This document shows positions 1-64,000 of a stretch of DNA of 64,000 bases, piece after piece. The notes beneath the pieces were generated by a model that made no database searches, was not told where the DNA came from, and saw nothing but the letters and a program-made list of their open reading frames with translations. Made by a program: the position numbers and the translations under genes. Origin of the DNA: a phage. Positions within the stretch are counted from its first letter, which is position 1. Every line of letters begins with the position of its first letter. The stretch lies in the sequence record PZ674595.1; one strand, given 5' to 3'.

Positions 1-18
1 ACCGAGGATTGTGTAAAG

Positions 19-1491
19 GTGGCTGCGACCATAGCTAAGATCCTCAAAGACACTGAAAGTGAAAGCAAAGGTAAGGAGTCAGCTCCGGGAAAAACTTCCG
101 ATCCTTCAGACGCTGACCAGACGGATGCCTCTGGAGAAAACAATGAAGACAACGAAGATCATGAGACACCCTCATCGTTAGATAATCACAAATCTATTAA
201 ATCAGAGTCACATAGTAAGCACAAACATGATAATAACGACAGTGATGATTCAGATAATCCTGAATCATCAGAAACAATATTCGATGATACAGAAAATGAT
301 AAAGCGGTATCAGATTCTGATGCTTCTGATAACGCGGCGTCAGAATCATTAACCGCTGACCACGAAAAAAGAAAAACGACAGAAGACGGCTCTTCAGACA
401 TTCCAACTCCGTCAAAAATGAGTCTGGAAGAGGCTTTAGAGGAGTTGGATAGCATGGAAGATGAAGTCGGAGGCATGACAGAAGATGCGCTATCCGAAAC
501 GATTAAAAGCGAGTTAACAGAAAGCTCGAAAAGCGAATACAGGCCATACAATCGCTCATACGACTTCATCGGCTCGATTGATCAGGCAGAAGCCCATATC
601 AAACGGCTTATTAAAACATTCTCCGATATTGATTTAGGTGGATATCCAATCAGCCGTTATCGCATCGTTCCTGAAGGCAACCAACTCTTCGACAAATATA
701 TTGAAAAGCACCTTTCGTCAGGTGTTTCGTCGACGCTGGCAAAAGACCTGGAACGTGCAATAGCAAGCAGAAACAGAGTTCAGTTTATACCTGGCCAGCG
801 TCGGGGGCGCATTCATGGTTCAAGTATCTACAGATTAACAATGAATGATGATCGCGTGTTTCGTAAAAAAGAAGAATCTAAAGCCGTTAACGCCTGTGTT
901 CAACAAGTGATTGATTTATCGGGTTCAATGAGTGGCGAAACGATAAAACTAGCTCTTGCAAGTGCATATACCATCGCCGATGCACTTGATCGAATAAATG
1001 TTCCCAACATTATCACCGGCTTCACTACATTTGGCAGTCATATGGCAGCAGGAGAACTTAAGGCTATCAAATATGAGTTCTCTCGCTTTGAATCTTTAAT
1101 GCTACCTATCATCAAAAATTGGGATGAAAAAGCAAATTCTCGCGAAGTTCGCTCACGTATGGGGTGCGTAGGCTACACATTCCCACTTCTTAATAACGTG
1201 GATGGTGAAAGCATAGCCAGCCTTGCATCGTTATTTTCCGGTCGCTTGGAGGACAGGAAGATCATGCTTGTTCTGAGCGATGGCGCGCCGTGGGCTGTTG
1301 GGAGAGGTTTTGACGCCCATTTGCGTTCGGTTACGAAGCAAATTGAAACGCAGACTGACATTGATTTGATGGCAATTGGCATCATGACTGATGCACCGGA
1401 GAGATTTTACGCAAATCATGCCCTGGTAACTAGTGTTGATAGTCTTGGTTCATCTGTAGTTACTGAACTATCTCGTATCATTTTGAAGTAA
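19..1491 (+). CDS. VWA-domain protein, CobT-like partner of a MoxR-type ATPase; 5' end uncertain and possibly outside the window
   Basis: 490-aa ORF; C-terminal von Willebrand A domain with MIDAS-type motif DLSGSMSG and LVLSDGAPW; N-terminal ~170 aa extremely acidic and Ser/Asp/Glu-rich; GTG at 19 with no in-frame stop upstream in the window. Confidence 0.7.
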   Translation: MAATIAKILKDTESESKGKESAPGKTSDPSDADQTDASGENNEDNEDHETPSSLDNHKSIKSESHSKHKHDNNDSDDSDNPESSETIFDDTENDKAVSDSDASDNAASESLTADHEKRKTTEDGSSDIPTPSKMSLEEALEELDSMEDEVGGMTEDALSETIKSELTESSKSEYRPYNRSYDFIGSIDQAEAHIKRLIKTFSDIDLGGYPISRYRIVPEGNQLFDKYIEKHLSSGVSSTLAKDLERAIASRNRVQFIPGQRRGRIHGSSIYRLTMNDDRVFRKKEESKAVNACVQQVIDLSGSMSGETIKLALASAYTIADALDRINVPNIITGFTTFGSHMAAGELKAIKYEFSRFESLMLPIIKNWDEKANSREVRSRMGCVGYTFPLLNNVDGESIASLASLFSGRLEDRKIMLVLSDGAPWAVGRGFDAHLRSVTKQIETQTDIDLMAIGIMTDAPERFYANHALVTSVDSLGSSVVTELSRIILK

Positions 1492-1586
1492 TTAAAACAG
1501 CCTTAATGATAAGTAACTACTTACCATAGTTAATGGTATATTTATATAAGAACTTGAACGCTCATTAGAGAACAAAGGAAAAGCGC

Positions 1587-2822
1587 ATGACTACTACTGC
1601 ACTGCAAAATGATAAAAATCCTTCTGATTACCTTGTTTGCAAGTGGTGCGGCAAATCATTTCACTATTTTAAGTCCCATGTAGCCAATGGTAATTGCGAG
1701 GGCATTCCTGAGTCAGTAAAAGATGCCGATCCTGACACCGTACTGAAAATGTACACAACGCAGTTTCCAGATGAACCAACGCTATCGAAAAAGGCACTTG
1801 ATGCAATTCAAGCTAAACGTGCCGAGCAAAAAAGCGAAATGGCGAAATCTTCTGGCTTGACCAGTAGCCCAGGCTACACAGGCACAGTTGAGTACAAGAC
1901 AGATCTGGTCGCAGCTCACGAACTGCTAAACGTAACGGTGGAAGAACTCGGAACAAAACGTGGGACGCCGCTCATGGTTAGCGTCAACGTCAATACGCCG
2001 TATCCAGAGTTCGTTCCAGAAGTGAAGAAGGGCTACGTATATGGCGACTTCGAACTGATCAAAGATATTTTCATGATGCTTGAACTTGGCATACCTGGCT
2101 ATTTGTGGGGTCATGCAGGAACAGGCAAATCGTCATTGCCTACACAGCTATGTGCTTTGCTCAATCGTCCGTTGATCCGTGCCCAACATACAGCATCAAT
2201 GGAAGAGGCACATGTTACGGGGCAAATTCTGGCGCGTGATGGCTCTACGTATTTCGAGCCTGGCTTGCTTGCGCTCGCAATGAAGCATGGCTGGGTTTAC
2301 CTCGCGGATGAATACGACTTTGCGTTTCCACAAATTCTTGGCGTGTATCAGCCAGTGCTGGAAGGTGAGGCGTTGGTCATCAAAGAGGCAACTCCAGAAT
2401 GGCGTCGCATTACTCCGCATGAACGGTTTGCTTTCATTGGCACTGGCAACACAAACGGTTCTGGTGATGAAACCGGCTTGTACCAGGGTACAAACATCCA
2501 GAACGCCGCGAACTTTTCACGTTTTGGCATCGTTTCGAATGTGAAATACATGAGCAAAGAGGCAGAGATCAACATGTTGATAAATGCCGGCATCGTGGAT
2601 GAATACGCTGAAAAGATGGTTAAGTTTGCCGGTATCGTTCGCGATGGATATGAAGAACACCTTATCAGCCAGCCAATTGGGCCTCGTGAGCTTTTGTTGT
2701 CGGCCAAGATTGGAATGATGCGAGGCGACTTTGTGACAGGTATTGAGCGTTCTTTCATTAACAAACTCCCTTCAGCTTCTGCGCAAGCGGCTCGTGAAGT
2801 TGTTCAAAAAATATTTGGTTAA
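1587..2822 (+). CDS. AAA+ ATPase of MoxR/CobS-like family
   Basis: Walker A GHAGTGKSS, Walker B-like VYLADEYD, N-terminal Cys/His cluster CKWCGKSFHYFKSH; RBS AAAGGAAAAG before ATG; immediately follows the VWA partner. Confidence 0.8.
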   Translation: MTTTALQNDKNPSDYLVCKWCGKSFHYFKSHVANGNCEGIPESVKDADPDTVLKMYTTQFPDEPTLSKKALDAIQAKRAEQKSEMAKSSGLTSSPGYTGTVEYKTDLVAAHELLNVTVEELGTKRGTPLMVSVNVNTPYPEFVPEVKKGYVYGDFELIKDIFMMLELGIPGYLWGHAGTGKSSLPTQLCALLNRPLIRAQHTASMEEAHVTGQILARDGSTYFEPGLLALAMKHGWVYLADEYDFAFPQILGVYQPVLEGEALVIKEATPEWRRITPHERFAFIGTGNTNGSGDETGLYQGTNIQNAANFSRFGIVSNVKYMSKEAEINMLINAGIVDEYAEKMVKFAGIVRDGYEEHLISQPIGPRELLLSAKIGMMRGDFVTGIERSFINKLPSASAQAAREVVQKIFG

Positions 2823-2824
2823 TC

Positions 2825-3028
2825 GTGCGTAAAGGATGTTTCGGCTCTCTTATCGCTGCTTCTGAAACTGGCAAGGCTTGTCTGGGGTGTCCAGACAAGC
2901 CCGATTGTCACCAATCAGCAAAAGAAGTTGCGATTTCGATGTATGGGAAGTTCGTAGGCTTCCCCAATGACAAAATCAAAAAAACCAGAAAGGTAAAAAC
3001 ACATGAAGGCACTGATGGTTCGAACTGA
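2825..3028 (+). CDS. small Cys-rich hypothetical protein (GTG start, overlaps dnaE-like start)
   Basis: 67-aa ORF with CLGCPDKPDC motif; no clear RBS; overlaps next gene out of frame. Confidence 0.25.
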   Translation: MRKGCFGSLIAASETGKACLGCPDKPDCHQSAKEVAISMYGKFVGFPNDKIKKTRKVKTHEGTDGSN

Positions 3029-6000
3029 CTTCTCACTTGGGGAGTCGGCTCTAAAAGCAGAAAACGCGGTGAAGATTGCCAGAGAAGCTGGCTACACCGC
3101 TGTAATTTCAGCAGATAGCATGAATATTGCAAGTGTTATTCCACTACAACGTGCCGCTGGTGACGACATGGCGGTTATTTGTGGTGTGAAACTAAACATT
3201 GTTGATGATCCCACATACGAGCACCGGGCTAAACTTGCTAAAGAATCTATGAGATGTATGGAATCATTAGAGCGGGGACGTAACTACTCGTTTACCGCTC
3301 TAATTAAAAATGAGCAAGGATATCGCGACATCTGCGAACTAATGACGGCGGCCAACACACGAGAACAGTTCTACTTTGTACCGCGTCTCTCGCTCGAACA
3401 GTTGGTTTCTACATATGCCAAAGGCAACATCATCCTGCTTACTTCCGACATCGGTAGCGTGTTCCAACGCAACGATTTTGCAAAAATCATAAGCACACTG
3501 ATTACAGCGGGTGGAAAAGACAACTTCTATAGTGTGGTTTATCCGCACCCTACCCCATTCTACGACCAGATTAACGTCCGGGCGATGAAAGTCGCCAGCG
3601 CATTGAAAATAGAGCCAGTGGCGTTCTATCCCGCTTATTACGAATCGATCGACGATGCAGACATTAAAGACATTGCGCACATGGTTACGAACAACATCAA
3701 AATCGACCAGCCGCATCGTCTGCGTATCCCCCACCAGCGAGATAACGCCGTCAATGGTCGCCGCCATCTCCTTGAGGCGCTTAAAGCCTTCTCCGTTCGC
3801 ATGGATGTGCCGGTAACAGCTGCAATGGCCTCAACAACGCAGGATACCATTATCGATGCCTGCACATGGCGCTGGCATGAATTGCCGCCAGCACTGCCAA
3901 AGATGGCAGACGACGAGCCTGCAACGCTTATGAAACTGGCTGTTGCAGGGCTGCGTAAACGTCTTACCACAAAAGAGTTTGGCTACACACCACCTGCTTC
4001 TGAGAACAGGGTTTATGTTGAGCGGCTAAAGTACGAAATGGACACGCTGACTCGCCTGGGATTCTGTGGTTACTTCCTGATGGTGCGCGATCTGATGAAT
4101 CATAGTCGTGAAACTGGCATTCCCGTTGGGCCTGGTCGTGGTTCCTCTGCCGGTTCTCTGGTGGCGTGGTGCATAGGCATAACCAACGTCGACCCAATCC
4201 GTCACGGTCTTCTGTTTGAGCGTTTCATCAACCCTGAGCGTCTCGACTTGCCAGATGCGGATTTGGACTTCAGCCAGGCACGTCGCCATGAGGTGATCGA
4301 GTATCTGAATGAACGCTACGGCGAAGATTACGTTGCAGGCATTCCGAACTTCACCTACCTGGGCGCAGCCTCTGCACTACGTGACACCGCTCGTATTTAT
4401 GGTGTGGAGTCCGCAGATATGGCGGTATCAAAAGAACTGAAGAACGCTGAGGATGATAGCCTTCCATTGGAAGAACTGCGCGAACAACTGGCAAGTCTCG
4501 ACAAATACGCAACAAAATATCCTGATGCATTCAATGCAGCCTGCAAGTTACAAAGCCTTATGCGTGGCTTTGGTAGACATGCGGCAGGGATGATCGTAGC
4601 AGGTGTTCCTCTGACAGAACGTACACCGGTTGAGCGCCGTGGTGACGCGCGTTGTATCGCATTTGACAAGCGTTACTGCGAGGCTATGGGCCTAATTAAG
4701 CTGGACGTGCTTGGCCTGGCAACTCTCGATTTGCTCGATAGTGCAAAACGCTACATAAAAGAGAACACAGGTGAAGATATCAATCTTGATGCCATTTCTC
4801 TTGAAGATCGCAAGGTGCTGGATGGTTTTGCTGCTGGGTACACTCAAGGTGTTTTCCAGCTTGAATCAGGCCCAATGCGCAAGCTGCTTAAAGATTTAGG
4901 TGGTGGAATTGAGCCAATGAGCTTTAAAACGGTCGTCGCTACAACTGCGCTCTTCCGGCCGGGGCCAATTCAATCAGGCATGTTGGATGACTATGTTTCT
5001 GTCGCCAAAGGCTTTATGACGCCGGAATCATTACACCCCGTTCTTGATGAACTTACCGCGGAAACAAATGGCGTGATTCTCTATCAGGAACAGACGATGA
5101 ACGCGACTCGATTGCTTGCCGGCTTCACAATGGCTGAAGCTGACGCTGTGCGTTCCGCAATCGGTAAGAAGAACATGGAAAAAATGAAGAGCATGGGCGA
5201 GAAGTTCATCGTTCAGGCTCAAGCTGGCTGGATAGACGTTGAGCTGGAAGATGGCACTACACAGCGCATTCACCGTGCGGAACATTTTAAATGCGAAGAC
5301 GGAACTCTGAAAACTGTCGAAGAGGCACTTGAGCACGGCGCAAAACTACCTATAAACGCAGTACGCGTTACAGCGTCACATCCAGGGCTATCAGAGATGA
5401 AAGCGAAGGAGATCTGGACCGCATTTGAGAAAAACGGAGCCTATCAGTTCAATAAATCACACTCCGTTGCTTATTCTTTAATCAGTTATCAGTCTATGTG
5501 GCTAAAGACGCACTACCCTGCTGAGTTCTTCGCAGCTGCGCTCACCATTCTGGGCGAGGATAAGCATCAGGGGCTGGTGAAGGATGCGCTGACCTATGGC
5601 ATTCGCGTATTGCCACCAGACGTTAATGTGTCATCTAACCGAATTGAGATCCGCACACTCGAAGACGGCAGTCAGGCACTGTATGCGCCATTCTCTGCTG
5701 TGAAAGGCTGTTCTGAAAATGGTTGTCAGGCAATTATGCGTGCGCGTGAGAAAGTTGGTGGCAAATTCGAGTCAGTGGCACAATTCGATGAAGCGGTCGA
5801 GAAGCGTGCATGTAACAGTCGTGTACGCGAGTCGCTTCATAAAGTAGGGGCTTTTGCGTCAATTGAGCCAGGCAGTCTGCCAGCAACTGATCCTGAACGA
5901 CTGCGCGACCAGGCTGAGCTGATGGGCAATCTCATCATTGACGCTGTTAAAGCATCACGTCCGTTCGAAATGAATCCTAAGCGTTCTGCCGAAATCAACG

Positions 6001-6521
6001 TACTCATGACACGTATGGCGGCTGAAATGGGCTTGGGTGAGGAGTTGATACGCCCGACTATTGGTATTAAACCCAAAATCATGATCATTCTGGACAATGC
6101 GAACGGCAATGACGCTCGTACCGGCTACTTCATGGAGAACGGATACGACGACTTTAAGGCAAAACTACTGACAGTTGGAGATCTGCGCATGGGCGATCTT
6201 TATGTCACGGGTGTTTGTAAGAAGGTTAAGGACAAAGAGAAAGACTATACCAAAGACGAGATAGGCCAGTTCACAGACTTTATGCGGGAAGAAATTAATC
6301 TTGTACGACCAACCTACATTTTGACGTGTGGTAGTCGTTCAACCGCACTATTTAACAATAAGAGTAAACCATCAGATCTGATTGGTCGTAAGGAGTACTT
6401 CCCAGAGCTTGATGCAACCGTCTTCTACGGATTTAACCCGAATATCCTGTACTTCCGACCGGAAGAAGGAGAGCGACTGGAGGCCATTCTGGCTGATATC
6501 GCGGAGACAATAAATAAGTAA
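3003..6521 (+). CDS. dnaE: DNA polymerase III alpha subunit homologue (DnaE-like)
   Basis: 1172-aa ORF; DnaE-type motifs GVFQLESGPMRKLL and FNKSHSVAYSLISYQSMWLKTHYPAEFFAAAL; N-terminal PHP-like region; RBS AAAGGTAAAAACAC before ATG. Confidence 0.9.
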   Translation: MKALMVRTDFSLGESALKAENAVKIAREAGYTAVISADSMNIASVIPLQRAAGDDMAVICGVKLNIVDDPTYEHRAKLAKESMRCMESLERGRNYSFTALIKNEQGYRDICELMTAANTREQFYFVPRLSLEQLVSTYAKGNIILLTSDIGSVFQRNDFAKIISTLITAGGKDNFYSVVYPHPTPFYDQINVRAMKVASALKIEPVAFYPAYYESIDDADIKDIAHMVTNNIKIDQPHRLRIPHQRDNAVNGRRHLLEALKAFSVRMDVPVTAAMASTTQDTIIDACTWRWHELPPALPKMADDEPATLMKLAVAGLRKRLTTKEFGYTPPASENRVYVERLKYEMDTLTRLGFCGYFLMVRDLMNHSRETGIPVGPGRGSSAGSLVAWCIGITNVDPIRHGLLFERFINPERLDLPDADLDFSQARRHEVIEYLNERYGEDYVAGIPNFTYLGAASALRDTARIYGVESADMAVSKELKNAEDDSLPLEELREQLASLDKYATKYPDAFNAACKLQSLMRGFGRHAAGMIVAGVPLTERTPVERRGDARCIAFDKRYCEAMGLIKLDVLGLATLDLLDSAKRYIKENTGEDINLDAISLEDRKVLDGFAAGYTQGVFQLESGPMRKLLKDLGGGIEPMSFKTVVATTALFRPGPIQSGMLDDYVSVAKGFMTPESLHPVLDELTAETNGVILYQEQTMNATRLLAGFTMAEADAVRSAIGKKNMEKMKSMGEKFIVQAQAGWIDVELEDGTTQRIHRAEHFKCEDGTLKTVEEALEHGAKLPINAVRVTASHPGLSEMKAKEIWTAFEKNGAYQFNKSHSVAYSLISYQSMWLKTHYPAEFFAAALTILGEDKHQGLVKDALTYGIRVLPPDVNVSSNRIEIRTLEDGSQALYAPFSAVKGCSENGCQAIMRAREKVGGKFESVAQFDEAVEKRACNSRVRESLHKVGAFASIEPGSLPATDPERLRDQAELMGNLIIDAVKASRPFEMNPKRSAEINVLMTRMAAEMGLGEELIRPTIGIKPKIMIILDNANGNDARTGYFMENGYDDFKAKLLTVGDLRMGDLYVTGVCKKVKDKEKDYTKDEIGQFTDFMREEINLVRPTYILTCGSRSTALFNNKSKPSDLIGRKEYFPELDATVFYGFNPNILYFRPEEGERLEAILADIAETINK

Positions 6522-6525
6522 TAAA

Positions 6526-6551
6526 GAAAACCCGCCTGTTGGCGGGTTTAT
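6526..6551. terminator. Rho-independent terminator hairpin, usable on both strands (after dnaE-like; downstream of csp on minus)
   Basis: AAAACCCGCC-TGTT-GGCGGGTTTAT; A-run before and T-run after the stem. Confidence 0.6.
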
Positions 6552-6824
6552 AAAGAATTATGGCGCTTGTTGAGGAAGTCACTCCTCTTACGCACTTTGT
6601 TTTGCCATGCCGGCAGTTAGCTTCTGCCTTTGACTATTCATGCGGCAACCCCGCATTTCGCCACAATGGGCAATTCACTTTTATGGAATAAACTGGCCGT
6701 TGTGTCGATTTAATTAGCATGGCCTTACCATGCTAATTTATTCAACTTGTACAATCCTACAAATCTATCCACTCAGGCTTACACCGTCTTCGTTATTGTA
6801 GAAATGAGGATCATCAGCGTTGAA

Positions 6825-7040
6825 TCAGCTTAGAGCAACGACATTTGCTGCTGCTGGGCCTTTAGCCCCATTCTCGATAGAGAATTCGACCTGCTGGCCT
6901 TCTTCCAAAGTGCGGAAATTATTACTCTGAATTGCCGAAAAATGTACAAAAACATCTTTACTGCCATCAGCAGGAGAAATAAAGCCAAAGCCTTTATCAG
7001 AGTTAAACCATTTTACTAAACCAGTCATTTTATTAGACAT
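6825..7040 (-). CDS. Cold-shock protein, CspA family (closest in my recollection to CspB/G/I)
   Basis: Translation [38 protein letters not shown]... with RNP motifs KGFGFI and VFVHF; ATG at 7040 is internal Met33 of the 103-aa track ORF, preceded by GAAGGT. Confidence 0.9.
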
Positions 7041-7369
7041 AGATATTACCTTCTTAATTTTGTGAGCCACATAGTGCGGCGAGAATTTGATCTGTATAGA
7101 TTGGGACTTACTTAGGCACTTAAGGAGGAGACTCACGAAGAAGGGAAATCAGAAGATAACACTGAACTGAGACTGCTTTACTAAAACTGCTTACATAAGG
7201 TCTGTCTTGCAAACCAACGATGCTATTAACGCATACCCCTTCTTTTCATGCAACCTTTATTTTTCAAAGATAACTAATTTTTGTCACCATTGGTTTAGTA
7301 AACGTTAACGAACCAGACGATGCCAGACACCTTTACAGAGAACAGATGCCCGCCAATTGGCGGGCATCA

Positions 7370-7933
7370 TTATGCGCATTTCGCAATATCTTTGCGGCGT
7401 TTAATCAGTTTCTCCGCAATTTGCTCTATTTCGTTGAAATCTTTCGAGACGCTGTTTCGAAGCGCCAGATTCCATTTACTCAAAGTTCGGGCATTTTGGA
7501 CAATTTGATCGCCCTCTTTAAGTCGTCCGTTATTCATGAGCCATTCAGCCACATCAGCCCAATCCCAGAGAGGAGACTGGCCTTTTATGCGTTGTACAGG
7601 GCAAGGGAAGTCGCCGCTTCCGCGCTTACCGTCTTTGAGCAACGCCACTGCCTGGCGAGACAGGTCTGTCAGTTCCGCGATATCGCTTAAGCCCACAAGA
7701 GCCGAGTCGACGGATTCAACAATTGCACCGATACCGGCTGATTCAATATTGTCGACCGCAGATGCGATAGCTGCATCAAGTGATTGTGCTTCGCGGTCAA
7801 ATTCTACATAGACGGAGTTTCCATATGCGCAAATTAGCGCATCGTCACAGCCGTTTTGGTACAGCGCGTCTTCCAGTCCTTCCGTCTCATACGATACGCC
7901 TGAGAGCGTCAGAGTGAAGTTATAAAGCGCCAT
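7370..7933 (-). CDS. DNA-binding protein with C-terminal AlpA/excisionase-like HTH; possible antitoxin partner of upstream small gene
   Basis: Track ORF begins with TTG at 7969; first ATG (Met13) at 7933 has RBS AAAGGAAAA; C-terminal LTDLSRQAVALLKDGKRGSGDFPCPVQRIKGQSPLWDWADVAEWL resembles AlpA-type HTH. Confidence 0.5.
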   Translation of the reverse strand: MALYNFTLTLSGVSYETEGLEDALYQNGCDDALICAYGNSVYVEFDREAQSLDAAIASAVDNIESAGIGAIVESVDSALVGLSDIAELTDLSRQAVALLKDGKRGSGDFPCPVQRIKGQSPLWDWADVAEWLMNNGRLKEGDQIVQNARTLSKWNLALRNSVSKDFNEIEQIAEKLIKRRKDIAKCA

Positions 7934-7993
7934 AGTTTTCCTTTGAAGATAGTTGGACAGTTTCTGCAAAAGGCGGCTAATGCCGCCTTGAAA

Positions 7994-8218
7994 TCATTTA
8001 CAACGATCAACCATTCGTTTGATCTGTTTGGCATGGTTTTCGGGATTACCCGGAGTCGACCATACGCTCATTTGGTGAGTTTTGTGTTCACCTTCTGGAT
8101 TACCGCATCGCAGTCTGCAAAAACAATGTGCAGCACCACCAGCTGCTACCCAGATCCAGCCTTTACTTAATGCATAGTCAATGGCTGCTTGAATATGCTT
8201 ATTCGGATGTTGCTTCAT
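7994..8218 (-). CDS. small Cys/His-rich protein, weakly HicA-like; first gene of a two-gene minus-strand module
   Basis: 74-aa ORF, strong RBS GGAGG 5 nt before ATG at 8218; followed by hairpin GGCGGC-ATTA-GCCGCC then the HTH gene. Confidence 0.5.
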   Translation of the reverse strand: MKQHPNKHIQAAIDYALSKGWIWVAAGGAAHCFCRLRCGNPEGEHKTHQMSVWSTPGNPENHAKQIKRMVDRCK

Positions 8219-8228
8219 TCGCCTCCGA

Positions 8229-8264
8229 TAATAGTATTCTATTCACAGTGTTGACATCTGTCAA
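8229..8264 (-). promoter_or_regulatory. sigma70-like promoter with -35 inside a perfect palindrome (TTGACAGATGTCAA), 17-bp spacer, -10 TAGAAT
   Basis: Minus-strand reading TTGACA-N17-TAGAAT about 10 nt upstream of the GGAGG RBS of gene 7994-8218. Confidence 0.55.
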
Positions 8265-8473
8265 CGGCGACTGAATTTCATCCGTTCATGCCACACCCCC
8301 ATCCATCTCATGTATGTGACCTAAAGATGGTCAGCACAGCTTACCAAAATAAGACAACTAATTATCTTCGGTGATCTCAATATTTTTCCCCTGAACAAAG
8401 TTGACATGACGCCATAAACCCGTTCTCTGTTTGATATAATTGATACAGATTTTATAAGTAGGAACCTATTAGA

Positions 8474-8905
8474 GTGAACACTGATATTTTTTCTAAAATC
8501 ATGGCCGATCTGGAGTTCGACCGCGACAACCTTGAGGAAGTATGGCGTAAACAGCCACGGCTTTTAATGGAGTATGGGTCAAAACTAGCGCAGGCAGATC
8601 GAGATGTCGCAGAGGCAAAACTTAACCTTGAAGCTGTTGAAGCAAAGCTATACGACACAGAGCGTAAGAACTTGAGTATGAACGGCATTAAGTTCAACGA
8701 GTCTGTACTGGACGCTAAGGTTAAAACAAACCCACAGTATCTGTCTAAACGGCAGAAGTTGGATGAAGCACGGCACATCGCAGACATATACAAACATGCT
8801 GTCGCCGCCTTTTCGCATCGCCGAGACATGATCGTTCAGGCGTCAAAGATGGCCATCGTAGAATTAGAGCGATTAGGCTCTGAACGCTTTATTACTCCCC
8901 GTTGA
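8474..8905 (+). CDS. hypothetical protein (predicted coiled coil)
   Basis: 143-aa ORF with GTG start; extended -10 TGATATAAT at 8432-8440 upstream. Confidence 0.4.
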   Translation: MNTDIFSKIMADLEFDRDNLEEVWRKQPRLLMEYGSKLAQADRDVAEAKLNLEAVEAKLYDTERKNLSMNGIKFNESVLDAKVKTNPQYLSKRQKLDEARHIADIYKHAVAAFSHRRDMIVQASKMAIVELERLGSERFITPR

Positions 8906-9022
8906 TTTTTGATAGATAATAAGTAAGTACTGATCTATCATTTAACAGCTCGAAAGAGCCACGAATGAACGAAAGCCCAACGCGCATAGCGCCATCGGCC
9001 AAATCACAACAAGGAGAAACAC

Positions 9023-10051
9023 ATGTCTAAGACATTACTTGATTTGCTTAACAAAACTCGTGAAGACATTGCCGCCAAACGTGGCAACAACGTTGATCTG
9101 ACTCGCTTAAAAGACGGCGTCAACTATATCCGCATCTTCCCGAATAAAGACGACCCAAACGGTAAGTTCTTCCAGACTTTCGGTATGCACTACGTTAAGT
9201 ATCAGAACGAGGAAGGTAAAGAAGCAACCAACGCTTATATTTGTGAGCAACATACTCACGGTCGCGCTTGTCAGCTATGCGAAATGGTTATGGAAGGTCG
9301 CGCTCGTCACAAGGGTAACAAAGCAATGGAAGAACGCATCGGTCAAATGCGTGCCACTCCTCGCTACCTGGTCAACGGCATTCTTTCTGCTCGTGAGGAT
9401 TTCGCAGATGCTGAGAAATGCCAGTTAATCGAGCTGCCGTCTACTGTATTCGATGATATCTGCAAAGCAATCACCGAAGACATCGCTGATGATATCGGCA
9501 ATCCACTGAGCAAAGAGGAAGGCTACGCATTCCTGATTAAACGTACTGGCTCTGGTCGCGATACCAAATATGACGTCTCGCCTAAGCGTAAAGTCTACAA
9601 AGGCGATATCGAAGATAAATTCTGGAACACCCAGCATGATCTGATCGCATACGCAAATCAGGCTGATGAAACTCGTCTTCTGTCGACAGTTCGCACTATG
9701 GGTCGTCTGATTGGCATCGCTGCACCAACTGCCGCAGCATCTGCACCAGCAATTTCCTCAACCGCGAAAACATCGGCTGCGGCACTACCTGGATTTGGCT
9801 CTGTCACTGGTCATACAGAAGGAGCGACGGCTGTAGCAACCGCGCACACACCGGCTTCTGAACCAACCAGTCTGGTTGATGAAGAAATCCTCCGTGCCGT
9901 TGAAACTGAATTTAAACCAGAAGCAAGTTCCGCTGCCGTTGCAGTATCAGTCAAAGAGTCTGAAGCAGTCGCAGCGACATCTGTAGCAGCCGCATCTGCG
10001 ACGGAAGATGAAGGTCTGGATGACCTACTGAGAGAGCTGGACTCTCTGTAA
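9023..10051 (+). CDS. single-stranded DNA-binding protein, T4 gp32-like
   Basis: Cys-x2-His-x5-Cys-x2-Cys cluster (CEQHTHGRACQLC) as in the gp32 zinc subdomain; Ala/Ser-rich acidic C-terminal tail ending DDLLRELDSL; RBS AAGGAGAAACAC. Confidence 0.6.
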   Translation: MSKTLLDLLNKTREDIAAKRGNNVDLTRLKDGVNYIRIFPNKDDPNGKFFQTFGMHYVKYQNEEGKEATNAYICEQHTHGRACQLCEMVMEGRARHKGNKAMEERIGQMRATPRYLVNGILSAREDFADAEKCQLIELPSTVFDDICKAITEDIADDIGNPLSKEEGYAFLIKRTGSGRDTKYDVSPKRKVYKGDIEDKFWNTQHDLIAYANQADETRLLSTVRTMGRLIGIAAPTAAASAPAISSTAKTSAAALPGFGSVTGHTEGATAVATAHTPASEPTSLVDEEILRAVETEFKPEASSAAVAVSVKESEAVAATSVAAASATEDEGLDDLLRELDSL

Positions 10052-10070
10052 TCCCATTACGTGACCAGTA

Positions 10071-10097
10071 AGGCGTCTACGGACGCCTTACTTTTTG
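10071..10097 (+). terminator. Rho-independent terminator
   Basis: AGGCGTC-TACG-GACGCCT followed by TTTTT; same stem sequence as terminators at 12404 and 13541. Confidence 0.7.
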
Positions 10098-10111
10098 GAA
10101 GGAATGTACCG

Positions 10112-11056
10112 GTGAATTATCTCTTCGTAGATGGCAATAGCCTGGGTTATTACCACCAACAATCTGACAAATTGCACAACGGCGAAATGGAAGTACAGGC
10201 TGCTTTCGGCTTTGTTAAGAACGTCCGTCGTTATGCCTCCATCCTCCATGCCCGACCTATGATTCTTTGGGATGGATTTAGTGACAAGCGTCGCGACTTT
10301 TACCCGGACTACAAAGCAAATCGCGACGACGATCCTGATATGAAAAAGATGAAGGAAGGCTTTGCTATCCAGAAGCCATACATCCTCAAAATGATGACCG
10401 CGCTTGGAGTTACCCAACTCATTGCAAAAGATGCAGAAGCGGATGATCTGGCCGGGCTGCTGGTATCCCGCATGGCACCGCAGCCAACCGTTGAACACAT
10501 CTATCTGTTAACAGGCGATAGCGACTGGCTTCAGTTAGTTCGTGAAAACGTAAGCTGGGTAAGCCTGCGTGAAGACGCCAAAAACAAGCAGGTTAATTTT
10601 GAGCAATTTGCGGAGCTGACAGGATTCGCCACGCCTCGCGCATTTTTGGAAGCAAAAGCATTACAAGGCGATAACTCGGACAACATTAGCGGTGTTGGAG
10701 GCATTGGTGCTGGCGGTGCGAAAGAGCTGCTGCATGAATGGGGAAGTGTCGCAACGATGGTACGCGGCATCAACGACGGCTCAATCGTGGTTAATAAAGG
10801 GCGTCATAAGACCGCCTTCAACAAACTAGCGAAGAATGCCTTCAACGAGAAAACAGGCTGTCGAATGCTCGAAGCGTTCAAGAGAAACATCACGCTAATG
10901 AACCTGATTGAGACGAAGTTTCCGCCTACCGAAATCGAAACAATCAAAGGCAATCGTGACGTGAAAGCATTCGAGCAACTGTGCTACGAGCTGAATTTCC
11001 GTTCGTTCCTTGAAGACCTTGAAGTGTTTGTTCTTCCATTCGAAAGGTATTGCTAA
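10112..11056 (+). CDS. 5'-3' exonuclease / flap endonuclease (T4 RNase H / Pol I 5'-nuclease family)
   Basis: VNYLFVDGNSLGYY N-terminus, acidic-cluster motifs ADDLAGLL and GDSDWLQL; GTG start at 10112 with RBS GGAAGGAA; the track ORF start at 10061 lies inside the upstream terminator. Confidence 0.8.
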   Translation: MNYLFVDGNSLGYYHQQSDKLHNGEMEVQAAFGFVKNVRRYASILHARPMILWDGFSDKRRDFYPDYKANRDDDPDMKKMKEGFAIQKPYILKMMTALGVTQLIAKDAEADDLAGLLVSRMAPQPTVEHIYLLTGDSDWLQLVRENVSWVSLREDAKNKQVNFEQFAELTGFATPRAFLEAKALQGDNSDNISGVGGIGAGGAKELLHEWGSVATMVRGINDGSIVVNKGRHKTAFNKLAKNAFNEKTGCRMLEAFKRNITLMNLIETKFPPTEIETIKGNRDVKAFEQLCYELNFRSFLEDLEVFVLPFERYC

Positions 11057-11322
11057 TGCTTAAATCGATTATCAATGGCGCTACAACCACCCCTGCCCAA
11101 CTAGCAAAAGAGATTGTCTTTTATCACGGTGAGTACGCTGTCATCGCACTGCCGTCAATTCTAGGCGCTGCCGGAATGAAAGCGACAGATCGCGAGTTTG
11201 GATTAGTCAGCGAGCAGGTCGTAAAAATCCTCGCTCGTGTATCCAGACTCCTTAACCACGATGCGATTGTATTCGATGAATCCGCCGCTTTAAAACGAAT
11301 CAACGAAACAAAAGGAGCCTGA
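11056..11322 (+). CDS. hypothetical protein
   Basis: ATG overlapping the stop of the upstream gene (TAATG); RBS GAAAGG. Confidence 0.35.
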   Translation: MLKSIINGATTTPAQLAKEIVFYHGEYAVIALPSILGAAGMKATDREFGLVSEQVVKILARVSRLLNHDAIVFDESAALKRINETKGA

Positions 11323-11324
11323 TC

Positions 11325-12398
11325 ATGGCAAAAGGAAAATCCGCACTGGCACTTGCTCTGAAAAAGAAAATCGGTAGCAACGACGAAATTCAGAAAGTAA
11401 CTCATTGGATTGATACAGGCTTTCCACCGTTAAACAAAGCTATTTCTGGTCGTTACGATGGCGGCTTCCCATGTGGTCGTATCGTCGAAGTATTCGGTCC
11501 TCCAAGTGCAGGGAAAACGTTCCTTGCAACAGCAGCGATGATCTCCGCTCAAAAACAAGATGGTCTGGCGGTATTCCTCGATCATGAAAACAGTTTTGAC
11601 GTTGGCCTGGCTGTCGCCAATGGCCTGAACGCAGATGAGGATGACGGTCAGTGGGTATACAAGCAGCCAGATACCTTCGAAGACTCTGTAGAGTTGATCG
11701 GCACAATACTTAAATTGGTTCGTGATGAAGAGCTTATCCCCGAATCAGCACCAATCTGTATCGTGGCTGACTCTCTTGCGTCTATGGTTCCGAACTCCAA
11801 AGCCGAGAAGTTCGAAAAGATGGCTGAAGGCACTGCCAAAGACAAAGATCAGCTAAACATGAACGACAATACGGCACTGGCTCGTGCGACGAGTGCGAAC
11901 TTCCCTACTCTGGCTTTGTGGGCACGCAAATACAACGCCTGCATCATCTTCTTGAATCAGGTTCGCACAAAAATCGGTGTAATGTTTGGCGACCCTACTA
12001 CGTCGCCAGGTGGAGATTCACCGAAGTTCTACGCTTCTGTACGTATCCGTCTTGGTGCATCGGTGATGAAGGATGGTAAAGAGAAGATCGGCCAGGACGT
12101 AGGCGCAGAATGCATCAAAAACAAAGTTGCACCACCGTATGGCAAATGCACCTGGAAATTCTACTTCGATCCTACTCGTGGCCTCGACGTTATCGAATCG
12201 CTCGTCGAGTACATGCTGGAAGAAGGATACCTGCCAAAGAACGCCAGCGGGCGAGTTGAAATTGGTGACAAGAAATACACCAAATCGCAGATCGTCGAGA
12301 TGTATCGGGAGAAGCCACTGGCTGAAATCATTGCGGCTTTGCAGGCAATCGACGACCGAAGAGCAAAAGACAACCCCACCGAGTCAGTAGAAGAGTAA
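11325..12398 (+). CDS. RecA-superfamily recombinase (UvsX/RecA-like)
   Basis: Walker A GPPSAGKTFLA, RecA-like core; RBS AAGGAG. Confidence 0.85.
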   Translation: MAKGKSALALALKKKIGSNDEIQKVTHWIDTGFPPLNKAISGRYDGGFPCGRIVEVFGPPSAGKTFLATAAMISAQKQDGLAVFLDHENSFDVGLAVANGLNADEDDGQWVYKQPDTFEDSVELIGTILKLVRDEELIPESAPICIVADSLASMVPNSKAEKFEKMAEGTAKDKDQLNMNDNTALARATSANFPTLALWARKYNACIIFLNQVRTKIGVMFGDPTTSPGGDSPKFYASVRIRLGASVMKDGKEKIGQDVGAECIKNKVAPPYGKCTWKFYFDPTRGLDVIESLVEYMLEEGYLPKNASGRVEIGDKKYTKSQIVEMYREKPLAEIIAALQAIDDRRAKDNPTESVEE

Positions 12399-12403
12399 AC
12401 ACA

Positions 12404-12428
12404 AGGCGTCCACAGGACGCCTTTTTTA
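12404..12428 (+). terminator. Rho-independent terminator
   Basis: AGGCGTCC-ACAG-GACGCCT followed by TTTTTT. Confidence 0.75.
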
Positions 12429-12490
12429 TCTCTTGAAAATATATAAGTACTTACTTATTATTTTCGCATAACAACCACATAGGAAAACAC

Positions 12491-12691
12491 ATGATCAAAA
12501 TCTATCTATTGGCAGTAGCCACAGGCCTTTCAGTGGCTCTCATCTACGGTTTACTGGTTCCGTCGCTGATTTCTACCAAGAGTGATTTAGCCGTCATGTT
12601 TGGAGTTATCGTTGGTTTTGGTGCTCCTGTAATCGGTCTTATTGCTGGTCGTAAGTTTATCAACTCATTAATCAAAGCAAAGGGGAAATAA
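12491..12691 (+). CDS. small membrane protein
   Basis: 66-aa hydrophobic ORF; RBS TAGGAAAACAC. Confidence 0.4.
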   Translation: MIKIYLLAVATGLSVALIYGLLVPSLISTKSDLAVMFGVIVGFGAPVIGLIAGRKFINSLIKAKGK

Positions 12692-12694
12692 GTA

Positions 12695-13525
12695 ATGAAG
12701 AAAGGTTTACTTGCAGTTGCTCTGGCGGCTATTTGCACAATGGGTCTTACTGGCTGTGATCGCGTGGAGCCTGGATACGTTGGCATCAAAGTAAACAAAT
12801 TAGGTGAAGACAAAGGGATTGGTGAAGTGGTTGGCGTTGGTCGCCAATGGACAGGTCTTAACACCGAACTTTACGTATTCCCGACCTTCAAACAAATGAA
12901 GACCTACGACGAGCCGTTCACATTCCAGATGAGTGACGGTACTGCTATTGGTCACAAAATTGGCGTTGCGTATCTGGTTAATCGTGACAAGGTAACGACG
13001 GTGTTCCAGACCTATCGCAAAGGCGTAGACGATATCACCGAATCAGATCTGCGTCAGAAAATTGCCGACTCTCTAAACCGTTTGGCCAGCCGTATGACCA
13101 CTGACTCATTTATCGACGGTGGTAAGGCACAATTGCTGGACAACGCACTGAAAGATATTCAGAAAGAGATGTCTCCGGTTGGTATTGAGGTACTGAGCCT
13201 GTCATGGGTTGGAAAGCCTGATTACCCAAAAACTGTCATTGAATCTATTAACGCCAAAGTAACGGCTAACCAGCGTACTCTGCAACGTCAGCAGGAAGTT
13301 GAACAACGTAAAGCTGAGGCGAATATGCTACGTGAACAGGCTAATGGTGAAGCTGATGCTATCCGTGCTCGTGCGCAAGCAGAAGCAGACGCCATTCGTC
13401 TGCGCGGTGAAGCTCTGCGTCAAAACCCGAACGTTATGGAACTGGAAGCCATCAATAAATGGAATGGCCAGTTACCGCAGTACATGACTCAAGGGGCTAA
13501 CACTCCTTTCATTACAGTGAAATAA
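12695..13525 (+). CDS. SPFH/band-7 (prohibitin-like) lipoprotein
   Basis: Signal peptide with lipobox LTGC; band-7 core; C-terminal coiled coil with repeated AEADAIR; RBS AAAGGGGAAA. Confidence 0.7.
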   Translation: MKKGLLAVALAAICTMGLTGCDRVEPGYVGIKVNKLGEDKGIGEVVGVGRQWTGLNTELYVFPTFKQMKTYDEPFTFQMSDGTAIGHKIGVAYLVNRDKVTTVFQTYRKGVDDITESDLRQKIADSLNRLASRMTTDSFIDGGKAQLLDNALKDIQKEMSPVGIEVLSLSWVGKPDYPKTVIESINAKVTANQRTLQRQQEVEQRKAEANMLREQANGEADAIRARAQAEADAIRLRGEALRQNPNVMELEAINKWNGQLPQYMTQGANTPFITVK

Positions 13526-13540
13526 CTCCCCTAAAAAGTT

Positions 13541-13567
13541 CAGGCGTCCAGTTGGACGCCTTTTTTA
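13541..13567 (+). terminator. Rho-independent terminator
   Basis: AGGCGTCC-AGTT-GGACGCCT followed by TTTTTT. Confidence 0.75.
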
Positions 13568-13616
13568 TCGCAATTATCTTATTAAGAAAACAATTTGTTT
13601 AAAAGGATAAGAAAAC

Positions 13617-14042
13617 ATGACAGCTATTAAGAAACTCTACGATGCCGCAAACGTGGCTCTGGATGTTATTGATGATGAAGTAGCAAAAGGCTTTCCTGAA
13701 CCTGATTGGGCGCATCAGCTACGAAACGCTATCGCAGAAATGACCCCACCAGATCCAACCCCCGACGAGACAGACTGGCAGCGATTCATCCGTATGTACG
13801 CTCAGGAAATAGGTCCAACGCCAACGGCAGAGCAGGCAATGCTGCTGAAATACTTCAAAGAGGCGGGAGAGGATTTACCAATTGATGACTCAGCATATTG
13901 GTTCCACTGCGCATGGCGTAAGTATGACGTGATATTCACACAAGGCATGGGAAGCAAAGATATGGTTGTGTGGCATCTACTCCATATAGACACAGCCGTT
14001 GACAGAGTTATTGAACAGTTTTTCCCTAAACAAGAAGATTGA
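13617..14042 (+). CDS. hypothetical protein
   Basis: 141-aa ORF preceded by AAACAATTTGTTT motif and RBS. Confidence 0.4.
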   Translation: MTAIKKLYDAANVALDVIDDEVAKGFPEPDWAHQLRNAIAEMTPPDPTPDETDWQRFIRMYAQEIGPTPTAEQAMLLKYFKEAGEDLPIDDSAYWFHCAWRKYDVIFTQGMGSKDMVVWHLLHIDTAVDRVIEQFFPKQED

Positions 14043-14097
14043 TCGCCTATTCATAACTAACAAAATAAGTAAACACTAACCACAAAAGGAAAAACAC

Positions 14098-14373
14098 ATG
14101 AGAGTTTTAGTTCGAATCGTTACCAGCACTGTCTATGACGTGTTTCCGCTTTTTATGGTCAAAGCCGATGGCCTTAACGACGAAGAAACTGACGCGCTGA
14201 TCCAGCGTATTCTCGTTGAATATACAGGTCATGACGCTGATTCAGTGATGGTTGATGATGATGGTGTTTGTTGGCATAACGGCAACTGTTGGTACGTAGA
14301 AGAGACTCAACAAATCAGTGATGAAGATGCCGAACATCTTGAGCGTATTTTAAGCATCAGCACTTTTGAGTGA
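14098..14373 (+). CDS. hypothetical protein
   Basis: 91-aa ORF; RBS AAAGGAAAAACAC identical in context to many genes of the element. Confidence 0.4.
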   Translation: MRVLVRIVTSTVYDVFPLFMVKADGLNDEETDALIQRILVEYTGHDADSVMVDDDGVCWHNGNCWYVEETQQISDEDAEHLERILSISTFE

Positions 14374-14412
14374 GTTTACAGTAAAATTTATATAAGTTAG
14401 TATCTACCTATC

Positions 14413-14592
14413 ATGAAGATTTTTATTGAATACTTGTTACTCATCGTTTCAATAGCTTTTGTCATCGACTGCATTTTCACTGGTGTCATTCGTAAAGTCT
14501 TTTCCCCGGTGCACGACGTAGTCATAAACGCTTTGGCTATCGTGCTCGTATTTAATTCAGCATTTGATGTAATCAAAGAGGTGGCAGCATGA
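14413..14592 (+). CDS. small hydrophobic peptide (59 aa), below the track cutoff
   Basis: ATG at 14413, stop overlaps start of next gene (ATGA); no obvious RBS. Confidence 0.3.
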   Translation: MKIFIEYLLLIVSIAFVIDCIFTGVIRKVFSPVHDVVINALAIVLVFNSAFDVIKEVAA

Positions 14593-14924
14593 AGGCCATC
14601 CCATTCGCGCTGTTGTTCCTTTCTTCGATCGTTGTGGCCGACACCACTGTTTATCAGTGTGAAATGTCTGTAGCCGACGTTAAGAATGGCGCTCTTACCG
14701 ACGTCATAAAAGCACCATATGGAGCGATGGTCGTAGACAGCGGCGACCAGTTCTATGTTGTGCGTGACGATCGAGTGTTGTCATCCCCATATCTCACAAA
14801 TCGTAATGGCAAATTAACCGGCGTCGGAGAAGACCACTTCGTATACAACAAATACAAGGGCTTCTATGGCGTTCACGCTTCTCAGCAAAGCTACCTTTTC
14901 GATGACTGCAAGGAGGTTGGATAA
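14589..14924 (+). CDS. secreted hypothetical protein
   Basis: N-terminal signal peptide MKAIPFALLFLSSIVVA; RBS AAAGAGGTGG. Confidence 0.4.
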   Translation: MKAIPFALLFLSSIVVADTTVYQCEMSVADVKNGALTDVIKAPYGAMVVDSGDQFYVVRDDRVLSSPYLTNRNGKLTGVGEDHFVYNKYKGFYGVHASQQSYLFDDCKEVG

Positions 14925-15136
14925 TGGCATTAACACTGGCAGGTCTGGAAATCGAGAAAACAAGCGGCTACTGGCGTGCTAAGGGTTTCAAGCAGCCTGG
15001 CATTCTTGAGCGTCTGGAACGTGAAGATGGGTATATCGTCCACCAGCGGCGTGAATGGCGTATGTACGATCCAGAAACAGGAAAACTGACTACAAAAGCC
15101 GGAACACTTTGGGGTCTGTTGAAGAAAATACACTAA
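14924..15136 (+). CDS. hypothetical protein
   Basis: 70-aa ORF overlapping the upstream stop (TAATG). Confidence 0.35.
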   Translation: MALTLAGLEIEKTSGYWRAKGFKQPGILERLEREDGYIVHQRREWRMYDPETGKLTTKAGTLWGLLKKIH

Positions 15137-15184
15137 TAGCACCAACCACTGCGGTGAGTAGTCTGCTCACCGCATTCGTATCCA

Positions 15185-15625
15185 GCTCATTATCCACTGT
15201 AGTCAGTAACAAAACCTTCCTACATATCTGCTAACCACTGTAGCGAGTAGACAGCCTTTCATTCGCATCAAACAACCACTATGGTGAGTATTGGAGTGAG
15301 ATGTCCAGCGGGTATCCACTATGGTGAGTAAGCCTTTGCTGTTTTCAGTGGATATCCACTCGCCACAGTGGATACGCTCAAAGATGAGGGCGACAACAAC
15401 CACTATAGACAGTAAATTTTCCAAGATACCCAGTGACCACTAACCTCGCAGCCCTTGTTTCATCAGTGTTAGTGATCACTAACATTTAATTCAGTATTTG
15501 CATTCTACTGCCTACAGTGGTTATCAACAGATAACGATACTCACTATAGTGGATAGCGAATTACAGATATAAGTAAGGCTCACTACAGTGGATAGTGAGC
15601 CTTACTACTAACTACAGTGGTTGGG
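15185..15625. repeat. iteron array downstream of repA (P1 incA-like copy-control repeats)
   Basis: About ten copies of CCACTATAGTGG-type motifs (e.g. ATCCACTATGGTGAGTA, TCACTATAGTGGATAG, CTACAGTGGTT) in both orientations. Confidence 0.7.
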
Positions 15626-16681
15626 CTATTTGCGAGTCTTTGCCTTGCGCAACTCTTCGAGAAGCGCCAGTTCTTCTTTACTCAACATGACCATTTTGCC
15701 TTCTTTTTCGTCAGGCACAACGTCGATAATGTCATCTTGATTCTCATCTGGGAGGCTATATTCCGTCTCATCATTATCGATTTTTGTTGATATTTGTGCC
15801 TGGCGTAACTTTGGCCGCCTATAGTGGATGACGAAGTAGACCGAGTTTCCGCGCTTAACTTCCGTGTAATCGAGATATCCTATCTCTCGCAGCTGTTCCA
15901 TAGCCTTTCTTACCGTCGCATTCTGAGTAATAGTGCGACTTGTCAGATTAAGTCTGGCGCGTAAACGGGCTAGTGATATTGGTGCCGGATCAGGCGGCAA
16001 ACTTTCAATAAAAGTATAAAGCGCCTGAGCGGATTCTTTTCTTGAGAGTTCGTTTATAGCCCGGAGTTGCAGAAGAACCTTTTTGTCGAACTGGTAGAGT
16101 TCGAAAATCTTGGGATCTGCTTTCAGTTCGACCGTATCGTGCTTGACACTATATTTTGCCGTTTGCACAAGATGCGTTACGTAAAACTCATCAGAGCCTT
16201 TGCTACGGAACGAGATGGTATTTGTGGCAATACGGCTTAGCGAACTGTCCAGGCGTTTGCGTAACTTCGCTGATGACCTGGCGGTCGGAATGCCACACAG
16301 CCTTACAAACTCAACGAACGGCAACGTGACAGTATCGCCAACGACCTTGTGTTTGGCAAACGCGTGGATTATTCCCACCCACGTTTTAAAGTCGTTATCC
16401 ATATCAAGCCGAAGGCCAGAGATCCTTATGTCTTCGTACCCTTCGGCTTTTGCCAGAGACAGCTGTTTGAGTTCAGCAGAGGCATCCATAGAGACCATTT
16501 GCCCCTTTCTTCCTCTGGATGTCGATTTCAGCGTCGGAACGAAGAGGCCCAGACGCATCAAAGCAACAGGCTGAACAGTGTTATTAGTGTTAGGAACCAA
16601 CGTAACAACTTCGCCTGTCTTTTTATCTGTTTCTGAAAATGCTTCAACGATCGCTATGTTTTTATTGCCGTTTTCGCTCAT
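15626..16681 (-). CDS. repA: plasmid replication initiator, P1 RepA-like
   Basis: 351-aa ORF; [45 protein letters not shown] and [16 protein letters not shown] match P1 RepA as I recall it; flanked on both sides by iterons. Confidence 0.75.
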
Positions 16682-16689
16682 TCCAAATG

Positions 16690-17345
16690 TCTCTTGTTAT
16701 TCGACGGCTTTGGTGGCCTTTGCTGATTACAGTGGATAGTAGCACTCATCACAGCGGTTATCCTACCGTCTATAGTGGTTTTTCTCCTCTCTATAGTGGT
16801 TGCTTTGCTCCCTATAGTGGATTATTCGCTCTCTATAGTGGATATCGATCATGTCTGAAGGCAGATGGCACAACGGTTTGAGGTGGGCGGGGATCTTATT
16901 GGGTCTTTATGGGTCTCTTTGGTTCTCTTTGTGATCTGAATTACTGGATCGGGCCTGTGGATAAAAATCAGAGGATTTCAAGAACAGGTAACTCTACTCT
17001 TCTGTGGATATTTAAGGACATAAGAATCATGACTAAGAGTAGAGTTTAAAATATATCTATGTATATCAGTATGTTAATGAAGAATTAAGTCATTAAGTTA
17101 TCCATAAAAGACAATGTGCTCTACTCTCTACAGTGGATATATACAGCTCTCCAGAGTGGTTGTTTTACTCTTCATAGCGGTTATTCAGCTCTCTACAGAG
17201 GTTTCTTTGCTCTCCATAGTGGATGGCAACACCCTTTCAGACCAGTAACCGCAACGGCTAGAGGCGATCGGGGATCTCTTTGGATCTTCTATTTGATCTT
17301 ACTTGGGATCTCTTATTTGGATCTATCCAGTGGATAACTGGGATA
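16690..17345. other. origin of plasmid replication (oriV): two iteron arrays, DnaA boxes, GATC cluster, AT-rich stretch
   Basis: 21-22-bp direct repeats CTCTATAGTGG at 16740-16860 and 17116-17235; DnaA box TGTGGATAA at 16956-16964 and near-match at 17003-17011; six GATC within 17266-17323 as TGGATCT repeats; AT-rich 17040-17110; overlapping track ORFs 16639-16881 and 17116-17337 judged non-coding. Confidence 0.7.
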
Positions 17346-17424
17346 AGTAAAACAGGCAAATGCAGATTAAGGTATGCCTAATGAGTTATCGTAGCATCGG
17401 CCAATAACTACTGAAAAAACGATT

Positions 17425-18069
17425 ATGGATCTAAAACGCACGCGCTGGGTTCGTCGTCTTGAGGACGGCTCCTACACTATCGAATCAAATTCCAACCTGA
17501 ATAAGCAGAAGTTACTTTGTGATATCTGCGGTATAGCGGCGAAGTGCCCGATCTACGAAACCAGAATTAAACTTGATAAGGCTGGTGTGAACTTTCATTT
17601 GAATAGTTGTATCAGGTACGTTCCATTGCTCGCATTTCGTAAACCGATCATCGGATTGGATGCGCCCTACTTCAACACACTCCGTTCAGGAGTAACGTGG
17701 CGAGATCGTTTATCACCAGACAAACTGATTTGCCTTGTATCCGCAGATACAGGAAAAATCATTCGTTTTGGGAAAGTAGACAAGGTTTACTCAGGCCCAG
17801 TTGACGAGATGTTGCGGAAACACAGCCGGTTTAATCACCTCTGCATGGGTGGTGAGAAAATCGAGAAGGTTGAAGAAGTGATCCGCAAATCCTACGGACA
17901 CTTCCTGACCAAAGATAGCCTGCTCACTGCAATCTACATCAGACATGTAAAACGTGAGTTCGACCTTGAATACCATAGCGAAGAAGAACTGAACCTTGTC
18001 GATCCACGTCCTAAAGCTGGCGTCATAAGCATAAATGCAGCGCGTAAAAAGCCCACTGACGCGCTGTAA
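17425..18069 (+). CDS. hypothetical protein adjacent to origin
   Basis: 214-aa ORF; several Cys; no family recognised. Confidence 0.4.
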   Translation: MDLKRTRWVRRLEDGSYTIESNSNLNKQKLLCDICGIAAKCPIYETRIKLDKAGVNFHLNSCIRYVPLLAFRKPIIGLDAPYFNTLRSGVTWRDRLSPDKLICLVSADTGKIIRFGKVDKVYSGPVDEMLRKHSRFNHLCMGGEKIEKVEEVIRKSYGHFLTKDSLLTAIYIRHVKREFDLEYHSEEELNLVDPRPKAGVISINAARKKPTDAL

Positions 18070-18323
18070 CCCTCCAGATCGTATATTGGCGTAGATAGAA
18101 TCTACGCCCCCTCAAAATAGCTCTCATAGCGTTCTACAGTGATCCTGTCTTATTTTTAGTCATACAGACAAGCAAAGTTGCGCCACGATAAATAGGTATA
18201 TACTTACTTATAAATTTTGTATATTAAGGCGCTCGTTTCATTCCTAACATACCGTTATGCATAGTTGTTTACCTCCTCATTGCTCTTAGAATTTGTATCA
18301 AAATAACCACAAAGGAAAAACAC

Positions 18324-19409
18324 ATGACTTTGCCATACGGCGTCATTTCTGACTGCCACTACCATAAATGGGATGCGTTCTCCACGACGAACGCTGAGGG
18401 GCTTAACTCCAGACTTGAAATACAGTTGGAAGCAACGAAAGAAGCAGCCATCGCCATGAAGAAGGCCGGTTGTAAGTACATGTTGGTTGCCGGTGATACA
18501 TTTCACGTCCGAGGAACTGTGTCCCCTTCTGTTTTGCATTACGTAACTGAAACGTACAAGTGGATTATCAACGAGCTTGATCTGACAGTAGTAATGCTGG
18601 CCGGTAATCACGATCTTGAAACCAACGATTCAGTATATAGCGCCAACGCAGCAGCATCGCTGAGTTCTATCGGCGTGGTAATCGTATGTGGCAAGCGCCC
18701 ACACTCAATAAAAATTGGTGATGTGACTGTCCACCTGATTAGCTGGCGTAACAATCATGCGGAGCTTATCAGCGATCTGAAAGCATTACGTAAGAGCGTA
18801 GAAGGTGATAATCATGACGTTGTTATCCATACATCCATTAACAAAGCCATTCCAACAATGCCTGACGTCGGTATCGATGCGCAGGAGTTAAAGGATATCG
18901 GCTTTCGTCTCGTGCTTAGTGGGCATTACCACAACCACAAAGAGGTCATTCCTGGAGTTATCAGTGTCGGTGCACTGACTCATCAAAATTGGGGAGATGT
19001 TGGATCTCTGGCTGGCTACATGATCGTAAACCCGGACGGCAGTTTCAGTCACTACGAAACCAGTGCGCCTAAATTCATTAACCTGGAAGATGATGTTGCT
19101 GATGACCAAATTCGCGGCAACTACGTGCGTTTCCGCGCCGTAATTGAGAACGATGAAGAAGGCATTAAGTACCAGAACATCCTCAAAACAATGGGTGCAA
19201 AAGGTGTCGTGTGCAACTTCATCCGTAAGTCATCAATGATGGAAGGTACAGCCAGCACAACTGAAACCAGCAAAATCGATAGCCTGGGAGAGTCGGTATC
19301 TGCTTATTGCAAGATTGTCCACGATACTGACGGCGGATTTGATCTGAGCAAATTGGATATTTTGTGTCAGGAAATCCTCACCGAAGCGGAGAGTTCGGAG
19401 GCTGTGTGA
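18324..19409 (+). CDS. sbcD: SbcD/Mre11-like nuclease (calcineurin-type phosphoesterase; T4 gp47-like)
   Basis: Phosphoesterase motifs ISDCHYH, VAGDTFH, AGNHD, SGHYH; RBS AAAGGAAAAACAC. Confidence 0.8.
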   Translation: MTLPYGVISDCHYHKWDAFSTTNAEGLNSRLEIQLEATKEAAIAMKKAGCKYMLVAGDTFHVRGTVSPSVLHYVTETYKWIINELDLTVVMLAGNHDLETNDSVYSANAAASLSSIGVVIVCGKRPHSIKIGDVTVHLISWRNNHAELISDLKALRKSVEGDNHDVVIHTSINKAIPTMPDVGIDAQELKDIGFRLVLSGHYHNHKEVIPGVISVGALTHQNWGDVGSLAGYMIVNPDGSFSHYETSAPKFINLEDDVADDQIRGNYVRFRAVIENDEEGIKYQNILKTMGAKGVVCNFIRKSSMMEGTASTTETSKIDSLGESVSAYCKIVHDTDGGFDLSKLDILCQEILTEAESSEAV

Positions 19410-19642
19410 AGCAAAGTCGTTATGGGAGCTTTCGAGACTTTGCCATCACGATGAAAAGACTTGAACGAGGCCAGACGGTGATGTTTCACAAGCCCTACCC
19501 GCCACAAGGAAATCCCGTAGCGTTTTATCTTGGAAGGTTAACAAGAAAAGGCGTATTGAGGCGCAGATCCTTCCCGGCGCATACGGAGTTCAGATTGAAA
19601 GAAGGCCAAAAGCTAACACACGGTATCAGAGGTGTTATATGA
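19406..19642 (+). CDS. small basic hypothetical protein between sbcD-like and sbcC-like
   Basis: GTG at 19406 preceded by GGAGG; overlaps sbcD-like stop and sbcC-like start (ATGA). Confidence 0.3.
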   Translation: MKQSRYGSFRDFAITMKRLERGQTVMFHKPYPPQGNPVAFYLGRLTRKGVLRRRSFPAHTEFRLKEGQKLTHGIRGVI

Positions 19643-21555
19643 AGTTTTTAAAGCTCCAGGTTGAGAATTTTATGGCTATCGCCAGCGCGGAGGTCGAGTT
19701 AGATCAGCGTGGTTTAGTGCTTATTCAGGGTGTTAATAGTGATGATAGTTCCGCATCAAGTAATGGCTCTGGAAAGTCAACTCTAATGAATAGCCTGATG
19801 TGGTGTCTTTATGGCGAAACAGCTCATGGTGTGAAGGGTGACGATGTGTTGTCTACCGACCATGAAAAGAACTGTCGTGTTGCAGTAACCATCGAGGATG
19901 AAGGCAAGAGATACGCAATCATTCGTCACCGTAAACACAAAGAGTTCAAAAATCGTCTTATCGTTCGTGGTGAAGATGGCGATATGACGAAAGGCAAAGA
20001 TGCGCTGACGCAGGAGTTCGTCGAGCGTCTGATCGGTGCATCTAAAGAGGTTTTCATGGCTTCCATCTATGCGAGCCAAGAAGCTATGCCAGATTTACCT
20101 GGAATGTCCGACAAAAACCTCAAAACCATCGTAGAAGAAGCCGCTGGCGTTGACAGACTGACACGCGCCTACGCTATTGCTCGTGAGCGAGCTAATGCAG
20201 CTGCCGCACGTATGGATGTGGTTAAAACCAAATTGGAGTCGACAATCTCGACCATTGAGGCAACACAGTCAGAAATTGAGTCAGCGAAAGCCTCCTCTGA
20301 ATCATGGGAGCAAGAGCGTTCTAAACGTTATGACGATGCCCTGGCTGGGCTGGCCAGTGCCGAAGTTGAGTTAACGGAAGTTGAACTTGAGATCCGCACT
20401 CTTCCCGAACAGATACGTGATACCGAGAAGGCAATCGAAAGTGAGCGCAAAAAGTTAGCCTCAAAAGAAGAACATGACGCCAAGTTGCTCAAAGTTCGTG
20501 GTGCGATAACTGATATTCGGGCAAGCATCAAAGCTACAGAAAATAGTCAGGCTGATGCAATGAGCCGCGCGCGTAATTTTAAGACCAAAGCAGAAGAGGT
20601 TGGTACTAAAGTGGGATCACCATGCCCTACTTGTGGCAAAGCCTACTGCGAAGAAGATCTATCAACGGTGAAGGAGAATTTCATTGAACAAGCACGTCAG
20701 GAAATTGGTCAGGCGAAGACACTTGCAGAGGCAATGGCTAAACACAAAACGAATCTTGAGAAAGCGTTAAGCATTGAGTCTGCCCTTGTTAAAACGACAC
20801 CTGATGTAACGGCTATCATTGCCCGGATTGAAGAGCTTACGAAACAACTCTCATCTTTGCGTCATCGTGAGAAGGAGGTTGTTGCTATTGAGTCTCTTGT
20901 GACTCGTGCTCGTACTGAGGTCGATCGTATATCAAAAGAGATTAATCCGTTTATTGCTCTTATCGCCAGACACGAAGATAACCTGGTATCCAGTAAGTCT
21001 ACCTTCAAGTCCTTAAAAGATGAGTTGAAGGCTATTCAGGAACAAACGTTGCTATTGGAAAAAGCTCGTCAGGTCTACTCTCCTGCCGGGGTGCGTTCTC
21101 ATATTTTGACGTCTGTTACGCCTTTCCTGAATACACGCACTGCCGAGTATCTCAATACGTTGTCTGACGGGAATATTACTGCTGAGTGGTCGACGATGGA
21201 TGTCACTAAAAAAGGTGAGTATCGCGACAAATTCAACATTAGTGTGCAGAAGAAAGGTTCAAGTAAGTCGTTCCAGACCCTCTCTGGTGGTGAGAAGCGG
21301 AAGGTTCGCATTGCGTGTTCTTTGGCATTGCAGGATCTGGTTAGTAACCGGGCGAGTAAAAACATCGATTTGTTTATCGGCGACGAAATTGACGATGCAC
21401 TCGATACAGCCGGTCTTGAACGCCTCATGGGTATTCTGGAGTCCAAAGCTCGCGAGCGAGGTACTGTGCTGATTATCTCCCATAAAGAGATGAAGTCATG
21501 GTTCCGGGAAACTATTACGCTGGAAGTTAAAGAGGGGCGCAGCTATGTCGTTTAA
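19639..21555 (+). CDS. sbcC: SbcC/Rad50-like ATPase (T4 gp46-like)
   Basis: Walker A NGSGKST, long coiled coil with CxxC hook (CPTCGKAYC), signature LSGGEKRKV, Walker B FIGDEIDDALD. Confidence 0.85.
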   Translation: MKFLKLQVENFMAIASAEVELDQRGLVLIQGVNSDDSSASSNGSGKSTLMNSLMWCLYGETAHGVKGDDVLSTDHEKNCRVAVTIEDEGKRYAIIRHRKHKEFKNRLIVRGEDGDMTKGKDALTQEFVERLIGASKEVFMASIYASQEAMPDLPGMSDKNLKTIVEEAAGVDRLTRAYAIARERANAAAARMDVVKTKLESTISTIEATQSEIESAKASSESWEQERSKRYDDALAGLASAEVELTEVELEIRTLPEQIRDTEKAIESERKKLASKEEHDAKLLKVRGAITDIRASIKATENSQADAMSRARNFKTKAEEVGTKVGSPCPTCGKAYCEEDLSTVKENFIEQARQEIGQAKTLAEAMAKHKTNLEKALSIESALVKTTPDVTAIIARIEELTKQLSSLRHREKEVVAIESLVTRARTEVDRISKEINPFIALIARHEDNLVSSKSTFKSLKDELKAIQEQTLLLEKARQVYSPAGVRSHILTSVTPFLNTRTAEYLNTLSDGNITAEWSTMDVTKKGEYRDKFNISVQKKGSSKSFQTLSGGEKRKVRIACSLALQDLVSNRASKNIDLFIGDEIDDALDTAGLERLMGILESKARERGTVLIISHKEMKSWFRETITLEVKEGRSYVV

Positions 21556-22288
21556 ATTAAGCCGCTCGCAGTTTTTGCAGGTATTTGCAGTGATGCAGTC
21601 GATAAAACTGATCAATGGGCATACTTCCAATGGTGCGGCTCCACGTATTCTGTGGGGCAGCAACAATATTGACGGAGTACAATTCGCCGCGTTGCTTGGT
21701 CTAATATCCGAGACGCCATTGATGCAAAGTTTGAAATCACTACCACCTGGATGTATTGCGCCGATCCTGATTAATCCTTTTGTTGAGGGGGGATATCTTC
21801 CCAACGTCGGGCCTGGGTTTATTGCATCCCATGAAACTGAAGATCTTAACATTAATAGCGAAGGGTTCTTTGGGGGAATGGGTGCGCATCACTGTATGGC
21901 TTTCACGAACCTTATTCGACTTGCCAATAAGCGGGTGGATAGTTTGGCATCGCCAGGTGATGCTTTTACTGGTTTCCTTATCCAAAGGAGGGATAAAAAG
22001 TACAGTGCGGACAAACTACAGTTTGTTGGTAAGTATGGAGAAATGGTAGAAATCGAACTTCAGCTCCCTCATGTTTTAGCAAACGATAGTGCAGACAGTC
22101 GGAGGCTATTGGGCATCATGCGTCATTTCATAGCAAGTGGTGTTAAACATGCCGCAGATAAACGTGTCACGCAGGAAAATGAGTATTCAGACTTTGCAAA
22201 CTATCCCCAACCAACGTTGCAAACGGCAATAGTAGCCAATTCGTTGGAGGCGAGATTATTGGAAAACCCTATATGGGGAACATGGTAA
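21545..22288 (+). CDS. hypothetical protein
   Basis: 247-aa ORF overlapping sbcC-like stop. Confidence 0.4.
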   Translation: MSFKLSRSQFLQVFAVMQSIKLINGHTSNGAAPRILWGSNNIDGVQFAALLGLISETPLMQSLKSLPPGCIAPILINPFVEGGYLPNVGPGFIASHETEDLNINSEGFFGGMGAHHCMAFTNLIRLANKRVDSLASPGDAFTGFLIQRRDKKYSADKLQFVGKYGEMVEIELQLPHVLANDSADSRRLLGIMRHFIASGVKHAADKRVTQENEYSDFANYPQPTLQTAIVANSLEARLLENPIWGTW

Positions 22289-22297
22289 GGAGACTAT

Positions 22298-22867
22298 ATG
22301 AGTAAAAAAATCAGCGTAGTTGGTGTTGATCCCTCAATGAGCAACTTTGGGCTTGCTGTGGGCACTTTAGACCTTGAGACGGACGAACTTGAGATTCACG
22401 GCCTTACTCTTGTTGAGACTAAAGCGGGGAGTAACAAAAAGACCGTTCGTGTGAACAGTGACGATCTGCGCCGCGCCAGTGAAATATGGCGTGTTGCGAA
22501 GCCAATCATTGATAAGGCAAATATGGTTTTTTGTGAGCTACCGGTTGGGAGCCAAAACTCTCGTTCGCAGACGTCTTACGGTATTTGTATCGGTGTACTT
22601 GCGTGTGTGGATAAGCCATTGATCCAGGTTACTCCAAACGAAATCAAGCATTTTGTCGGCAATAAACTTACTACATCGAAAGAAGAGATTATCCAGTGGG
22701 CTACGAAAAAACACCCTAAAGCACCGTGGCTGCGTCGTAAGCAATCTGGACAGGATGTTCTCGTGAACAAAAACGAACATTTGGCTGATGCGGTGGCTGC
22801 CATCCATACCGGTATGCAAACAGATCAGTTCCGCCAGGTGCGCGATGTTCTTAAGTCTCTCATTTGA
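22298..22867 (+). CDS. RuvC-like Holliday junction resolvase (putative)
   Basis: N-terminal VVGVDPSMSNFGLAV and C-terminal LADAVAAIHTG resemble RuvC catalytic motifs; RBS AAGGAG. Confidence 0.55.
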   Translation: MSKKISVVGVDPSMSNFGLAVGTLDLETDELEIHGLTLVETKAGSNKKTVRVNSDDLRRASEIWRVAKPIIDKANMVFCELPVGSQNSRSQTSYGICIGVLACVDKPLIQVTPNEIKHFVGNKLTTSKEEIIQWATKKHPKAPWLRRKQSGQDVLVNKNEHLADAVAAIHTGMQTDQFRQVRDVLKSLI

Positions 22868-22940
22868 TTTCATTGATAGGTAAGTGCTTATCTATTAACA
22901 TGGGCCACTATATTTAGTGGCCCTCTTTATTTGGTGATAC

Positions 22941-25256
22941 ATGATAAGCATCGTAAAACGTAACGGCCAAACAGAGCCGTTATCCGAAGAAAAATACAAC
23001 CGCGTCGTAATGTATGGCGTAGAAGGCATTCGTGGTGTAAGCGCATCCGCTGTAGCAATGGGAGCTGCGGCCAGCATTTTTGATGGGATTACCACCAGCC
23101 AGTTGCATGAGGCTTTGGTTAAATCTGCCGCTGATTTGATCTCACCAGAAGCACCAAATTACTCACAGGTGGCTGCCCGCCTGAACATTTTTAAAATCCG
23201 CAAAGATGCCTTCGGTCGTTACGACTATCCGAACTTCTACCAACACATTGTCAAGAACGTTAACAAGGGCGTTTATGACAAGGATTTGCTGACACATTAT
23301 TCGTTTGAAGAGATCGAAGAACTCGGCAATTACATTAAGCCGAAACGTGACGATCTTTTTGGCTATGCAGCTACGGTGCAGTTGCAAAGCAAATACCTCG
23401 TTCAAAACCGTGTTACTGGTGAGATTCATGAGGGGCCGCAACATATCTATATGCTGGTAGGCATGTGTCTGTTCCAGAATTGGGAAGACGACTGCGCTGG
23501 CAAAACACGTATGGAGATGGTCAAAGGTTTCTATGACGTTACAAGTACGTTCAAACTGTCTCTGCCCACACCAATCATGGCCGGCGTCCGTACTCCAACC
23601 CGTCAGTTCTCCAGTTGTGTGCTGATTGAGTCTGGCGATAGTCTGAAAGGGATTAGTGCAGCTTCAGCCGCAATTATCGACTACGTTTCACGTCGTGCTG
23701 GAATTGGTATTGGTTTTGGCCGTATCCGTGCGCTGGGCAGCGAGATCCGCAATGGTGAAGCCACCCATACTGGAGTTATTCCATTCCTGAAGCATTTCCA
23801 GACGGCTGTTAAATCTTGTTCGCAAGGTGGTGTTCGTGGTGGCGCAGCAACAGCGTTTTACCCGATCTGGCATCTTGAAGTTGAAAGTCTGCTGGTGGTG
23901 AAAAATAACCGTGGTATTGATGAAAACCGCGTTCGCCATCTTGATTACGGCGTCATGAGTAACCGTCTAATGTACCGTCGACTCGTCAGAAGCGAGAACA
24001 TCACTCTGTTCAGCCCGCATGATGTGCCTGATATGTACGAAGCCTTCTTCACAGACCAGGAGCTGTTTGAAAAGCTGTACCATAAATACGAAGCCGATGA
24101 TTCAATTCGCAAGAAGTCAGTACCTGCCATTGAGCTGTTCTCATCTCTGATGCAGGAACGAGCGTCCACGGGCCGAATTTATATTGCGAACGTCGATCAT
24201 ATTAACGAGCATGGCGCTTTCATTCCTGCTCTTGCACCTGTTCGCCAGTCAAACCTGTGCATGGAGATCACTCTACCCACTCGTCCACTGGCATTTACCG
24301 ACGACCCGAACGGTGAGATCGCGCTATGCACTTTATCCGCTTTTAACCTCGGAGCCATCCGTTCACTGGAGTCTCTTAAAGAGGTGGCGTTCTATGCCGT
24401 TGCTGCACTGGATTCGTTACTGGATTATCAAGACTATCCGATGGAGGCAGCCGAAGTGCCTGCCAAAGCTCGTCGTAGCTTGGGAATTGGTGTAACCAAC
24501 TTTGCTTATTACCTGGCAAAGAATGGCGTTCGTTATTCTGATACCGCTGGCAATAAACTGGTGCATGAAACGTTCGAAGCTATCCAGTATTACCTTCTTG
24601 ATGCCAGCTGCCGACTTGCTGAAGCAAAAGGTGAGTGTGACTGGTTTGAGCAGACCAAGTACGCAATTGGTCAGTTGCCGATCGACCATTACCGTTCTTC
24701 ATTAGACGAAAGTGGCGAAACCAACTTTGAGTTAAAGATGCCGTGGGAAGAACTGCGTGAACGTATTGCAAAATACGGCCTTCGCAACTCCACACTGACG
24801 GCACAAATGCCATGCGAGACTTCCAGCCAGATCACTAATTCCACCAACGGCATCGAACCGCCTCGTGGCCCGGTGTCGGTGAAATCTTCTAAGGACGGCA
24901 TCGTTAAGATGGTCGTGCCTGAGTTTGAAAAACTGAAGGAACAGTATGAATACCTGTGGGATATGCCGGACAACCGCGGCTATCTGACAAAGGTGGCGAT
25001 CATCCAGAAGTTCTTTGACCAGGCTATTTCAGCCAATACCAACTATGACCCTTCTCGCTTTGAAGGCGATAAAGTCCCAATGATGACGCTACTGTCAGAT
25101 TTGCTTCTCGCCTACAAGATGGGAGTTAAAACGCTTTACTACCACAACACCAGAGATGGGGCAGGAAAGCGTGATGACGACGAACCGCAGAATCCACTCA
25201 CGCAAGCTGTAGCCGTCGAGCCAGAAGATGAGTGCGACGGAGCCTGCAAAATCTGA
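22941..25256 (+). CDS. nrdA: ribonucleoside-diphosphate reductase class Ia alpha subunit
   Basis: 771 aa; long identical stretches to E. coli NrdA as recalled (YLVQNRVTGEI, PTPIMAGVRTPTRQFSSCVLIE, QGGVRGGAAT, PVRQSNLC). Confidence 0.95.
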   Translation: MISIVKRNGQTEPLSEEKYNRVVMYGVEGIRGVSASAVAMGAAASIFDGITTSQLHEALVKSAADLISPEAPNYSQVAARLNIFKIRKDAFGRYDYPNFYQHIVKNVNKGVYDKDLLTHYSFEEIEELGNYIKPKRDDLFGYAATVQLQSKYLVQNRVTGEIHEGPQHIYMLVGMCLFQNWEDDCAGKTRMEMVKGFYDVTSTFKLSLPTPIMAGVRTPTRQFSSCVLIESGDSLKGISAASAAIIDYVSRRAGIGIGFGRIRALGSEIRNGEATHTGVIPFLKHFQTAVKSCSQGGVRGGAATAFYPIWHLEVESLLVVKNNRGIDENRVRHLDYGVMSNRLMYRRLVRSENITLFSPHDVPDMYEAFFTDQELFEKLYHKYEADDSIRKKSVPAIELFSSLMQERASTGRIYIANVDHINEHGAFIPALAPVRQSNLCMEITLPTRPLAFTDDPNGEIALCTLSAFNLGAIRSLESLKEVAFYAVAALDSLLDYQDYPMEAAEVPAKARRSLGIGVTNFAYYLAKNGVRYSDTAGNKLVHETFEAIQYYLLDASCRLAEAKGECDWFEQTKYAIGQLPIDHYRSSLDESGETNFELKMPWEELRERIAKYGLRNSTLTAQMPCETSSQITNSTNGIEPPRGPVSVKSSKDGIVKMVVPEFEKLKEQYEYLWDMPDNRGYLTKVAIIQKFFDQAISANTNYDPSRFEGDKVPMMTLLSDLLLAYKMGVKTLYYHNTRDGAGKRDDDEPQNPLTQAVAVEPEDECDGACKI

Positions 25257-25362
25257 CATATGGTGGGGGATATCCCCACCTTCTCTTTGATTTGTAAACC
25301 TTGTTTAAACACATAAGATAACAACTTGTTTAAACGCACCAAAAAAGAAAAAGGAAAAACAC

Positions 25363-26505
25363 ATGTCATATTCAACGTTCCGTTTGGGTGCTAATGATGC
25401 AACCAAAGAGCCTATGTTCCTCGGACAATCTGTCAACGTGGCACGTTACGATCAGCAAAAATACCGTGATTTTGAAAAGTTGATTGAACGTCAATTGTCT
25501 TTCTTCTGGCGGCCGGAAGAAGTTGATATTTCGAGCGATCGTATCGACTTCAACACGAAGCTGCGGGACCACGAACGTCACATTTTTCTGAGCAATCTCC
25601 GTTATCAAACGTTACTCGATTCAGTTCAGGGACGTAGCCCAAATGCAACGCTGCTGCCGCTTATCTCTATTCCTGAACTGGAAACGTGGGTTGAAACATG
25701 GTCTTTCTCTGAGACTATCCATAGCCGCAGCTACACCCACATTATTCGTGGCATGGTGGACGATCCGAGCATTGTTTTTGACGGTATTGTTACGGATGAA
25801 GAAATCATCAACCGAGCGATCAGTATCTCTGCTGAATATGACAGGCTTTATGGGATGACCTGCGAGCGCCAGTCGTTAGGTGAGAAAGAGTTTGAACGTC
25901 TGTACGTAAATGAATATGGCTGGGAGCCATACCCTTTGCATCGTCAGCTTTTCCGCACGTTGGTGTCCATTAATGCGCTTGAGGCGATCCGTTTCTATGT
26001 AAGTTTTGCATGTACGTTTGCCTTTGGCGAACGGAAGTTGCTTGAGGGTAACACCAAAATTATGCGCTTTATTGCCCGTGATGAAGCTCTGCATTGCGAA
26101 GGAACTGAACGCATGATCCGCTTCATGCGTACCGGTCGCGAAGGTTTATTGTGGAAAGAGATTGCTGCTGATGAAGAAAACGTCATTTACGACACCATGA
26201 AATCAGTCGCCGAACAAGAAATGAACTGGGCAGACTATCTCTTCAAAGACGGTTCGATGATTGGTTTAAACGCGGATATTCTGAAGACCTATGTAAAATA
26301 CCGAACCAATCTGGCTATGAATCGTCTTGGCCTGAAGGCTTTATTTCCAGAAGTTACCACTGATCCGCTGGTCTGGATGAACAAGTGGTTGTTAACCGAC
26401 ACACTGCAAATTGCACCACAAGAGGCAGAGCAAAGCACATATCTGGTAGGTCAGATCGATTCTACCGTGGATAAGGCTTCTCTAAGCCAGTTTGCTGACC
26501 TGTAA
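25363..26505 (+). CDS. nrdB: ribonucleoside-diphosphate reductase class Ia beta subunit
   Basis: 380 aa; [32 protein letters not shown] and [13 protein letters not shown] as in E. coli NrdB; RBS AAAGGAAAAACAC. Confidence 0.95.
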
Positions 26506-26582
26506 ACCGATACAAAGCATTATGTGGCCTGGCAACGCTGGGCCACAATGGATCACAAGAATTAAGAAGGAACAAAACTAGC

Positions 26583-27452
26583 ATGAACTTTACCAAACTG
26601 ACTGACCACCTGAAACTTGCCACCGATCGACTCATTGGATTTAAGCCAGAACCATATGAGTTGCATGAAGGTCATGGTGTAGCTACTGAAAGTATTTACA
26701 AGATGGTGGATCAGTTTCATGAACTCTTCCAGCATCCGAGACGCGTTATGCCGACACCAGAGCTGCTTCGTCTCCGTGCAAGCCTGATTCATGAAGAAGC
26801 TGTAGTGGAAGGTATTCCAGCCGCAATGAATGGGGATATTGAGCAACTGCTGGATGCAATGGCCGACTTTTTATACGTTGGTGTTGGTACGATGGTCGCC
26901 ATCAAAGGTGGTATTTCTACCGGCATGACCTATTACACGCAGGAACAGAGCATTGATCGCTTTATGCAGACAATTTTTGTGCCCGGTAACACTGTTTTCG
27001 ATGATATGGCAATGCCATTTCAGGAAGCTCGTGAGGCGTCATGTATGCTCGAAGAGCTGGCAGATAAACTTGAGAACAAGACTGTTAAGGATTCTGAGCT
27101 GATTCAGGAACTGCGCCGTGTCATGAACAAAATCTATGTGGCGTGCATGATGACCTATCGACTGGCTGATTTCCTCGGTATCAATGTAGTCGAGCTGGTT
27201 GGCGAAATTCATCGGTCTAACATGACAAAATTATGGCCTGCTGATGTTGAGGAACGTCGCCAGGCTGTGGCCAACTGCAAATACGACTCTTCAGACCTGG
27301 GATTCCGCCATGCTGATGGCACCGATAAGATGATCGGTTTTCGAATTTCCGATGGAAAGATTCTGAAGTCTCCAACCTATAGTGATGTCGATTTATCCTC
27401 CTTTGTTGAGCAAGCTAAAGCCTCAGCAATGTACGGAATGATCAAAAAATAA
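26583..27452 (+). CDS. putative all-alpha NTP pyrophosphohydrolase (MazG/dimeric dUTPase-like)
   Basis: 289-aa ORF in the nucleotide-metabolism cluster; acidic helices HEEAVVEG and LLDAMADFLYV suggest MazG-like fold; assignment tentative. Confidence 0.35.
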   Translation: MNFTKLTDHLKLATDRLIGFKPEPYELHEGHGVATESIYKMVDQFHELFQHPRRVMPTPELLRLRASLIHEEAVVEGIPAAMNGDIEQLLDAMADFLYVGVGTMVAIKGGISTGMTYYTQEQSIDRFMQTIFVPGNTVFDDMAMPFQEAREASCMLEELADKLENKTVKDSELIQELRRVMNKIYVACMMTYRLADFLGINVVELVGEIHRSNMTKLWPADVEERRQAVANCKYDSSDLGFRHADGTDKMIGFRISDGKILKSPTYSDVDLSSFVEQAKASAMYGMIKK

Positions 27453-27519
27453 TTGTAGGTAGTTATCTATCTGTGTATATTGCGTTGGCGCGTTAAATTT
27501 CTGAAACAACTATTCGTTT

Positions 27520-27548
27520 TTGGTGGCCTATGGCCACCATTTTTTTAT
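27520..27548 (+). terminator. Rho-independent terminator
   Basis: TGGTGGCC-TA-TGGCCACCA followed by TTTTTTT. Confidence 0.7.
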
Positions 27549-27596
27549 CTGTCTGGTCTTGTTCTCTCAATAAATGTAAACTCACGCAATGAATAA

Positions 27597-28727
27597 GTGG
27601 TTACTTATCTTTGTGAGGTTTTTGTGTCACTCCTTTTGAATCGTGAGCATACGAACGGTCAGGTAACAAACGCATCGTATGCAAAAGTTATTGAGACGGT
27701 GCTTAAAAGCGGCGTGCAGGCTGATGATCGCACAGGCACTGGTACTTTAAGCACCTGCTACGTTCCCTCTTACTACATGCTTACTGGTGGGACTGTGCCG
27801 CTTATTTCTGGAAAGGCGGTAAATCTTAAGCCACTACTTGTCGAACTTGAGTGGTATCTGAAAGGCACGGGCAACATCCAATTTCTCAAGGATAACGGCG
27901 TTAAGATTTGGGATGCATGGGCCGATGAGAATGGCGATTTGGGGCCGGTTTACGGTAAGCAGTGGCGTCGATGGGAAGATACCCGCATCGTGAGCCATAG
28001 TGAATATCTGAGCAAGATCGATACTTTCCGTGAACGCGGGTACAAAGTCGAGGGATACCTGGGTATCAGTGAAGATCGCGTAGTGCTGTCCCGTGAAATC
28101 GATCAGCTACAGCGTATTGTCGATACACTGCGCACGAACCCTACCGATCGTCGCATCATGCTTAACGCATGGAACGTAGGCGAGCTTGAGGATATGAAAC
28201 TGCCACCTTGCCACTTTGTCTTCTCTTTGTGGAGTCGTGAGCTGGATTTTGAAACCCGTTTAACGATGGCAACTGACATTGGTCTTCAACACAGTCGCCT
28301 CGGTTACGAGTCTATCTACACCAAGATGCTATACGATCTGGAGATGGACGGCAGTGTTACTGAAGCTGAACTGGATGAACTTGGAATCCCCAAACGCATC
28401 CTCAACTCCTGCCTCGTACAGCGTAGCGTAGACACTTTTGTTGGTATGCCATTCAATATTGCTGGCTATGGCATTCTCACTCATTTTCTCGCGAAGATTA
28501 CGGGTCACATGGCCGGTGCATTTGTGCATTTTGGCTTTGACGTGCATTTGTACAACAACCACATGGAAGGTGTGTGTGAGCTAATGAAACGACAGGCTCC
28601 AGAGCATTCAGATCCGGTCGTTATTTTCCCTCATGAATGGTCAGAGTTGGATGATTTCAAATGGGACGAGGTTTTAATTCTTGGCTATGACCCTCTATCG
28701 TGGATCAAGGTTCCAGTGGCGGTGTGA
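27597..28727 (+). CDS. thyA: thymidylate synthase with internal insertion; start codon uncertain
   Basis: DRTGTGTLS, WADENGDLGPVYGKQWRRW, PPCH and SCLVQRSVDTFVGMPFNIAGYGILTHFLA motifs; alternative GTG start at 27624 behind GAGG. Confidence 0.85.
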   Translation: MVTYLCEVFVSLLLNREHTNGQVTNASYAKVIETVLKSGVQADDRTGTGTLSTCYVPSYYMLTGGTVPLISGKAVNLKPLLVELEWYLKGTGNIQFLKDNGVKIWDAWADENGDLGPVYGKQWRRWEDTRIVSHSEYLSKIDTFRERGYKVEGYLGISEDRVVLSREIDQLQRIVDTLRTNPTDRRIMLNAWNVGELEDMKLPPCHFVFSLWSRELDFETRLTMATDIGLQHSRLGYESIYTKMLYDLEMDGSVTEAELDELGIPKRILNSCLVQRSVDTFVGMPFNIAGYGILTHFLAKITGHMAGAFVHFGFDVHLYNNHMEGVCELMKRQAPEHSDPVVIFPHEWSELDDFKWDEVLILGYDPLSWIKVPVAV

Positions 28728-28728
28728 T

Positions 28729-29142
28729 ATGGCAAGAGGTATGTATGTCTTATGCGAAATTGAAGGTGTGCTGGCAAATGCCAGCCATCGTAAATCAGTA
28801 TCTGACGCGGATGCAGGCCAGCTCATTGCCGGTGATGAACTCATTTTCCCCACCAGCCGTATGTTGCGTGGTTTTGCTCGCTCAGGGGCTGAAGTGGTGC
28901 TTATCAGTAGCCGCTCTGAAACTCTTGAAGCGCCAACTAAACGATGGCTGAAAGATTTTGGCGTTGATTATGACTGGCTTCATCTCGTACCGAATGGCAC
29001 CAGTTATGAGAAGCATATTAAGCGCACATTAGCGGAGCATAAAGGCGATCTGCTTATCGCTGCGCTGGTGCACGATCCTCGACTCCGTGCCGCTTTAGCT
29101 GACTCTCATCATAGACCGGTCATCTATGAGGTGAGCAAATGA
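28729..29142 (+). CDS. hypothetical protein (possibly HAD-like hydrolase)
   Basis: ATG at 28729 overlaps thyA stop; stop overlaps DHFR start (ATGA); weak HAD-like N-terminus. Confidence 0.3.
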   Translation: MARGMYVLCEIEGVLANASHRKSVSDADAGQLIAGDELIFPTSRMLRGFARSGAEVVLISSRSETLEAPTKRWLKDFGVDYDWLHLVPNGTSYEKHIKRTLAEHKGDLLIAALVHDPRLRAALADSHHRPVIYEVSK

Positions 29143-29615
29143 AGATGATAGCTGCTGTTGGCCGTAACTATGAGATCGGCATAGCGAACGAACTGCCCTG
29201 GCGTTGTTCTACCGATCTGAAGCTATTTAAGAGACTCACCAAAAACGCCACTGTCGTTATGGGGCGTAAAACGATGGAAAGTCTCAAACGCCCTCTTCCA
29301 GAGCGTCATAACCTCGTTTTGACGCGCTCTCATGGCTTTGTACCAAATGGATTCTACCCTGCTGGTGTGGATGATGTGTTGCGATTACCAGAGCCTGTGT
29401 GGGTGATTGGCGGGGAACAAATTTACTCGCTATTCATGCCGCATGTTGAAGAGATTTGGCTCTCCCACATCGGCGTTGATGTGCCAAACGCCGATGCATT
29501 CTTCCCGGCAAGCATGATGCGTAATTTAGGCTTTGTGCCTGTTGAAACAGCTTATACCCAACGAGCCAGCGAGGAAGAGCCTGGCTTTTCGCAGATCGTA
29601 TACAGAAGGTCGTAA
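29139..29615 (+). CDS. folA: dihydrofolate reductase
   Basis: MKMIAAVGRNYEIGIANELPW, VVMGRKTMESLKRPLPERHNLVLT, VIGGEQIY match DHFR motifs; RBS GAGGTGAG. Confidence 0.85.
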   Translation: MKMIAAVGRNYEIGIANELPWRCSTDLKLFKRLTKNATVVMGRKTMESLKRPLPERHNLVLTRSHGFVPNGFYPAGVDDVLRLPEPVWVIGGEQIYSLFMPHVEEIWLSHIGVDVPNADAFFPASMMRNLGFVPVETAYTQRASEEEPGFSQIVYRRS

Positions 29616-30259
29616 TGGATTACCGGATTGGGATCACTGGTGCTCAGGGCAGTGGGAAAACAACCCTGGCTAAATATATCGACAAACATTACGGAATCCC
29701 TTACGTGGATGCTGGTGTCGGAAGTTTGATGAGCCGCCTCGGTGTTCGAGTAGGTGATTCTATGCCTCTATATGAGCGGCTTCAGATTCAAATGGAAATA
29801 GCAAAGCATATAGAGCTACTTACGCGTGGTGTTGAAGGCTTTGTTATCGATCGCACACCTGCTGATGTTATGGCCTACACGTTGGATTTGGTCGGCCATA
29901 CAAATGAAGATCGGTGTATTGAGTTAGCCCTCGATATCGAAAAGTTTTGCCACAAAACTGCTATTTCAAACTTTAACGCCATTGCTGGCTTACGCCCGGG
30001 AGTCGCTCTCTCAGAGCGAGATTACTTGCGATCACAACGAGCATCATTAGACCGTCTGTATGTCGCTCGTATTGATGCGTTGATGTGCGGGGAACTGACA
30101 AAAATTCACCTGCATCCGCAAAGGGGAGATCTGCAAACCTTCGTCGTTTCCAACCGATATCGCACGGTTGAAGCAAGAGCCAGATCAGTGATGAGAATGC
30201 TAGATAACGCTGTAGAAAAGATAGAAAACCGGTTCTGTGGCCGAGTGACCGTTCATTAG
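29615..30259 (+). CDS. P-loop nucleotide kinase (putative dNMP kinase)
   Basis: Walker A GITGAQGSGKTTLAKYI; follows thyA/DHFR; RBS GAAGG. Confidence 0.45.
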   Translation: MDYRIGITGAQGSGKTTLAKYIDKHYGIPYVDAGVGSLMSRLGVRVGDSMPLYERLQIQMEIAKHIELLTRGVEGFVIDRTPADVMAYTLDLVGHTNEDRCIELALDIEKFCHKTAISNFNAIAGLRPGVALSERDYLRSQRASLDRLYVARIDALMCGELTKIHLHPQRGDLQTFVVSNRYRTVEARARSVMRMLDNAVEKIENRFCGRVTVH

Positions 30260-30320
30260 AAATTGTTCGCCTCTTCGACATTGCGACAATAAAACTCTCA
30301 AAATGGGTTAAGGATAAAAA

Positions 30321-30740
30321 ATGTTTAGTGAAATGTTGCTTGAAGATGAACTGGATCGGAAAACAACAGAGGCTTTGATTCGTGTAGCGGACGAACATTC
30401 CCGGTCGCTTATGAGCGATCGAGAGGCTCGTCTGGCTATTCGTGCCATATTCGAAACTGCGCAGGGGCTTGTTGGTACACAAGTGGGTGAAGCCATTAAC
30501 ATCGCCATGTCTCAGTTCAGTGAAGGCAGTAAAAAGCCTCTGTTTCCTATGCATTTGATGCTGGCTGGTGGCACGGTGCTTTATATCTCTGTTTGTCTGG
30601 ATAGCAACCAAATCAATATTCTCAACACTGTGTCAGGTAAGTGGAAAGATCCGATTGTCTGTGAAACCAGTGAAGAAACTTTGAAAAAAGCGGCTCAATT
30701 TGTACGTAGCGCACTACTTAAGGGCGCTAAGAAGTTGTAA
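30321..30740 (+). CDS. hypothetical protein
   Basis: 139-aa ORF; RBS AAGGATAAAAA. Confidence 0.4.
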   Translation: MFSEMLLEDELDRKTTEALIRVADEHSRSLMSDREARLAIRAIFETAQGLVGTQVGEAINIAMSQFSEGSKKPLFPMHLMLAGGTVLYISVCLDSNQINILNTVSGKWKDPIVCETSEETLKKAAQFVRSALLKGAKKL

Positions 30741-30749
30741 GGAGTTCTG

Positions 30750-31307
30750 ATGACAACGATTGTTGCAGGCATCGATATCGAGTCTACGGGACTGGATTTC
30801 CTTGCTGGTCATAAAATTATTGAAATCGCAATTACCCGCTATGAACTGGAGACACAGAGACATATTGATAGTCTGGAGATGCGTTTTAACCCTCGCAGAA
30901 ACATAGATCCGAAAGCTCAAGCCGTTCATGGCATTTCATTGGAACAGCTCGCAGCTGAACCTTTGTTGTCAAATCATGCCAGCGAAATTGGCGCTTATAT
31001 GGGGGCATGTAGTGTGTGGGTTGCTCATAACGGCGAAGCATTTGATATACCATTTATTCGACACGAGTTTTCAGGGTATGGAGTAAGACTGCCAGAAGTT
31101 CCTGTTATAGATACTATGTTATCGGGATTGTGGGCCACAGAAGACGGTAAACGTCCCCGCCTTGAAGAGTTGGCCTTCTCTCTTGGCTTTATATACGATC
31201 ATGCCAAAGCACATAGTGCCTTATATGACACAAACTTAATGATGCAATGCTTCTTTAAGGCACGTAATAAGTACGGATTTTTTAAATTACCCTCTGAAAT
31301 TGTGTAA
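30750..31307 (+). CDS. dnaQ: DnaQ-like 3'-5' proofreading exonuclease (DEDDh)
   Basis: Exo I GIDIESTG, HKIIEIA, VHGI, Exo II HNGEAFDIPF, Exo III HSALYD; RBS AAGGAG. Confidence 0.8.
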   Translation: MTTIVAGIDIESTGLDFLAGHKIIEIAITRYELETQRHIDSLEMRFNPRRNIDPKAQAVHGISLEQLAAEPLLSNHASEIGAYMGACSVWVAHNGEAFDIPFIRHEFSGYGVRLPEVPVIDTMLSGLWATEDGKRPRLEELAFSLGFIYDHAKAHSALYDTNLMMQCFFKARNKYGFFKLPSEIV

Positions 31308-31310
31308 AAC

Positions 31311-31349
31311 AAAAGCCTACTTTAAAAAGTTTAAAGTAGGCTTTCTTTT
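31311..31349 (+). terminator. Rho-independent terminator (long stem)
   Basis: AAGCCTACTTTA-AAAAG-TTTAAAGTAGGCTT followed by TCTTTT. Confidence 0.65.
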
Positions 31350-31465
31350 AAAGAACAGTCGCCTTTCAATCATTTCCTGCCTGTATTTAATACTTTTCCG
31401 CCTGATAGGTTTAGTCAAAATGTAGCCATCGAAACGCAAATGTAACCAAACAGAAGGAGACTTAC

Positions 31466-32275
31466 ATGAGTTCGGTTGAAAATGTAATGACAAATGATGA
31501 TCTGGACGAGCTGACAGCCATGTTGCAATCACTTGATGAACCAGTAAAAAAAGCTGCACAGGTTGAAAATACTGATGATATTGACGATCTGCTGCTCGGC
31601 CTAGATGCTGGCGTAGCCATGAGTTCTGATGATGTTGCCGAAGAACTGTTCAATGAAGAAAAAGCAGGTGATTTCAGCTCTGCTTTAAATGAGTTGGAGT
31701 TAGCGCATGAGCCTATAAACGTAATTAACGCTGAAAGTGTTGAAGCTGCCGAAAACGAGCCAGAACAATTGGGATTTATTGAGGTTGAAGAGTGTGTTGA
31801 GGTTAATGATGAATTAAAAGTTCAACAGTCAAATGATAGCAATACAAATAAAAAAGCTCGTACTGCAAGAGGTCCTCGTTTTACTTTAAGTGATAAAGAT
31901 GATTCGTTTTTCAATAAAGCGGGCTTAGAAAAAGATATTTTCTTAGACGCTTACGATAACGCGCCTGTCAAAGCAAAGGATAAGATATTAAACCTTCTTA
32001 ATTGGTTTAGCGGAGGTCCAGATATTAGTGTTTACACGGTAATTTCCATGAGACACCTTCTCACAGAAAAGAAGGCTACAAGTAATAGTATTAAGATTGC
32101 TTTAATGAGCAATCCAGAAAAACCGTATCCGCTTAACACTGCGTCAACTCAGGCTGGGCAAATGATGGCTGTATTTCCAGCGACAGGAATTGCCGTTAGA
32201 GACGGTGGAAATCTAACATTGAACGAAGAATCACCGATCGTTAAGAAGTTTGTCGCGGAGTACACTATTGGATGA
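31466..32275 (+). CDS. acidic hypothetical protein
   Basis: 269-aa ORF; Asp/Glu-rich N-terminal half; RBS AAGGAGA. Confidence 0.4.
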   Translation: MSSVENVMTNDDLDELTAMLQSLDEPVKKAAQVENTDDIDDLLLGLDAGVAMSSDDVAEELFNEEKAGDFSSALNELELAHEPINVINAESVEAAENEPEQLGFIEVEECVEVNDELKVQQSNDSNTNKKARTARGPRFTLSDKDDSFFNKAGLEKDIFLDAYDNAPVKAKDKILNLLNWFSGGPDISVYTVISMRHLLTEKKATSNSIKIALMSNPEKPYPLNTASTQAGQMMAVFPATGIAVRDGGNLTLNEESPIVKKFVAEYTIG

Positions 32276-32458
32276 CGTTCCCCTACTGAAAATAAAGCCC
32301 ATAGAGAGCTTTATAGTGCTGGGCAAGCCAATCACATACCCAGCACCACAAAAACGCGCCAGAGAGCTTCTCGTTTGCATTTCTGGCGCGTTTTATTTGA
32401 TTGCCAGACATAAAATCAAATGCAAAAATAGGTATATACTTACCTATCGAGAAAGAAG

Positions 32459-33052
32459 ATGATTGCAGCCGAAAAAATCAAACAGCGAAAGCGCGACAAC
32501 TCTCTTCGTGACCTCTGGAGAACACCTGACTGGCTGTTTTCTGCCATTCAACGTTATCTTGGGGTGACATTTGATGTTGACGTTGCCTGCAACAAGGACA
32601 ATGCAAAGCTGCCTAATTTCATAGGCGTTGAGCGTGATGCTTTGAAATCTGAATGGGGACAGCCAGGTACAATTGCCTTCCTCAATCCCCCCTACTCCAA
32701 AATCTCCCCCTGGATTGATGCGGCTATACGTGAGCAGGCTCGCGGAGTTACAACAGTGATGCTAATTCCTCAATCCCTAGATACAAAGTGGTATGAGCGT
32801 GCAACAGAGTGTGCGAATGAGACGATTATTCTGTCTGGTGGCCGCGTAGCGTTTGTCGAGCCTGACGTCAATCTGGGTCAGGTAGAAGTAAACATCAACC
32901 CAGGTGGCAGTATGCTCGTTGTTTTTCGAGGATTCTGTCAGGACGCTGGGCACTCTATAAGCAAGATCCCTTTGGACGTCATGAAAAGTCTGGGAGGGTA
33001 TGATCCTGCGAATGTGATCAGGAAAAAAAGACCATCAAAGAAGGCTGCTTAG
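32459..33052 (+). CDS. phage-type DNA N6-adenine methyltransferase
   Basis: 197-aa ORF with FLNPPYS catalytic motif. Confidence 0.75.
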   Translation: MIAAEKIKQRKRDNSLRDLWRTPDWLFSAIQRYLGVTFDVDVACNKDNAKLPNFIGVERDALKSEWGQPGTIAFLNPPYSKISPWIDAAIREQARGVTTVMLIPQSLDTKWYERATECANETIILSGGRVAFVEPDVNLGQVEVNINPGGSMLVVFRGFCQDAGHSISKIPLDVMKSLGGYDPANVIRKKRPSKKAA

Positions 33053-33073
33053 TTTGTTCTGGCGTCTGTAATT

Positions 33074-33132
33074 AGCCTGCTTCTGTATATATAAATAACT
33101 ACATATTAATTATTAATATACGGAAGCAGGCT
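33074..33132. repeat. 59-bp inverted-repeat element (19-bp arms), copy 1 of 2
   Basis: AGCCTGCTTCTGTATATAT...ATATATACGGAAGCAGGCT; second copy at 63193-63253 shares an identical right arm. Confidence 0.6.
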
Positions 33133-33237
33133 GTTTTGTATCAGAGACTCCAGACCTGAACATCACTACAGAATCCACTAGAACCCCTTCCCAGACGCTT
33201 TAAAATCGATTTTATGAATCACTTTAAGGAAACTAAC

Positions 33238-33468
33238 ATGTCATACCCGACTAATGTCGTTGCGCTCGTAGAGAGCGATTTTCTGGCCCAGGCCCGTGAA
33301 ATGATGAAAGATCGCGAGCAGGCTTTCAACTTGTACGAATGGGCAATTAAGTGCTTGCATCTTGGGGAGCATCGCGAACTTGTTGAACAGCTTTTAGGTG
33401 AGTTGATCAACGAGGTGTTTGCCTTGAATGTTCAACTACATGGTCGAGAAAATAATCAATCGAAATGA
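33238..33468 (+). CDS. hypothetical protein
   Basis: Track ORF 33214-33468; likely start at second Met (MSYPTN) behind AAGGAAA. Confidence 0.35.
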   Translation: MSYPTNVVALVESDFLAQAREMMKDREQAFNLYEWAIKCLHLGEHRELVEQLLGELINEVFALNVQLHGRENNQSK

Positions 33469-33479
33469 TAGATAAGTAC

Positions 33480-34000
33480 AAACTATTCATAAAGTGAATT
33501 GTAAGTGCTAAGATCTGATAGTTTCCAGTCGTAGACTGGAGACTCGACCTGATGGGTGGGGGTAAGCGTCACTGGCGTCAGGTTTAAAAAAGCTCACTAC
33601 CAGCGTAGAACCGGTGCCGTTTAGGTGTCGGGGAAGGGGGAACCAAAGTGAGCGGAGACAAGGGTCACTTTATGATTGTCGAGTCTGGGGTGTTTCGAGA
33701 GGTTGAATCCAGTACTCCCCTTCATAAAGTGTGGGAAGATCTCGGTTCTGGGGTGCTGTCATCCATAACTTCCCAAGTCTAAGCTGGCAGTAGACTTAGG
33801 CCATAACTTTTCAGGTTATGAAACGACCAGGTTGGTGAGGGATTTTTATACTCACCTCCCTGGGAGAGTATTACCTGAAAAGACAACCTCTCACTTCGTT
33901 CGAGGTGAACTTCACTCACTTCGTTCGTTCAGTTCAGGTTTATAAAAACCTGTTCTGGGAAGTAATTTGTTTATTTTAATAATTATTAACACGCACGCGT
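33480..34000. other. ORF-free structured region (candidate ncRNA or cis-acting site)
   Basis: About 520 bp without any ORF on either strand in a densely packed genome; several hairpins (CCAGTC-GTAGA-CTGG, GGTGAGGGATTTTTATACTCACC, AGGTTTATAAAAACCT); ends with alternating Pu/Py palindrome CACGCACGCGTGTGCGCACGCGCG. Confidence 0.4.
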
Positions 34001-34054
34001 GTGCGCACGCGCGAGGAAAAAAAAATCGGCGCGGCGCTTGATTCAGGAGTTTAT

Positions 34055-34648
34055 ATGACGACGAAGACACCAGCCCGATCGCAAGAAAAAACTCGCAAAA
34101 AAGCCAAAAACAAAAATTCTCCCCGCACCAATTCCACAACGCCTGTCGTAGAGTTCAATCCCCAGCTTAAAACCGTGAAAATCTTCAGTGATGGCTCTTG
34201 CCTTAAAAATCCGGGTGGCCCGGGCGGTTACGGTATAGTTCTCCAGTATCGTGGTGAGGAACGCGAGTTCTCAGATGGTTTTCATAGCACCACCAATAAC
34301 CGCATGGAGATGATGGGGGCACTTATTGGGCTGGAGCGTTTGAAATATCCATGCAACGTTATTTTGCACTCTGATAGCCAGTATCTGAAAAACGGCATGA
34401 CACAGTGGATGAAATGGTGGAAACGCAATGGATGGGTGACTTCTGACAAAAAACCGGTAAAGAATGTTGATCTGTGGAAGCGTCTGGATGAGGCTGCAAG
34501 TCGACATAATGTTCGCTGGAAGTGGGTTAAAGGTCACGCCGGGCATCGTGAAAATGAAATATGTGATCGACTCGCGAAGATCGCAGCTTTTTCCGCAGCA
34601 GATATGCCTCACAAGAAAGATATTGGTTTTGTTTACAACAAGAAGTAA
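34055..34648 (+). CDS. rnhA: ribonuclease HI with basic N-terminal extension
   Basis: [74 protein letters not shown] as in E. coli RNase HI; ATG at 34055 behind CAGGAG. Confidence 0.85.
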
Positions 34649-34793
34649 GTAAGTGTTTACCTATCATTTTAAATCATGTATCTTATCAGCGTCAGGATGA
34701 CAATGTGTCGGTAAGACACAGTTCCAGGATGGAACGAGAAAGGCGGCTGGCAATCGCCAGCCGCAACTCTTTCTGACACTGGATGGAGTCCAC

Positions 34794-35288
34794 ATGGCAC
34801 GTCAAACCTATTTCACTTCTGCAACTAAACGTCCTCGTTCACTACGTCAAATTTTGGCCGAATTATTTAGCGGTCGTGTTCTGTCACGTCTTGATGAACT
34901 AGAGACTGCCGTTCGGTTGCTGAATGAACGTTTAGATAAGCAAGCGTCAGTTGTTGCGAACGTGGGGGCGATTGTTACCTCTGGTTCTTCACGCGAAGCG
35001 AAAAGTACACGGCCTTTAGTGAAGGAGAAAAACAACAAGGACAGTTCGAATGGAAAATTTTCAAAGAAAGAGGCTGAAACCAATGGCCTACGTTCTCATT
35101 ATAGTTTCACTGGCGACGGTAGCCGTTCCAGCCGGCCAGAGCCTTTTGATGCCGGGTTCATCCATCACCACACCTCCGTCGACGACAATTACCACCACTC
35201 CAGTAGAGCGTCCTGTCACTCTGGATGGGATGACGGTGGATGCGATACCTCAAGTTCATCCAGTTACTCAGGATCATGCTGTGACTAA
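34794..35288 (+). CDS. hypothetical protein; 3' end uncertain (low-complexity C-terminus overlaps an alternative frame)
   Basis: 164-aa ORF; N-terminal ~100 aa look protein-like, C-terminal ~60 aa are Ser/His/Asp low-complexity; overlaps ORF 35050-35301, which has a TM segment. Confidence 0.3.
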   Translation: MARQTYFTSATKRPRSLRQILAELFSGRVLSRLDELETAVRLLNERLDKQASVVANVGAIVTSGSSREAKSTRPLVKEKNNKDSSNGKFSKKEAETNGLRSHYSFTGDGSRSSRPEPFDAGFIHHHTSVDDNYHHSSRASCHSGWDDGGCDTSSSSSYSGSCCD

Positions 35289-35297
35289 GGCGGTTGT

Positions 35298-35495
35298 ATG
35301 AACTGGTTTTCAAATCACTTTGGAAAAACTTGGCTGGCGATTCTGGCTTTCATAGCTCTCATGGCCGCCGGTTGGGTATCGAACATTGTAAAACTCGTTT
35401 GCTCTGGTGATCTCCAGTTTCAGGCTGGTATGACCTTGGCTCGTGTTGTTGGGATTTTTGTTTTTCCAGTCGGTTCGGTACTTGGTTATTTCTGA
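35298..35495 (+). CDS. small membrane protein
   Basis: 65-aa ORF with two hydrophobic segments; ATGA overlap with upstream frame. Confidence 0.35.
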   Translation: MNWFSNHFGKTWLAILAFIALMAAGWVSNIVKLVCSGDLQFQAGMTLARVVGIFVFPVGSVLGYF

Positions 35496-35588
35496 CGGTT
35501 GTTAGTGCATATGCATTGACCGTCTTTTCGTAAGCAATTCATGTAACTAGAAAACAACTTGTTTTAACAAATAACAAAAGGAAAGCAC

Positions 35589-36014
35589 ATGTTAGGTTTA
35601 TTCAAAAAGAAAACTCGTAAAGCTGTTATCGAGGTCAAAAAAATGGAGAACCGAGATGCGGTTGAAGCCACCGTGTGGGGCGCGTACATGATCTCCTATG
35701 CCGATGGCACATGCGACGCAAAGGAAATTTCCATTCTTGAGAAAACAATTGCAGCTCTGCCTGCGTTTTCTCCGTTTGCTGGTGAGATTGCCCAAATGAG
35801 CGCCAATATCCGTGCTCAATACGAAGCCTCACCGCGCCGCGCTAATGCCCAGGCTTTACGTGAGCTGGCTGATGTGGCCGGGACTAATGATGCAGTAGAT
35901 GTACTGTGTCTGTGCCTTGATATTGCCGACCAAGACGGTATTGGCGAACAAGAAGAGCTGGCACTGAAAAAGATCGCACAGGCGCTTCAGTTGTCACTGG
36001 ATGCTTATCTCTAA
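35589..36014 (+). CDS. TerB-like domain protein
   Basis: YADGTCDAKEISILEK and DIADQDGIGEQEELALKKIAQAL repeats typical of TerB; preceded by AAACAACTTGTTT motif. Confidence 0.45.
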   Translation: MLGLFKKKTRKAVIEVKKMENRDAVEATVWGAYMISYADGTCDAKEISILEKTIAALPAFSPFAGEIAQMSANIRAQYEASPRRANAQALRELADVAGTNDAVDVLCLCLDIADQDGIGEQEELALKKIAQALQLSLDAYL

Positions 36015-36172
36015 TGCTTGAGAGATTCCGGCTTGTGACCGTCATTGCTCTTCTGGTGATGGCGGTGTTGGTGGATTTTACGGGAAAGATGATGTCTGTC
36101 ATTTCTGATGGCGTCCTCATTGGTCTGGCGATCTACTTCGCTTATCCGCTAGTCCGTAAAGCAACGTGTTAA
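36014..36172 (+). CDS. small hydrophobic peptide (52 aa), below track cutoff
   Basis: ATG overlaps upstream stop (TAATG); followed by terminator. Confidence 0.3.
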   Translation: MLERFRLVTVIALLVMAVLVDFTGKMMSVISDGVLIGLAIYFAYPLVRKATC

Positions 36173-36173
36173 T

Positions 36174-36202
36174 GACAAGGGCCAAATGGCCCTTGTGTTT
36201 CG
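36174..36202 (+). terminator. Rho-independent terminator
   Basis: ACAAGGGCC-AAAT-GGCCCTTGT followed by GTTTCG. Confidence 0.6.
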
Positions 36203-36311
36203 TTGACCGAAATAGAGAGTTTGCACCTTTACGTTTAGCTTGCTCCCCTTTTATGCCACATCACAATAAAGCCAATAAGAAAACAACTTGTTTAAGCATT
36301 AGGAAAAACAC

Positions 36312-36881
36312 ATGTGCAAGAAATGCAAAGCGATAGCTGATGAACAAAACGCCTTATTCGAAGAAATGGATGCTAATGAACTGGTCAAAATGTTAGCCAT
36401 TCTTCGAGGAATAGAAGACGTTTCCATATTTGAGAGAGTGGTTACAGCACTTAATTTTGAGTCCACCTTTGAAGAGCCAACTCAGGTTGTAGCTTTAGCA
36501 CATCATTTCGGTGTTCATTATCTTGCTGAAAAAGAGCGCGCTGATAAGTTGCAGGCGACTTTGGATATGGTGAGCGAGACTCAACGAACTGATGACACTA
36601 ACAAGAGTGAGGCGATTATTGCCAGCAAAGATCGTGAAATTGCTGGGTTTAAATCCTCTCTAACGATGTTGATGTCTGCGTTCAATCTTATGTCTTCTCA
36701 GGCGGGTTATAAAATGCCATCACTAAACAGCGATGATCCGATGGCCGTTCGTCAGCTTTTGGGAGCAATGGCCGACCAACTCGACGACACAAAGAGTCGG
36801 TTTGAAGACATGATGCGTGAGTTAAGCCATCGACATAACCTCGCAACACAGCCACACAAAGCCTTTCAAAGCTCTAATTGA
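36312..36881 (+). CDS. hypothetical protein
   Basis: 189-aa ORF preceded by AAACAACTTGTTT motif and RBS TAGGAAAAACAC. Confidence 0.4.
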   Translation: MCKKCKAIADEQNALFEEMDANELVKMLAILRGIEDVSIFERVVTALNFESTFEEPTQVVALAHHFGVHYLAEKERADKLQATLDMVSETQRTDDTNKSEAIIASKDREIAGFKSSLTMLMSAFNLMSSQAGYKMPSLNSDDPMAVRQLLGAMADQLDDTKSRFEDMMRELSHRHNLATQPHKAFQSSN

Positions 36882-36936
36882 TCTGATATGGCCGCATGAT
36901 CGGCCATATTGTGTTGATAAAAAACAAGGATGAAAA

Positions 36937-37218
36937 ATGGCATACGGTACAGGGATTTACAACAATAAAGGAATTAACGTTACTGGCTTCCTTACTCCTA
37001 TTTTTTTTCTTGATCGATTTACTGCGTCATCAGGCTCTAAGACGTACTCCAATCCGCCACCGGGTAAATCGCTACATGCCGTGTGGTCATTGATGCCTCT
37101 TAACAACGACAACTACATTAATTTACCTGTTCCAACAGTTACTATTAATGGAAATACGGTTAGTTGGTCAAATTTATATACGGGGCTTGGTTCTTACATA
37201 TACACATACTGGGGATAA
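36937..37218 (+). CDS. hypothetical protein (low G+C)
   Basis: 93-aa ORF; RBS AAGGATGAAAA; AT-rich codon usage unlike neighbours. Confidence 0.3.
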   Translation: MAYGTGIYNNKGINVTGFLTPIFFLDRFTASSGSKTYSNPPPGKSLHAVWSLMPLNNDNYINLPVPTVTINGNTVSWSNLYTGLGSYIYTYWG

Positions 37219-37220
37219 TT

Positions 37221-37835
37221 ATGTTCGGGATGTCAATTACACAATCAGATGGAAGTTTGTGGATGAGTCCAGAATTTACTCCGCAAAATCTGATTAATAA
37301 AGGGACAATGTCTACATCTAAAGGTTCTGTTTTTCAAACATCAATCCCATCAAACAAATCATGCTTTTTCTTCATAAAAAGCAGTAATAAGGCGAACATG
37401 ATGTTTATTCATGAGCATAGTAACGGATACAATGCTCTCAGATTGCATCAGGTAAATGGTAACCCCGGAACAATAACAGTTTATGCTTTTTCTGATATGG
37501 TGTTACCACATTCTGGCTATGGCATTGCCATGTATAACAGCGCAGGCGCAATGGTGTATCACGGTGAGATGATGCCCCTTGATGCGAAACTTATCACTAT
37601 TTCTGACCCTCAATTTACAATAGATATGGGGTATCCATGTGCGGTAATGCCTGCTATGGTTGGGGTATATAACTATAGACGAACCGATTACGACAGACCT
37701 GTCTATGTAACAATGACAGGTGCAACTGGAAACCAAGTATATAACGGTCAATGGTATTCCGGTAATGTCACATGGGATATTAAGAAGATTTATACAAACA
37801 AAATTCTGGTGATAAATACCTCCAAGTATGATTAG
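37221..37835 (+). CDS. hypothetical protein (low G+C)
   Basis: ATG at 37221, 2 nt after upstream stop; Gly/Tyr/Asn-rich; track ORF starts earlier at 37164. Confidence 0.35.
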   Translation: MFGMSITQSDGSLWMSPEFTPQNLINKGTMSTSKGSVFQTSIPSNKSCFFFIKSSNKANMMFIHEHSNGYNALRLHQVNGNPGTITVYAFSDMVLPHSGYGIAMYNSAGAMVYHGEMMPLDAKLITISDPQFTIDMGYPCAVMPAMVGVYNYRRTDYDRPVYVTMTGATGNQVYNGQWYSGNVTWDIKKIYTNKILVINTSKYD

Positions 37836-37938
37836 CCAATGCCTTTATTTGAAGGATTGCCTGTTTATTTCTATTTAGTACCTTTTCATTTTTGAAATAA
37901 TTGCACCATTAAACAAATCACTTCTTAATGGTGCAATT

Positions 37939-39624
37939 ATGAATACAGCCCTTTCCATCATCGACGATGCCAACTCAAACACTGCTATCGACTATCGGCA
38001 GGAAATGAACGTCATCCACGAAATTGTGGCCGAGTGCGAGAAAGAGATCGCCTTCATGTATCAGGTACACGACTTCGTTTATGGCGACGAACGCCACAAC
38101 ATGATTAATCGCCTGCTGAGACTAAACCATCGACCAGATGAAGATCGCTCGCGTTTAAATCGAGGTTGGTTGGATAAAGTCGATCTGGAATGGGTGAAAC
38201 AGAATATTTGGGCCGAGTACTGGAGGAAGGTCACGGACATGACTAACGTTTTGCTGATCATGCCAGCTTCCCGTCGAGATGAGTGGCGCGAGCAGTTTAT
38301 AGAGGGCAAACAGGAAGTCATCAAAACTGACAGAACCGGCTACCAGATGAAGGTTAAAGAGTTCGTTGGTGTACCGGAGTTCAAAGCAGAAACGGTCATA
38401 CCCACGATGCTTAATTTGCTGAATGACAGGCACAAATATCTCTCTGAGCGCGTGTATGGCTTGTTTAAGGCGCTGAGTCCTGCGCACAAGACAAATAAGA
38501 CAAACGGTTTCAGCGAACGTCTGATAATCGCTGACTGCATTTCTGATTTCTGGCGGGACAGCGTTAGTGTGAACTATCGCAAAGAGGACTATATCGACGA
38601 TCTGCGTGTCTTGCTTCATTTCTTCGCGCACAAAGAATTTATTACCATCAACCGCACTGCTGAGGTGCTATCAGCTGCGTATCGGGCAAACGACTGCCAG
38701 ACCGGTGACTGGATGAATGTCGATGGAAATCTAATGCGCGTGAAGATGTTCAAGAACGGCAACGTTCACTTTGAAATACATCCTGACGTGGCCTGGAAGT
38801 TGAATGAGGTGCTGGCTTACAGTATGCCTGCTGCAATCCCCGCGCCATGTCGCACCGCGCCAAAAACACGGGCACCAAAGCAGTTCGGGTTAATCCAGAA
38901 GACGATCTCCGTGCCGGTTCGCACTGCGCTTCGTGACGGGCGATTAAGCAAAGACAAAGGCGTATGGTACTTCTCTGATTCAGCTCTCCAGAAGTCGCAG
39001 GTGGAAGAGCTTGAGCGCACACTGAGCTTCATTGGCGGCGTGCAGGAGAAAAAGCACTGGCAGTTCCCGTATGACATCGGCCATACGCTAAATACGATTG
39101 TGGCTACCGGTTTAATACCGGATACAAAATCACACCAGTTCTACCCTACCCCACGCTTGATTGCTGAGTACGTTGCCAGAGCCACTGAATTGAAGCCTGG
39201 TGAGAAGCTGTTGGAGCCTCAAGCCGGACGTGGGGATCTTCTGGCCTATATTAACGCCGATCTGGAAGATGTTACTTGCATAGAAATCGCACCTCTCTTC
39301 GCTGATATCCTGCGTGGAAAAGGGTATACGAACACGATTTGCTGCGACTTCATAAAGTGGTCTGAGGACAACGCAGGTTATCAGTTCGACAAAATCGTTA
39401 TGAACCCGCCGTACTCGCTTGGTCGTCATAGAGAACACACGCTTGCTGCGCTGGGGCATCTGAAAGTCGGCGGGCGTCTTGTAGCAGTATTGCCGGGCAC
39501 TGCGCCAATACTGGACTGGATGACGATGGATAATTACGTTTATGCCAGAGGGAAGTCGTTTACCAACGAGTTTGAAGACACAGGGATCACAGTCAGCGTA
39601 TACGTTTTCAAACGCGTTAAATGA
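37939..39624 (+). CDS. N6-adenine DNA methyltransferase with large N-terminal domain of unknown function
   Basis: C-terminal motifs FYPTP, LEPQAGRGDL (AdoMet binding) and VMNPPYS (catalytic); 561 aa. Confidence 0.7.
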   Translation: MNTALSIIDDANSNTAIDYRQEMNVIHEIVAECEKEIAFMYQVHDFVYGDERHNMINRLLRLNHRPDEDRSRLNRGWLDKVDLEWVKQNIWAEYWRKVTDMTNVLLIMPASRRDEWREQFIEGKQEVIKTDRTGYQMKVKEFVGVPEFKAETVIPTMLNLLNDRHKYLSERVYGLFKALSPAHKTNKTNGFSERLIIADCISDFWRDSVSVNYRKEDYIDDLRVLLHFFAHKEFITINRTAEVLSAAYRANDCQTGDWMNVDGNLMRVKMFKNGNVHFEIHPDVAWKLNEVLAYSMPAAIPAPCRTAPKTRAPKQFGLIQKTISVPVRTALRDGRLSKDKGVWYFSDSALQKSQVEELERTLSFIGGVQEKKHWQFPYDIGHTLNTIVATGLIPDTKSHQFYPTPRLIAEYVARATELKPGEKLLEPQAGRGDLLAYINADLEDVTCIEIAPLFADILRGKGYTNTICCDFIKWSEDNAGYQFDKIVMNPPYSLGRHREHTLAALGHLKVGGRLVAVLPGTAPILDWMTMDNYVYARGKSFTNEFEDTGITVSVYVFKRVK

Positions 39625-39684
39625 TAGGTAAATACTTACTTAATTTTTGTAAGAATGTAGTTACTAAACGATAAGAGAAAACAC

Positions 39685-40389
39685 ATGAACAACCTCCAGT
39701 TAGAGCATTTTAACGTCACAGGCCATTCTGATTTTCCTTTCAAGTTTACATTGAAAGGTTATGCAGAGGATGCGGTAGGCCAGATCATTATTGATAAAGG
39801 CATCGTTAAGTTTGAGGGGAATTTTGATGAATCCGCGAAAACATTCATAGACTTCGTTGCCAAACGTTGGAGCGAGCAATGGAAAGACCTGGAAAAGCGC
39901 GCTAGTGAGTTTGATCGGTTCATGGATGCAATGGATACAGCAAAAGAGGCTCTTGCTGCCGGTACTCCGTTAGATCTGGAGTCACTTTTCAACGGCGAAG
40001 TGGCCTCTGCGATGTTCGCCACCATGTTCGCGGGTGAGTTCGTCCGCAGCGGTGCCAAAAATTACCTTGAGCTGGATTACAACGTCCCGGAAATTGGCGA
40101 TTTCGTCGTTACCATCCAACGCAAAGAAGGTAAGACGCCAGGTGAACGCGTCGCAGAACTTGAGGCTGTTGTGGATCAGCGTAACGGAGAGTGTGACCGT
40201 TTGATCAACGAGCTTCATGCACTTCGAGAAGAAAGAATATGCGCGGGTAGCAATACACGTAATGCAGCGGATATCTACTTCCAGTTAGTTGAGGAATGCC
40301 AGATTCCACCAGGCGGCTCTCTTGTCGATTACGTCAGACATTTAATGACGGAAGTTAACTCCAGCCATAAAGATGGTGAGGTGCGCTGA
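39685..40389 (+). CDS. hypothetical protein
   Basis: 234-aa ORF; RBS AAGAGAAAACAC; preceded by palindrome 39624-39645. Confidence 0.4.
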   Translation: MNNLQLEHFNVTGHSDFPFKFTLKGYAEDAVGQIIIDKGIVKFEGNFDESAKTFIDFVAKRWSEQWKDLEKRASEFDRFMDAMDTAKEALAAGTPLDLESLFNGEVASAMFATMFAGEFVRSGAKNYLELDYNVPEIGDFVVTIQRKEGKTPGERVAELEAVVDQRNGECDRLINELHALREERICAGSNTRNAADIYFQLVEECQIPPGGSLVDYVRHLMTEVNSSHKDGEVR

Positions 40390-40769
40390 TGTTTGGCATT
40401 GATGCACAGCGTATAGCAGCTTTTGCAAAAAGCCCTCTTGATAATCCCTTGTCTCGTAGTGAGCAAATGGAGCTGGCAAGGCTTTTTCTTCACATTCAAA
40501 AACAGGCAGACGTTTTCAATAACATGCCTGATCAACCTATTCTGGATGGTCACATCCAGATGGTCATTAACAGTCATGAGAAAGGCTGGGCTGCAATCGT
40601 CCCCTGCACAATTACATACAAGTTGGCGAAAGAGGTTCAAGAGTTTCGAAAAGTCAGCGTCGAATCAGAGTCTACCAAAGCCGCAATAAACACTCTTATT
40701 CGCATGGGGTTCACATGGGACGGTGGAGCTTACTGGCAAGCACCTCAACCCATTTTATACGGCAATTAG
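40389..40769 (+). CDS. hypothetical protein
   Basis: 126-aa ORF overlapping upstream stop. Confidence 0.4.
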   Translation: MFGIDAQRIAAFAKSPLDNPLSRSEQMELARLFLHIQKQADVFNNMPDQPILDGHIQMVINSHEKGWAAIVPCTITYKLAKEVQEFRKVSVESESTKAAINTLIRMGFTWDGGAYWQAPQPILYGN

Positions 40770-40907
40770 GCGCTACAAATCCTTCTGCATGAATAAATAA
40801 AGGCCATAACTTATGGCCTTAAATAAATTGTTTTCTACCTTTTCTTATTTGTGAAAATAAACCAGCACTTGGTAGTGCTTATGTAACAGCAAAGAAGAGA
40901 AAAACAC

Positions 40908-41636
40908 ATGAGTAACAAAATCGAAAATCCCGTAGTTCTCATTCACAAGCGCGAGAACCACGACTCCTATGCGGTGGCGATCACCAATGGGAGTCACGAT
41001 TTTTACGATGGCCTGCTAATGGCCTCAGTGTCGCCTGATGAGGCAGACAACTCTTTTGCCGTCTTCGCTATGGTTGGTTACTACATGGCTGCTGAAATTG
41101 AGAAGTTGCGGGCGCAGAGAGACGCATTAGCGGCGGAGAATGCAGCCCTGAAAGAATCTGAGCGAGCATTCGATGCGATGTGTGCCGAGGAACACGGAGA
41201 TAAGAGTGATGACGGATATTTTAAGATAGGGCGTACTTTTGCAGATGAACATTATGAAAAATCACGCGTAACAGTAGTTGATGATAGTGATCCCGATGTG
41301 ATTGCACTGCTGGACGAACTGGATAAAAGACAGCAACACATCCGACGTCTTGAGCAGGAGAACGTAGAGATGGCCCTAACGCTTGAGAAACTGCGTGTTG
41401 AGCTGGAGACCGTTAAACAGCGGGAAAAGGATCTGTTTATGGAAAATGTTCGACTTAAGTCAGGTATAGCAGGTCTGATACACCTCGGTATTCGATATGC
41501 GAATGTCGAAGTCATGAAAATAGCTGGAGATGTCCAGCTTTCTACTCCCTGTACTGACAGCATCATAAACAGTATTGCATCAGGCGTTTTCACCAAAGAG
41601 GGTCAGCATTATGAGAACAGTAGAAGTTCGCGCTGA
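40908..41636 (+). CDS. hypothetical coiled-coil protein
   Basis: 242-aa ORF; RBS AGAGAAAAACAC. Confidence 0.4.
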   Translation: MSNKIENPVVLIHKRENHDSYAVAITNGSHDFYDGLLMASVSPDEADNSFAVFAMVGYYMAAEIEKLRAQRDALAAENAALKESERAFDAMCAEEHGDKSDDGYFKIGRTFADEHYEKSRVTVVDDSDPDVIALLDELDKRQQHIRRLEQENVEMALTLEKLRVELETVKQREKDLFMENVRLKSGIAGLIHLGIRYANVEVMKIAGDVQLSTPCTDSIINSIASGVFTKEGQHYENSRSSR

Positions 41637-41796
41637 AGATGTAACCCCAGGTGATGTGGTCATAACATCTAAAGGCAAACGATGTGCGGTTAAATCTTTC
41701 TGGATGGAAGGTGACAAAGTGACTCTGTTCGGTACGGATGGTTCCGAAACGGATTATGACTACGACGAATTGCTTGTTGTTGAGAGAGCTGCCTAA
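41611..41796 (+). CDS. small hypothetical protein
   Basis: ATG at 41611 (MRTVEV...), overlapping upstream gene end. Confidence 0.3.
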   Translation: MRTVEVRAEDVTPGDVVITSKGKRCAVKSFWMEGDKVTLFGTDGSETDYDYDELLVVERAA

Positions 41797-42554
41797 TGAC
41801 CACCTTAACCAAAGAACAGTTAATCTCCCATGAACGCGAAAGCGTTAGTTATCTGGAAGACTTGAAAGGACGTGTTAGTAAAGAAGGTGCGGACTGCAAA
41901 GTTGTTATTGAGATGGTTGCACGAGATCTAAAACTGGCACGAATTGCACTGGCCTCGCTTGAGGCAAAACCAATAGGTGCATTCCACATTGCAGAACAGC
42001 AAGTTGACGGCACAAGTGACTACCTCAAGGATGGAGAATGGCCTATTGATAATGGGACAATTGAAGTATACGCCGCCCCTCCAGTGCCAGTAGTACCGGA
42101 AGAAAAACCAATGCCTAACGCTCTAAGCATGCTTGAAAGAGAGATCACACAACTGATTGGTGATGCGCAGGAAGCCACTGTTACTGGCTATGAGTTAATC
42201 GCTGAAGCTTGGCGTTTGATGGATGGACAAGACCCTAAAACCAGCGATTGGCATAGCAAGGCTTCGAAGTATTTAAATTCCAATATTGTAGAAAAAGTTG
42301 ATGATGACCGTATTGAGGCTGTTAAGGCCGTTTTGCGTAGACTGGCTGGCAACCATCCGGATTTTCCGGATAGTTCCCAACAATCGCCCAAGAAAAGCGT
42401 AAAAACCACTCTGGAAAGAGGCTATCTTGAGGCCGCATTAAAGATTAAGCCGGGCCATACGCTAGGCGTCATTGATGCCATGTTGGTTCATGAAATGGCG
42501 AAGGCTTTATTGCCGCTGGTGGCTGATAAAATTCCGAATAAGGCCGATATCTGA
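41796..42554 (+). CDS. hypothetical protein
   Basis: 252-aa ORF overlapping upstream stop (TAATG). Confidence 0.4.
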   Translation: MTTLTKEQLISHERESVSYLEDLKGRVSKEGADCKVVIEMVARDLKLARIALASLEAKPIGAFHIAEQQVDGTSDYLKDGEWPIDNGTIEVYAAPPVPVVPEEKPMPNALSMLEREITQLIGDAQEATVTGYELIAEAWRLMDGQDPKTSDWHSKASKYLNSNIVEKVDDDRIEAVKAVLRRLAGNHPDFPDSSQQSPKKSVKTTLERGYLEAALKIKPGHTLGVIDAMLVHEMAKALLPLVADKIPNKADI

Positions 42555-42565
42555 TCACCATGCTA

Positions 42566-42596
42566 AAATCCCCTCAATTCACAGAGGGGATTTTTG
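42566..42596 (+). terminator. Rho-independent terminator
   Basis: AATCCCCTC-AATTCACA-GAGGGGATT followed by TTTTG. Confidence 0.7.
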
Positions 42597-42866
42597 TATA
42601 TGTTGCATAGAGTTTTATGGAAAAGCGTTATTGTCGGCGCGATACTGGCTATATCTGGGTGTGCAATGGTGCAATACAACGACGGTGAAAAGGTAAGCAT
42701 ACAGTCAGATGGTTGGTATGGTCTGGATAGCCTGCAAAAAACCGCAGATAAAGCCTGTCAGCAATATGGGAAGTCTAAAGCAGTATATCAGCATAGCGCG
42801 AACGCTAACCCTAATCTTGCGCCCGGTTCGGGTGTTCAGAATACCATCTGGAAATGTGAGCCTTAA
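42594..42866 (+). CDS. small lipoprotein
   Basis: Signal peptide with lipobox ISGC; start could be ATG 42594 or 42600. Confidence 0.45.
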
Positions 42867-42868
42867 AT

Positions 42869-43120
42869 ATGAGCGACTGGAATATTGCAGCTAAAAGTCA
42901 GGAAGAACGGGATAAGGTTAACGTTGATCTGGCTGCCAGCGGTGTGGCGTACAAAGAGCGATTGAACATACCTGTCATAGCTGAACAGGTAGCCCGCGAG
43001 CAACCAGAGAACCTGCGCACCTATTTCATGGAACGGTTACGGCACTACCGGCAGTTAAGCCTCCAGTTGCCAAAAGGGAGCCATCCGGTGTATCAGAACG
43101 AGGATGCACCAAGAAAATAA
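42869..43120 (+). CDS. hot: DNA polymerase III theta-subunit homologue (HolE-like; P1 Hot-like)
   Basis: [43 protein letters not shown] closely parallels E. coli HolE as recalled. Confidence 0.75.
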
Positions 43121-43145
43121 CGGCAAGATGGGGAAGACATTAAAC

Positions 43146-43496
43146 ATGCTTAACTATCACGACAACACGCGTTCTATGCAGACAATCCGCACCAATACAG
43201 CGGTGGTCGATAGCTTTCCTGTACATACTCAAGGCCGTGAAGATACCGTGGAAGTGCGACGCATGTTGTGTCGCCGGTCACCAGGCCACCAGCACTTCAT
43301 CGTAACGTTTAAAAGCGATGTAGAGCGCGCCGAGAAAATCTCTAACTCCACATCTCTGGTTAGTCCGTTGGCGGAGGTTATTGTGCGCAACAATAAGGCG
43401 CGCTTTGTCCTTGAGGAGCATCATTCTGATTTTAATGAAAAAATTAAGTCAAGCATTTTGCAATATATGAATGGCAAGTTCACGCCACCAATGTGA
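43146..43496 (+). CDS. hypothetical protein between hot-like and humD-like (position of P1 lxr)
   Basis: Track ORF 43104-43496; internal ATG 43146 has the best RBS (GGGGAAG). Confidence 0.35.
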   Translation: MLNYHDNTRSMQTIRTNTAVVDSFPVHTQGREDTVEVRRMLCRRSPGHQHFIVTFKSDVERAEKISNSTSLVSPLAEVIVRNNKARFVLEEHHSDFNEKIKSSILQYMNGKFTPPM

Positions 43497-43557
43497 TTAG
43501 CCCCCAGCGTGGCGCGCCTGCAAACCCCGCTTTCACAAACTATGCCTTTTCAATGTA

Positions 43558-43577
43558 TACTGTATGAATAAACAGTA
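43558..43577 (+). promoter_or_regulatory. LexA (SOS) box upstream of umuD'-like gene
   Basis: TACTGTATGAATAAACAGTA fits CTGT-N8-ACAG consensus, 19 bp before the ATG. Confidence 0.8.
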
Positions 43578-43595
43578 TCATTGAGGTAAAACGCT

Positions 43596-43985
43596 ATGGG
43601 CTTCCCTTCTCCTGCGGCGGATTATGCAGAGAGCCGTATTTCTCTTGATCAGCAACTAATCAGACATCCTTCAGCGACCTACTTCATGCGGGCGGCAGAC
43701 AGCCATCACCGTGAGGGAATATTGCAAGGTGCTTTGCTGGTGGTTGATTCCTCACTTACCCCGGTTGATGGTTCTCTGCTTGTATGCGCTCTGGATGGGG
43801 AATATCGCGTAAAAAGATACCGGAAGTATCCACGTCAGCATCTGGAGGATTTAAGAACCGGTAAGAAGGAAGAATTGCCAAAGGATGACGATGGATGCAC
43901 GGGCAGCAATGCCGTGTTTGGTGTGATCACTCACATTATCAACGACGCAAGAAGTGGCGAGTTTGATGATTGTCCCGTGATGTAG
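43596..43985 (+). CDS. humD: UmuD'-like protein lacking the N-terminal cleavable tail (P1 HumD-like)
   Basis: MGFPSPAADYAESRISLDQQLIRHPSATYFMRA aligns with UmuD residues after the Cys-Gly cleavage site; S24 peptidase-like C-terminus; RBS GAGG. Confidence 0.8.
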   Translation: MGFPSPAADYAESRISLDQQLIRHPSATYFMRAADSHHREGILQGALLVVDSSLTPVDGSLLVCALDGEYRVKRYRKYPRQHLEDLRTGKKEELPKDDDGCTGSNAVFGVITHIINDARSGEFDDCPVM

Positions 43986-43995
43986 GAGAACTGAT

Positions 43996-44020
43996 TAGGC
44001 GGTGCAATGCACCGCCTTTT
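43996..44020. terminator. bidirectional terminator between humD-like (+) and mrp (-)
   Basis: AGGCGGTGC-AA-TGCACCGCCT followed by TTTTTAT; A/T-rich flank on the other side. Confidence 0.7.
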
Positions 44021-44022
44021 TA

Positions 44023-45123
44023 TCACACTGCGCGGAATGCGATTTCGCCAGGTATTACTTCACCTTGCCAATACATTTGGGCAGCAACGCGATCTGCGAG
44101 GTCACGATAAATAGCCGTAAATTCGCTATCTGGACGACTAATAACGGTTGGTGTTCCGTTATCCAGATCTTCACGAAGAGAGATATGAAGTGGCATTTGG
44201 CCTAACAACTGCGTGTTGTATTTCTCGGCCAGTTTCTGTGCGCCACCGGTGCCAAAAATTGGCTCGTGATGACCGCAGTTACTGCAAATATGCACACTCA
44301 TGTTTTCGACGATACCCAGTACCGGCACTTCGACTTTTTCGAACATCACAATGCCTTTCTTCGCATCGATCAGCGCGATGTCTTGCGGCGTAGTTACCAC
44401 AACCGCACCAGTTACAGGAATGTTCTGCGCCAGCGTCAACTGAATATCACCAGTGCCCGGCGGCATATCGAGAACGAGATAGTCCAGATCAGGCCATAGA
44501 GTTTCCTGCAACATCTGCATCAGCGCCTTGCTGGCCATCGGTCCACGCCACACCATTGCATTGTCGTCGGTGACCAGATAACCAATAGAGTTGGTTGCCA
44601 GGCCATGAGACATGATAGGTGCCATGTGAGTACCGTCAGGTGAGGTTGGACGTTGGTTTTCCGCGCCCAGCATGGTTGGAATTGATGGACCATAGATATC
44701 GGCATCCAAAATACCAACTTTCGCACCTTCAGCAGCCAACGCCAGTGCCAGGTTTACCGCCGTGGAGGATTTACCCACGCCGCCCTTGCCTGAGCTGACG
44801 GCGATAATGTTCTTAACGCCATTAATGCCTGGTTGGTTTTTGACGCGCTTAAGCGTGGCAATGTTGTACGACAGCTTCCAGTCAATAGCCTTTGCGCCAG
44901 TGATACGGAGCAGATCACCACTACATTGCTCTTTCAGGTCTTCAAAAGGCTTATTCCACACGAAAGGCATGATTAGTTCGACATGCAGTGTGTCATCCAT
45001 CAACGCAACATGGTGTAACGCTTTAAGCGTAGTCAGGTTGTGTTTCAGGGTTGGGTGCTGAAAATTAGCCAGCGTACCGGCTACCATTGCTCTCAGGGCA
45101 TCCGGCGATTTGGACTCGCTCAT
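44023..45123 (-). CDS. mrp: iron-sulfur cluster carrier ATPase Mrp/ApbC
   Basis: 366 aa; IIAVSSGKGGVGKSSTAVNLALALAAEGAKVGILDADIYGPSIP and C-terminal ICSNCGHHEPIFG...GEIAFRAV essentially as in E. coli Mrp as recalled. Confidence 0.95.
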   Translation of the reverse strand: MSESKSPDALRAMVAGTLANFQHPTLKHNLTTLKALHHVALMDDTLHVELIMPFVWNKPFEDLKEQCSGDLLRITGAKAIDWKLSYNIATLKRVKNQPGINGVKNIIAVSSGKGGVGKSSTAVNLALALAAEGAKVGILDADIYGPSIPTMLGAENQRPTSPDGTHMAPIMSHGLATNSIGYLVTDDNAMVWRGPMASKALMQMLQETLWPDLDYLVLDMPPGTGDIQLTLAQNIPVTGAVVVTTPQDIALIDAKKGIVMFEKVEVPVLGIVENMSVHICSNCGHHEPIFGTGGAQKLAEKYNTQLLGQMPLHISLREDLDNGTPTVISRPDSEFTAIYRDLADRVAAQMYWQGEVIPGEIAFRAV

Positions 45124-45280
45124 CCCGTCTCCTTTATTTTAATTTGCGCAATTGTCGCCTTGTAGTGTACTCCAGCTACGACATTTAATCATTTATGAGA
45201 AATGCTGTTATCACATGGCAGACATAAGGCCATTTTGTTACTATCAAGCCCCTTTTCACTACAAAGAAGTAATGCCTACT

Positions 45281-47314
45281 ATGACCCAAGTCGCGAAGAA
45301 AATTCTGGTGACGTGCGCGCTGCCGTACGCTAACGGCTCAATCCACCTCGGCCATATGCTGGAGCACATCCAGGCTGATGTCTGGGTTCGTTACCAGCGA
45401 ATGCGCGGCCACGAGGTTAATTTCATCTGTGCCGACGATGCCCACGGTACGCCGATCATGCTGAAAGCACAGCAGCTTGGTATCACACCGGAGCAGATGA
45501 TTGGCGAAATGAGTCAGGAACACCAGACTGATTTCGCAGGCTTTAACATCAGCTATGACAACTATCACTCGACGCACAGCGAAGAGAACCGTCAGTTGTC
45601 TGAGCTTATCTATACTCGCCTGAAAGAGAACGGTTTTATTAAAAACCGCACTATCTCTCAGTTGTACGACCCGGAAAAAGGCATGTTCCTGCCGGATCGT
45701 TTTGTAAAAGGCACCTGCCCGAAATGTAAAGCGCCAGATCAATACGGCGATAACTGTGAAGTCTGCGGCGCAACATATAGCCCGACTGAATTGATCGAGC
45801 CGAAATCGGTGGTTTCTGGCGCTACCCCGGTAATGCGTGATTCCGAACACTTCTTCTTTGATCTGCCTTCTTTCAGCGAAATGTTGCAGGCATGGACCCG
45901 CAGCGGCGCGTTGCAGGAGCAGGTGGCGAACAAAATGCAGGAATGGTTTGAATCCGGCCTGCAACAGTGGGATATCTCCCGAGATGCGCCTTACTTCGGT
46001 TTTGAAATTCCGAACGCGCCGGGCAAATATTTCTACGTCTGGCTGGACGCGCCGATTGGCTACATGGGTTCCTTCAAGAATCTGTGCGACAAGCGCGGCG
46101 ATACCACCAGCTTCGATGAATACTGGAAGAAAGACTCCACCGCCGAGCTGTACCACTTCATCGGTAAAGATATTGTTTACTTCCACAGCCTGTTCTGGCC
46201 TGCCATGCTGGAAGGCAGCAACTTCCGCAAGCCGACCAACCTGTTTGTTCACGGCTATGTGACGGTGAACGGCGCGAAGATGTCCAAGTCTCGCGGCACC
46301 TTTGTTAAAGCCAGCACCTGGCTGAATCATTTTGACGCCGACAGCCTGCGTTACTACTACACTGCGAAACTCTCTTCGCGCATTGATGATATCGATCTCA
46401 ACCTGGAGGATTTCGTTCAGCGCGTGAATGCCGATATCGTGAACAAAGTGGTTAACCTGGCCTCCCGTAATGCAGGCTTTATCAACAAGCGTTTTGACGG
46501 CGTGCTGGCAAGCGAACTGGCTGACCCGCAACTGTACAAAACCTTTACTGATGCCGCTGAAGTGATTGGCGAAGCATGGGAAAGCCGCGAATTTGGTAAA
46601 GCTATCCGTGAAATCATGGCATTGGCTGACCTGGCTAACCGCTATGTCGATGAACAGGCTCCGTGGGTGGTGGCGAAGCAGGAAGGACGCGATGCCGATC
46701 TGCAGGCGATTTGCTCTATGGGCATTAACCTGTTCCGCGTGCTGATGACGTACCTGAAGCCGGTACTGCCGAAACTGACTGAACGTGCAGAAGCATTCCT
46801 GAATACAGAACTGACCTGGGATGGTATCCAGCAACCGCTGCTGGGCCATAAAGTAAATCCGTTCAAGGCACTGTATAACCGCATCGATATGAAGCAGGTT
46901 GAAGCACTGGTGGAAGCATCCAAAGAAGAAGTGAAAGCCACAGCCGCACCGGTAACTGGCCCACTGGCTGACGACCCGATTCAGGAAACTATCACCTTTG
47001 ACGACTTCGCCAAAGTTGACCTGCGCGTGGCGCTGATTGAAAACGCAGAGTTTGTAGAAGGTTCTGACAAACTGCTTCACCTGACGCTGGATCTCGGTGG
47101 TGAAAAGCGTAATGTCTTCTCAGGCATCCGTTCCGCTTATCCAGATCCACAGGCACTGATTGGTCGTCACACCATTATGGTGGCTAACCTGGCACCACGT
47201 AAAATGCGCTTCGGTATCTCTGAAGGCATGGTGATGGCTGCTGGCCCCGGCGGGAAAGATATCTTCCTGTTAAGCCCGGATGCTGGTGCTAAACCTGGCC
47301 ACCAGGTTAAGTAA
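45281..47314 (+). CDS. metG: methionyl-tRNA synthetase
   Basis: 677-aa product from ATG 45281 ([29 protein letters not shown]...KMSKS...); near-identical to E. coli MetG as recalled; track ORF begins upstream at 45152. Confidence 0.97.
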
Positions 47315-47335
47315 TTAAACAACCTCTCTTCGCAA

Positions 47336-47361
47336 TGCCCGGCAACACGCCGGGCATTTTC
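47336..47361 (+). terminator. Rho-independent terminator after metG
   Basis: GCCCGGC-AACAC-GCCGGGC followed by ATTTT. Confidence 0.75.
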
Positions 47362-47475
47362 ATATAGACACAATCCCTTCTGATTTACACAGTACCTAAA
47401 ACAATTTGTTTTCTGCCTTTTGTTGATGGAGATAATAAACCACATAAGAAAACAACTTGTTTTGGAGTGGTTGAA

Positions 47476-47775
47476 ATGTTGAACATTACCCAAGCCTACC
47501 AGGTGGCATTGATCAGCTCATCTCATACATCAGAGGAAGATGCTCGCCGATTCATGATCGCAAGCAATGAGCTGGATTGGGTTTCACAAATTGAGTACGG
47601 TTGCATTGTCCACGCAGGGTTACAGGACGATGACTGGAAAGATGAGTTGCGTCGATATGGTATATCCGAGGGCGCGATTGCGAACATTCAGAAAGTACTT
47701 GATGTAGGCTTTGACTCTGTACATTTTGATTGTGGTGCACCGGTCGTTGAAGGGCTAGAGTGCTGGCAATGGTAA
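47476..47775 (+). CDS. hypothetical protein
   Basis: ATG 47476 behind GGAG; two AAACAAnnTGTTT motifs upstream (47398-47411, 47448-47463). Confidence 0.4.
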   Translation: MLNITQAYQVALISSSHTSEEDARRFMIASNELDWVSQIEYGCIVHAGLQDDDWKDELRRYGISEGAIANIQKVLDVGFDSVHFDCGAPVVEGLECWQW

Positions 47776-47811
47776 TCCGGCAATCGCTTCATACTAGACA
47801 ACGGAGAATTT

Positions 47812-47997
47812 ATGCTTAAAGAAGACTCATATCTACTAAAGGCGCTTGAAATGCGTGGCGTTGAACCTACAGTGAAAAACGCTCACGATATCTACCTTCA
47901 GTTTTCACCGGAGCTGAAACGGTTCATAAATCAATACGGGGTTAATGACTCAAGTGTTAAAGCAATGATAGATGATGAATTAGACCATCTCATCTAA
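47812..47997 (+). CDS. small hypothetical protein
   Basis: 61-aa ORF; RBS AACGGAGAA. Confidence 0.3.
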   Translation: MLKEDSYLLKALEMRGVEPTVKNAHDIYLQFSPELKRFINQYGVNDSSVKAMIDDELDHLI

Positions 47998-48149
47998 TCG
48001 TTTCCTATGATAATGGTTTTCACTTTGAGATTGTTATTTTTCATAGCTAAAGCTGATGTTTGTGGAAGGTGGATTGATAAACGGATGCGTATTTAGGTTA
48101 TACAAGTGAGAAAATTGATAATATATAAACGCGATTTTTATGTGATGGA

Positions 48150-48719
48150 ATGGATGTGATGGAAACCCAGAACCAACAAACAAAACCTCTGAATAACATT
48201 TATGCGTGGATTCTAGCGTTCATGCCTTTCTTCTTTGGAGTATCGCCGGAAGAGTATACCAATTACGCTATTATAATTGGGGGTGTAACTACCATCGGTT
48301 TGTTAGTAGCTGACAGAATGGCTCTATCGGAGTCTGGCTGTGAACCACCTTCAATTCTATGGGGGGTATTCCTCCTGCCTGTCTATCTCTGGAAGCGCGC
48401 GACTATTACAAAAGGCAGCAGAGTGCCATTTATCATAATCGTTGCGTCGCTGGCTTGGATTATCTTCATCGGCATCCCACACAAGGACGAGGTTGCTCTT
48501 GAAGAAGCAGCCTGCCCTCTCGTGACAACTATTCTGAAAGAGAATAACGGTTCGACTGCACCAAAATGTATGAAGGTGACAATAGAGGACAAGGTGACGG
48601 ATAAGTTCTATAGAGCAACGGCTACACTAGACAATGGTAATGACATTAACATTACTCTGGAACTTACCGGCGACAGGAACTTCTACGTCCGTGTTCCAAA
48701 TGTTTATCTGAACAACTAA
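48150..48719 (+). CDS. membrane protein (AT-rich gene)
   Basis: Three predicted N-terminal TM segments; low G+C. Confidence 0.4.
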   Translation: MDVMETQNQQTKPLNNIYAWILAFMPFFFGVSPEEYTNYAIIIGGVTTIGLLVADRMALSESGCEPPSILWGVFLLPVYLWKRATITKGSRVPFIIIVASLAWIIFIGIPHKDEVALEEAACPLVTTILKENNGSTAPKCMKVTIEDKVTDKFYRATATLDNGNDINITLELTGDRNFYVRVPNVYLNN

Positions 48720-48839
48720 CGGTTGCAACTTATTGATAATGGCGGTCACAATTTGATTCTTTTCTATAAGAACCCGTTGATCGCCACTACTCCCCTCCCA
48801 TACCAGCAATCACATCATTAAATATCAATAGGTTATGGT

Positions 48840-49700
48840 TGTTTATACAAATAAGAAAACAACTAAATAACAGATCAACGAAACGTCAACGCTTTCACCC
48901 GATTTGGTCTAAAAAATTGACGTTTTCACACATCACTTCTTATACCCGTAACTCTACGCAGCAGACAGCGCCACAGCGTCCAATTTTCACCACAGACGAC
49001 CCAACACACTACCAACAAAAACACACGCTCAAAATCGCTCCCGTTGCGTTACACAACCATATAAACAACTTATTTTCAGGCATAACAAAACAACTAAATA
49101 ACACACATGCCATTTCCAAAAACAACCAACCTCTTTATGGCAGGCTACCGAAAAGACCCACCTCTTCTCCCCAGTCTACCGAAAAGACCCACCTCTTCTC
49201 CCCAGGCTACCGGACAACCAACCTAACTTTCACAGGCAATCCGAAAACATTCATACGCGCGATACCCACGACACGCCATTCCCCAAACAGCGAAGAAACA
49301 CCAGAATCACTGAAACCCCAACGAAGCCTGTAACCGCAAGGATTCTCTCAATCCCAAAAGACACGAAACAGAACAATCACGGGAAACGCCATTACCCAAT
49401 ACACGAATAACTACAAAAGCCTTTCACACACTCCAGACAAACAACTCAAACACAACAACGAAAGGAATCGCCCACCTGCCATTACTCCATACACGGAGAA
49501 GAACAATCACCAAAACGACGAGAACACCCCATAGAAGAACCACCGCAAAACGAACGAAACCACATACACCGACAGAGAAAACAACACACCCAATTCACCA
49601 ACAGAAATAGTCGCCGTATAGAACATTCTGGAAGGAGTGAGCATTAACGCCTATAGAGAGGTTGAGACAGATAAAACACAACATGTATAGCGAAGAAGCC
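48840..49700. repeat. strand-asymmetric C/A-rich, G-poor tract with tandem 29-bp repeats
   Basis: Plus strand almost devoid of G over ~860 bp; perfect tandem copies of CTACCGAAAAGACCCACCTCTTCTCCCCA at 49155-49183 and 49186-49214 plus a degenerate third; track ORF 48839-49333 judged a composition artefact. Confidence 0.6.
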
Positions 49701-49810
49701 AGGTATGTATAAGTGGGGAGAGAAGGAGGGGTGTCGCCTCCTTTTTCGTATTTATTCAACTCCTGATTTTACCCCCCCGTAACACCCCTACGGTCAGCCT
49801 TCGGTCCATA

Positions 49811-49945
49811 CAGGGAAAAGGCTGCATCCCGCTACAGAAACGGCTGGGTTGCCTTCGGGGAACGGCTGGAGGTTTTCAGGGAAACGGTCGAGTTGCCTGT
49901 GTGGATTTCGGGAAAAGGCTCGATGCCGGTTCAGGAACGGTGGCG
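49811..49945. repeat. array of six ~14-bp direct repeats, consensus CRGGGAAAMGGCYG, spaced 21-24 bp
   Basis: Copies starting near 49811, 49835, 49856, 49877, 49909, 49932. Confidence 0.6.
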
Positions 49946-50324
49946 TACCGGTATAGCGTGAGGGAGAGTTGCGGCTGTCCACCTGTAATGTGCGGGAAGA
50001 AGAGAGGCGCTCACGTGCAGGCGAACTTACTTACCGCTGGATTCCCTCTGAATGCCCAGCTACAGCGTAATTGTGCCAGACAGTCAGCGGGTCACAATCG
50101 ATTTCAGTAGGTTTTCGGGGAGAGGATTATTCTGCCCACCAGCCCCGCGGCGCGCGTAGAGCAGAATATCGTAAATACTGGCTCTCGTGTCGTTCCCGGA
50201 TATTCACTGCCAAGCCTGGCTTTCCCGACATAAAATCCTTTTTCGCCTTTGTCTTATTTCGATAATAACACCAACAAGTAAACAACATATTTAGACGTTA
50301 TAGAAACGAAGTGAGGATGAAGAG

Positions 50325-50543
50325 ATGATTAAGATGCCTGTGACGGTTGAGGTGTGGGGCGTGGATTCCCTGGCTGAGTGTCTGGATGCAGTGGGGCCGG
50401 AGTTGTACCGCAAGTTGTGGTCGTTCGTCCCGGCAGAAGGGGAATCGCCCAAAGGGAAGGATATCTGGCACCTGCTGAGTGAAGATGAAAAGCGGGAGCT
50501 GGTGGGCGCGGTACACAGCGAGTTCCCGGGCGACGAAGATTAA
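50325..50543 (+). CDS. hypothetical small protein
   Basis: 72-aa acidic ORF; RBS GAGGATGAAGAG; terminator follows. Confidence 0.4.
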   Translation: MIKMPVTVEVWGVDSLAECLDAVGPELYRKLWSFVPAEGESPKGKDIWHLLSEDEKRELVGAVHSEFPGDED

Positions 50544-50548
50544 GAGTG

Positions 50549-50573
50549 AGGCCACCAGCACGGTGGCTTTTGT
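50549..50573 (+). terminator. terminator hairpin
   Basis: GCCACC-AGCAC-GGTGGC followed by TTTTGT. Confidence 0.6.
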
Positions 50574-50681
50574 CGCTATTAACCTCCGGGCAGCGCAGCA
50601 CCGTAACGATATACTTTGTGGCCGTTTTCTTACTGGTATTGTTTACGCAATTCAGAAAACAACATGTTTAAGGATTGCGTT

Positions 50682-51011
50682 ATGTTTGCAAATATCGACA
50701 TCAACCAAATCAAGAAAATGACTCAAAAAGAGTTTGACCAGTTTTATGAGTTAGAAGGTTGGTCTTCCACTCTGATCAATTCGCGGTGGGTGCTTGAGCT
50801 GATGACTCGTGATGACGCACCTGCTTTGATGATTTGCGACATGGGTGAAGATGCTGACTTTATGGATATGAGCGAATTTTGTGTGGACACATACAACCGC
50901 AGCCAGAAGTACTACTTCACATGCGATAGCGAAAATGACGTGATTTCTAAGATCTATCTTCACCTCGTCCAGCATTGGGACGTTCAGGAGTTTCTTGAGG
51001 TATTCGCGTAA
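50682..51011 (+). CDS. hypothetical small protein
   Basis: ATG 50682 behind AAGGA, 11 nt after motif GAAAACAACATGTTTA; track ORF starts at 50616. Confidence 0.4.
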   Translation: MFANIDINQIKKMTQKEFDQFYELEGWSSTLINSRWVLELMTRDDAPALMICDMGEDADFMDMSEFCVDTYNRSQKYYFTCDSENDVISKIYLHLVQHWDVQEFLEVFA

Positions 51012-51165
51012 TCACAATCAAAGCCAGCATTGCTGGCTTAACTTAATCTGTAGCCGCAGGGAAGAACCTGCATATCGCTCATGCGCCTGATCAATATGCT
51101 TTGTAGCCGTTTTCTTACTGGTATTATTTACGCCATTGAGAAAACAAGTTGTTTACGGAGTTGTG

Positions 51166-51477
51166 ATGAAAAAATCATTGGTTCTTGGTCTGGACAAAGA
51201 CCAGAAGAGAAAAGAGAAGCCTGCGCTGGTTGCTCAATTAACTTTGCTGGACATCGTTGCCAATGGAACCTCTATTCGTCTGTTCCGTGAAACAGCGGTG
51301 TCTTTCGATAAAAACACCTTTACTCGTTATGTAATGAATGTTCGTCGCCAGCGTGGAAAAGGCTGGGTGGCATTTCAAAGAATGTGGCCGGAACATCAGC
51401 TCGAACTGGCTTTGATGGAAGTTAACCGCGTGGCCCAGCAAGAGATTCAGAGAGCATCAGTGATGGCAATAGCCTGA
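51166..51477 (+). CDS. hypothetical small basic protein
   Basis: ATG 51166 behind ACGGAG, 10 nt after motif GAAAACAAGTTGTTTA; upstream 50 bp nearly identical to the region before gene 50682. Confidence 0.4.
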   Translation: MKKSLVLGLDKDQKRKEKPALVAQLTLLDIVANGTSIRLFRETAVSFDKNTFTRYVMNVRRQRGKGWVAFQRMWPEHQLELALMEVNRVAQQEIQRASVMAIA

Positions 51478-51603
51478 TAATGTGCAAGTGGTAATTAGTC
51501 GACCGTACGACAGCCCCGCCATCCTTACGGGGCTTTTTTGTATTGTAAGTACATACTTACGATCATAGAATAGAAAAATAACCAATACACTACGGAGAGT
51601 GAA

Positions 51604-51999
51604 ATGACCGTTAAACGCGAAAAACTGACAGTTGATGTTTACTATGCCTCTGAAACCGCCGAAGGTAAGAATGTGGCAAAAATCACCGTTGTTACGTACA
51701 ACACCGAAACTGGTGCCGAAGTCCAGGCCAGTACGATCGTGCGTAAAGGTGATGCCTCCGGCGGCGAGTACGCGACTCAATACCAGTCTATTTTCGATGC
51801 AACTGACCCGCTGCTGCTGAAAATCGAGAACTACTTCCGCCAGGTTGATGAAGAGGTGTTTGAAACCATGATGAATATGGTTAACACCGTATTCGCCTCC
51901 AGCCTGAATACCAACACTACCTGGATTGGTCAGTACGGCCTGCGCATTACCTCTGGCATTCCTGCCGACACCTTAATCCCTGAAAGCGTATTCGCTTAA
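51604..51999 (+). CDS. hypothetical protein
   Basis: 131-aa ORF; RBS ACGGAGAG; palindrome GTAAGTACATACTTAC with TTGTAA-N17-TAGAAT upstream. Confidence 0.45.
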   Translation: MTVKREKLTVDVYYASETAEGKNVAKITVVTYNTETGAEVQASTIVRKGDASGGEYATQYQSIFDATDPLLLKIENYFRQVDEEVFETMMNMVNTVFASSLNTNTTWIGQYGLRITSGIPADTLIPESVFA

Positions 52000-52009
52000 T
52001 CCTCTTTAA

Positions 52010-52036
52010 GTGGCGCGTAAACCGCGCCATTTTATT
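52010..52036 (+). terminator. Rho-independent terminator
   Basis: TGGCGCG-TAAAC-CGCGCCA followed by TTTTATT. Confidence 0.7.
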
Positions 52037-52116
52037 AAGCCCGATAACAATTTGTTTTCTGCCTTATCTGATTTGTGAAAATGATTTCACTGAAGCAACT
52101 TAATAAGGAAACCATC

Positions 52117-52491
52117 ATGGGACTTGATATCTATATCGAGACACAGCCTAAAAACGATCTGAATAACGAGGCATCCAGAAAGCGGGTTGCTTACTTCCGT
52201 AAGTTCAATGCGCTCGTTGGGTGGATGGAGCGCAACGTAGGTGAAGTCGAAAATTGTGAGCTTTTAGAATTAACGATGAATGACATTTGTTTTCTGAAGG
52301 CTCATTTGATGCACATAAACGAAAGTAATTGCGAAGAGTACTTGCCTACCCGGGAAGGTTTTTTCTTCGGCAGTCAGGAGTACGATGAAGGTTACTGGCA
52401 TGATGTGGGGCAGTTGAAAGAGCTTGTGGAAGATCTGATTAAGAACCACGACTTTCACAATAACAGACTGACCTTCTGCGCCTGGTGGTAA
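52117..52491 (+). CDS. hypothetical protein
   Basis: ATG 52117 behind AGGAAA; track ORF starts at 52075. Confidence 0.4.
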   Translation: MGLDIYIETQPKNDLNNEASRKRVAYFRKFNALVGWMERNVGEVENCELLELTMNDICFLKAHLMHINESNCEEYLPTREGFFFGSQEYDEGYWHDVGQLKELVEDLIKNHDFHNNRLTFCAWW

Positions 52492-52493
52492 AT

Positions 52494-52637
52494 ATGGGCG
52501 ATTTCAAGAAACGCCTGAAGGAAAGAGCCGAGATGGTCAGAAAGCAAAACGCCTCTTCTGTCATCAGATACGCAAGGCAGTTTAGTCGCAACAACAAATC
52601 AGTTGAGGAAAAGATCCTTAGCGTAATCGGGCGATAA
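52494..52637 (+). CDS. small basic peptide (47 aa), below track cutoff
   Basis: ATG 2 nt after upstream stop; followed by GGCCACCAGCGTTGGTGG hairpin. Confidence 0.25.
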   Translation: MGDFKKRLKERAEMVRKQNASSVIRYARQFSRNNKSVEEKILSVIGR

Positions 52638-52826
52638 TTATTAAGGCCACCAGCGTTGGTGGTCTTAAATAACTTTTAATAACCGAAGGTTAGTTTGAAA
52701 CCTGGCTATCAACTTCCAGAACCTTTCTTGTGTATTCAGCCTGTATTAACTTCTTTTATGCCTTATCTACACTGCGATAATTACACCAACAAGAAAACAA
52801 CATGTTTACGCAGTGAGGATATGCTC

Positions 52827-53108
52827 ATGACTGATTTCACCATTACCCCTAAAGCACAAAATGTATTCCTTGAATCATGGCTGGACTTGCCGGAAACAGA
52901 ACAGCAAGAAATGGATCATGTGGATTATGACGAGCAGGTAAGCACGCGATTCTTCCACTTTGAGGGCTGCGTTTACGACATTGCCGACTTCATGCGAGAT
53001 GACCGCTTCCCTGAATGGCACGCAAGCTATCCACTAAACGCCTTTGCCATGCTGATGATCCGTGTGGATGATTCAGGGGATACCATCGACATCGGTCTGC
53101 TCCACTAA
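52827..53108 (+). CDS. hypothetical small acidic protein
   Basis: ATG 52827 seven nt after GAGGA; 20 nt after motif GAAAACAACATGTTTA; track ORF starts at 52695. Confidence 0.4.
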   Translation: MTDFTITPKAQNVFLESWLDLPETEQQEMDHVDYDEQVSTRFFHFEGCVYDIADFMRDDRFPEWHASYPLNAFAMLMIRVDDSGDTIDIGLLH

Positions 53109-53159
53109 AGATTAAGGCCACCAATGCTGGTGGCCTTAAATGACCATCCTGTTTCCCGC

Positions 53160-53240
53160 AGGCTAAAAACACCAACCTCTTACCTCCAGGCAACCGACAA
53201 ACCCACCTGTTCCCGTCCGGCTACCGCAACTTTCCACTTT
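53160..53240. repeat. three ~30-bp C-rich direct repeats related to the 49155-49245 repeats
   Basis: GCAGGCTAAAAACACCAACCTCTTACCTC / CAGGCAACCGACAAACCCACCTGTTCCCG / CGGCTACCGCAACTTTCCAC. Confidence 0.5.
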
Positions 53241-53312
53241 GACGCCTTATTCGTACAACGATAATTAACACCAACAAGAAAACAATTTGTTATTTACGAT
53301 AAGGAATTAATC

Positions 53313-53795
53313 ATGAATTTTATCGCTACTGTAAACGCACCCGCACATGGCAATATCGCTGTAACGTTCTCTGACATTGAAAAACGAGTACTTGGTGCAT
53401 GGCGCGACAATGAGACGGTAGAACTGTCAGCACAAGAAAAATGCATTATTGCACGCGACATCATTGGCAATCGTCGTTACTCGCGGGTATTTGAGAAAGC
53501 GTATGTGGTAAATTCTGGGTTCGGAACGTTCGTCTTTCCGGTGCGCTCAGGGCGATTCTGCCAGTCCAAGCTGATTGAGTTCGCTACGCAGATTTCTGTC
53601 TGGATTAAAACTCAATCGTCGTTCAAATTTTCCGACGATGAAGCAGTATCGCAGGGGATGCGGATCGCCAACAATGCGATTAAATGCAAAAACATTACGT
53701 ATACCGCTGGCGTTGACACATGGAAACTGTTTTGCGCTAACTTTATGCTGAATGTATACGCAAGCAACCGCATCCACATCCTTGATGGCGTGTAA
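53313..53795 (+). CDS. hypothetical protein
   Basis: 160-aa ORF; RBS AAGGAA; promoter motif GAAAACAATTTGTTA 21 nt upstream. Confidence 0.4.
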   Translation: MNFIATVNAPAHGNIAVTFSDIEKRVLGAWRDNETVELSAQEKCIIARDIIGNRRYSRVFEKAYVVNSGFGTFVFPVRSGRFCQSKLIEFATQISVWIKTQSSFKFSDDEAVSQGMRIANNAIKCKNITYTAGVDTWKLFCANFMLNVYASNRIHILDGV

Positions 53796-53835
53796 CTGAG
53801 AAGAGGGCCAGAAACGGCCCTTTCTCTATAGCCAC

Positions 53836-53930
53836 CAGCTGCCGCAGGGAAATTTTCAGAAACGGCGAGGAACGTATTCATGAGCCGACGGGAAACGGCC
53901 AGGATTTTTTCGGGAAACGGCTGCATTCGC
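53836..53930. repeat. second array of CRGGGAAAMGGCYG-type direct repeats
   Basis: CAGGGAAATTTTCAG, CAGAAACGGCGAGG, CGGGAAACGGCCAGG, CGGGAAACGGCTGC. Confidence 0.5.
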
Positions 53931-54382
53931 CTTTATGTAGAAAAAACATCGGGAAGCTGGTGGAATCCAACCAGCGGTTGTCGGACAGGCGAGCGGGGAA
54001 AATTATGATGACTTTCGTCGCCTGAGACATCCAGATTTCTTTCGTAGCGTAATCACATACGTGATTAAGTGGTGTGATTATGTGAAAAATCACGCGCACA
54101 TAATACGCGAGCGGATACAGAACAACACAAAATGCCGATCCGCGCCGACAAATAAACGCGGATCACATAGCAAGAATAAAAGCCAATGATTAGCCATACG
54201 TTATAGCGCAATATAACGCATTTTAAGCGCGTTAATGTGCTAAGTAATGGGTATGTACTGGTAAGGATATAAAAGCGCGTCTATGGCGTTATTTTGGCGC
54301 TTATTTTTATGTTGTTGGAGTGAGTTAAAGACAATAAAAAACGCGCCAATGATGGCGCGCTATGGTGGGAGTATTGGAAACG

Positions 54383-54418
54383 AAAAAAGCGCCCATAGTG
54401 GGCGCTCGATTTTATTTG
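54383..54418. terminator. bidirectional terminator hairpin (also one of a pair of 24-bp direct repeats)
   Basis: AAAAAAGCGCCCATAGTGGGCGCTCGATTTTATTTG; near-identical hairpin at 54658-54685. Confidence 0.65.
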
Positions 54419-54642
54419 TGTAAACTGATTTTAAATCCCATTTCTACAAACGCTTTTAACATTAAAAATATATCAGCGTCGTTGATTCCAATATCCGAAC
54501 GCTCAATATCATTTAATAAATCAATTTTACGCGTTGTTTCATCGATAAACTCGACTGAGCGCCCAGCGTAACCAGCGATCCCAGCGATGCGATTAACAAA
54601 ATATTCATTGCGCACGTTAACGCCAGCGATAAGAACAAACAT
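54412..54642 (-). CDS. hypothetical small protein bracketed by 24-bp direct-repeat hairpins
   Basis: 76-aa ORF; RBS AAGGAG 7 nt before ATG; terminator immediately after stop. Confidence 0.45.
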   Translation of the reverse strand: MFVLIAGVNVRNEYFVNRIAGIAGYAGRSVEFIDETTRKIDLLNDIERSDIGINDADIFLMLKAFVEMGFKISLHK

Positions 54643-54689
54643 GATAAAGCTCCTTTAAAGCGCCCATAGTGGGCGCTTGATTCCATTAA

Positions 54690-55340
54690 TTACGCTTTAA
54701 AAGCATCAGCCAGATAGTTATAAAAATCATTTTTAACGAAGCGATATTGCTGAGTACCAGCTTTCGCGCTCCCAGCTCCTTTGACTTTTTCAACAAGTCC
54801 GAGACGTTCGCAAAGATTGATCAACTGGTTGGCTTGAGTATAGCCAGCGTCCAATTTAATTTCGTTGGCTTTTTTCGCTTCATTCATTAAATCGAAAACA
54901 GCGCCATTAGTGAACGTGTCGATCTCGTCGTTAATCATATCGATTAAAGCAAATACACGAGATCCTGACATATCAGCGACGGAATAAACGCATTTACCAG
55001 ATTTAATTGATTTGACCAGATAAACCAGTTTTTCCAGAGAGTAACTATTAGCCATTGCATCACGGAAAAATACTTCTGGCGCTTGTTTGCTTGCTTTGAT
55101 CGCATAGTAGAAAACAGAGCATAATTTTTCGTCTTCCACAGCGTTTACGACGTTGTTGATGAAGTAAGCAAGTTTAGTGGTCGCAGCTTGCATATTTGCT
55201 TTGTCTGCTTTAGTGTGCGTACCATTTTTATAATGTTCGTTATATGTTTGAGTTGCCAGATCTGCTTTTTCGCGCAGTTCATCGGATACAATGGAAGCAG
55301 CTTCAACGATGGATTTTTTAGAAATGATAACGTTAGCCAT
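54690..55340 (-). CDS. hypothetical protein (AT-rich block)
   Basis: ATG at 55340 (MANVIISKK...) behind AAGGA; track ORF starts at 55415. Confidence 0.45.
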   Translation of the reverse strand: MANVIISKKSIVEAASIVSDELREKADLATQTYNEHYKNGTHTKADKANMQAATTKLAYFINNVVNAVEDEKLCSVFYYAIKASKQAPEVFFRDAMANSYSLEKLVYLVKSIKSGKCVYSVADMSGSRVFALIDMINDEIDTFTNGAVFDLMNEAKKANEIKLDAGYTQANQLINLCERLGLVEKVKGAGSAKAGTQQYRFVKNDFYNYLADAFKA

Positions 55341-55634
55341 GATAATATCCTTACGAAAAATTAAAATGAATTTATTTTTTACTGTCGTTAGCCAGCTCGC
55401 TTTCGACGAGTTCAATTATCGATACGTGAAAAAAGATTGCAAGTGTTTTTTTTAAATTTTTTGCAGGGGTGAAAGTCCTAGAAATAAAAGAGAGAGCGTC
55501 GAAGGTGTTCCCTAAATAAATAATCAATTCAGGCTTTTAACCTTATATATTTATACAGAGTGGCATTGAAAGAGTTTTAAATGAATGGCATGTAAAATAA
55601 TAACCGGACTTAGCCGGTTATTACCCTTATAGAT

Positions 55635-56156
55635 TTAAAATGGAAGGATTCGTTCAACCCAATCGAAGAAAACAAGTATTTTTCTGCCGTCTTCTAACTT
55701 AAGAGTGACCTGACAAGCATCAACGCCTCTTGACACCCCTTCTATTTCACGACCGTCTGCCATGTAGACCCTTATAGATTGGTCGTTTTGATAAGCCTTG
55801 CGACATATCGCAAAAAAGTCACGGCGTGATGGCTGATTGTCAACATAGTCTGGATGTATTGTTAGCCTACCTTTGAACTCGCGAGCAATGCCATCGATTA
55901 CACCTGATTCAATTGTGCTAATGCGCTCAAGTGGGAGTCTTATACGATTTTCTTTATCATATGGAAGCGGGCATAAATCTAGCTTATTGCGGGAAGGCAT
56001 TGTCCCCTGAACGTACATGCAAAACACCTGACCGTCTTCAAGCGTGACTCTTACAGGAATGTTGTTCTTCCGCCAGAACATAAGTATGTTTTCAGCATGT
56101 TCGTAGTCTCGCGGCCAGACTTCAGCCGGTATGCCGTAGGTGATGTCTTTAACCAT
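55635..56156 (-). CDS. hypothetical protein with internal sequence duplication (AT-rich block)
   Basis: 173 aa; two similar segments (VRVTLEDGQVFCMYVQG and IRVYMADGREIEG...VTLKLEDGRKILVFF). Confidence 0.45.
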   Translation of the reverse strand: MVKDITYGIPAEVWPRDYEHAENILMFWRKNNIPVRVTLEDGQVFCMYVQGTMPSRNKLDLCPLPYDKENRIRLPLERISTIESGVIDGIAREFKGRLTIHPDYVDNQPSRRDFFAICRKAYQNDQSIRVYMADGREIEGVSRGVDACQVTLKLEDGRKILVFFDWVERILPF

Positions 56157-56258
56157 AGTCTACCTTTTTAAGTCTTTTTTGGTCATTATATACATCTCTA
56201 TGATGCGTAGACAGACTAACCGTACATTCCACCAAAAATTGATTATGGAATAAGTTTC

Positions 56259-57059
56259 ATGAAGAATGGGGTGAATAAAAAATACTCATTAGCATTGTTA
56301 ATAGCGGCTTTACTATTAACAGGTTGTGATTCTGATGAAGAGCGAGCCATAAATCTAGTTGAAAAGGATATTCGCTCTACACTGCTAGATCCTGATGCTG
56401 GTCGGTTCACGAATATGCGAGCTATTCAGTTAGGTGAAAATAGCTATTCATATATGGTATGTGGAGAGGTGAATGGCAAAAACGTCTTGAACGCCTATAC
56501 AGGTGCGACCGCATTCAATGCACACATCTTTGATGTTCGTGAACGTAACCCGATTGTATTCGTTACAATGGATAAAAGTACCAACTCGGCAAGAGAACGA
56601 TTACGTTTTGAACGCCAAAATCTAGCATGTAAAGAAAATGGTGTGAAACTTTATCTGGAAAACGAATCTAAAATCAGGAAGGAAAAAGAGAAAATAGATG
56701 ATTTAAAAAAAACTCCATTAGGTCAGGCTGTGTTTGATGCTGCAAGTGATTCGACATATGTGAGTAGAGAGTTGGGCGAATCGAGAGGTGTTAGTGAAGT
56801 GTATGCAAGAGAAAATGATAAATATGCTCTTGTTAGCGTCACCAATTATGACACTCCTGACTTTTACAAATTTAGGAAAAAAGACAACGGTGAATTAGAA
56901 CCTGTTAGAGGGCTGTCTTACACCGGCTATCCATTCGCAGTTGCGCTGTGCCATTCTGAACAAACAGATTATGACAAATGCATAACAGAAGAAGAAATCA
57001 GGTTGCTTCGAGACGAAAAGAATAAGCTCGACGATTTTGTCGTACCACCAGAAGAATAA
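56259..57059 (+). CDS. lipoprotein of unknown function (AT-rich block)
   Basis: Signal peptide with lipobox LLTGC; 266 aa; Lys/Glu-rich middle. Confidence 0.5.
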   Translation: MKNGVNKKYSLALLIAALLLTGCDSDEERAINLVEKDIRSTLLDPDAGRFTNMRAIQLGENSYSYMVCGEVNGKNVLNAYTGATAFNAHIFDVRERNPIVFVTMDKSTNSARERLRFERQNLACKENGVKLYLENESKIRKEKEKIDDLKKTPLGQAVFDAASDSTYVSRELGESRGVSEVYARENDKYALVSVTNYDTPDFYKFRKKDNGELEPVRGLSYTGYPFAVALCHSEQTDYDKCITEEEIRLLRDEKNKLDDFVVPPEE

Positions 57060-57444
57060 CATATACAAAATATTTAATTGCTGTAAAATTTAATCGTTCA
57101 GACATAGGGAAAGCCCGACGCCCTCGACAAATCTTTTTGGTATCGTCGAGGGCGTGTTTCAGATATGCATCCTATTGAACTCTTCAGATTTATAGGTAGA
57201 TAGCGTTAATTGGCGTTTTTGTTCTTCTCTTTTTTGCTAATTTCATCACATGCAATATCATCTACTATATTTCTTAGGTCACACGTTTTTATAAATTGTC
57301 GCATATATCCTCCGAATTTCTTCGGAGGCGAAGCCTACAAATATCATTCAGCCTATCAAGATCTTTTTTCAGCCGAAGGTATATACATTCAAAAATGTGA
57401 TGAGTGTCACATGCAGGTGCTCTCATACACCTGCATGTAGACTA

Positions 57445-58010
57445 TTAATCATTCAATAATCTATATTTTCTTTTGATTAAATCTTCACCTTTTTTGGTGA
57501 ACACAAAACCAAATTGCGATTTTTTGTTCAGCCTAAGGACTCTGTTATCCAACGCATCGGTTGATGGAATCAATGTTTGATCATCTATCCAATTAAGTAG
57601 CGTAAGAAAGTTCAGCAGCCTCAACGTTGTTGTGCGAAGCTCTTTCGATATATTTTCAATGCTGGCAATTCGTCTTTCTTTTTTCTCAGGTGGTACAGAT
57701 AATTGTTCTTGAGGTTTCGTGGGTAGATAATCAATTTCGTTTGCTGAATCGAATGATATGTGTGGCGTAATTTTGCTAAAAAAGCCTTTCGCTGACTCAC
57801 TTGATAATAAACCAGACCTATTCATATCGTTTGTTATTCTGTACAGGAGTGGACTGTGTTTCATTTCAGGATAACGTTGATAAAAGTTAAGCAATTCAAA
57901 AGCAGCATTAGCACCAACAAGAAAATCGGAAGGATCGCTGACTTTCCAGAAAGAATGATTTTTCTTAGCGCCAGTGGTGTCAACAAATGATAATTCTTTT
58001 AACCAACTCA
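57445..58010 (-). CDS. hypothetical protein (AT-rich block)
   Basis: ATG at 58010 (MSWLKEL...) behind GGAG; track ORF starts at 58044. Confidence 0.4.
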
Positions 58011-58076
58011 TGATGTGCTCCTTTCTAACAAGTGAGCACATCATAGAATTAGTAGATAGGGGGTAAATATGAAATG

Positions 58077-58355
58077 TTACGGCAACCTGCTCAGTATTTC
58101 CTCTAGATCTTTTTTTGTCATATTGGAGTTCTCATAGATGCGCATGATTTTCTCACGCGTCTTAGCGGAAACCCCAACGGCAGATGTGACTTTGTCAAAT
58201 TCAGCCATAGTCATCGTCTCCAGAATGGCATTGATAACTTCAGCCTTAGACATCTTGATTTTTTTCTCTTTGAGTTTTATTTGAAATTTTCCAAGTTTTT
58301 CATTGGCCTTATCAGACAATGCCACTTGGCAATAAGTTGTTTTCTTTTCGCTCAT
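58077..58355 (-). CDS. small protein downstream of helicase (possible UvsW.1-like)
   Basis: 92-aa Lys-rich ORF; start 2 nt after helicase stop. Confidence 0.35.
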   Translation of the reverse strand: MSEKKTTYCQVALSDKANEKLGKFQIKLKEKKIKMSKAEVINAILETMTMAEFDKVTSAVGVSAKTREKIMRIYENSNMTKKDLEEILSRLP

Positions 58356-58357
58356 AA

Positions 58358-59917
58358 CTAATCTCGTTTCAGAACTCCAAAATCGAATGCGCCATCAATA
58401 GGCAATACACCTTCTGCAAAGCCAGGTGTGGTGTCGATGATGTGTTTTCGCTCATAAGAGTGAGACAACAGGTATTTGTTGCTAATGTCAATGAAATCAG
58501 TGATAAAACACACGTTTGCCTGATTTTTTTTTGCTCGTAAGCCACGACCGACACGCTGTCTCATTTCAACTTCTGCTTTCCCACCACCAGCAAGAATGAC
58601 CGCGCCCACGCTTGGCACATCAACACCGACATCCAGAATAGTCGAGCCTATTAAAACATCTATTTCGCCAGACGCTAAACTGTTCAGCTTTGCTTGCCTT
58701 GTCGCCTGGTTCGATTCCCCATAAATGAAGTCAACTCTAAGGCCGGACTCCTTCATCATCTCCATCAGGATTTGCCCGTGGCGTTTAAGACGAACCAGAG
58801 TCATACAATTGAGAGAATGTTGCTTATAGAGCAATGCTTCGCGCACAATGGCCTCGTTACGTCCCAAATTATACACGATCCCCAACTGATAAGCCTTTTG
58901 GTAGGCAGTGCTCATACCTACTCTAAAATTAAGGTGTTTGTTGGCAAGTTCCGCCTTGATTCTGACCTCGTCTGGCTTGTAAGCAACTTTATGATAAAGG
59001 AAGTACGGTTTTGCCAGAATACCTCGATCAATCAGGTACTTTTCTGTGACTTTAATTTCAATTCGCCCGGCCACAGCCATCAGACGCATGTTGGCTTCTG
59101 TAGAATCCTTCATGAACGGCGTGGCTGTAAGCGCCAGACGATAGTCTGCGTTCACACATAATCTGGCGATGTCATAGAAATTAGAGCCTGAAGACTCATG
59201 CGCCTCTTCCAGAATAAGCAGAGACACACTTGAAAGGAAGCGTTTCACCAAGTCCCGACGTTTGAGGTGGTAGCTCTTCTTATCTGGTGTTGCATCGCGT
59301 GGTGGTTCTTCAAGGAAACTTGCCAGAGTTTGAACTGTAGCGACGTTGATATGTCGTGATACCTGGAACTCACCCGAGCCAATGACTCCAACCTTTTGGT
59401 CTTTTAACCACGGTTCGCCATTTTTGGCGCGGTAGTCGATGGATCTCTGGAAGTTTTCGGCCATTTGAAACATCAGAACAGAGCGGGTTGTTAAAAATAA
59501 TGTCATTCGACCGATACGTGCAGCTGCTTTGCAGGCAACATTAGATTTCCCGCCACCAGTAGCGATCTGCGCAATCATCATTCCCTCGCGAACTAGTGTT
59601 TCCACAGTCTGATCCTGATACGCATAATCAGGATTGTATGGGAATGGGTTAACCGCCGGATTTGGCTTTCCAAGCGCCGGGGCTTTGTCTTTGCGGATAT
59701 GAACACATTTGATGCCCGCCTTGTTCAAGTTCGCCGCTACAGGCTTGGCAAAGCCAGCAGGGAACGAGTTTTTACTCCAGTTGAACATCGTGCTTGTGCC
59801 CTTCCAGTCGCCAGTCTCGACTTCGTAGCTCAACATTTGCTGCACCAGTTGCTTTACCTTGTCATCTGCGCCAGAAATAAGCGCATTTACTGCGTTAGAT
59901 ACAATCCGAACAGTCAT
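58358..59917 (-). CDS. superfamily-2 DNA helicase (UvsW-like)
   Basis: Walker A ATGGGKS, DExH-type box LILEEAHE, LTATPF, helicase C-terminal motifs GSTILDVGVDVP and QRVGRGLR; RBS AAGGAAAGAGG. Confidence 0.8.
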   Translation of the reverse strand: MTVRIVSNAVNALISGADDKVKQLVQQMLSYEVETGDWKGTSTMFNWSKNSFPAGFAKPVAANLNKAGIKCVHIRKDKAPALGKPNPAVNPFPYNPDYAYQDQTVETLVREGMMIAQIATGGGKSNVACKAAARIGRMTLFLTTRSVLMFQMAENFQRSIDYRAKNGEPWLKDQKVGVIGSGEFQVSRHINVATVQTLASFLEEPPRDATPDKKSYHLKRRDLVKRFLSSVSLLILEEAHESSGSNFYDIARLCVNADYRLALTATPFMKDSTEANMRLMAVAGRIEIKVTEKYLIDRGILAKPYFLYHKVAYKPDEVRIKAELANKHLNFRVGMSTAYQKAYQLGIVYNLGRNEAIVREALLYKQHSLNCMTLVRLKRHGQILMEMMKESGLRVDFIYGESNQATRQAKLNSLASGEIDVLIGSTILDVGVDVPSVGAVILAGGGKAEVEMRQRVGRGLRAKKNQANVCFITDFIDISNKYLLSHSYERKHIIDTTPGFAEGVLPIDGAFDFGVLKRD

Positions 59918-59999
59918 AAACCTCTTTCCTTAGTGCCTTTTGTATGTTATTTGGCTATTATAATAAGTAAGTGATTACTTAGTGGATTGTAGCAATAAA

Positions 60000-60680
60000 A
60001 TGGATGTAAAAATCACGATTTTGCAGGTTGATGTTGCCAACCTTCGCCCGAATACCTGGAACACCAATTCGGTTGGTGCGCAGAATTTTGAAAAACTGAA
60101 AGGTTCTATCGAAAAATTGGGCTTTTTTAAGCCAATTTTGGCTCGTGAACTTGAAGATGGATTTTTTGAAATCCTCGGCGGCGAACATCGCTGGCGTGCC
60201 GCTATTGAGCAAGGAATTTCAACGGTTCCGGTGCTTTCTGTGGGCAAAATTAGCGATGTCGTAGCTAAACAGATGTCACTGGTGGACAACGAGCGATACG
60301 GTGAAGACGACCAAATCGCATTGCAACGCTTCATTGAAGAAATTCAGTCAGAACTTGACTATCAGCTGTCTGAAATCGCCCCGTATGACGACGAAATCTC
60401 GATGGTTTTAGCAAAAGAGGCGGCAATCGACCTTGAAGCACTGGAGGCGTTGTCTCGTGGTAGTGATGAGCCTGTCGATACCGACAAACGAGAGAAAACC
60501 GAACGTGTGGGTGCGGAACATCAGACCATGCGCTTCAAAGTAACTTTCGATGCGTCAGATCGTGTTGCAGAAACCATAAAAAACATCATCAAAGAGCAGG
60601 CTATTAACACCGGTAATGAAATGGAGAACGCTGGTGAGGCTCTGGTGTGGCTGGTCGACTACTACAAGGAGCGTATGTAA
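60000..60680 (+). CDS. ParB N-terminal-domain (ParB/Srx fold) protein 1
   Basis: ILGGEHRWRAA arginine-finger motif of ParB-type NTP-binding domains; track ORF starts with GTG at 59982; start choice uncertain (no clear RBS). Confidence 0.6.
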   Translation: MDVKITILQVDVANLRPNTWNTNSVGAQNFEKLKGSIEKLGFFKPILARELEDGFFEILGGEHRWRAAIEQGISTVPVLSVGKISDVVAKQMSLVDNERYGEDDQIALQRFIEEIQSELDYQLSEIAPYDDEISMVLAKEAAIDLEALEALSRGSDEPVDTDKREKTERVGAEHQTMRFKVTFDASDRVAETIKNIIKEQAINTGNEMENAGEALVWLVDYYKERM

Positions 60681-61348
60681 TGACCAAAAAGTTTGAAATC
60701 GTATATCGCGACCCGGCAGATCTTATTCCCTATGAGATGAATGCCAAAAAGCATGATGAACAGCAGATCCGAGATCTAGCCGCAGCCATTAAAAAGCGCG
60801 GATTTGACCAGCCAATTACGGTCGATAAGAACGACGTAATTATTACTGGCCACGGCCGCCGTGAGGCTGCAATTTTTGCTGGACTTGAGCGCGTACCGGT
60901 TATTGTTCGCGATGATCTCAGTGATGACGAGGTTCGTGCGAAGCGCCTTGAAGATAACCGACTTGCCAGCATTGATTACGATGCAATTAAGCTACAGAAA
61001 GAGCTTGAGTCGCTTGTTCTGGACGATATCGAGGTTTTCGGCTTTGAAGAGCGTGAGTTGAATGTTCTCGTTGGCAGCATGACAGAAGAAATGGACACCG
61101 ACTCGCTAGTTATCGATCTTGGCGAAGAAACTAAACGACAGAAGGATGAACACACCGAGATCAGTCGTGAAGTTGCAGCGGAAGAAGTACGTGTTGTCGA
61201 CGTATTGGGCTTTAAAACGCTTCCTGCTGGCTCTGCCATTGTTGTTGGTGATTTGCTTGCCCACATGGAAGAAATGACGGGAGAAAGCGGGGTAGACGCA
61301 TTTGTGGCATATGCGGAGAAGATCTCTTCCGGGGAGATGGCTGCATGA
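60680..61348 (+). CDS. ParB N-terminal-domain protein 2 (paralogue)
   Basis: IITGHGRREAA motif; ATG overlaps upstream stop (TAATG); acidic C-terminus. Confidence 0.6.
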   Translation: MTKKFEIVYRDPADLIPYEMNAKKHDEQQIRDLAAAIKKRGFDQPITVDKNDVIITGHGRREAAIFAGLERVPVIVRDDLSDDEVRAKRLEDNRLASIDYDAIKLQKELESLVLDDIEVFGFEERELNVLVGSMTEEMDTDSLVIDLGEETKRQKDEHTEISREVAAEEVRVVDVLGFKTLPAGSAIVVGDLLAHMEEMTGESGVDAFVAYAEKISSGEMAA

Positions 61349-62010
61349 ACAAATACATCATCAACGTATCGTTTCAGACACGCGTAAATAAAACCACGCG
61401 CACGTTGGAAATCGCTGAGTCGTTCGGGCTTGGCCTGGACGAAAAAGAGTGGACGCTTTACGACAATCTGGAGCTGGAAGTGAAGCAGGGCGATGTGGTG
61501 TACATCACCGGCCAATCCGGTTCCGGCAAATCCGTTGTGCTGCGCGAGTTGCAACGACAGATGAAGGATGAAGGGCTGTCTGTAGCCTCCATCGATGATT
61601 TTACCTTCGATAATGAGGTTAACGTCATCGATCAGTTGGGCAAAACGACCAGCGATGCGCTTGGGTTGTTATCTATGGCTGGTCTGAACGATGCATATCT
61701 GTTTGTTCGCAAGCCTTCTGAAATGTCAGACGGTCAGAAATATCGTCTCAAGATTGCCAAACTGATTGAGTCAGGCGCTAAAGTGTGGGCTGCTGACGAG
61801 TTCGGTGCTGTTCTAGACCGTGTAACCGCTCAGGTTGTGGCATCTAACCTCCAGCGTGCCGCTCGAAAGGTTGGTGCGACGGTAATGGTGGCGACGACTC
61901 ACGAAGACCTGAAGAACGCGCTGCGCCCGGATATGCAGATCACCAAGCACTACAAAGAACGCGTGAAGGTGGAATATCACAATGGTAGTCATGATGAGGT
62001 TCATTTATGA
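61345..62010 (+). CDS. stand-alone ABC-type ATPase (nucleotide-binding domain only)
   Basis: Walker A GQSGSGKS, signature-like SDGQKYRL, Walker B VWAADEFGAVLD, H-loop ATTHED; ATGA overlap with upstream gene. Confidence 0.6.
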   Translation: MNKYIINVSFQTRVNKTTRTLEIAESFGLGLDEKEWTLYDNLELEVKQGDVVYITGQSGSGKSVVLRELQRQMKDEGLSVASIDDFTFDNEVNVIDQLGKTTSDALGLLSMAGLNDAYLFVRKPSEMSDGQKYRLKIAKLIESGAKVWAADEFGAVLDRVTAQVVASNLQRAARKVGATVMVATTHEDLKNALRPDMQITKHYKERVKVEYHNGSHDEVHL

Positions 62011-62897
62011 CGGACATCATCATTAAACGCTACCGCCCTGAAGAGTTTCCGCGTCATCTGGACTTTCTGGAGCGAATGACTGTCACAAAGGGAACTGTAG
62101 AGGACTGGCACGCTCTTAAGTCGCTTCACTACAAAACAGACGGCAAACCTTTCGCGCCAACTTACTATCGCTGCGAACTTGATGACCGTCTGGTGGGCGT
62201 CGTGGTTATGGCTTACCCGAAACTACTGCTGGCACCTCGCCACCGCATGTTTCCTAAGTTGAAACCAACCACTAATACCACCGTGGCTAACCAGTACTGG
62301 GGTCGGTACGTGAATAACAACTTTGCGGTGATCAGTCGCTCAGTTGTGGATACTCAGTATCGTGGCGTAGGCGTCTCTTATCGAATGATTAACCTGGTTA
62401 GCAGGATGCATGACCGGCCAATCATTGAGATCCAGTCCTCGATGAGCAAATACAATCCCTTCGCCATGAAAGCAGGGTTTAAGTTCATCCGCCCTGAGCG
62501 ACCGAAGAGCTATGAAAGTGCACTGCGTGTATTCCAGCGCCATTTCCGTTCCGACCCGGGTGATAACGAGGCGATCGTCAAAGAGTTGTTCGCAATGAGC
62601 GAGTCTCGTCGTCGCCGTGCACTGCGTGATCTGGTGGCGGACTACCACAAGAACAGTTCCCTGGCAAAAGCTGGGCGGAATCGTGGCACGACGATTCAGG
62701 ACATTGCCGACAGTCTGGTGGACGAGGCCAGCATTGTGAAGCTGCTCAAGGACATTCACAACCTGAGCTTTACGTCTCCGTTGTATGGTGTGTACCGAAA
62801 CCCTGACTTTGGCCGTCGACTGCCTGACACGCTGCCACTGCTGGCATTCGACAAACAACCTTTGGATAAACCGTTAGAAATTGCTTTACCGGCATAA
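62007..62897 (+). CDS. GNAT-like acyltransferase-fold protein with C-terminal extension
   Basis: Motif-A-like VDTQYRGVGVSYRMI preceded by hydrophobic strand LVGVVVMAY; ATGA overlap with ATPase gene. Confidence 0.5.
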   Translation: MTDIIIKRYRPEEFPRHLDFLERMTVTKGTVEDWHALKSLHYKTDGKPFAPTYYRCELDDRLVGVVVMAYPKLLLAPRHRMFPKLKPTTNTTVANQYWGRYVNNNFAVISRSVVDTQYRGVGVSYRMINLVSRMHDRPIIEIQSSMSKYNPFAMKAGFKFIRPERPKSYESALRVFQRHFRSDPGDNEAIVKELFAMSESRRRRALRDLVADYHKNSSLAKAGRNRGTTIQDIADSLVDEASIVKLLKDIHNLSFTSPLYGVYRNPDFGRRLPDTLPLLAFDKQPLDKPLEIALPA

Positions 62898-62906
62898 GGA
62901 TTTGCC

Positions 62907-63173
62907 ATGACGTTAACCGATAAACAAAAGGACATCATCAAAACGCTCAATCTCGGTTATGAGCGAGGTCATCTACTTGACCTGGACGAATTGCTTGAAG
63001 TTTTGCCGTACAAGACAACCAAGCAAAGTATCCAGTTCTCAATTCGCGCTCTGATAAAAAAGGGGCTGGTGGAGAAAGGGCATACGCGCCAACGCAGTGA
63101 CAATCGCTATCACCGCCGAACTCTTGGGTTAACCACTTTAGGTCGAGCCAAAGCGAAGTTACTGGTGATGTAA
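62907..63173 (+). CDS. small putative winged-helix DNA-binding protein
   Basis: 88-aa basic ORF 10 nt after the GNAT-like gene; RBS AAGGA. Confidence 0.4.
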   Translation: MTLTDKQKDIIKTLNLGYERGHLLDLDELLEVLPYKTTKQSIQFSIRALIKKGLVEKGHTRQRSDNRYHRRTLGLTTLGRAKAKLLVM

Positions 63174-63192
63174 TCGGTCTGGGAGCTTATTT

Positions 63193-63253
63193 AAAGACCT
63201 GCATCTGTATATATAAATAATAAGTAACTTATTAAATATATACGGAAGCAGGC
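63193..63253. repeat. copy 2 of the conserved inverted-repeat element
   Basis: Right arm ATATACGGAAGCAGGCT identical to copy at 33074-33132; left arm diverged; loop carries AATAAGTAACTTATT palindrome. Confidence 0.55.
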
Positions 63254-63368
63254 TTCGTAAGACATGCCAGACCTAATTAAACACCTCAGAAAACAAGTTG
63301 GTTAGCAGATGCAGTAAACAAGTTGTTTTAGAGCGCATGGACGCGCTCTGTGTGTTTTAGAGGGATCT

Positions 63369-64000
63369 ATGACGGTCGAAAAAGACGAGGTAAAAACTCG
63401 CCTGACACCAGCGGAGTGGGCCGAAGCTGAAGCCAAATGGACGTCAGGCGAATATACACTCTCAAAGCTGGAGGAAGAGTACGGCATTCGTCGTGAAACA
63501 CTCTCCAGACATTTCAAAAAGCGAGGATTAGAGAAAGGCGCGGACTCTGTTGGGAAGATGGTTCGTGAGTCTCTTAAATCTGACGCAGAGCTTCGCGCTA
63601 AAGCCCGTGCGGAAAAGATAGAAGAACGTCGTACACGTTATGACGGCTGGGCGTATGCGTTGGGGCAGATGGTGATGGTCGAAGTCACTACGGCCAAACG
63701 TGAGGGTAAGCCTTTAGGGGCGATTGAGGATTCTCTCAAGAGCTTACAGAGAGCCAGTAATACCCTTGCAAAATGCTTTGAAGTTTCGTCCAAAGCATTG
63801 GGCATGGATCATGCGGAAAATGACGAGGAAGAAATTCCGAACCTGGTATTTGGTGAGCTTACGCCTTCCCAGGTGGCGAAATTACGTCAGGAAGACGACG
63901 AGCCTGAAATCATCGATGACGAATTGCTTGAGACGTTGGAAGAAGAAGCTCTAAGCGAATTTGATGCGACAGATGATGGAAGTGAAGGGGAGGACGAATA
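63369..64000 (+). CDS. putative terminase small subunit, 3'-truncated by window end
   Basis: ORF open to window edge, so absent from the track; N-terminal HTH-like LTPAEWAEAEAKWTSGEYTLSKLEEEYGIRRETLSRHF, very acidic C-terminal region; RBS GAGGG; two AAACAAGTTGKTT motifs upstream. Confidence 0.55.
   Translation, partial: MTVEKDEVKTRLTPAEWAEAEAKWTSGEYTLSKLEEEYGIRRETLSRHFKKRGLEKGADSVGKMVRESLKSDAELRAKARAEKIEERRTRYDGWAYALGQMVMVEVTTAKREGKPLGAIEDSLKSLQRASNTLAKCFEVSSKALGMDHAENDEEEIPNLVFGELTPSQVAKLRQEDDEPEIIDDELLETLEEEALSEFDATDDGSEGEDE

Follow-up and report, generated by a model that had tools for sequence, protein, structure and literature searches.

To our knowledge, only a handful of large structured RNAs with unknown function have been described (OLE, GOLLD, ROOL, HEARO and raiA), and almost none of them resides in genetically tractable enterobacteria. 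ROOL and GOLLD come from prophages and phages of Firmicutes, and both are catalogued in Rfam. RNA II of ColE1 is about 555 nt long, with the origin at a ...GGAAAAA/CGCC junction. The immunity RNAs c4 (P1/P7), CI (P4) and CA (N15) measure 77-90 nt, are processed from longer transcripts and rely on short complementarity within the same operon. In mycobacteriophages with extrachromosomal prophages, a non-coding transcribed region, not a Rep protein, has been proposed to drive replication (Wetzel et al. 2020, PMC7157519).

The stretch of phage DNA analysed here (64 kb, hereafter the window) is an SSU5/pHCM2-like phage-plasmid, whose positions 33200-34700 are 100% identical to the E. coli plasmid pc61-55, a carrier of blaCTX-M-55 with ISEcp1. 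Within a block of DNA-metabolism genes (SbcCD-like genes, nrdAB, thyA, DHFR, exonuclease and dam), 586 bp separate the stop codon of a 76/84-aa ORF (33468) from the ATG of rnhA (34055). In this gap (33469-34054) all ORFs are at most 46 aa long, except for a spurious 75-aa minus-strand ORF at 33912-34139. The segment 33469-33911 is the longest stretch of the window free of ORFs on both strands with a 50-aa cut-off and ranks second, after 49334-49793, with a 60-aa cut-off, bearing out the first-pass annotation, which had singled out the gap for its length. No ORF in the gap is common to all members of the family (relative L159 lacks any on the + strand and L075 any on the - strand), and close relatives differ by 1-2-nt indels; since none of the small ORFs is conserved, we rejected a coding interpretation. 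Our preferred reading, to which we assign a probability of about 0.6, is that about 33520-33985 is the gene for a large structured ncRNA (about 450 nt) that probably acts in trans. It is best read as an undescribed family in SSU5/pHCM2-type phage-plasmids of Enterobacteriaceae, matched by no catalogued family. The features of the locus are the following.

33068-33140, + strand: long hairpin and T-run after the Dam methylase gene, read from the sequence (AGCCTGCTTCTGTATAT...ATATACGGAAGCAGGCTGTTTT)
33238-33468, + strand: 76-aa ORF, here ORF76 (84 aa if counted from the ATG further upstream, 33214), the sole gene always adjoining the RNA
33486-33514, + strand: predicted sigma-70 promoter (-35 TTCATA at 33486-91, 17-nt spacer, -10 TAAGAT at 33509-14)
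33520-33544, + strand: 5' hairpin of the predicted transcript (arms 33520-30 and 33534-44)
33544-33965, + strand: conserved core of the predicted structured RNA, about 420 nt, several domains
33731-33775, + strand: hairpin, loop of 30 nt (AUCUCGGUUCUGGGGUGCUGUCAUCCAUAA); no other block of the element is so well conserved
33966-33988, + strand: AT-rich spacer, variable in sequence and length among relatives (about 25-50 nt, roughly 75 nt in L159)
33989-34013, no strand assigned: alternating purine-pyrimidine (CA/CG) tract, 25 nt in perfect alternation
34009-34037, + strand: GC-rich hairpin with the AGG-A9 run (34014-34025) as its loop; UUGAUUC and the ribosome-binding site of rnhA come next
34055-34648, + strand: RNase HI gene (PF00075, E = 1.6e-44, residues 40-178)

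Searches for known families gave no match at the locus. The Rfam search that the first-pass annotation had proposed as a check (Rfam 15, 4227 covariance models, whole window) returned nothing there at gathering thresholds, the sole match in the window being the cspA thermoregulator (RF01766) at 6800-7218. Permissive scans of 33000-34300, of 33500-34060 and of a divergent copy (L156) yielded only chance microRNA and viral hairpins far below threshold; the microRNA-like ones at 33068-33140 appeared because they share the stem of the hairpin listed above, which, from its sequence, is likely a terminator isolating the module of ORF76 and RNA from the upstream operon. ARAGORN reported 0 tRNA or tmRNA genes in the window, nhmmer found no paralogue in it beyond the locus itself, and the literature retrieved by full-text searching does not mention the RNA. 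Tandem repeats are absent from 33400-34100, where only a 13-nt sequence occurs twice, and an iteron-type plasmid origin at the locus was rejected on that ground; four 31-nt iteron-like repeats lie elsewhere in the window (49120-49242).

The locus nevertheless resembles several of the described systems. Like ROOL and GOLLD, the RNA would be large and multi-domain with (candidate) pseudoknots, is carried by temperate phages and prophages, and apparently forms a separate transcription unit, not a leader; unlike them, it matches no covariance model and belongs to Enterobacteriaceae, and it is smaller than GOLLD. With c4, CI and CA it shares the position of an ncRNA in an early or regulatory region of a phage-plasmid or satellite, but it is about 450 nt long. 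Its complementarity to the 64-kb window does not exceed chance (seven 11-nt matches against about 7 expected), for which reason an antisense immunity RNA of this type was rejected. Compared with the cspA thermoregulator leader, also a structured RNA of several hundred nucleotides 5' of a gene, the difference is that a leader invariably goes with its gene, whereas the downstream gene here changes or lies on the opposite strand. Finally, in contrast to the mycobacteriophages without repA (PMC7157519), SSU5-like plasmids are typed IncFIB, and homology between the two was neither expected nor seen.

The gap sequence is widespread. In PLSDB, 687 plasmids carry it, almost none of them mobilizable; those inspected measure about 106-134 kb, and the host genera are Klebsiella, Escherichia, Enterobacter, Salmonella, Citrobacter and Cronobacter. 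Twelve phage records, that of SSU5 among them, contain it too, as do 232 of the 5426 complete genomes of E. coli (about 4%). Among eleven records inspected, no gene is annotated in the core, save over-extended rnhA calls. The core (about 33544-33965) is 90-96% identical in relatives (L005 96.0%, L007 92.1%, L003 90.5%), while the flanking genes of the same pairs reach only 72-78% (dam 75-76%, orf76 74-78%, rnhA 72-78%), and by this comparison of sequences the predicted RNA exceeds in conservation all the genes compared around the locus. A divergent clade keeps the same fold at about 61% identity to the main-clade RNA; there the RNA is no better conserved than the genes (62% vs 65-68%). The DNA search pattern for the element is TTCTGGGNTNNTGNNNNCCANAAC. 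A pattern scan of genome contigs recovered only members from Kluyvera and Buttiauxella plus about 10 unrelated chance matches, scans of viral contigs (ORF76-seeded and with three DNA patterns) found no clade beyond the two known ones, and a plasmid search with the divergent-clade RNA returned 2 close records and no third clade.

The description of the region as hairpin-rich in the first-pass annotation agrees with our folding results: for 33530-34030, read as + strand RNA, the folding energy is -173.2 kcal/mol (z = -3.76), matched by 0 of 100 shuffles. The - strand folds well too (z = -4.5), and energy by itself is thus no guide to the strand. The comparative alignment, likewise proposed in that annotation, reveals a fold conserved across the main and divergent clades, in which 123 base pairs are modelled and 97.6% of cells are paired. 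Double compensatory changes occur in 43 of the 123 pairs (shuffles 26.5 ± 2.6, 0 of 500 reaching 43), many of them shared by descent and thus representing few independent events, since there are only two deep clades. When the alignment was slid as a control, 2-6 pairs showed double changes vs 43 in the true alignment, and the covariation score was 0.315 vs 0.18. Within the main clade alone, 9 of the 123 pairs show compensatory changes (e.g., U-A, U-G and C-G at one position) and almost none is broken. Stems covary, as in helix 33777-83/33795-801 (6 of 7 pairs), whereas loops and junctions are nearly invariant. G-U pairs account for 11% of cells, and pairing of the reverse complement falls to 87.0% vs 97.6% on the + strand; judged by these G-U pairs, the RNA lies on the + strand. 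The locus thus shows the strand-specific conserved structure with compensatory substitutions expected of a stand-alone structured ncRNA. Core conservation, the 43 compensatory pairs, the + strand G-U pairs and a promoter-like motif strongly support the structured RNA, which was one of the options offered in the first-pass annotation.

The same data bear on the view that the region is non-functional or was recently homogenised by recombination, with an incidental structure. The unusual uniformity of the main clade (90-100% identity) and the RNA of the divergent clade, at 62% against 65-68% for its genes, would fit such a scenario, and phage-plasmid recombination at the module boundary could account for part of the excess conservation in the main clade. 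Yet compensation keeps 97.6% of cells paired at 61% identity, loops and junctions stay invariant, and within-clade variants are compensatory as well, so we give this view hardly any credence.

Several parts of the putative RNA gene can be distinguished. The predicted promoter has an extended -10 element (TGc at 33506-08), and from its position transcription would start near 33520-33522. A generic promoter scan missed it because of its weak -35, and its geometry recurs in every clade with differing spacer sequences (e.g., TTTAAA-17-TAAAAT, TTCAAA-17-TACAAT and TTTACC-17-TAACAT). The 5' hairpin (-14.9 kcal/mol, z = -4.9) is kept in shape, not in sequence: within the main clade its arms are wholly different (CCAGTC/GACTGG, CCGGA/TCCGG, TTTCGA/TCGAAA and CTGGCAGA/TCTGCCAG), and in the divergent clade it is weak. 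Covarying helices of the core comprise 33547-54/33576-83, 33593-98/33647-52, 33666-72/33725-31, 33732-38/33769-75, 33777-83/33795-801, 33802-07/33815-20, 33834-37/33853-56 and 33906-11/33931-36. Candidate pseudoknots link 33639-44 with 33744-49, 33698-705 with 33884-91 and 33808-11 with 33877-80.

The hairpin at 33731-33775 is nearly invariant in 61 unique main-clade sequences, in which only 33752 varies (3 of 61), and its stem covaries between clades (UGGGAAG/CUUCCCA vs AGGAAGG/CCUUCCU in the divergent clade). Its loop contains an invariant GAUC within a self-complementary AGAUCU, which reads GGAUCU in the divergent clade. It also includes a GGUUCU that pairs with GGAACC (33639-44), a pairing that shows one compensatory change. 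Self-complementarity of AGAUCU is only a hint of oligomerisation. We tentatively entertain, at clearly less than even odds, the idea that the element represents the first class of large 'ornate' RNAs from mobile elements of enterobacteria, with a new biochemical role. Such a tertiary-folded RNA of about 450 nt would possibly self-associate via the invariant self-complementary (A/G)GAUCU loop and might serve, for example, as a ribozyme or scaffold on a conserved host machine, or as an RNA-primed lytic origin matured by the phage RNase HI. Our searches found neither a target nor a protein partner for the RNA, and no recognisable catalytic motif in it.

On the 3' side, the AT-rich spacer is possibly an RNase E processing zone or the 3' end of the stable RNA. 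A terminator and promoter scan of the locus found no canonical intrinsic terminator on the + strand, and no rnhA promoter was detected in the spacer. The alternating tract beyond it is the longest of the window (the next longest measures 15 nt). The first-pass annotation had described it as a 24-bp alternating palindrome about 30 bp before the ribosome-binding site, in a region ending at 34000. The alternation is genuine, extending over 25 nt and past that end, and the distance is 31 nt to AGGAG (34045-34049), but the tract is palindromic only in part: its 8-bp core (CACGCGTG) is perfect, and the overlapping arms of 12 nt reach 92% complementarity. Relatives of the main clade carry alternating tracts of 14-28 nt with differing exact sequences, and the divergent clade lacks the tract. 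The emphasis once placed on it shifts to 33544-33965 as the putative functional core, from which the tract is separate, being less conserved and confined to the main clade. A GCGCGAG(G)AAA motif is common to all clades, also where rnhA is replaced, and between 44 and 85 nt separate the core from the A-run, depending on the relative.

Features of this kind could also belong to a DNA-level site instead of an RNA gene, such as a duplex origin or unwinding element, a recombination site at a cargo hotspot, an ssDNA-hairpin initiation signal or a Z-DNA element. Purine-pyrimidine alternation is conserved as such in the tract though its sequence is not, an AT-rich spacer is present, ssDNA hairpins tolerate G·T pairs, and synteny breaks just past the A-run, indicating that the locus borders a variable cargo region. 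We nonetheless regard a DNA site as highly improbable, given that pairing is strand-asymmetric (97.6% vs 87.0%), that the long-range helices of the candidate pseudoknots covary, that a duplex promoter-like motif is position-conserved directly upstream, and that the core has neither iterons nor repeated protein-binding motifs.

We also examined the neighbouring genes. ORF76 encodes a small acidic helical protein, the homologues of which form only 29 protein clusters (58-97% identity), all in SSU5-like elements. It has no real Pfam match, and its AlphaFold model (three helices, pLDDT 78) has no Foldseek match in the PDB with E below 6; a role as a Rop-like RNA-binding partner was rejected on these two grounds. 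The downstream gene, previously called rnhA-like, is indeed an RNase HI by its PF00075 match, with an N-terminal extension of about 40 aa outside the Pfam domain. RNase HI is the usual, not the universal, downstream neighbour: it is replaced by betT in L010, by a hypothetical gene in L008 and by opposite-strand Gabija-like genes in L160, and the divergent clade likewise has a gene other than RNase H there. An unknown protein plus a Tad2-like one is also among the downstream neighbours found. No single class of gene thus lies constantly downstream on the same strand, which argues that the element is not an rnhA leader. The earlier framing of the gap around rnhA did not hold, as the element persists in all these cases and its constant partner is ORF76.

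This variation weighs on a broader proposal, which has the RNA work in cis as a leader, be it a riboswitch-like sensor, an attenuator or a stabiliser. Read-through into the downstream gene, or its translation, would be under the control of this leader, whose expression platform would consist of the GC hairpin, the U-rich stretch and the ribosome-binding site. Covarying stems with conserved junctions are a riboswitch pattern too, and neither a terminator between the RNA and rnhA nor a separate rnhA promoter was found. Furthermore, the GC-rich hairpin and UUGAUUC directly precede the ribosome-binding site, and the sequence of this site (GAUUCUGGAG or GAUUCAGGAG) is similar to the conserved UUCUGGG motifs of the RNA. 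Against this, the downstream gene is inconstant (RNase HI, BetT, a hypothetical protein, or the unknown and Tad2-like proteins), the next genes of L160 lie on the opposite strand while its RNA is still 85% conserved, the spacer between core and hairpin varies (about 25-75 nt), and a core of about 420 nt far exceeds known leaders. We therefore consider a leader quite unlikely.

A replication function of the ColE1 kind deserves consideration as well. Here the RNA would be a pre-primer and the locus an R-loop-dependent (lytic) origin: the transcript folds and stays hybridised in the GC-rich tract, RNase HI cuts at the purine/A9 run (34014-34025), and the free 3'-OH primes rightward DNA synthesis. 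As with RNA II of ColE1/pMB1, there is a structured RNA some 500 nt long that host RNA polymerase apparently transcribes, a purine/A-run beside GC-rich DNA and a link to RNase H, in this case through a neighbouring gene. The predicted start lies about 500 nt upstream of the A-run, comparable to RNA II, the first 200 nt are G-rich (GC skew +0.33), the locus sits within the DNA-metabolism block with an RNase HI gene directly downstream in most elements, and the AT-rich spacer, the GC block and GCGCGAG(G)AAA survive the loss of rnhA. RNA-based prophage origins have, moreover, been reported in mycobacteriophages (PMC7157519).

Other observations speak against such an origin, and we judge it unlikely. 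Neither the divergent clade nor any of L008, L010 and L160 has an RNase HI gene next to the RNA; the divergent clade also lacks the alternating tract and has only GAGAAA. The distance from core to A-run is not constant (44-85 nt), and the A-run is, in the RNA fold, the loop of the GC hairpin beside the ribosome-binding site. Unlike in ColE1, loops and not stems are best conserved, no match to RNAI was found in sequence or structure (RNAI model), ORF76 has no Rop-like fold, and no antisense promoter lies inside the RNA; the sole minus-strand promoter-like site (33527 to 33498) points away from it. The plasmids are typed IncFIB, a RepA-type replicon. GC skew gave no origin signal, although it is uninformative because it rises monotonically with gene orientation (reconstructed 110.9-kb plasmid).

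Returning to a trans-acting structured RNA, we propose that host RNA polymerase would transcribe it from its own sigma-70 promoter (33486-33514), starting near 33520, and that the transcript would open with a stabilising 5' hairpin. As a canonical terminator is absent, the stable RNA would probably be released by processing in the AU-rich spacer (33966-33988), and read-through past the spacer might also supply rnhA or another downstream cargo gene. The folded RNA itself would then act in trans, probably bound to a partner. Because the RNA is far more conserved than the proteins of the element across host genera, we consider a conserved component of the host or of core replication the likelier partner, rather than a phage protein that evolves fast.

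The putative RNA gene is found in E. coli, Klebsiella and Salmonella, hosts in which gene deletion, complementation, pull-down assays and structural studies are routine, and its carriers form a widespread family of phage-plasmids that can bear resistance genes. It offers a sharp typing marker for these elements and abuts a cargo hotspot on its downstream side. Although it surpasses the genes compared around the locus in conservation, it is annotated in none of the records inspected, suggesting that its function is probably central to the biology of these elements. If that function were control of replication or copy number, it would be relevant to the dosage of the resistance genes they carry.

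The 76-aa ORF (ORF76) and the RNase HI gene (rnhA) are separated by 586 bp without a conserved ORF, which agrees, after slight correction of the coordinates, with the ORF-free, hairpin-rich region that the first-pass annotation had placed at 33480-34000. The locus is laid out as follows:

33068-33140, very long AT-loop hairpin and TTTT, 3' of dam
33238-33468, + strand, ORF76
33469-34054, gap without a conserved ORF
33486-33514, + strand, predicted promoter (TTCATA-17-TGcTAAGAT)
33520-33544, 5' hairpin
33544-33965, + strand, conserved core of the structured RNA
33989-34013, alternating purine-pyrimidine tract
34055-34648, + strand, rnhA

At a 50-aa cut-off, the longest ORF-free stretch in the window is 33469-33911, which ranks second at 60 aa. 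The stable folding noticed earlier was recovered on both strands (+ strand z = -3.76, - strand z = -4.5), so the strand is not identifiable from folding energy. The alternating tract, previously described as a 24-bp palindrome, is present at 25 nt (the next-longest in the window has 15 nt) and stops 31 nt short of the rnhA ribosome-binding site, as had been roughly estimated, although it is only partly palindromic. A covariance-model search had been proposed, and no Rfam 15 family matches either the window copy or a divergent copy. A tRNA or tmRNA was ruled out, the window contains no paralogue of the RNA, and antisense targets in the window are not above chance.

RNAalifold on 61 unique main-clade sequences (SSU5/pHCM2-type relatives with a core close to that of the window) placed 123 pairs, 9 of them with compensatory double changes and almost none broken; one pair position runs through the series U-A, U-G and C-G. 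In a 15-sequence alignment spanning the main, intermediate and divergent clades, standard pairs occupy 97.6% of 1825 cells, and both sides change in 43 of the 123 pairs, compared with 26.5±2.6 in shuffles (0/500 reach 43) and 2-6 when the 3' partners are slid by one to three columns; because only two deep clades are represented, many changes were inherited together and independent events are fewer than the cell counts suggest. Helix 33777-83/33795-801 (GUCUAAG/CUUAGGC versus ACCGGGA/UCUCGGU, 6/7 pairs covarying) is among the best, together with 33547-54/33576-83, 33666-72/33725-31, 33732-38/33769-75, 33593-98/33647-52 and 33906-11/33931-36. Three crossing helices (33639-44/33744-49, 33698-705/33884-91 and 33808-11/33877-80) keep their pairing with at least one compensatory change each, which suggests pseudoknots. 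G-U pairs make up 11% of cells, and pairing falls to 87.0% when the same structure is placed on the opposite strand; judged from these alignments, the structured RNA is on the + strand, and a locus acting purely as a DNA site is very unlikely. The stems covary, and the two clades share unchanged junctions and loops (GAUGGGUGGRGG, CUGGC, UACCAGCG, GAUCUYGRUUCUGGGGU, CUGGCAKUAGA, CUCUCACUYCGUUCGAG and UUCUGGG), which is the pattern of tertiary-folded functional RNAs. The RNA contains no conserved ORF, and close relatives differ by 1-2-nt indels.

Searching with the gap alone, we found its sequence in 687 PLSDB plasmids and 12 phage records. Identity over 33543-34021 is still 88-92% in elements from Klebsiella, Salmonella, Enterobacter and Citrobacter, whose surrounding 1.5 kb reaches only 77-82%. 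Compared segment by segment with three relatives (L005, L007 and L003), the core is 96.0, 92.1 and 90.5% identical, respectively, whereas dam shows 75-76%, orf76 74-78% and rnhA 72-78%. The non-coding core thus evolves several times slower than its coding neighbours, indicating strong selection, and we regard incidental conservation as the most improbable reading. No gene is annotated in the core in any of eleven inspected records, although some over-extended rnhA calls reach its 3' part. Cross-clade covariation, + strand pairing bias and core conservation together bear out the suggestion that the gap encodes a structured RNA, and it is highly probable that this + strand RNA is under selection.

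Of 5426 complete E. coli genomes, 232 have the RNA, nearly always on a plasmid of ~106-112 kb. Homologues of ORF76 and DNA-pattern searches recovered a divergent clade (L156, L157, L158, L175 and L178), ~61% identical to the window RNA, and intermediates at 79% (L159) and 85% (L160). When one genome per GTDB species and IMG/VR were scanned, members turned up in two clades only, of Escherichia, Klebsiella, Salmonella, Enterobacter, Citrobacter, Cronobacter, Kluyvera and Buttiauxella type, and the family seems restricted to SSU5-like phage-plasmids of Enterobacteriaceae. About ten contigs of unrelated phyla (Acidobacteriota, Saccharibacteria, Thermoplasmata and others, among L161-L173) match the 20-nt pattern AAMCTCTCACTYCGTTCGAG, for which ~4 chance matches are estimated, with no wider similarity to the RNA outside it. 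A Buttiauxella gaviniae contig (L163; NZ_LXEP01000001.1, 4827-5167) does not begin to match the RNA profile until position 124 and has unrelated sequence in place of the 5' third, so this copy may be truncated or decayed. Full-text literature on SSU5, pHCM2, phage-plasmids and structured phage RNAs yielded no description of this RNA. The text of a large-scale survey that catalogued candidate structured RNAs from viral contigs (PMC10690425) makes no reference to SSU5-like elements, and its supplementary lists may already include the RNA anonymously. We see it as a new family among the large structured RNAs already known from phages and mobile elements.

E. coli plasmid pc61-55 (NZ_OQ029475.1) matches window 33200-34700 at 100% identity, Escherichia phages PhiR41_1 and Cyrano match it at 98%, and several Klebsiella phages and Salmonella phage SSU5 at 78-82%, which identifies the window as part of an SSU5/pHCM2-type phage-plasmid. 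The locus lies within a co-oriented DNA-metabolism block (SbcCD-like genes, nrdAB, thyA, DHFR, 3'-5' exonuclease, dam, ORF76, gap, rnhA). On pc61-55, blaCTX-M-55 lies beside ISEcp1 (L243:7171-9561, outside the window), making this RNA-bearing phage-plasmid an ESBL vector. By the RefSeq annotation of pc61-55, cargo unusual for a phage includes a full-length methionine--tRNA ligase gene, metG (~45280-47313, + strand), and the adjacent apbC. The cspA thermoregulator leader (RF01766) is matched over its full length at 6800-7218 (minus strand, 185.7 bits), which indicates a CspA-type cold-shock gene with a long 5' UTR. An iteron array was ruled out at the RNA; the window's only tandem 31-nt repeats, four direct copies (AAAAGACCCACCTCTTCTCCCCAGKCTACCG-like) at 49120-49242 with more dispersed repeats nearby, sit in ~1.6 kb without an annotated gene in pc61-55 (gap ~48720-50330) and may represent iterons, a centromere-like site or some other non-coding element.

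In every clade, a hexamer resembling a -35, a spacer of 16-17 nt and a good -10 lie upstream of the core, and in nearly all the -10 follows TGn (in relatives, TTTAAA-17-TGaTAAAAT, TTCAAA-17-TGaTACAAT and TTTACC-17-TGcTAACAT); the promoter spacer sequence is not conserved. The 5' hairpin starts ~7 nt past the -10 (-14.9 kcal/mol, z = -4.9), and its arms are wholly different in each main-clade lineage yet complementary in all, which fits a stabilising stem. The hairpin and T-run 3' of dam, where several chance microRNA-type Rfam matches fall, probably form a terminator separating the ORF76-RNA module from the upstream operon. The core ends in invariant UUCUGGGAAGUAA, after which come an AU-rich spacer that varies in sequence and length, the alternating tract, a GC hairpin with an AGG-A9 run in its loop, UUGAUUC and the ribosome-binding site; no canonical terminator was found at the RNA 3' end. 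The predicted promoter would drive the RNA as its own transcription unit, the stable RNA would probably be freed by processing in the AU-rich spacer, and read-through would feed the next gene.

ORF76 is present beside the RNA in all cases; its family is narrow (29 clusters), not recognisably Rop-like and without recognisable similarity to any solved fold. The downstream gene varies. RNase HI follows in most main-clade members. In the window, this enzyme has an N-terminal extension (~40 aa, 34055-34174) with abundant lysine, arginine, threonine and proline, which falls outside the Pfam domain and differs in length between relatives. An Enterobacter plasmid has betT cargo instead (L010:2265-3435), L008 a hypothetical protein, and a Buttiauxella plasmid (CP110081.1; L160:3895-6231) opposite-strand genes for a Gabija-like OLD-family ATPase and a UvrD-like helicase; the divergent clade has a 200-aa protein other than RNase H, then a Tad2-like anti-Thoeris protein (L156:4605-4916, PF11195, E = 2.5e-7). 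The supposed tie to rnhA therefore did not hold. GCGCGAG(G)AAA, just past the spacer, is kept whatever gene follows, and synteny breaks directly after it. The RNA therefore adjoins a cargo hotspot, and its sequence is kept regardless. This speaks against a leader tied to one gene and in favour of the RNA having its own function, and we consider a cis leader unlikely.

Slightly less unlikely, and the main rival, is a ColE1-like pre-primer of an R-loop origin, which would accord with the replication-gene context, the adjoining RNase HI of most members, the G-rich 5' half and a GC block with an A-run ~500 nt from the predicted start site. However, some members have no adjoining RNase HI, the spacing varies, the tract and A-run are nearly absent in the divergent clade, there is no RNA I-like partner, and these plasmids are typed IncFIB (RepA-type). 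The most conserved loop, with invariant self-complementary (A/G)GAUCU, is a possible kissing-dimer site, which we treat only as a lead. The best reading (probability about 0.6) is a folded RNA that stands alone and acts in trans, because it is independent of the downstream gene, its conservation is concentrated in loops and junctions, and it evolves much slower across host genera than the element's own proteins, a low rate that suggests a conserved partner belonging to the host or to core replication.

Follow-up and report, generated by a model that had tools for sequence, protein, structure and literature searches.

P1-type hot and humD genes with a LexA box in an SSU5-like phage-plasmid of Escherichia coli

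Introduction

In E. coli, holE and umuDC are unlinked chromosomal genes. Phage P1 carries homologues of both theta and UmuD' in one short stretch, and its HumD protein is reported to be functionally equivalent to UmuD' (McLenigan et al. 1999). The P1 record (NC_005856 86567-87973) gives the gene order hot, lxr, humD, as the original prediction on the DNA studied here had stated. No umuC accompanies these genes. The 190-aa Lxr is encoded on the minus strand, in divergent orientation to humD, with which lxr shares the operator. P1 HOT stabilises the epsilon subunit of DNA polymerase III (Pol III) as theta does, can replace theta and has been crystallised with epsilon186; it is the only subunit of Pol III for which P1 has a gene (PMC2528190). 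humD is a LexA-regulated SOS gene of P1-like phage-plasmids, and the hot-lxr-humD stretch is a hypervariable region of these elements (PMC9603915). The three genes are dispensable for lytic growth of P1 (PMC10695390).

Here we analyse a related region in a 64-kb stretch of phage DNA (hereafter the window). Its hot and humD genes are already annotated, under the RefSeq names 'DNA polymerase III subunit theta' and 'HumD family translesion DNA polymerase', and are known from P1; here they occur in an SSU5-like phage-plasmid with an unrelated gene between them. No mention of humD or UmuD together with SSU5 was found in the literature that we searched. The features discussed below are collected in Table 1.

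Table 1. Positions in the window of the hot-humD region, its allele segments and the plasmid's own replication and repair genes
Feature	Position	Strand	Remarks
hot, theta homologue	42869-43120	+	83 aa; Pfam, PHROG and NCBIfam profiles
ORF116, small protein	43146-43496	+	116 aa; PHROG 2594
Promoter-like site (TTCACA, 18 nt, TATACT)	43532-43561	+	consensus scan, 10/12 matches
LexA (SOS) box TACTGTATGAATAAACAGTA	43558-43577	.	
Shine-Dalgarno GAGG	43583-43586	+	9 nt before the humD ATG, read from the sequence
humD, UmuD'-like	43596-43985	+	129 aa, without a cleavable N-terminal arm
Terminator-like hairpin and T-run	43997-44017	+	between humD and the convergent apbC
Shared cassette extent	42867-43984	.	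BLASTN and sliding identity; breakpoints near 43000-43050 and 43780-43830
Left segment, closest allele P1	42869-43000		95-100% identity; D6-like contigs 75-78%
Middle segment, closest allele D6-like contigs	43050-43800		95-100% identity; P1 without homology over ORF116 (43121-43540), 78-95% from 43529
Right segment, closest allele Cyrano	43780-44030		98-100% identity; P1 and D6-like contigs about 80%
dnaE-type polymerase	3003-6521		all Pol III alpha domains
RecA	11325-12398		
RNase_T/DEDDh exonuclease, DnaQ-like	30750-31307		185 aa

Results

The genes lie in an SSU5-like phage-plasmid

The window is 99.989% identical to the E. coli plasmid pH261-1, from which it differs at 7 positions, and a 1.6-kb region of it is 100% identical to E. 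coli plasmids of 110-113 kb. The gene set of pH261-1 is of siphovirus type, with a tape measure gene and a TipJ-family tail tip protein, and further comprises repA, its own dnaE, a DnaB-like helicase gene, recA, a ligase gene, nrdAB, thyA and dfrA51; the isolate also carries ISEcp1-blaCTX-M-64. The relatives of this plasmid are SSU5 and Cyrano (pLF82), the latter described as SSU5-like (PMC9928086). Relatives of ORF116 and the humD-apbC-metG context are found in SSU5 and Cyrano, and P1-like phages match only 44-48% of the 1.6-kb query (hot and humD).

The siphovirus gene set, the SSU5 and Cyrano context and the partial match to P1-like phages together identify the host element as an SSU5-like siphovirus phage-plasmid of E. 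coli. An assignment to the P1-like phage-plasmids (Punavirus) was considered and rejected: myovirus structural genes and the replication and immunity genes of P1, which make up a P1-type backbone, are not what this element has. The arrangement had been described as P1-like in the original prediction. That description does not hold for the element, and within the cassette it fits the two ends only, as the ORF between them has no relation to lxr. We read the region as an accessory cassette of P1 type, placed in the variable region of the SSU5-like phage-plasmid.

Hot and HumD closely resemble their P1 counterparts

The theta homologue that the original prediction had read from the DNA, and whose quoted peptide is present in hot, is borne out by profile scores above the curated cut-offs: 116.5 bits for Pfam PF06440 (DNA_pol3_theta; E 4.5e-34, cut-off 34.6, profile positions 2-67 of 70) and 104.7 bits for NCBIfam theta (NF008207; cut-off 97). 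PHROG 1105 matched at 6e-42. The protein is 92% identical to P1 Hot, and all 83 of its 83 residues align with the P1 HOT structures 1SE7 and 2IDO (E 1.3e-46); residues 3-71 are identical, and the seven differences from the crystallised protein are all confined to residue 2 and the C-terminal tail. The proposed alignment with E. coli HolE gave about 55% identity, and the PDB search independently confirms the theta relationship. From the literature on P1, we infer that Hot would bind and stabilise host epsilon.

HumD matches the NCBIfam HumD equivalog profile NF051876 over its entire length (residues 1-129 on profile positions 1-129; 7.1e-66, 220 bits, cut-off 120) as well as Pfam Peptidase_S24, and is 91% identical to P1 HumD and 98% identical to Cyrano HumD. 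Alignment with UmuD gave about 45% identity, in independent agreement with the PDB search, in which the best matches were the UmuD' structures 1UMU and 1I4V, from their residue 1 onwards (5.9e-23). The protein starts M-GFPSPAADY, so that its residue 2 corresponds to UmuD Gly25 (G25-FPSPAADY), the first residue of UmuD'; the gene does begin at the post-cleavage N-terminus, as had been proposed. Since the N-terminal arm of 24 residues is missing, the RecA-dependent self-cleavage step is not needed. HumD also differs from UmuD by an internal insertion and a C-terminal extension of 10 residues. The equivalents of Ser60 and Lys97 are kept.

The same MGFPSPA-type start occurs in six members of the HumD family. 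Among them, gp26 of N15 and gp23 of phiKO2 (the latter starting from GTG), both from linear phage-plasmids, are 70-72% identical to the HumD of the window and likewise have no umuC beside them, but they differ from it in having no adjacent hot and, both of them, a threonine in place of the Ser60 equivalent.

The chromosomal E. coli genes compare with the window's as follows: HumD resembles UmuD', also behind a LexA operator, and Hot resembles theta, but here hot is plasmid-borne and next to humD, and humD has no adjacent umuC. Its neighbours are ORF116 and apbC, and no umuC-type polymerase gene adjoins. For the element as a whole we relied on pH261-1, a complete plasmid and a 99.99%-identical proxy. 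Its annotation contains no Y-family polymerase or UmuC, and tblastn of its complete sequence with a UmuC query found none (best E 0.55). The claim that the element does without UmuC therefore stands, and HumD would have to use the UmuC of the host. A partnership between the two is also what we infer from the P1 literature.

The likeliest target is host Pol III, although it is not the sole conceivable one, as the plasmid encodes a DnaE, a DnaQ-like exonuclease and a RecA of its own (Table 1). Hot and HumD could instead act mainly on this plasmid exonuclease and DnaE, Hot by stabilising the former and HumD by modulating the latter, as a private fidelity switch. E. coli epsilon186 is indeed the PDB entry that the exonuclease matches best (8e-11), and the products of umuD reportedly bind three Pol III subunits, alpha, beta and epsilon (PMC3384344). 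That match is weak, however (45 bits), and the 185-aa exonuclease lacks the C-terminal part through which epsilon attaches to alpha (PMC2528190). The folded core of Hot is that of P1 HOT, and P1, which has neither DnaE nor DnaQ, uses host epsilon (PMC2528190). Hot and ORF116 are, moreover, absent from the related SSU5-like Cyrano, neither hot nor humD is annotated in the 10-kb stretch of SSU5 that we examined, and the cassette is also found in contigs of D6-like phage-plasmids. We consider a private switch improbable on these grounds. A fuller version, in which the captured Hot, HumD and a putatively GNAT-like ORF116 form a mobile cassette that acts on the plasmid replicase and provides SOS-switched control of replication fidelity or damage tolerance, independent of the host chromosome, seems to us similarly improbable. 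If it were true, HumD would act as a gate on the DnaE of the plasmid and Hot as a stabiliser of its exonuclease, with ORF116 as a new third component.

A conserved LexA box precedes humD and no other gene of the cassette

TACTGTATGAATAAACAGTA is the only exact TACTG-N10-CAGTA in the 64-kb window, where 0.06 would be expected by chance. The original prediction had called it a perfect consensus; this is right for both half-sites, which match, and not for the central spacer, which agrees with (TA)5 at 7 of 10 positions. The distance of 19 bp to humD was also given there. Counted from the A of the ATG, the last base of the box does lie 19 positions upstream, so that the nucleotides in between number 18, against 19 intervening nucleotides in P1. 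The box of P1 (TACTGTATAAATGAACAGTA) occupies the equivalent place, 18-19 nt before humD, and in D6 both the box and the 18-nt spacing are identical to those of the window.

The humD-like genes of P1, D6, D6-like contigs, Cyrano (TACTGTATGTGTATACAGTA), N15 (gp26) and phiKO2 (gp23) all have a site of the form TACTGTAT...ACAGT(A/T/G) 14-44 nt before the start codon. All these lineages retain the CTGT-N8-ACAG half-sites around a spacer that varies; for Cyrano, N15 and phiKO2, the flanks of the box are unrelated. Conservation of the half-sites among lineages with unrelated flanks is comparative evidence that the operator is real. The P1 record annotates a LexA site 19 nt before humD; the phiKO2 record also annotates one, in a box which, differently from the window, is shared with a divergent dinI-like gene.

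By consensus match, a sigma-70-like promoter is predicted whose -10 hexamer, TATACT, overlaps the first four bases of the box. D6 and the D6-like contigs show the same overlap, P1 and Cyrano a similar one. The P1 record places a predicted PhumD elsewhere, inside lxr. The GAGG ahead of humD is kept in P1, D6 and the D6-like contigs.

Box scans of the window found no second LexA box upstream of hot or ORF116. Two further sites were examined and set aside as chance-level matches: the only other CTGT-N8-ACAG, at 51280-51295, which is GC-rich and lies inside an ORF, and a LexA-type site with one mismatch at 34229. Since hot and ORF116 both come before the box and have no other box ahead of them, LexA control can apply to humD only. 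The idea that the element acts under LexA control is thus plausible for humD and fails for hot and ORF116. Repression of humD by LexA would follow what is described for P1. The start codon of hot is 2 nt past the stop of an upstream lipoprotein-like ORF, which hot abuts, unlike P1 hot, which is preceded by an Lpa-dependent late promoter. hot is probably co-transcribed with this ORF and with ORF116. No terminator was found between ORF116 and humD, so LexA-independent expression of humD by read-through is possible.

Downstream of humD, the terminator-like hairpin has a 9-bp stem with 7 GC pairs followed by TTTTT, is identical in Cyrano, and is not part of the segment, starting near 44027, that has homology to the E. 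coli chromosome. In the cassette region, Rfam found no RNA elements and a repeat search gave only pairs at chance level.

The middle gene derives from the SSU5 backbone

An ORF of 116 aa had been noted between hot and humD. PGAP calls it as 130 aa starting at 43104, but Met 43146 (MLNYHDNTRSMQ..., MLNYHDNTRSMQTIR...) is where the PHROG 2594 profile and the 13-15 homologues all start, in support of the 116-aa version.

A 140-aa gene present in SSU5 (SSU5_031) and in many SSU5-like plasmids shares 64-66% identity with ORF116, which is shorter by about 24 C-terminal residues. The family of ORF116 is a small one of 20 clusters, all of them from Enterobacterales. On this sequence evidence we regard ORF116 as a short variant of the 140-aa backbone gene of SSU5.

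The gene is not P1 lxr: BLASTP against Lxr gave no alignment at E <= 100, and ORF116 lies on the strand of humD rather than divergent from it, with 116 aa rather than 190 aa. As it fills the same slot between hot and humD, it could still be a functional counterpart of lxr, LexA-regulated through an operator shared with humD. The lack of sequence similarity to Lxr already speaks against this. In addition, ORF116 runs on the strand of humD and stops 61 nt before the box, which consequently cannot overlap the ORF116 promoter, and neither ORF116 nor hot has a box of its own. In SSU5 and most SSU5-like plasmids, the homologues lie far away from any humD, flanked by the lysis cassette and parA. Such a role is most improbable. 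ORF116 would rather be a passenger from the SSU5 backbone that takes the place of lxr in position and not in function.

The cassette is a mosaic of three alleles

Contigs with D6 as their best phage match carry the same cassette, hot-ORF117-box-humD, followed by phd-doc as in P1. Two of them, L013 and L015, share 95-100% identity with the window over ORF116, the intergenic region and the 5' part of humD; the 5' part of hot differs, being another allele (Table 1), as does the phd-doc that follows humD. P1 itself shares with the window the order and orientation of hot and humD, but belongs to a different phage-plasmid family, and its humD is followed by phd-doc, in contrast to the apbC-metG of the window. 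Cyrano and the E. coli SSU5-like plasmids share the backbone family and the humD-terminator-apbC-metG arrangement, and the 3' part of humD and the terminator of Cyrano are 98-100% identical to the window in DNA; what sets Cyrano apart is that the sequence upstream of its box is unrelated, with hot and ORF116 both missing.

The copy of the cassette in the window is a mosaic of three alleles, P1-like, D6-like and Cyrano-like from left to right, which indicates recent recombination. The cassette was probably gained by recombination with a co-resident P1-like or D6-like phage-plasmid. In the simplest history, an SSU5-like ancestor would have had a resident humD of Cyrano type, the right-hand crossover would have fallen inside humD, and the left junction would have formed 2 nt before the hot start codon.

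Losses are also seen. D6 lacks the 3' part of hot and the whole middle ORF, its truncated hot abutting the humD promoter, an arrangement suggestive of a deletion, in a cassette of this kind, that joined two TACAAA sites. Some D6-like contigs have lost humD. Some part of the region is present in 752 of the 5426 complete E. coli genomes, ORF116 in only 25. The variability of the cassette in Cyrano, D6 and the D6-like contigs suggests that its contribution to fitness is probably small or conditional.

It might even be recently recombined, selectively neutral cargo that makes no measurable contribution and owes its intact state solely to its late arrival. The rarity of ORF116, the mosaic with its sign of recent recombination and the frequent losses and truncations in relatives would all fit this view, as would the fact that the genes are non-essential in P1 (PMC10695390) and that the region is listed as highly variable in P1-like phage-plasmids (PMC9603915). 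Yet hot and humD are under strong purifying selection. For humD, dN/dS is 0.04-0.08 at dS 0.4-0.9, where synonymous divergence is saturating, and for hot it is 0.04 against the D6-like allele; selection on ORF116 is weaker (dN/dS 0.26-0.41). The operator half-sites are kept where their flanks are unrelated, and humD-type genes persist in five phage-plasmid families. Neutrality of the cassette is therefore unlikely in our view.

Discussion

We consider it likely that humD is repressed by LexA and supplies ready-made UmuD' to host UmuC during the SOS response, and that hot, which is not under LexA control, supports host epsilon. This reading draws on the predicted promoter and box and on what is described for P1. 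A strong operator for host LexA would cover the -10 of the humD promoter, so that humD would be silent until DNA damage triggers LexA cleavage. HumD would then be made already 'processed', and its dimers could join host UmuC in a translesion polymerase like Pol V. This route would skip the wait for RecA-mediated cleavage of UmuD. Hot, whose folded core equals that of P1 HOT, would bind and stabilise host epsilon outside LexA control.

The added value of this locus is mild, in that it offers a clear case of cassette exchange between phage-plasmid families. P1-type hot and humD, together with the LexA operator, also occur outside P1-like elements, and they move by homologous recombination among unrelated families of phage-plasmids (P1, D6 and SSU5-like), which share E. 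coli as a host and carry resistance genes such as CTX-M as well. Every phage-plasmid lineage that we examined (P1, D6, SSU5-like, N15 and phiKO2) had a UmuD' of the pre-processed, stand-alone type downstream of a LexA box. This shared design suggests a general benefit to plasmid-prophages during the SOS response, and the locus provides a tractable system in which to ask whether such elements raise the mutability of their hosts under antibiotic stress.

Organization of the hot-humD cassette and its surroundings

The 48-aa 'theta' of phage D6 is a shortened hot joined to the humD promoter, the junction reading GCTTACAAA followed directly by CCCCGCTTTCAC. This arrangement fits a deletion between TACAAA microhomologies in a hot-ORF117-humD cassette like the one we find on a D6-like phage-plasmid contig (L013).

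Most SSU5-like plasmids carry, between the lysis genes and parA, a 140-aa homologue of ORF116 (the middle ORF of the cassette in the window) together with a neighbor of 231-247 aa. In pH261-1 a TacA-antitoxin/GNAT-toxin pair takes the place of these two genes, and the short ORF between hot and humD is therefore the sole ORF116-family copy of the pH261-1-type element. Just upstream of hot, a terminator-like hairpin precedes an ORF whose product has a lipoprotein signal with a lipobox. The stop codon of this ORF is separated from the hot ATG by 2 nt, suggesting that the two genes are translationally coupled.

In the HumD-like proteins N15 gp26 and phiKO2 gp23, a Thr occupies the position of the UmuD nucleophile Ser60, whereas the equivalent of Lys97 is invariant. 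The Thr is consistent with self-cleavage having no relevance in this pre-trimmed family.

Features in and around the cassette and in related elements
Feature	Location	Strand
D6 48-aa 'theta'	phage D6 (L020) 1489-1647	
N15 gp26, HumD-like	N15 (L018) 529-912	
phiKO2 gp23, HumD-like	phiKO2 (L019) 600-980	
140-aa ORF116 homologue and neighbor	SSU5-like plasmid loci (L008-L011) 5001-6151	
TacA-antitoxin/GNAT-toxin pair	pH261-1 (L005) 35336-36134, outside the window	
DnaE, Pol III alpha-type	window 3003-6521	+
cspA thermoregulator (Rfam), 185.7 bits, full length	window 6800-7218	-
RecA	window 11325-12398	+
Dihydrofolate reductase, PGAP name DfrA51	window 29139-29615	+
DEDDh exonuclease, 185 aa	window 30750-31307	+
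rnhA (RNase HI)	window 33985-34648	+
Terminator-like hairpin	window 42565-42594	
Lipoprotein-like ORF, 88-90 aa, lipobox AILAISG-C, PHROG 7757	window 42600-42866	+
apbC (mrp), full-length	window 44023-45123	-
metG (methionyl-tRNA synthetase), full-length	window 45281-47314	+

Other genes carried by the phage-plasmid

Downstream of humD, apbC and metG are divergent, as they are on the chromosome. Their DNA is ~90% identical to the E. coli chromosomal copy, so the pair was not captured recently from that species. Among complete E. coli genomes, apbC-metG is present at 224 plasmid locations. The metG of the phage-plasmid is a second MetRS. Elsewhere in the window, the cspA thermoregulator precedes a cspG-like cold-shock gene, and the DfrA51 gene sits within a nucleotide-metabolism block with thyA and nrdAB; trimethoprim resistance has been reported from DfrA51 of SSU5-type phage-plasmids (PMC12217456).

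The top PDB match of the 185-aa exonuclease is E. coli epsilon186 (8e-11), and the protein lacks the C-terminal alpha-binding segment of epsilon, the host Pol III proofreading subunit. The rnhA gene is frameshifted according to the annotation of the near-identical pH261-1. Taken together, DnaE, the exonuclease, RecA, hot and humD make up a replication and fidelity set that is unusually complete for a plasmid.

Follow-up and report, generated by a model that had tools for sequence, protein, structure and literature searches.

A divergent pair of host-type genes, apbC (mrp) and metG, occupies positions 44023-47314 of a 64,000-nucleotide stretch of phage DNA (sequence record PZ674595.1; hereafter the window), as an earlier note made from the sequence alone had described. 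We consider it most probable, at roughly three chances in four, that this pair is a moron-like accessory cassette, long resident in one lineage of SSU5/pHCM2-type phage-plasmids, that it stems from an old capture from a source other than the present host, and that its metG is expressed in the lysogen. We propose that the two genes are read outwards from promoters in their shared intergenic region and are bracketed by hairpins, in a lineage whose hosts are Escherichia and Shigella. They would have been captured long ago from an enterobacterial chromosome, the donor not being the present E. coli host, and only the two coding sequences and the promoter region between them would have been kept.

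The element and the spread of the cassette

The window is part of an E. coli phage-plasmid of about 110 kb that belongs to the SSU5/pHCM2 type. It is 100% identical to pH261-1, a circular plasmid of 110,879 bp that carries repA, ParB-family genes, dnaE, nrdAB, thyA, recA, and tail fibre and TipJ genes. The attributes by which the type is recognized were all found on pH261-1, namely a circular extrachromosomal replicon with genes for plasmid replication and phage structure and with the DNA-metabolism gene set of SSU5, and relatives of this plasmid have been deposited as phage records. We rejected a P1-type (Punavirus) identity, since P1-group records cover only 8-12% of a 5.5-kb query (hot/humD), at 88-91% identity; matches to P1, RCS47 and SJ46 stop at window positions 43975-43984, the end of humD. 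A P1-like gene order, with phd-doc, lpa, pacAB and c1 near humD, was also rejected, since the neighbours of P1 humD are missing and the gene content is SSU5-like. In P1, the slot after humD holds the phd-doc addiction cassette, and in both P1 and the window a foreign cassette begins directly after the humD stop codon; however, the cargo differs, and the element in the window shares with P1 only the hot-humD module (about 88% identity).

Four phage genome records and more than 200 complete plasmids, the latter from E. coli, Shigella sonnei and E. albertii, share identical junctions between cassette and element; among those that have them are Cyrano, PhiR41_1, CMS-2020a and plasmids of S. sonnei (one) and E. 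albertii. The core proposal of the earlier note, that the element captured a chromosomal mrp-metG fragment, is borne out by the same neighbouring element genes across these plasmids and phage records. The alternative that it raised, an assembly chimera of chromosomal and element reads, can draw on nothing but a step in G+C content. The reported rise is real but modest, at 0.511 in the segment compared with 0.468 and 0.453 in the 4-kb flanks and 0.459 in the window. Against a chimera, the junctions agree to the base in phage records and among complete plasmids that are independent of one another and represent several species and continents, and the cassette sequence differs from every chromosome compared. 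We regard this alternative as refuted, with a negligible chance of being correct.

The position of the cassette within the element, also proposed earlier from motifs shared by both flanks, is confirmed by the complete match to a circular plasmid. A palindrome, AAACAAnnTGTTT, occurs exactly at nine distinct places in the window, where 0.06 would be expected. Sites lie to the left of the cassette (13588, 35552 and 36281) and, as had been noted, two lie immediately to the right of metG: AAACAATTTGTTT at 47399-47411, the first copy right of the cassette and conserved in other phage-plasmids, and AAACAACTTGTTT at 47450-47462, 14 nt upstream of the start of a DUF5983 gene (47476-47775, + strand; PF19419, 49 bits). 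In every related phage-plasmid that we examined, this right-hand neighbour accompanies the cassette.

About 205 plasmids encode a MetG with an amino acid identity of 95% or more. Across 5426 complete E. coli genomes we counted 221 plasmid places, which puts a plasmid copy of metG in about 4% of them. In the same 5426 genomes there are 5428 chromosomal places, which answers the question of whether the host retains its own metG: essentially all of these genomes do. A search of all plasmids with the two flanks concatenated returned no place, at 80% coverage or more, where they are joined without the cassette, and the insertion scar or target site is consequently not definable. A Salmonella phage record, S.Kent 1-2-1 (84% match), was considered as an independent capture and set aside; it is an unverified 5-kb contig of low coverage with a Salmonella-like metG, and is probably host DNA.

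AtaT acetylates Met-tRNAfMet. Beyond the window, pH261-1 encodes a toxin-antitoxin system with a GNAT toxin of the AtaT/KacT type (PDB 6GTS/6AJM, E 1e-79). An obligate functional pairing of AtaT with methionyl-tRNA synthetase (MetRS) was dropped as an explanation, as the toxin is present in only about 40% of cassette-bearing plasmids (246 records, 352 places).

Boundaries and intergenic region of the cassette

The left neighbour of the cassette is humD (UmuD'-like; 43596-43985, + strand; NF051876, 220 bits, cut-off 120). The LexA box that the earlier note placed before this gene, TACTGTATGAATAAACAGTA, was located at 43558-43577 on the + strand, 19 nt upstream of humD and overlapping the predicted humD promoter (43532-43561); the homologous site in P1 carries a LexA-site annotation. 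P1-type homology of humD ends at its stop codon. Comparison of breakpoints showed that homology to E. coli K-12 spans only 44027-47315 (88.4% identity) and ends at the stop codons of both cassette genes. What was captured comprises only two coding sequences and the region between them, and the flanking hairpins are not those of E. coli.

The left hairpin (43997-44017; 9 bp, G+C-rich; -18.6 kcal/mol, z -5.7) lies within the 37-bp spacer between humD and apbC. A U-run is present on the + strand and absent in the direction of apbC, and we take the hairpin to be a terminator of humD. PhiR41_1 has a compensatory double change in this hairpin (GGTGGTG...CACCACC). No sampled chromosome has anything similar to the hairpin downstream of mrp. 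On the right, metG is followed on the + strand by a terminator-like hairpin with a 10-bp stem and then UUUCAUAU (47334-47358; -19.1 kcal/mol, z -5.6). A consensus terminator scan made no call at 47334-47358; the hairpin is kept in all phage-plasmid copies and differs from the terminators of E. coli, Citrobacter, Salmonella and Kluyvera. The description of the terminators as native-looking needs qualifying, in that neither hairpin resembles that of E. coli. An Rfam search gave no match within or beside the cassette.

The intergenic region with the putative divergent promoters (45124-45280, 157 nt) is 98.7-100% identical across seven phage-plasmid copies. It, too, had been called native-looking, and this holds for the metG-proximal 47 nt (45234-45280), which align to E. 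coli at 89%, but not for the rest, which aligns weakly to Citrobacter (77%). The corresponding K-12 locus (b2113-b2114) has the same divergent pair, with the putative metG-proximal promoter and the leader conserved; it differs in having an intergenic region of 131 nt that is mostly unalignable to the 157 nt here, other terminators, and chromosomal flanks that the cassette lacks. The metG-proximal part contains, along with the metG leader, a conserved extended -10 element, TGTTACTAT, at 45236-45244. A consensus promoter scan found no site with a score of at least 9 of 12 in the intergenic region, and our assignment of the metG promoter relies on conservation of TGnTACTAT with K-12. We infer that metG is probably transcribed from this promoter of its own, of the extended -10 sigma-70 type. 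The element palindrome AAACAAnnTGTTT is found in leaders of genes that belong to the element itself, including those neighbouring the cassette, and is missing from the cassette promoter region. With a probable promoter of its own and no palindrome, metG should be expressed while the element persists as a plasmid in the lysogen.

Morons are independent promoter-gene-terminator units in temperate phages. The cassette resembles them in having hairpins at both ends, higher G+C, a location between element genes and a putative promoter region of its own; it differs in comprising two divergent genes, one of which encodes an essential housekeeping enzyme.

Ancestry of apbC and metG

Both genes are intact in all seven phage-plasmid copies examined. 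apbC (44023-45123, - strand) encodes a 366-aa P-loop NTPase that acts as an Fe-S cluster carrier; the protein matches NF008669 with 759.3 bits (cut-off 348), has the GKGGVGKS P-loop and CSNC (CxxC motif), and is three N-terminal residues shorter than all chromosomal copies examined, including that of K-12. metG (45281-47314, + strand) encodes a full-length MetRS of 677 aa, a 720-aa ORF with a TTG start having been rejected because that start lies upstream of the real ATG (PGAP). MetG matches NF001100 over residues 4-677 with 1018.8 bits (cut-off 587), in addition to PF09334, PF19303 and PF01588. HLGH (HIGH-type, residue 22) and KMSKS (residue 333) are intact, and the zinc-knuckle cysteines (146, 149, 159 and 162) and the C-terminal tRNA_bind domain (581-674) are present. 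Judged by these features, the phage-plasmid copy looks fully functional. Two substitutions, I342V and R600H, are private to the window allele and fall at positions that are invariant in 27 enterobacterial MetGs. In one record, CP058309, the metG ORF is broken and the ORFs of neighbouring genes are fragmented too; we rejected a true pseudogene in this case, as the damage to the neighbours makes assembly indels likely.

The two genes differ in their distance from Escherichia. metG is 94.05% identical to that of K-12 at the nucleotide level (98.5% for the protein), and its dS of 0.29-0.35 to Escherichia is a within-genus distance. For apbC, the corresponding identities are 82% and 94%, and dS is 1.4-2.8 to every chromosome compared (about 1.5 to Escherichia), such that its distance from Escherichia is that of another genus. 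The ratio of dS(metG) to dS(apbC) is 0.19-0.21 for the cassette and 0.48-0.80 in all chromosome pairs. GC3 of apbC is 0.526, compared with 0.619 in K-12 mrp, and has drifted towards that of the element; the E. coli-like codon usage described earlier does not apply to this gene. The label "host-type" does not hold in the sense of a recent copy, the identity to E. coli being 82% for apbC and 94% for metG.

Recent capture of mrp-metG from the present E. coli host, by recombination or an event like specialized transduction, would account for the K-12 gene order and orientation and for the 98.5% identity of MetG. However, E. coli chromosomes are 96.6-100% identical to one another at this locus, whereas the cassette is 88.4% identical overall, with apbC at only 82%; there is no chromosomal flank on the yehE or the DUF4132/yehF side, and the terminators differ. 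Moreover, the cassette is common to phage-plasmids whose backbone genes differ by 2-7%. The divergence data refute a recent host capture, which we consider extremely improbable. Among the matches listed for species-representative genomes, the best chromosomal matches to the cassette are E. coli (88.4%) and Citrobacter (85%). The donor chromosome was not found among these matches, a sample without the chromosomes of E. albertii, E. fergusonii and E. marmotae.

metG is a mosaic among phage-plasmids; the S. sonnei allele includes a 344-nt tract identical to K-12. Discordant gene ages and conversion tracts suggest ongoing recombination between phage-plasmid and chromosomal copies. In a more specific history, to which we give slightly less than even odds, the parts of the cassette have different evolutionary origins, and exchange between replicons keeps this chimera alive. 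An enterobacterial lineage absent from our sample would have supplied, long ago, both hairpins, apbC and the left part of the intergenic region, GC3 of apbC having since drifted towards that of the element; metG would have been overwritten repeatedly by gene conversion from Escherichia and Shigella host chromosomes. On this view, alleles of an essential gene would be shuttled and stored by the phage-plasmid, and the invariant ApbC would itself have been selected as a partner instead of hitchhiking.

That hosts retain their own copy indicates that the cassette is not essential, as would be expected of neutral passenger DNA with no selected function. The pattern of substitution points instead to strong purifying selection on both genes: none of 54 polymorphic sites in apbC is nonsynonymous among the seven phage-plasmid copies, leaving the ApbC protein invariant, and dN/dS for metG in the same copies is 0.01-0.05, as in chromosomal comparisons. 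With seven of seven copies intact, and the lone fragmented record (CP058309) apparently indel-rich, we consider a neutral passenger highly unlikely.

Possible role of the cassette

If the cassette is a moron-like accessory unit of this lineage, as we favour, the cell would gain an additional MetRS that differs slightly from its own, in an amount governed by the copy number of the phage-plasmid. The earlier note had suggested a selectable benefit, and a phenotype of phage-plasmid-borne metG is indeed described: by the account in PMC12452169, expression of such a metG in S. sonnei gives rise to a subpopulation that survives antibiotics (Tam et al., medRxiv 10.1101/2024.10.27.24316207). As far as that account goes, phage-plasmid-borne metG as a driver of antimicrobial survival is already published. 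The element pWPMR2 belongs to the SSU5 supergroup (bioRxiv 10.1101/2025.09.12.675607), and it and its relatives are, like the element in the window, SSU5-type phage-plasmids, of about 108-111 kb, with an additional metG. Judged via S. sonnei CP045933, the likeness extends to the gene order humD-apbC-metG-DUF5983 and to the junctions, with apbC 98.7% and metG 96.8% identical; the MetGs differ at 10 residues. pWPMR2-like elements are reported to lack resistance genes, whereas pH261-1, a different variant, has ISEcp1-blaCTX-M-64 beyond the window.

The window allele may have the same effect as its S. sonnei counterpart. Altered MetRS activity is a recurrent route to persistence in the literature, and persistence is determined by the synthetic and proofreading capacity of MetRS (PMC11004401). 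The published persistence alleles lower MetRS function, whereas the window copy looks fully functional, and this counts against our favoured explanation.

Alternatively, the cassette might chiefly serve the element, providing extra MetRS (for initiator and elongator Met-tRNA) and an Fe-S carrier for replication and nucleotide-metabolism genes (dnaE, nrdAB, thyA, primase/helicase) or for lytic protein synthesis, like the auxiliary genes of large phages. Host-type housekeeping genes are plentiful on the element (dnaE, nrdAB, thyA, dfrA51, recA, rnhA, grxA, cspG and four tRNAs), and MetRS homologues occur in unrelated phages (Pseudomonas phage Y5, Acinetobacter phage MD-2021a and Microcystis phage MaAM05). 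The invariance of ApbC in seven phage-plasmids also suggests selection beyond metG, and a model based on metG only leaves this strict conservation unexplained. However, the cassette has a host-type promoter region without the palindrome of element genes, and the phenotype reported in PMC12452169 is, by that account, solely at the level of the host. Large lytic phages with aminoacyl-tRNA synthetase genes likewise have a virus-borne MetRS, but other phage homologues are 24-66% identical and not host-like, whereas that of the window is a near-host allele with its chromosomal neighbour and promoter. Service to the element is accordingly a possible but unlikely main role.

For annotation, the presence of apbC and metG on a 110-kb "plasmid" contig is a sign of neither contamination nor chimerism. 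A second, mobile gene for an enzyme essential to translation has clinical relevance, and metG on phage-plasmids has been tied, in the published accounts cited above, to antibiotic survival and to successful S. sonnei lineages. To this, our analysis adds the discordant ancestry of apbC and metG and evidence for gene conversion of metG. Recombination between phage-plasmid and chromosomal copies would account for the reported "highly variable" metG.

Gene content and genomic context

Two genes in divergent orientation occupy the segment 43986-47362: apbC (mrp; 44023-45123, - strand, 366 aa) and metG (45281-47314, + strand, 677 aa from the ATG used by PGAP; a mechanical ORF list gives a longer metG ORF with a TTG start upstream of this ATG). 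Against NCBI curated equivalog models, MetG scores 1018.8 bits (cut-off 587) and ApbC 759.3 bits (cut-off 348); MetG retains a HIGH-type motif (residue 22), KMSKS (333), four zinc-knuckle cysteines and the C-terminal tRNA-binding domain. The left neighbour of apbC is humD (43596-43985; NF051876, 220 bits), whose predicted promoter is overlapped by a canonical LexA box (43558-43577). One stable hairpin (43997-44017, U-run on the + strand) occupies the 37 bp that separate the stop codons of humD and apbC, and another (47334-47358) lies 3' of metG. G+C is 0.511 in the segment, as compared with ~0.46 both for the flanks and for the window overall. The gene pair, its LexA-controlled neighbour and its raised G+C are thus as the earlier note had described them. 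In the phage record PhiR41_1, the humD/apbC hairpin has a compensatory double substitution (GGCGGTG/CACCGCC to GGTGGTG/CACCACC), which argues that the structure itself is under selection.

A 5.5-kb query (window 43000-48500) matched the E. coli plasmid pH261-1 with 100% identity, and we took the gene map of the element from that record, assuming that the window equals it throughout. pH261-1 is circular (110,879 bp) and carries repA, ParB-family genes, a large set of genes for DNA metabolism (dnaE, nrdAB, thyA, dfrA51, recA, rnhA, ligase and helicases), four tRNAs and phage tail genes; the element is an SSU5/pHCM2 phage-plasmid. A P1-type phage-plasmid was ruled out, since similarity to P1-group genomes is limited to the hot-humD module (88-91%). 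In P1 the slot directly after humD holds the phd-doc cassette, whereas here it holds apbC-metG.

We found the order humD-apbC-metG-DUF5983, with identical junction sequences, in the phage records Cyrano, PhiR41_1 and two CMS-2020a genomes, and also in S. sonnei and E. albertii plasmids. The alternative raised in the earlier note, that the segment reflects a chimeric assembly, is excluded because so many independent phage and plasmid records share the junctions. MetG proteins at least 95% identical are encoded by ~205 plasmid records. Across 5426 complete E. coli genomes, metG has 221 plasmid-borne and 5428 chromosomal places, indicating, on a check that the earlier note had proposed, that hosts retain their own metG beside the plasmid copy. 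Among the plasmids searched, no relative had an empty site at which the flanks adjoin directly.

An ISEcp1-blaCTX-M-64 unit is inserted beside the tRNA cluster (pH261-1 22764-25560, outside the window), which gives this metG-bearing element an extended-spectrum beta-lactamase as well. An AtaR/AtaT-like (KacAT-like) GNAT toxin-antitoxin pair (pH261-1 35336-36134, outside the window; best PDB matches 6GTS/6AJM, E 1e-79) is found in only ~40% of plasmids bearing the cassette. Upstream of the element's cspG, the Rfam model of the cspA thermoregulator is matched over its full length (window 6800-7218, - strand, 185.7 bits); cspG is another host-type gene carried along with its regulatory leader.

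Ancestry of apbC and metG

The stretch homologous to the K-12 chromosome is confined to 44027-47315, where identity is 88.4%; it takes in both coding sequences and some of the intergenic DNA. We looked around the cassette for the chromosomal flanks of the K-12 locus (yehE and the downstream side) and found neither, and both flanking hairpins are unlike those of E. coli, Citrobacter, Salmonella and Kluyvera. The earlier proposal of a captured chromosomal fragment holds; the divergence and the flanks exclude recent capture from the present E. coli host.

apbC has the look of an old, foreign gene: identity is ~82% to E. coli and likewise to Citrobacter, its synonymous divergence (dS) from every chromosome examined is 1.4-2.8, at or beyond the between-genus level, and its GC3 (0.526, versus 0.619 in K-12 mrp) is shifted towards the composition of the element. 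metG looks Escherichia-like, with 94% identity to E. coli, 93% identity to a second Escherichia species, dS of 0.29-0.35 and an essentially chromosomal GC3 of 0.611. The ratio dS(metG)/dS(apbC) is 0.19-0.21 between the phage-plasmid and Escherichia, as against 0.48-0.80 for all 21 chromosome-chromosome pairs. Ancestry changes near 45234, in the intergenic region, where the E. coli alignment is limited to the metG-proximal 47 nt. These data are most simply explained by an old capture from an enterobacterial lineage outside the sample, after which metG was homogenised with Escherichia chromosomal alleles. In CP170191.1, labelled Enterobacter hormaechei B56, both genes of the mrp-metG locus are 100% identical to K-12, so this record is probably mislabelled or an E. 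coli genome.

Recombination in metG appears to be ongoing among the phage-plasmid copies. The seven copies compared have 172 polymorphic sites in metG and 54 in apbC, in patchy patterns. The S. sonnei/CMS-2020a metG allele has a run of K-12-matching sites, including a 344-nt exact match (45707-46050), and in a maximum chi-square breakpoint test none of 2000 permutations reached the observed value. In the window allele, the longest E. coli-identical tract is 143 nt, near the 83-125 nt background between Escherichia species, and within 45664-46020 the second Escherichia species is nearer than E. coli. E. coli chromosomal alleles differ from one another by no more than 3.4%, and each phage-plasmid allele is 5-6.6% distant from them.

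Selection and predicted expression

Both genes are intact in all seven copies. Between any two apbC copies there are at most 35 synonymous differences and never a nonsynonymous one, so ApbC is identical in all seven, although most of the polymorphism is central, where Escherichia ApbC proteins are also identical. metG has a dN/dS of 0.01-0.05, equal to chromosomal comparisons, and conservation of the sequence between the two genes is 98.7-100%. Some MetG alleles carry private changes at residues that 27 enterobacterial MetGs all share: the window allele (I342V and R600H), S. sonnei/CMS-2020a (G134C) and PhiR41_1 (P168S). Given these signals on both genes, it is unlikely that the cassette is neutral passenger DNA. 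It may serve the element itself, in replication or lytic growth, as would be suggested by how strictly ApbC is conserved and by the other housekeeping genes that the element carries.

The palindrome AAACAAnnTGTTT has nine distinct exact sites in the window (0.06 expected), on both sides of the cassette, which, with the position of the segment within pH261-1 and the recurrent gene order, agrees with the earlier view that the segment lies inside the element. Two of these are just right of metG (47399, 47450) and three far left; the wider set of palindrome sites in the window includes 13588, 25319, 35552, 36281, 50280, 50657, 51142, 52045, 52795, 53280, 63291 and 63316, among others, and three more lie outside the window in the examined part of pH261-1 (record 16682-45000). 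At about a dozen of sixteen intergenic sites (at most one mismatch allowed) the palindrome is 12-36 nt upstream of a start codon, and it lies ~12-15 nt downstream of GATAAT/TATTAT-like hexamers. This placement fits a putative operator within the leader sequences of many of the element's genes.

The promoter region of the cassette contains no palindrome, so we would expect host-like expression in the plasmid state of the element, at a dose predicted to track plasmid copy number. The cassette would have the anatomy of a moron: its own promoter region, a hairpin at each end and a composition unlike its surroundings. TGnTACTAT (45236-45244) and the leader to the start codon are common to K-12 and the phage-plasmids, suggesting a conserved extended -10 promoter; we offer this only as a prediction because a consensus promoter scan gave no strong promoter in that region.

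To the right, within an unannotated gap (48720-50327), lies an ORF-free tract of ~670 nt (48930-49600) with extreme strand bias (+ strand A 39%, C 34%, G 12%, T 14%), a 31-nt tandem repeat (49141-49212) and 92-95% conservation in five other phage-plasmids. It may be a Rho-loading region, for which C-rich, G-poor RNA is ideal, a non-coding RNA or an origin.

Relation to published work

Phage-plasmid-borne metG is already described. The metG-bearing S. sonnei phage-plasmid pWPMR2 belongs to the SSU5 supergroup and has also been found in E. coli (bioRxiv 10.1101/2025.09.12.675607). PMC12452169, citing Tam et al. (medRxiv 10.1101/2024.10.27.24316207), reports that extra, highly variable metG copies on a phage-plasmid are associated with multidrug-resistant S. 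sonnei, and that their expression yields a subpopulation predisposed to gain cephalosporin resistance. In several species, high-persister mutants repeatedly prove to be metG mutants, and lower Met-tRNA synthesis or lower homocysteine proofreading increases persistence (PMC11004401). The feature is real and well defined, and its first interpretation was right in outline; the modest interest that it retains lies in its evolutionary mosaic and in the selection on apbC.

Follow-up and report, generated by a model that had tools for sequence, protein, structure and literature searches.

What function might be served by 1.6 kb of gene-free DNA in a phage-plasmid that otherwise carries very little non-coding sequence? 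The window considered here (the whole stretch analysed, 64,000 nucleotides of record PZ674595.1) belongs to an SSU5-type phage-plasmid of 110.9 kb, and is here identical to E. coli pM-64-1161. Elements of this type occur widely in clinical Enterobacteriaceae, with examples in S. Typhi (pHCM2), in E. coli LF82 (Cyrano) and in the present CTX-M-64 carrier, and the question bears on how they choose between plasmid maintenance and lytic growth. No larger piece of conserved non-coding DNA lies near the regulatory region than the gap (48720–50324) and its partner 4 kb downstream; both lack annotation in all the records examined, and a literature search found no paper describing the region. Together they offer a concrete, clonable target in the search for a lytic origin, a boundary or regulatory protein, or a switch acting at the level of RNA.

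The gap, complete with its base bias and repeats, is found in 839 plasmid records of PLSDB, spanning six genera, at 66–75% identity, and its length is kept among relatives. In phage SSU5 itself, megablast matches just one part of it (49460–49620); blocks inside the tract described below reach 90–97% identity. The preliminary description of this DNA had allowed that its repeat arrays might prove to be absent from related elements, and they are in fact kept, spacing included, in ten divergent relatives. The gap sits just after a variable gene slot, and the ends of metagenome contigs in IMG/VR cluster at about 47315; these were rejected as physical genome ends, because that position is a boundary of variable gene cassettes. 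Judged by comparison of sequences, the 1.6-kb region looks functional. The features of this first locus are as follows.

48733–48786, plus strand: conserved block A, 79–87% column identity although the upstream gene varies among relatives
48750–49620, plus strand: A+C-rich, G- and T-poor non-coding tract (composition, conservation, no codon signal)
48851–48872, plus strand: copy 1 of a 22-mer, ATAAGAAAACAACTAAATAACA, of repeat family D18, invariant in the alignment
48883–48946, plus strand: inverted repeat ACGTCAA (48883–48889) / TTGACGT (48917–48923), in invariant columns
49062–49103, plus strand: orphan operator-like palindrome and 22-mer copy 2 (49082–49103)
49119–49246, plus strand: C-unit array 1, four copies with a period of 30–31 bp, kept in relatives
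49275–49506, plus strand: three GCCATTAC(C/T)CCA(T/A)ACACGGAGAAGAAC modules at 49275, 49388 and 49478 (family D7, alignments)
49460–49620, plus strand: the most conserved core of the tract, 75–97% identity with eight divergent relatives
49647–49730, plus strand: two purine-rich segments (49647–49668 and 49714–49730; inverted repeats I17 and I18)
49720–49750, plus strand: terminator-like hairpin GAGAAGGAGG-GGTGTCG-CCTCCTTTTT, from a terminator scan
49811–49945, plus strand: G-unit array 1, six copies of (T/C)(C/A)(G/A)GGGAAA(A/C)GG(C/T)

The strand asymmetry to which the preliminary description drew attention is real. The tract (about 48750–49620) is 72% A+C and 12% G (over 48840–49620, A 39.6%, C 32.4%, G 12.2% and T 15.9%), and 300-nt segments of it reach up to 77% A+C, where the window as a whole averages 50% (sd 4.2%). 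It contains the window's most extreme 700-nt stretch, in which the scarcer of G and C makes up a fraction of just 0.116 (window mean 0.213, sd 0.022). The plus strand is not nearly G-free, as had been said: G is halved, and T is depleted too. The bias, which is specific to one strand, persists in every relative at 30–38% divergence. Could it be the by-product of an unusual protein? The one open reading frame called there (48839–49333), previously suspected of being driven by composition, is not a genuine gene, as substitutions lack 3-periodicity (e.g. 53/50/57) and long open frames shift in frame and position among relatives, none being kept across them; likewise, tblastn of eight neighbouring proteins against the tract gave nothing. 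As judged from its pattern of substitution, the tract is non-coding. A role through H-DNA or a triplex was also rejected, the mirror repeat being just 10 nt long and not conserved.

The C unit has the form ACC(C/A)ACCTCTT-N5-CAGGCTACCG-N5. Its tandem period, earlier given as 29 bp, is 31 bp (TRF 49141–49212, 2.3 copies, 95% matches); the exact tandem repeat is the 30-mer CTACCGAAAAGACCCACCTCTTCTCCCCAG, at 49145–49174 and 49176–49205, and the looser family comprises four plus three copies over two loci. The six-copy GGGAAA(A/C)GG array was correctly described, and its cores start at 49813, 49836, 49857, 49879, 49910 and 49931, giving spacings of 23, 21, 22, 31 and 21 bp. Equally real is a second instance of both repeat types, with three C units at 53137–53230 and G units at 53846–53921; the alignment of the two C arrays covers 88 nt at 75% identity (E = 4.5e-11). 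Clusters of either motif family occur nowhere else in the 110.9-kb plasmid than at these two loci, 4.1–4.3 kb apart, where the repeats bracket one unit in the same order. In the ten divergent relatives the G units are spaced by 22, 31, 44 or 66 bp and the C units by 29–31 bp, and copy-number changes involve whole units (31 nt or 22 nt): PhiR41_1 lacks one whole 31-nt C unit, and whole 22-nt G units are absent from PhiR41_1 and from a Citrobacter plasmid. The repeat cores are invariant across the phage-plasmid family. With their fixed spacing, whole-unit indels and invariant cores the repeats look like protein-binding arrays, and that part of the earlier proposal is supported; the partition, origin and packaging roles attached to it fail tests of adjacency, as discussed below.

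The second locus, in which the same two families surround a small gene, has the following parts.

53137–53230, plus strand: C-unit array 2, three copies, between the terminator of a 93-aa gene and the promoter of a 160-aa gene
53238–53293, plus strand: promoter of the 160-aa gene (TTGACG 53238–53243, GATAAT 53260–53265) and an operator-like motif (53276–53293)
53313–53795, plus strand: gene for a 160-aa protein, bracketed by both arrays
53798–53827, plus strand: terminator hairpin of the 160-aa gene, whose loop CAGAAACGGCC resembles a G unit
53832–53963, plus strand: G-unit array 2 (53846–53921; cores at 53847, 53859, 53890 and 53912) within a pair of Chi sites

The promoter and its motif were read directly from the sequence and are kept in relatives, the context of the motif being common to other small genes. 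G array 2 is enclosed by the inverted Chi pair (CCACCAGC at 53832–53839 and GCTGGTGG at 53956–53963), and its cores are invariant in 56 distinct sequences; even an outlier, L089, keeps GGGGAAAGGC at 22-bp spacing despite changed spacers. The 615-bp gap in which the locus lies separates convergent genes and contains numerous hairpins along with short repeats of 10–12 bp. Because both of its arrays are outside the transcription unit (one upstream of the promoter, the other downstream of the terminator), a role for the arrays at the level of DNA seems indicated. At both loci the order is C array, one transcription unit, hairpin terminator, G array, and the arrays may therefore be paired regulatory or boundary elements. 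Searches of Pfam and PADLOC placed none of the eight flanking proteins in a family with significance, and the PHROGs to which they belong have no known function. A type III toxin–antitoxin system like ToxIN was rejected, since PADLOC and Pfam gave no ToxN-like gene and the repeats are upstream of the promoter and not within the transcript.

What kind of RNA would the tract yield? The plus strand is nearly unstructured, with a minimum free energy of –124 kcal/mol for 811 nt (–0.15 kcal/mol per nt) against –217 kcal/mol for the minus strand, and RNAalifold on relatives found no covariation in the tract (covariation term +1.2), support being confined to the terminal hairpin. The earlier suggestion of a structured transcript is thus not borne out, and a structured RNA was rejected on these grounds. 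The alternative put forward with it, a Rho-loading (rut) region, fares better on composition: C/G is 1.8–7.3 in nine consecutive 78-nt windows (about 700 nt), so that the tract, with its weak fold and no conserved ORF, has the excess of C over G and the lack of structure over at least 70 nt by which rut sites are recognised. It is not translated, and it has zero reads in published RNA-seq of lysogens, the lysogenic state being the one sampled; CYRAN_103, an ORF called over the tract in phage Cyrano, is at the zero-read floor there, with neighbours at 13–57 FPKM (PMC9928086). A position-weight scan of the DNA 5′ of the tract found no sigma-70 promoter that is both good and conserved, the promoter-like conserved matches having a good –35 and a poor –10, and a canonical promoter of this kind was rejected, no candidate being conserved. 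So too was an R-loop origin fired from a minus-strand promoter, as reading of the sequence gave no conserved promoter on that strand. An Rfam search of 46–56 kb at E up to 1, C4 antisense RNA included, gave no match save a chance eukaryotic one outside the feature (the sole match above gathering score in the whole window is a cspA thermoregulator at 6800–7218); a known RNA family was rejected for the tract, which also has no tRNA or tmRNA. Sponges for CsrA and for the distal face of Hfq were rejected for want of enrichment in the tract: GGA occurs 5 times against 4.0 expected, with counts in relatives equally near expectation, and (ARN)4 runs once against 1.06 expected.

Among the smaller parts of the first locus, block A has a –35-like TTGATA at 48733–48738 (TTGACA in relatives) and an imperfect inverted repeat, TGGCGGTCA (48740–48748) / TGATCGCCA (48778–48786), and the RNA fold of 48725–48960 has z = –2.8. 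After the ACGTCAA/TTGACGT repeat comes TTGACG-N18-TATACC, which in the position-weight scan is a candidate weak or activator-dependent promoter; nearby, CTTATAC (48939–48945) can pair with GTATAAG (49707–49713), with one compensatory event, which was seen in the Klebsiella group. The orphan palindrome reads TAAACAACTTATTTT here and TAAACAAGTTGTTTT in relatives, and no gene comes directly after it. The GCCATTAC to ACACGGAGAAGAAC modules number up to six in relatives. The C-unit core has its complement, or inverted copies of itself, in the two purine-rich segments, which form long-range helices in the minimum-free-energy fold; the duplexes, at –25 to –37 kcal/mol, beat shuffled controls (z –2.5 to –4.3) just in the lineage of the window, and how the pairing is extended varies from lineage to lineage. 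In the hairpin at 49720–49750, 86% of cells in 30 non-redundant relatives are paired, against 54–65% after a shift of the pairing by several columns, and one pair is AU in 10, GU in 10 and GC in 8; the U-tract 3′ of it is canonical in the window's lineage alone and weak in most relatives.

A short operator-like motif, AAGAAAACAAC, has 20 copies in the window against 3.5 expected. One copy (48853–48863) is inside 22-mer copy 1, and the tract has 3 against 0.24 expected from composition (P about 0.002). A protein of the FljA family with two Sm/Hfq-like domains, for which these copies may be candidate RNA operators, is encoded at 55635–56156 on the minus strand, 6 kb downstream of the tract, and its gene is expressed in lysogens. 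About 15 genes of the element are preceded by leaders with the motif AAGAAAACAA-N-TTGTTTA, and the fliC leader of Salmonella shares with it CAAGTTGT, an A/C-rich 5′ flank and an AAGGA Shine–Dalgarno sequence. FljA proteins have been reported to block translation of fliC mRNA (PMC2652032). The combination of an Hfq-fold FljA homologue with a fliC-leader-like motif before many early genes makes a global translational repressor directly testable.

How might all this fit together? Our preferred reading, held tentatively and at rather less than even probability, is that the region is a non-coding control module of the early genes, conserved throughout the family, in which DNA-binding arrays would stand on either side of each of two early units, and that one of these units is a tract without translation and prone to Rho. 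The arrays, of C units (31 bp) and of G units (22 bp, with the core GGGAAA(A/C)GG), would be putative binding sites for a phage-encoded protein, acting for example by cooperative binding, looping or roadblock on the units that they bracket, the tract and the 160-aa gene. The unit of the first locus would be the untranslated tract, about 0.8–0.9 kb with an A+C-rich sense strand, whose RNA, if transcribed, may be ideal for Rho loading (unfoldable, with C well above G, and free of ribosomes) and would end at or before the conserved hairpin. The tract would also bear orphan copies of a phage-wide early operator, and since it is off in the plasmid (lysogenic) state, with zero lysogen reads, its RNA would be made in lytic development alone. 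Several points tell against this reading. The 22- and 31-bp spacings could reflect plain tandem duplication of a unit of that length; the scan gave no good promoter kept 5′ of the tract, and the U-tract of the hairpin is weak in most relatives; the 90–97% blocks exceed the needs of a simple rut site or spacer; and the purine-rich segments, which the reading leaves unused, hint at RNA–RNA pairing or inverted binding sites.

Of the roles at the level of DNA that might be set against it, an origin or enhancer of lytic replication in two parts, on the model of P4 ori/crr or of iteron arrays flanking a control region, seems rather doubtful. A phage initiator would bind both kinds of repeat and, by looping, bring together the two loci from 4 kb apart; replication would be activated or primed as the skewed tract is transcribed. 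Since the element encodes its own DnaE, DnaB-like helicase, UvsW-like helicase and ligase, it must have a lytic origin at some point in its sequence; the arrays are iteron-like, the G units (21–23 or 31 bp apart in the window) fitting the pattern of at least three direct repeats of 17–22 bp at whole helical turns; the arrangement is duplicated; and the second locus lies in a hairpin-rich gap between convergent genes. However, no initiator-like gene adjoins either locus, the flanking genes all being of unknown function, and more than 40 kb separates the loci from the module of DnaB-like helicase and ligase. RepA is encoded at 15.6–16.7 kb, with its own iterons on both sides of repA (15.1–17.3 kb, 21-bp spacing) and of differing sequence, so that the arrays were rejected as RepA iterons. 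There are no DnaA boxes at the first locus and one weak, non-conserved match at the second, and at neither is there a conserved IHF site or, beyond promoter regions, a stretch of at least 75% AT that might serve as an unwinding element; the tract itself is 45% G+C, and its C/A-rich plus-strand RNA disfavours a stable R-loop. A packaging recognition region, cosB- or pac-like, with G units as sites for the small terminase subunit, is improbable: the core 7-mer of the G unit, GGAAACG/CGTTTCC, is that of lambda cosB R1–R3, the sites are in arrays, and the ends of a linear genome could lie between the convergent genes, but a shared 7-mer could be coincidental, the putative terS and terL (from about 63369) are 9.4 kb from the second locus and 13.4 kb from the first, and it would be unusual for pac or cos to be present twice within 4 kb. 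The putative terS (210 aa, phrog_867) was rejected as a relative of lambda Nu1 (BLASTP E = 9.8, and no sequence relative in PDB), and the IMG/VR contig ends are not in the arrays. Still less credible is a partition centromere or incompatibility site of the plasmid state. Centromeres of type Ib and type II typically have direct-repeat arrays, and a ParB N-terminal domain is present in two proteins encoded at about 60.0–61.3 kb, but these are among phage genes, beside an ABC-type ATPase and not ParA. Centromeres normally adjoin their own par operon, and here about 40 kb lies between the arrays and the genes for the ParA-like ATPase and its small partner (record positions 33990–35017); nothing with the architecture of a P1-type parS was seen.

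Might the region have no present function, being decayed duplicated sequence kept as a link between mobile gene cassettes? Its position after a variable gene slot, close to where metagenome assemblies break, would suit such a boundary relic, but invariant cores and fixed spacing over six genera, extreme base bias held at 30–38% divergence, and a length kept in an element with so little other non-coding DNA make it very improbable. That the tract acts as RNA is unlikely, if less so: a long, unstructured, non-coding RNA of the lytic phase might serve as decoy or sponge to some protein that binds single-stranded RNA (the FljA-family protein being the best candidate, with Rho or S1 as alternatives), or might take part in RNA–RNA immunity like that of P4 CI, P1 C4 or N15 CA. 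The strand-specific bias kept at high divergence, the excess of orphan operator-like motifs, the reported action of FljA on fliC mRNA (PMC2652032) and likeness of the fliC leader to the motif before about 15 genes, the expression of the FljA-like gene in lysogens, and the complementarity of C units to the two purine-rich 3′ segments, with its lineage-varying extensions, are all consistent with this. On the other side are the zero lysogen reads and the want of a good promoter, GGA and (ARN)n at the level of composition, only 2–3 operator-like copies in the tract, duplex stability mostly no better than that of shuffled purine-rich sequence, no RNAalifold covariation or C4-like Rfam match, and second copies of both arrays outside a transcription unit. 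A more specific proposal, distinctly unlikely in its full form, is that the tract gives a lytic-phase, unstructured RNA of about 0.9 kb that would be the RNA half of a post-transcriptional lysis–lysogeny switch with the FljA-family repressor. The protein would silence early genes through a fliC-leader-like operator (A/C-rich flank, CAAGTTGT and Shine–Dalgarno sequence) in about 15 early 5′ leaders; on induction the tract RNA, with its orphan operators and A/C-rich single strand, would titrate the protein or recruit Rho, and the flanking arrays would control the timing of this RNA.

Finally, we compare the region with known systems. Iteron arrays (P1 incC/incA, RepFIB repeats, P4 ori/crr) likewise consist of direct repeats, each about 20 bp long and two helical turns from the next, which form two clusters some kilobases apart and bracket other DNA, a layout also shown by the element's own RepA iterons; unlike them, the present loci have no initiator gene between or beside them and no DnaA boxes or AT-rich unwinding element, and consist of two repeat families, unrelated in sequence to the RepA iterons, in a fixed order round a transcription unit. 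Lambda cosB, with its Nu1-bound R1–R3, shares the core CGTTTCC/GGAAACG in repeats, whereas here there are two arrays, far from terminase genes and with a putative terS unrelated to Nu1, and no cosN-like site was identified. In P4 CI RNA, P1 C4 RNA and N15 CA RNA, leader repeats pair with a complementary segment to bring about early termination. The tract resembles these as an untranslated leader in a phage-plasmid with repeats complementary to a segment of the same region, and differs in having no Rfam C4 match, complementarity that is mostly a matter of composition, and no recognisable antirepressor operon downstream. In contrast to sponge RNAs (CrcZ with Hfq/Crc, CsrB with CsrA), the tract has 2–3 motif copies, no GGA or (ARN)n enrichment and silence in lysogens, the one state sampled; like them, it is long and non-coding, contains short motifs in several copies and closes with a hairpin, and it has an Sm/Hfq-like translational repressor encoded nearby, the motif before whose presumed targets recurs in it. 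Compared with rut sites and Rho-dependent terminators such as lambda tR1, the tract, known here from its sequence, is about ten times longer than rut needs and has 90–97% blocks and internal repeat families, but it shares with them a sense strand that is C-rich, G-poor, unstructured and untranslated.

Over 48700-50000, E. coli plasmid pM-64-1161 (NZ_MT773673.1) matches with 100% identity and three Escherichia phages (Cyrano, PhiR41_1 and CMS-2020a) with 93-97%; Salmonella phage SSU5 matches a short core of this segment. By these matches the window is identified as a portion of a 110.9-kb SSU5-type phage-plasmid with an IncFIB-type RepA, of which the present copy carries blaCTX-M-64. In the RefSeq gene table, 48720-50324 is 1.6 kb without any CDS, bordered on one side by a variable gene slot and on the other by consecutive small early genes that have individual promoters and terminators. 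The feature in this gap, an A+C-rich tract (about 48750-49620) with associated repeat arrays, is real, conserved, unannotated and outside every known family. The plus strand of 48840-49620, the window's most extreme stretch in base composition, has 39.6% A, 32.4% C, 12.2% G and 15.9% T, so the strand asymmetry of the preliminary description stands, but 'nearly G-free' should read G-poor and T-poor.

By sensitive blastn, 839 PLSDB records hold the region; they come from six genera (Escherichia, Klebsiella, Enterobacter, Salmonella, Citrobacter and Cronobacter), and most match at 66-75% identity and similar length. The full 1.6 kb could be aligned in ten divergent versions. An A+C content of ~66-72% over ~750 nt is kept in all relatives, despite differences at 30-38% of positions. 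Conservation across the 1.6 kb is blocky.

Conserved blocks of the 1.6-kb region
48740-48786: imperfect palindrome
48845-48955: inverted repeats and TTGACG-N18-TATACC
~49060: operator-like palindrome
49119-49246: C units of locus 1
GCCATTAC modules of the tract
49460-49620: tract core, 75-97% identity to relatives
49720-49746: hairpin
49811-49945: G units of locus 1

Two repeat families, the C units (~31-bp direct repeats of the ACC(C/A)ACCTCTT type) and the G units (~22-bp spacing, core GGGAAA(A/C)GG), cluster at only two loci when the whole plasmid is scanned. Locus 1 comprises the tract, four C units of a looser family (49119-49246) and, as originally noticed, six G units (49811-49945; spacing 23, 21, 22, 31 and 21 bp). 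The second instance of both repeat types proved equally real: at locus 2, three C units (53137-53230) and four G units (53846-53921) flank a gene for a 160-aa protein (53313-53795) that is restricted to the SSU5-type phage family and has no recognisable fold. The tandem repeat reported within the tract exists, but with a period of 31 bp, not 29 (TRF, 49141-49212, 2.3 copies, 95% matches), the exact repeat being a 30-mer at 49145-49174 and 49176-49205.

The two C arrays align with each other (75% over 88 nt, E = 4.5e-11), and both loci have the order C array, unit, hairpin, G array, with ~565 bp (locus 1) or ~606 bp (locus 2) between the C and G arrays. G units are spaced by 22, 31, 44 or 66 bp in 10/10 relatives and C units by 29-31 bp, and arrays differ in copy number by whole units. 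The GGGAAACGG cores hardly vary among 56 distinct versions of locus 2, and one outlier retains GGGGAAAGGC at 22 bp with changed spacers. At locus 2 the C array follows the upstream terminator and precedes the promoter of the 160-aa gene, and the G array begins ~20 nt past that gene's terminator; their position outside the transcription unit argues that both act at the DNA level. The C-unit core has complements in two purine-rich segments (49647-49668 and 49714-49730), which may serve as inverted binding sites or as RNA partners; how far the pairing extends differs by lineage, and only in that of the window is it better than in shuffled controls.

Several other features lie around these loci. 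Two small genes have a second promoter type, GGCCGTTTTCTTAC-TGGTATT(G/A)T (50614-50645 and 51099-51130), with an upstream element, GCCGTTTTC, that equals a G unit (GAAAACGGC) read on the opposite strand, an arrangement also present in a Cronobacter relative. The 64 kb contain 20 Chi sites (GCTGGTGG), on both strands, where 1.4 would be expected; many are inverted pairs within terminator-like hairpins built as GGCCACCAGC-N-GCTGGTGGCC (for example 50546-50570, 52641-52668, 53112-53139 and 53832/53956), so that RecBCD would encounter an active Chi whichever side it came from. The pair 53832/53956 encloses the locus 2 G array, and CCACCAGC at 53832 shows almost no variation among relatives. The gap between convergent genes at 53960-54420 holds tandem terminators for both strands, short 10-12-bp repeats (TATAACGCAA and TGGCGTTATTTT, twice each), an invariant GTAATGGGTATGTAC containing, inverted, the CCATTAC core of the tract modules, and a weak plus-strand promoter-like site (53982-54009) that could drive a small RNA. 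Farther off, four IMG/VR contigs, all from one metagenome, end at ~47315, where a hypervariable cassette region, located upstream of the tract, probably begins. Another stretch without listed CDS (~33470-34800; the PLSDB gene table has known omissions) contains an unlisted ORF whose translation, judged by eye, resembles RNase HI, preceded by ~450 nt of G+C-rich sequence with possible secondary structure, and an Rfam cspA thermoregulator match (6800-7218, minus strand, 186 bits) lies upstream of the element's cspG-like cold-shock gene.

The tract does not code for protein. Its long open frames, which arise because a T- and G-poor strand holds few stop codons, are not conserved in frame or position among relatives, its substitutions lack codon periodicity, and it has no similarity to neighbouring proteins; the ORF called over it is thus composition-driven, as had been suspected. 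The suggestion of a structured transcript fared worse: the 811-nt plus-strand RNA folds weakly (-124 kcal/mol, against -217 kcal/mol for the minus strand), RNAalifold gave no covariation support, and no Rfam family matched. The hairpin at 49720-49746 is an exception, with 86% of cells paired in 30 non-redundant relatives (54-65% when the pairing was slid) and one pair varying AU/GU/GC; the U-tract after it is canonical in the window's lineage only.

In a re-analysis of RNA-seq from E. coli LF82, a Cyrano lysogen (PMC9928086), CYRAN_103, the ORF call that covers the beginning of the tract, was at the zero-read floor in culture and still near it in macrophages; the tract is therefore off in the plasmid state. 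The gene upstream stood at 57 FPKM and the small genes downstream at 12-58 FPKM. No conserved sigma-70 promoter was found 5' of the tract; the -35 hexamers there resemble the consensus, but the -10 elements that go with them are poor. Outside the window, CYRAN_43 (40268-40822 of the Cyrano record), annotated 'hypothetical protein' and adjoining the integrase gene, reached ~7000 FPKM in the same lysogens, 723 times local background, and may represent either a non-coding RNA or an accessory gene with high expression.

The best-supported reading, held tentatively and at well below even chances, has two layers: the two families of evenly spaced repeats would be DNA-binding arrays around two early transcription units, and one of these units would be a Rho-prone tract, neither translated nor structured, that is switched off during lysogeny. 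A two-part lytic origin is a live rival of lower probability; no initiator was found among nearby genes, nor DnaA boxes, an AT-rich unwinding element or conserved IHF sites at the two loci. The plasmid origin and copy-control region is elsewhere, where more than 15 classical RepA iterons (CTCTCTATAGTGGATA, 21-bp spacing, at 15.1-17.3 kb) flank repA on both sides (15141-15622 and 16719-17245). A partition site is among the less likely explanations (the ParA-like gene is ~40 kb from the arrays), as is a packaging site: the G-unit core has a 7-mer in common with the R sites of lambda cosB, but the putative terS, which with terL begins at ~63369, is unrelated to Nu1. A neutral relic is also less likely.

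Also live, and slightly less probable than a lytic origin, is an RNA decoy or RNA-RNA immunity mechanism. Two specific candidates were rejected: a CsrA- or Hfq-type sponge RNA (GGA motifs and (ARN)n runs occur in the tract only at the level expected from composition) and a ToxIN-like system (no toxin gene was found among the neighbours). Somewhat more than four-fifths of the probability is shared among the readings that we have graded, the rest being left for explanations not considered.

Whatever the function of the two-layered arrangement, the tract shares a motif with many small genes. AAGAAAACAA-N-TTGTTTA occurs 20 times in the window (3.5 expected), always on the sense strand; small genes carry it ~10 nt past a -10 element, with their start codon 15-30 nt farther on, and in many of them it falls between the -10 element and the Shine-Dalgarno sequence.

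Occurrences of the leader motif
13584, 25315, 35548, 36277, 47446, 50276, 50653, 51138, 52791, 53276 and others, + strand: AAGAAAACAA-N-TTGTTTA

The tract holds three copies (0.24 expected from composition), one of them full and with no gene behind it. The motif could work as an operator at either the DNA or the RNA level. Six kilobases downstream (55635-56156, minus strand) is a gene for a member of the FljA family (PF03614, E = 5e-81), proteins reported to block translation of fliC mRNA (PMC2652032); in the literature searched, we found no paper linking FljA to an Sm fold. An RNA-level repressor with many targets would be plausible, and the FljA-family protein a possible candidate RNA partner of the tract, given that its gene is expressed in lysogens and that the phage leader motif resembles the Salmonella fliC leader, with which it has in common CAAGTTGT, an A/C-rich 5' flank and an AAGGA Shine-Dalgarno sequence.
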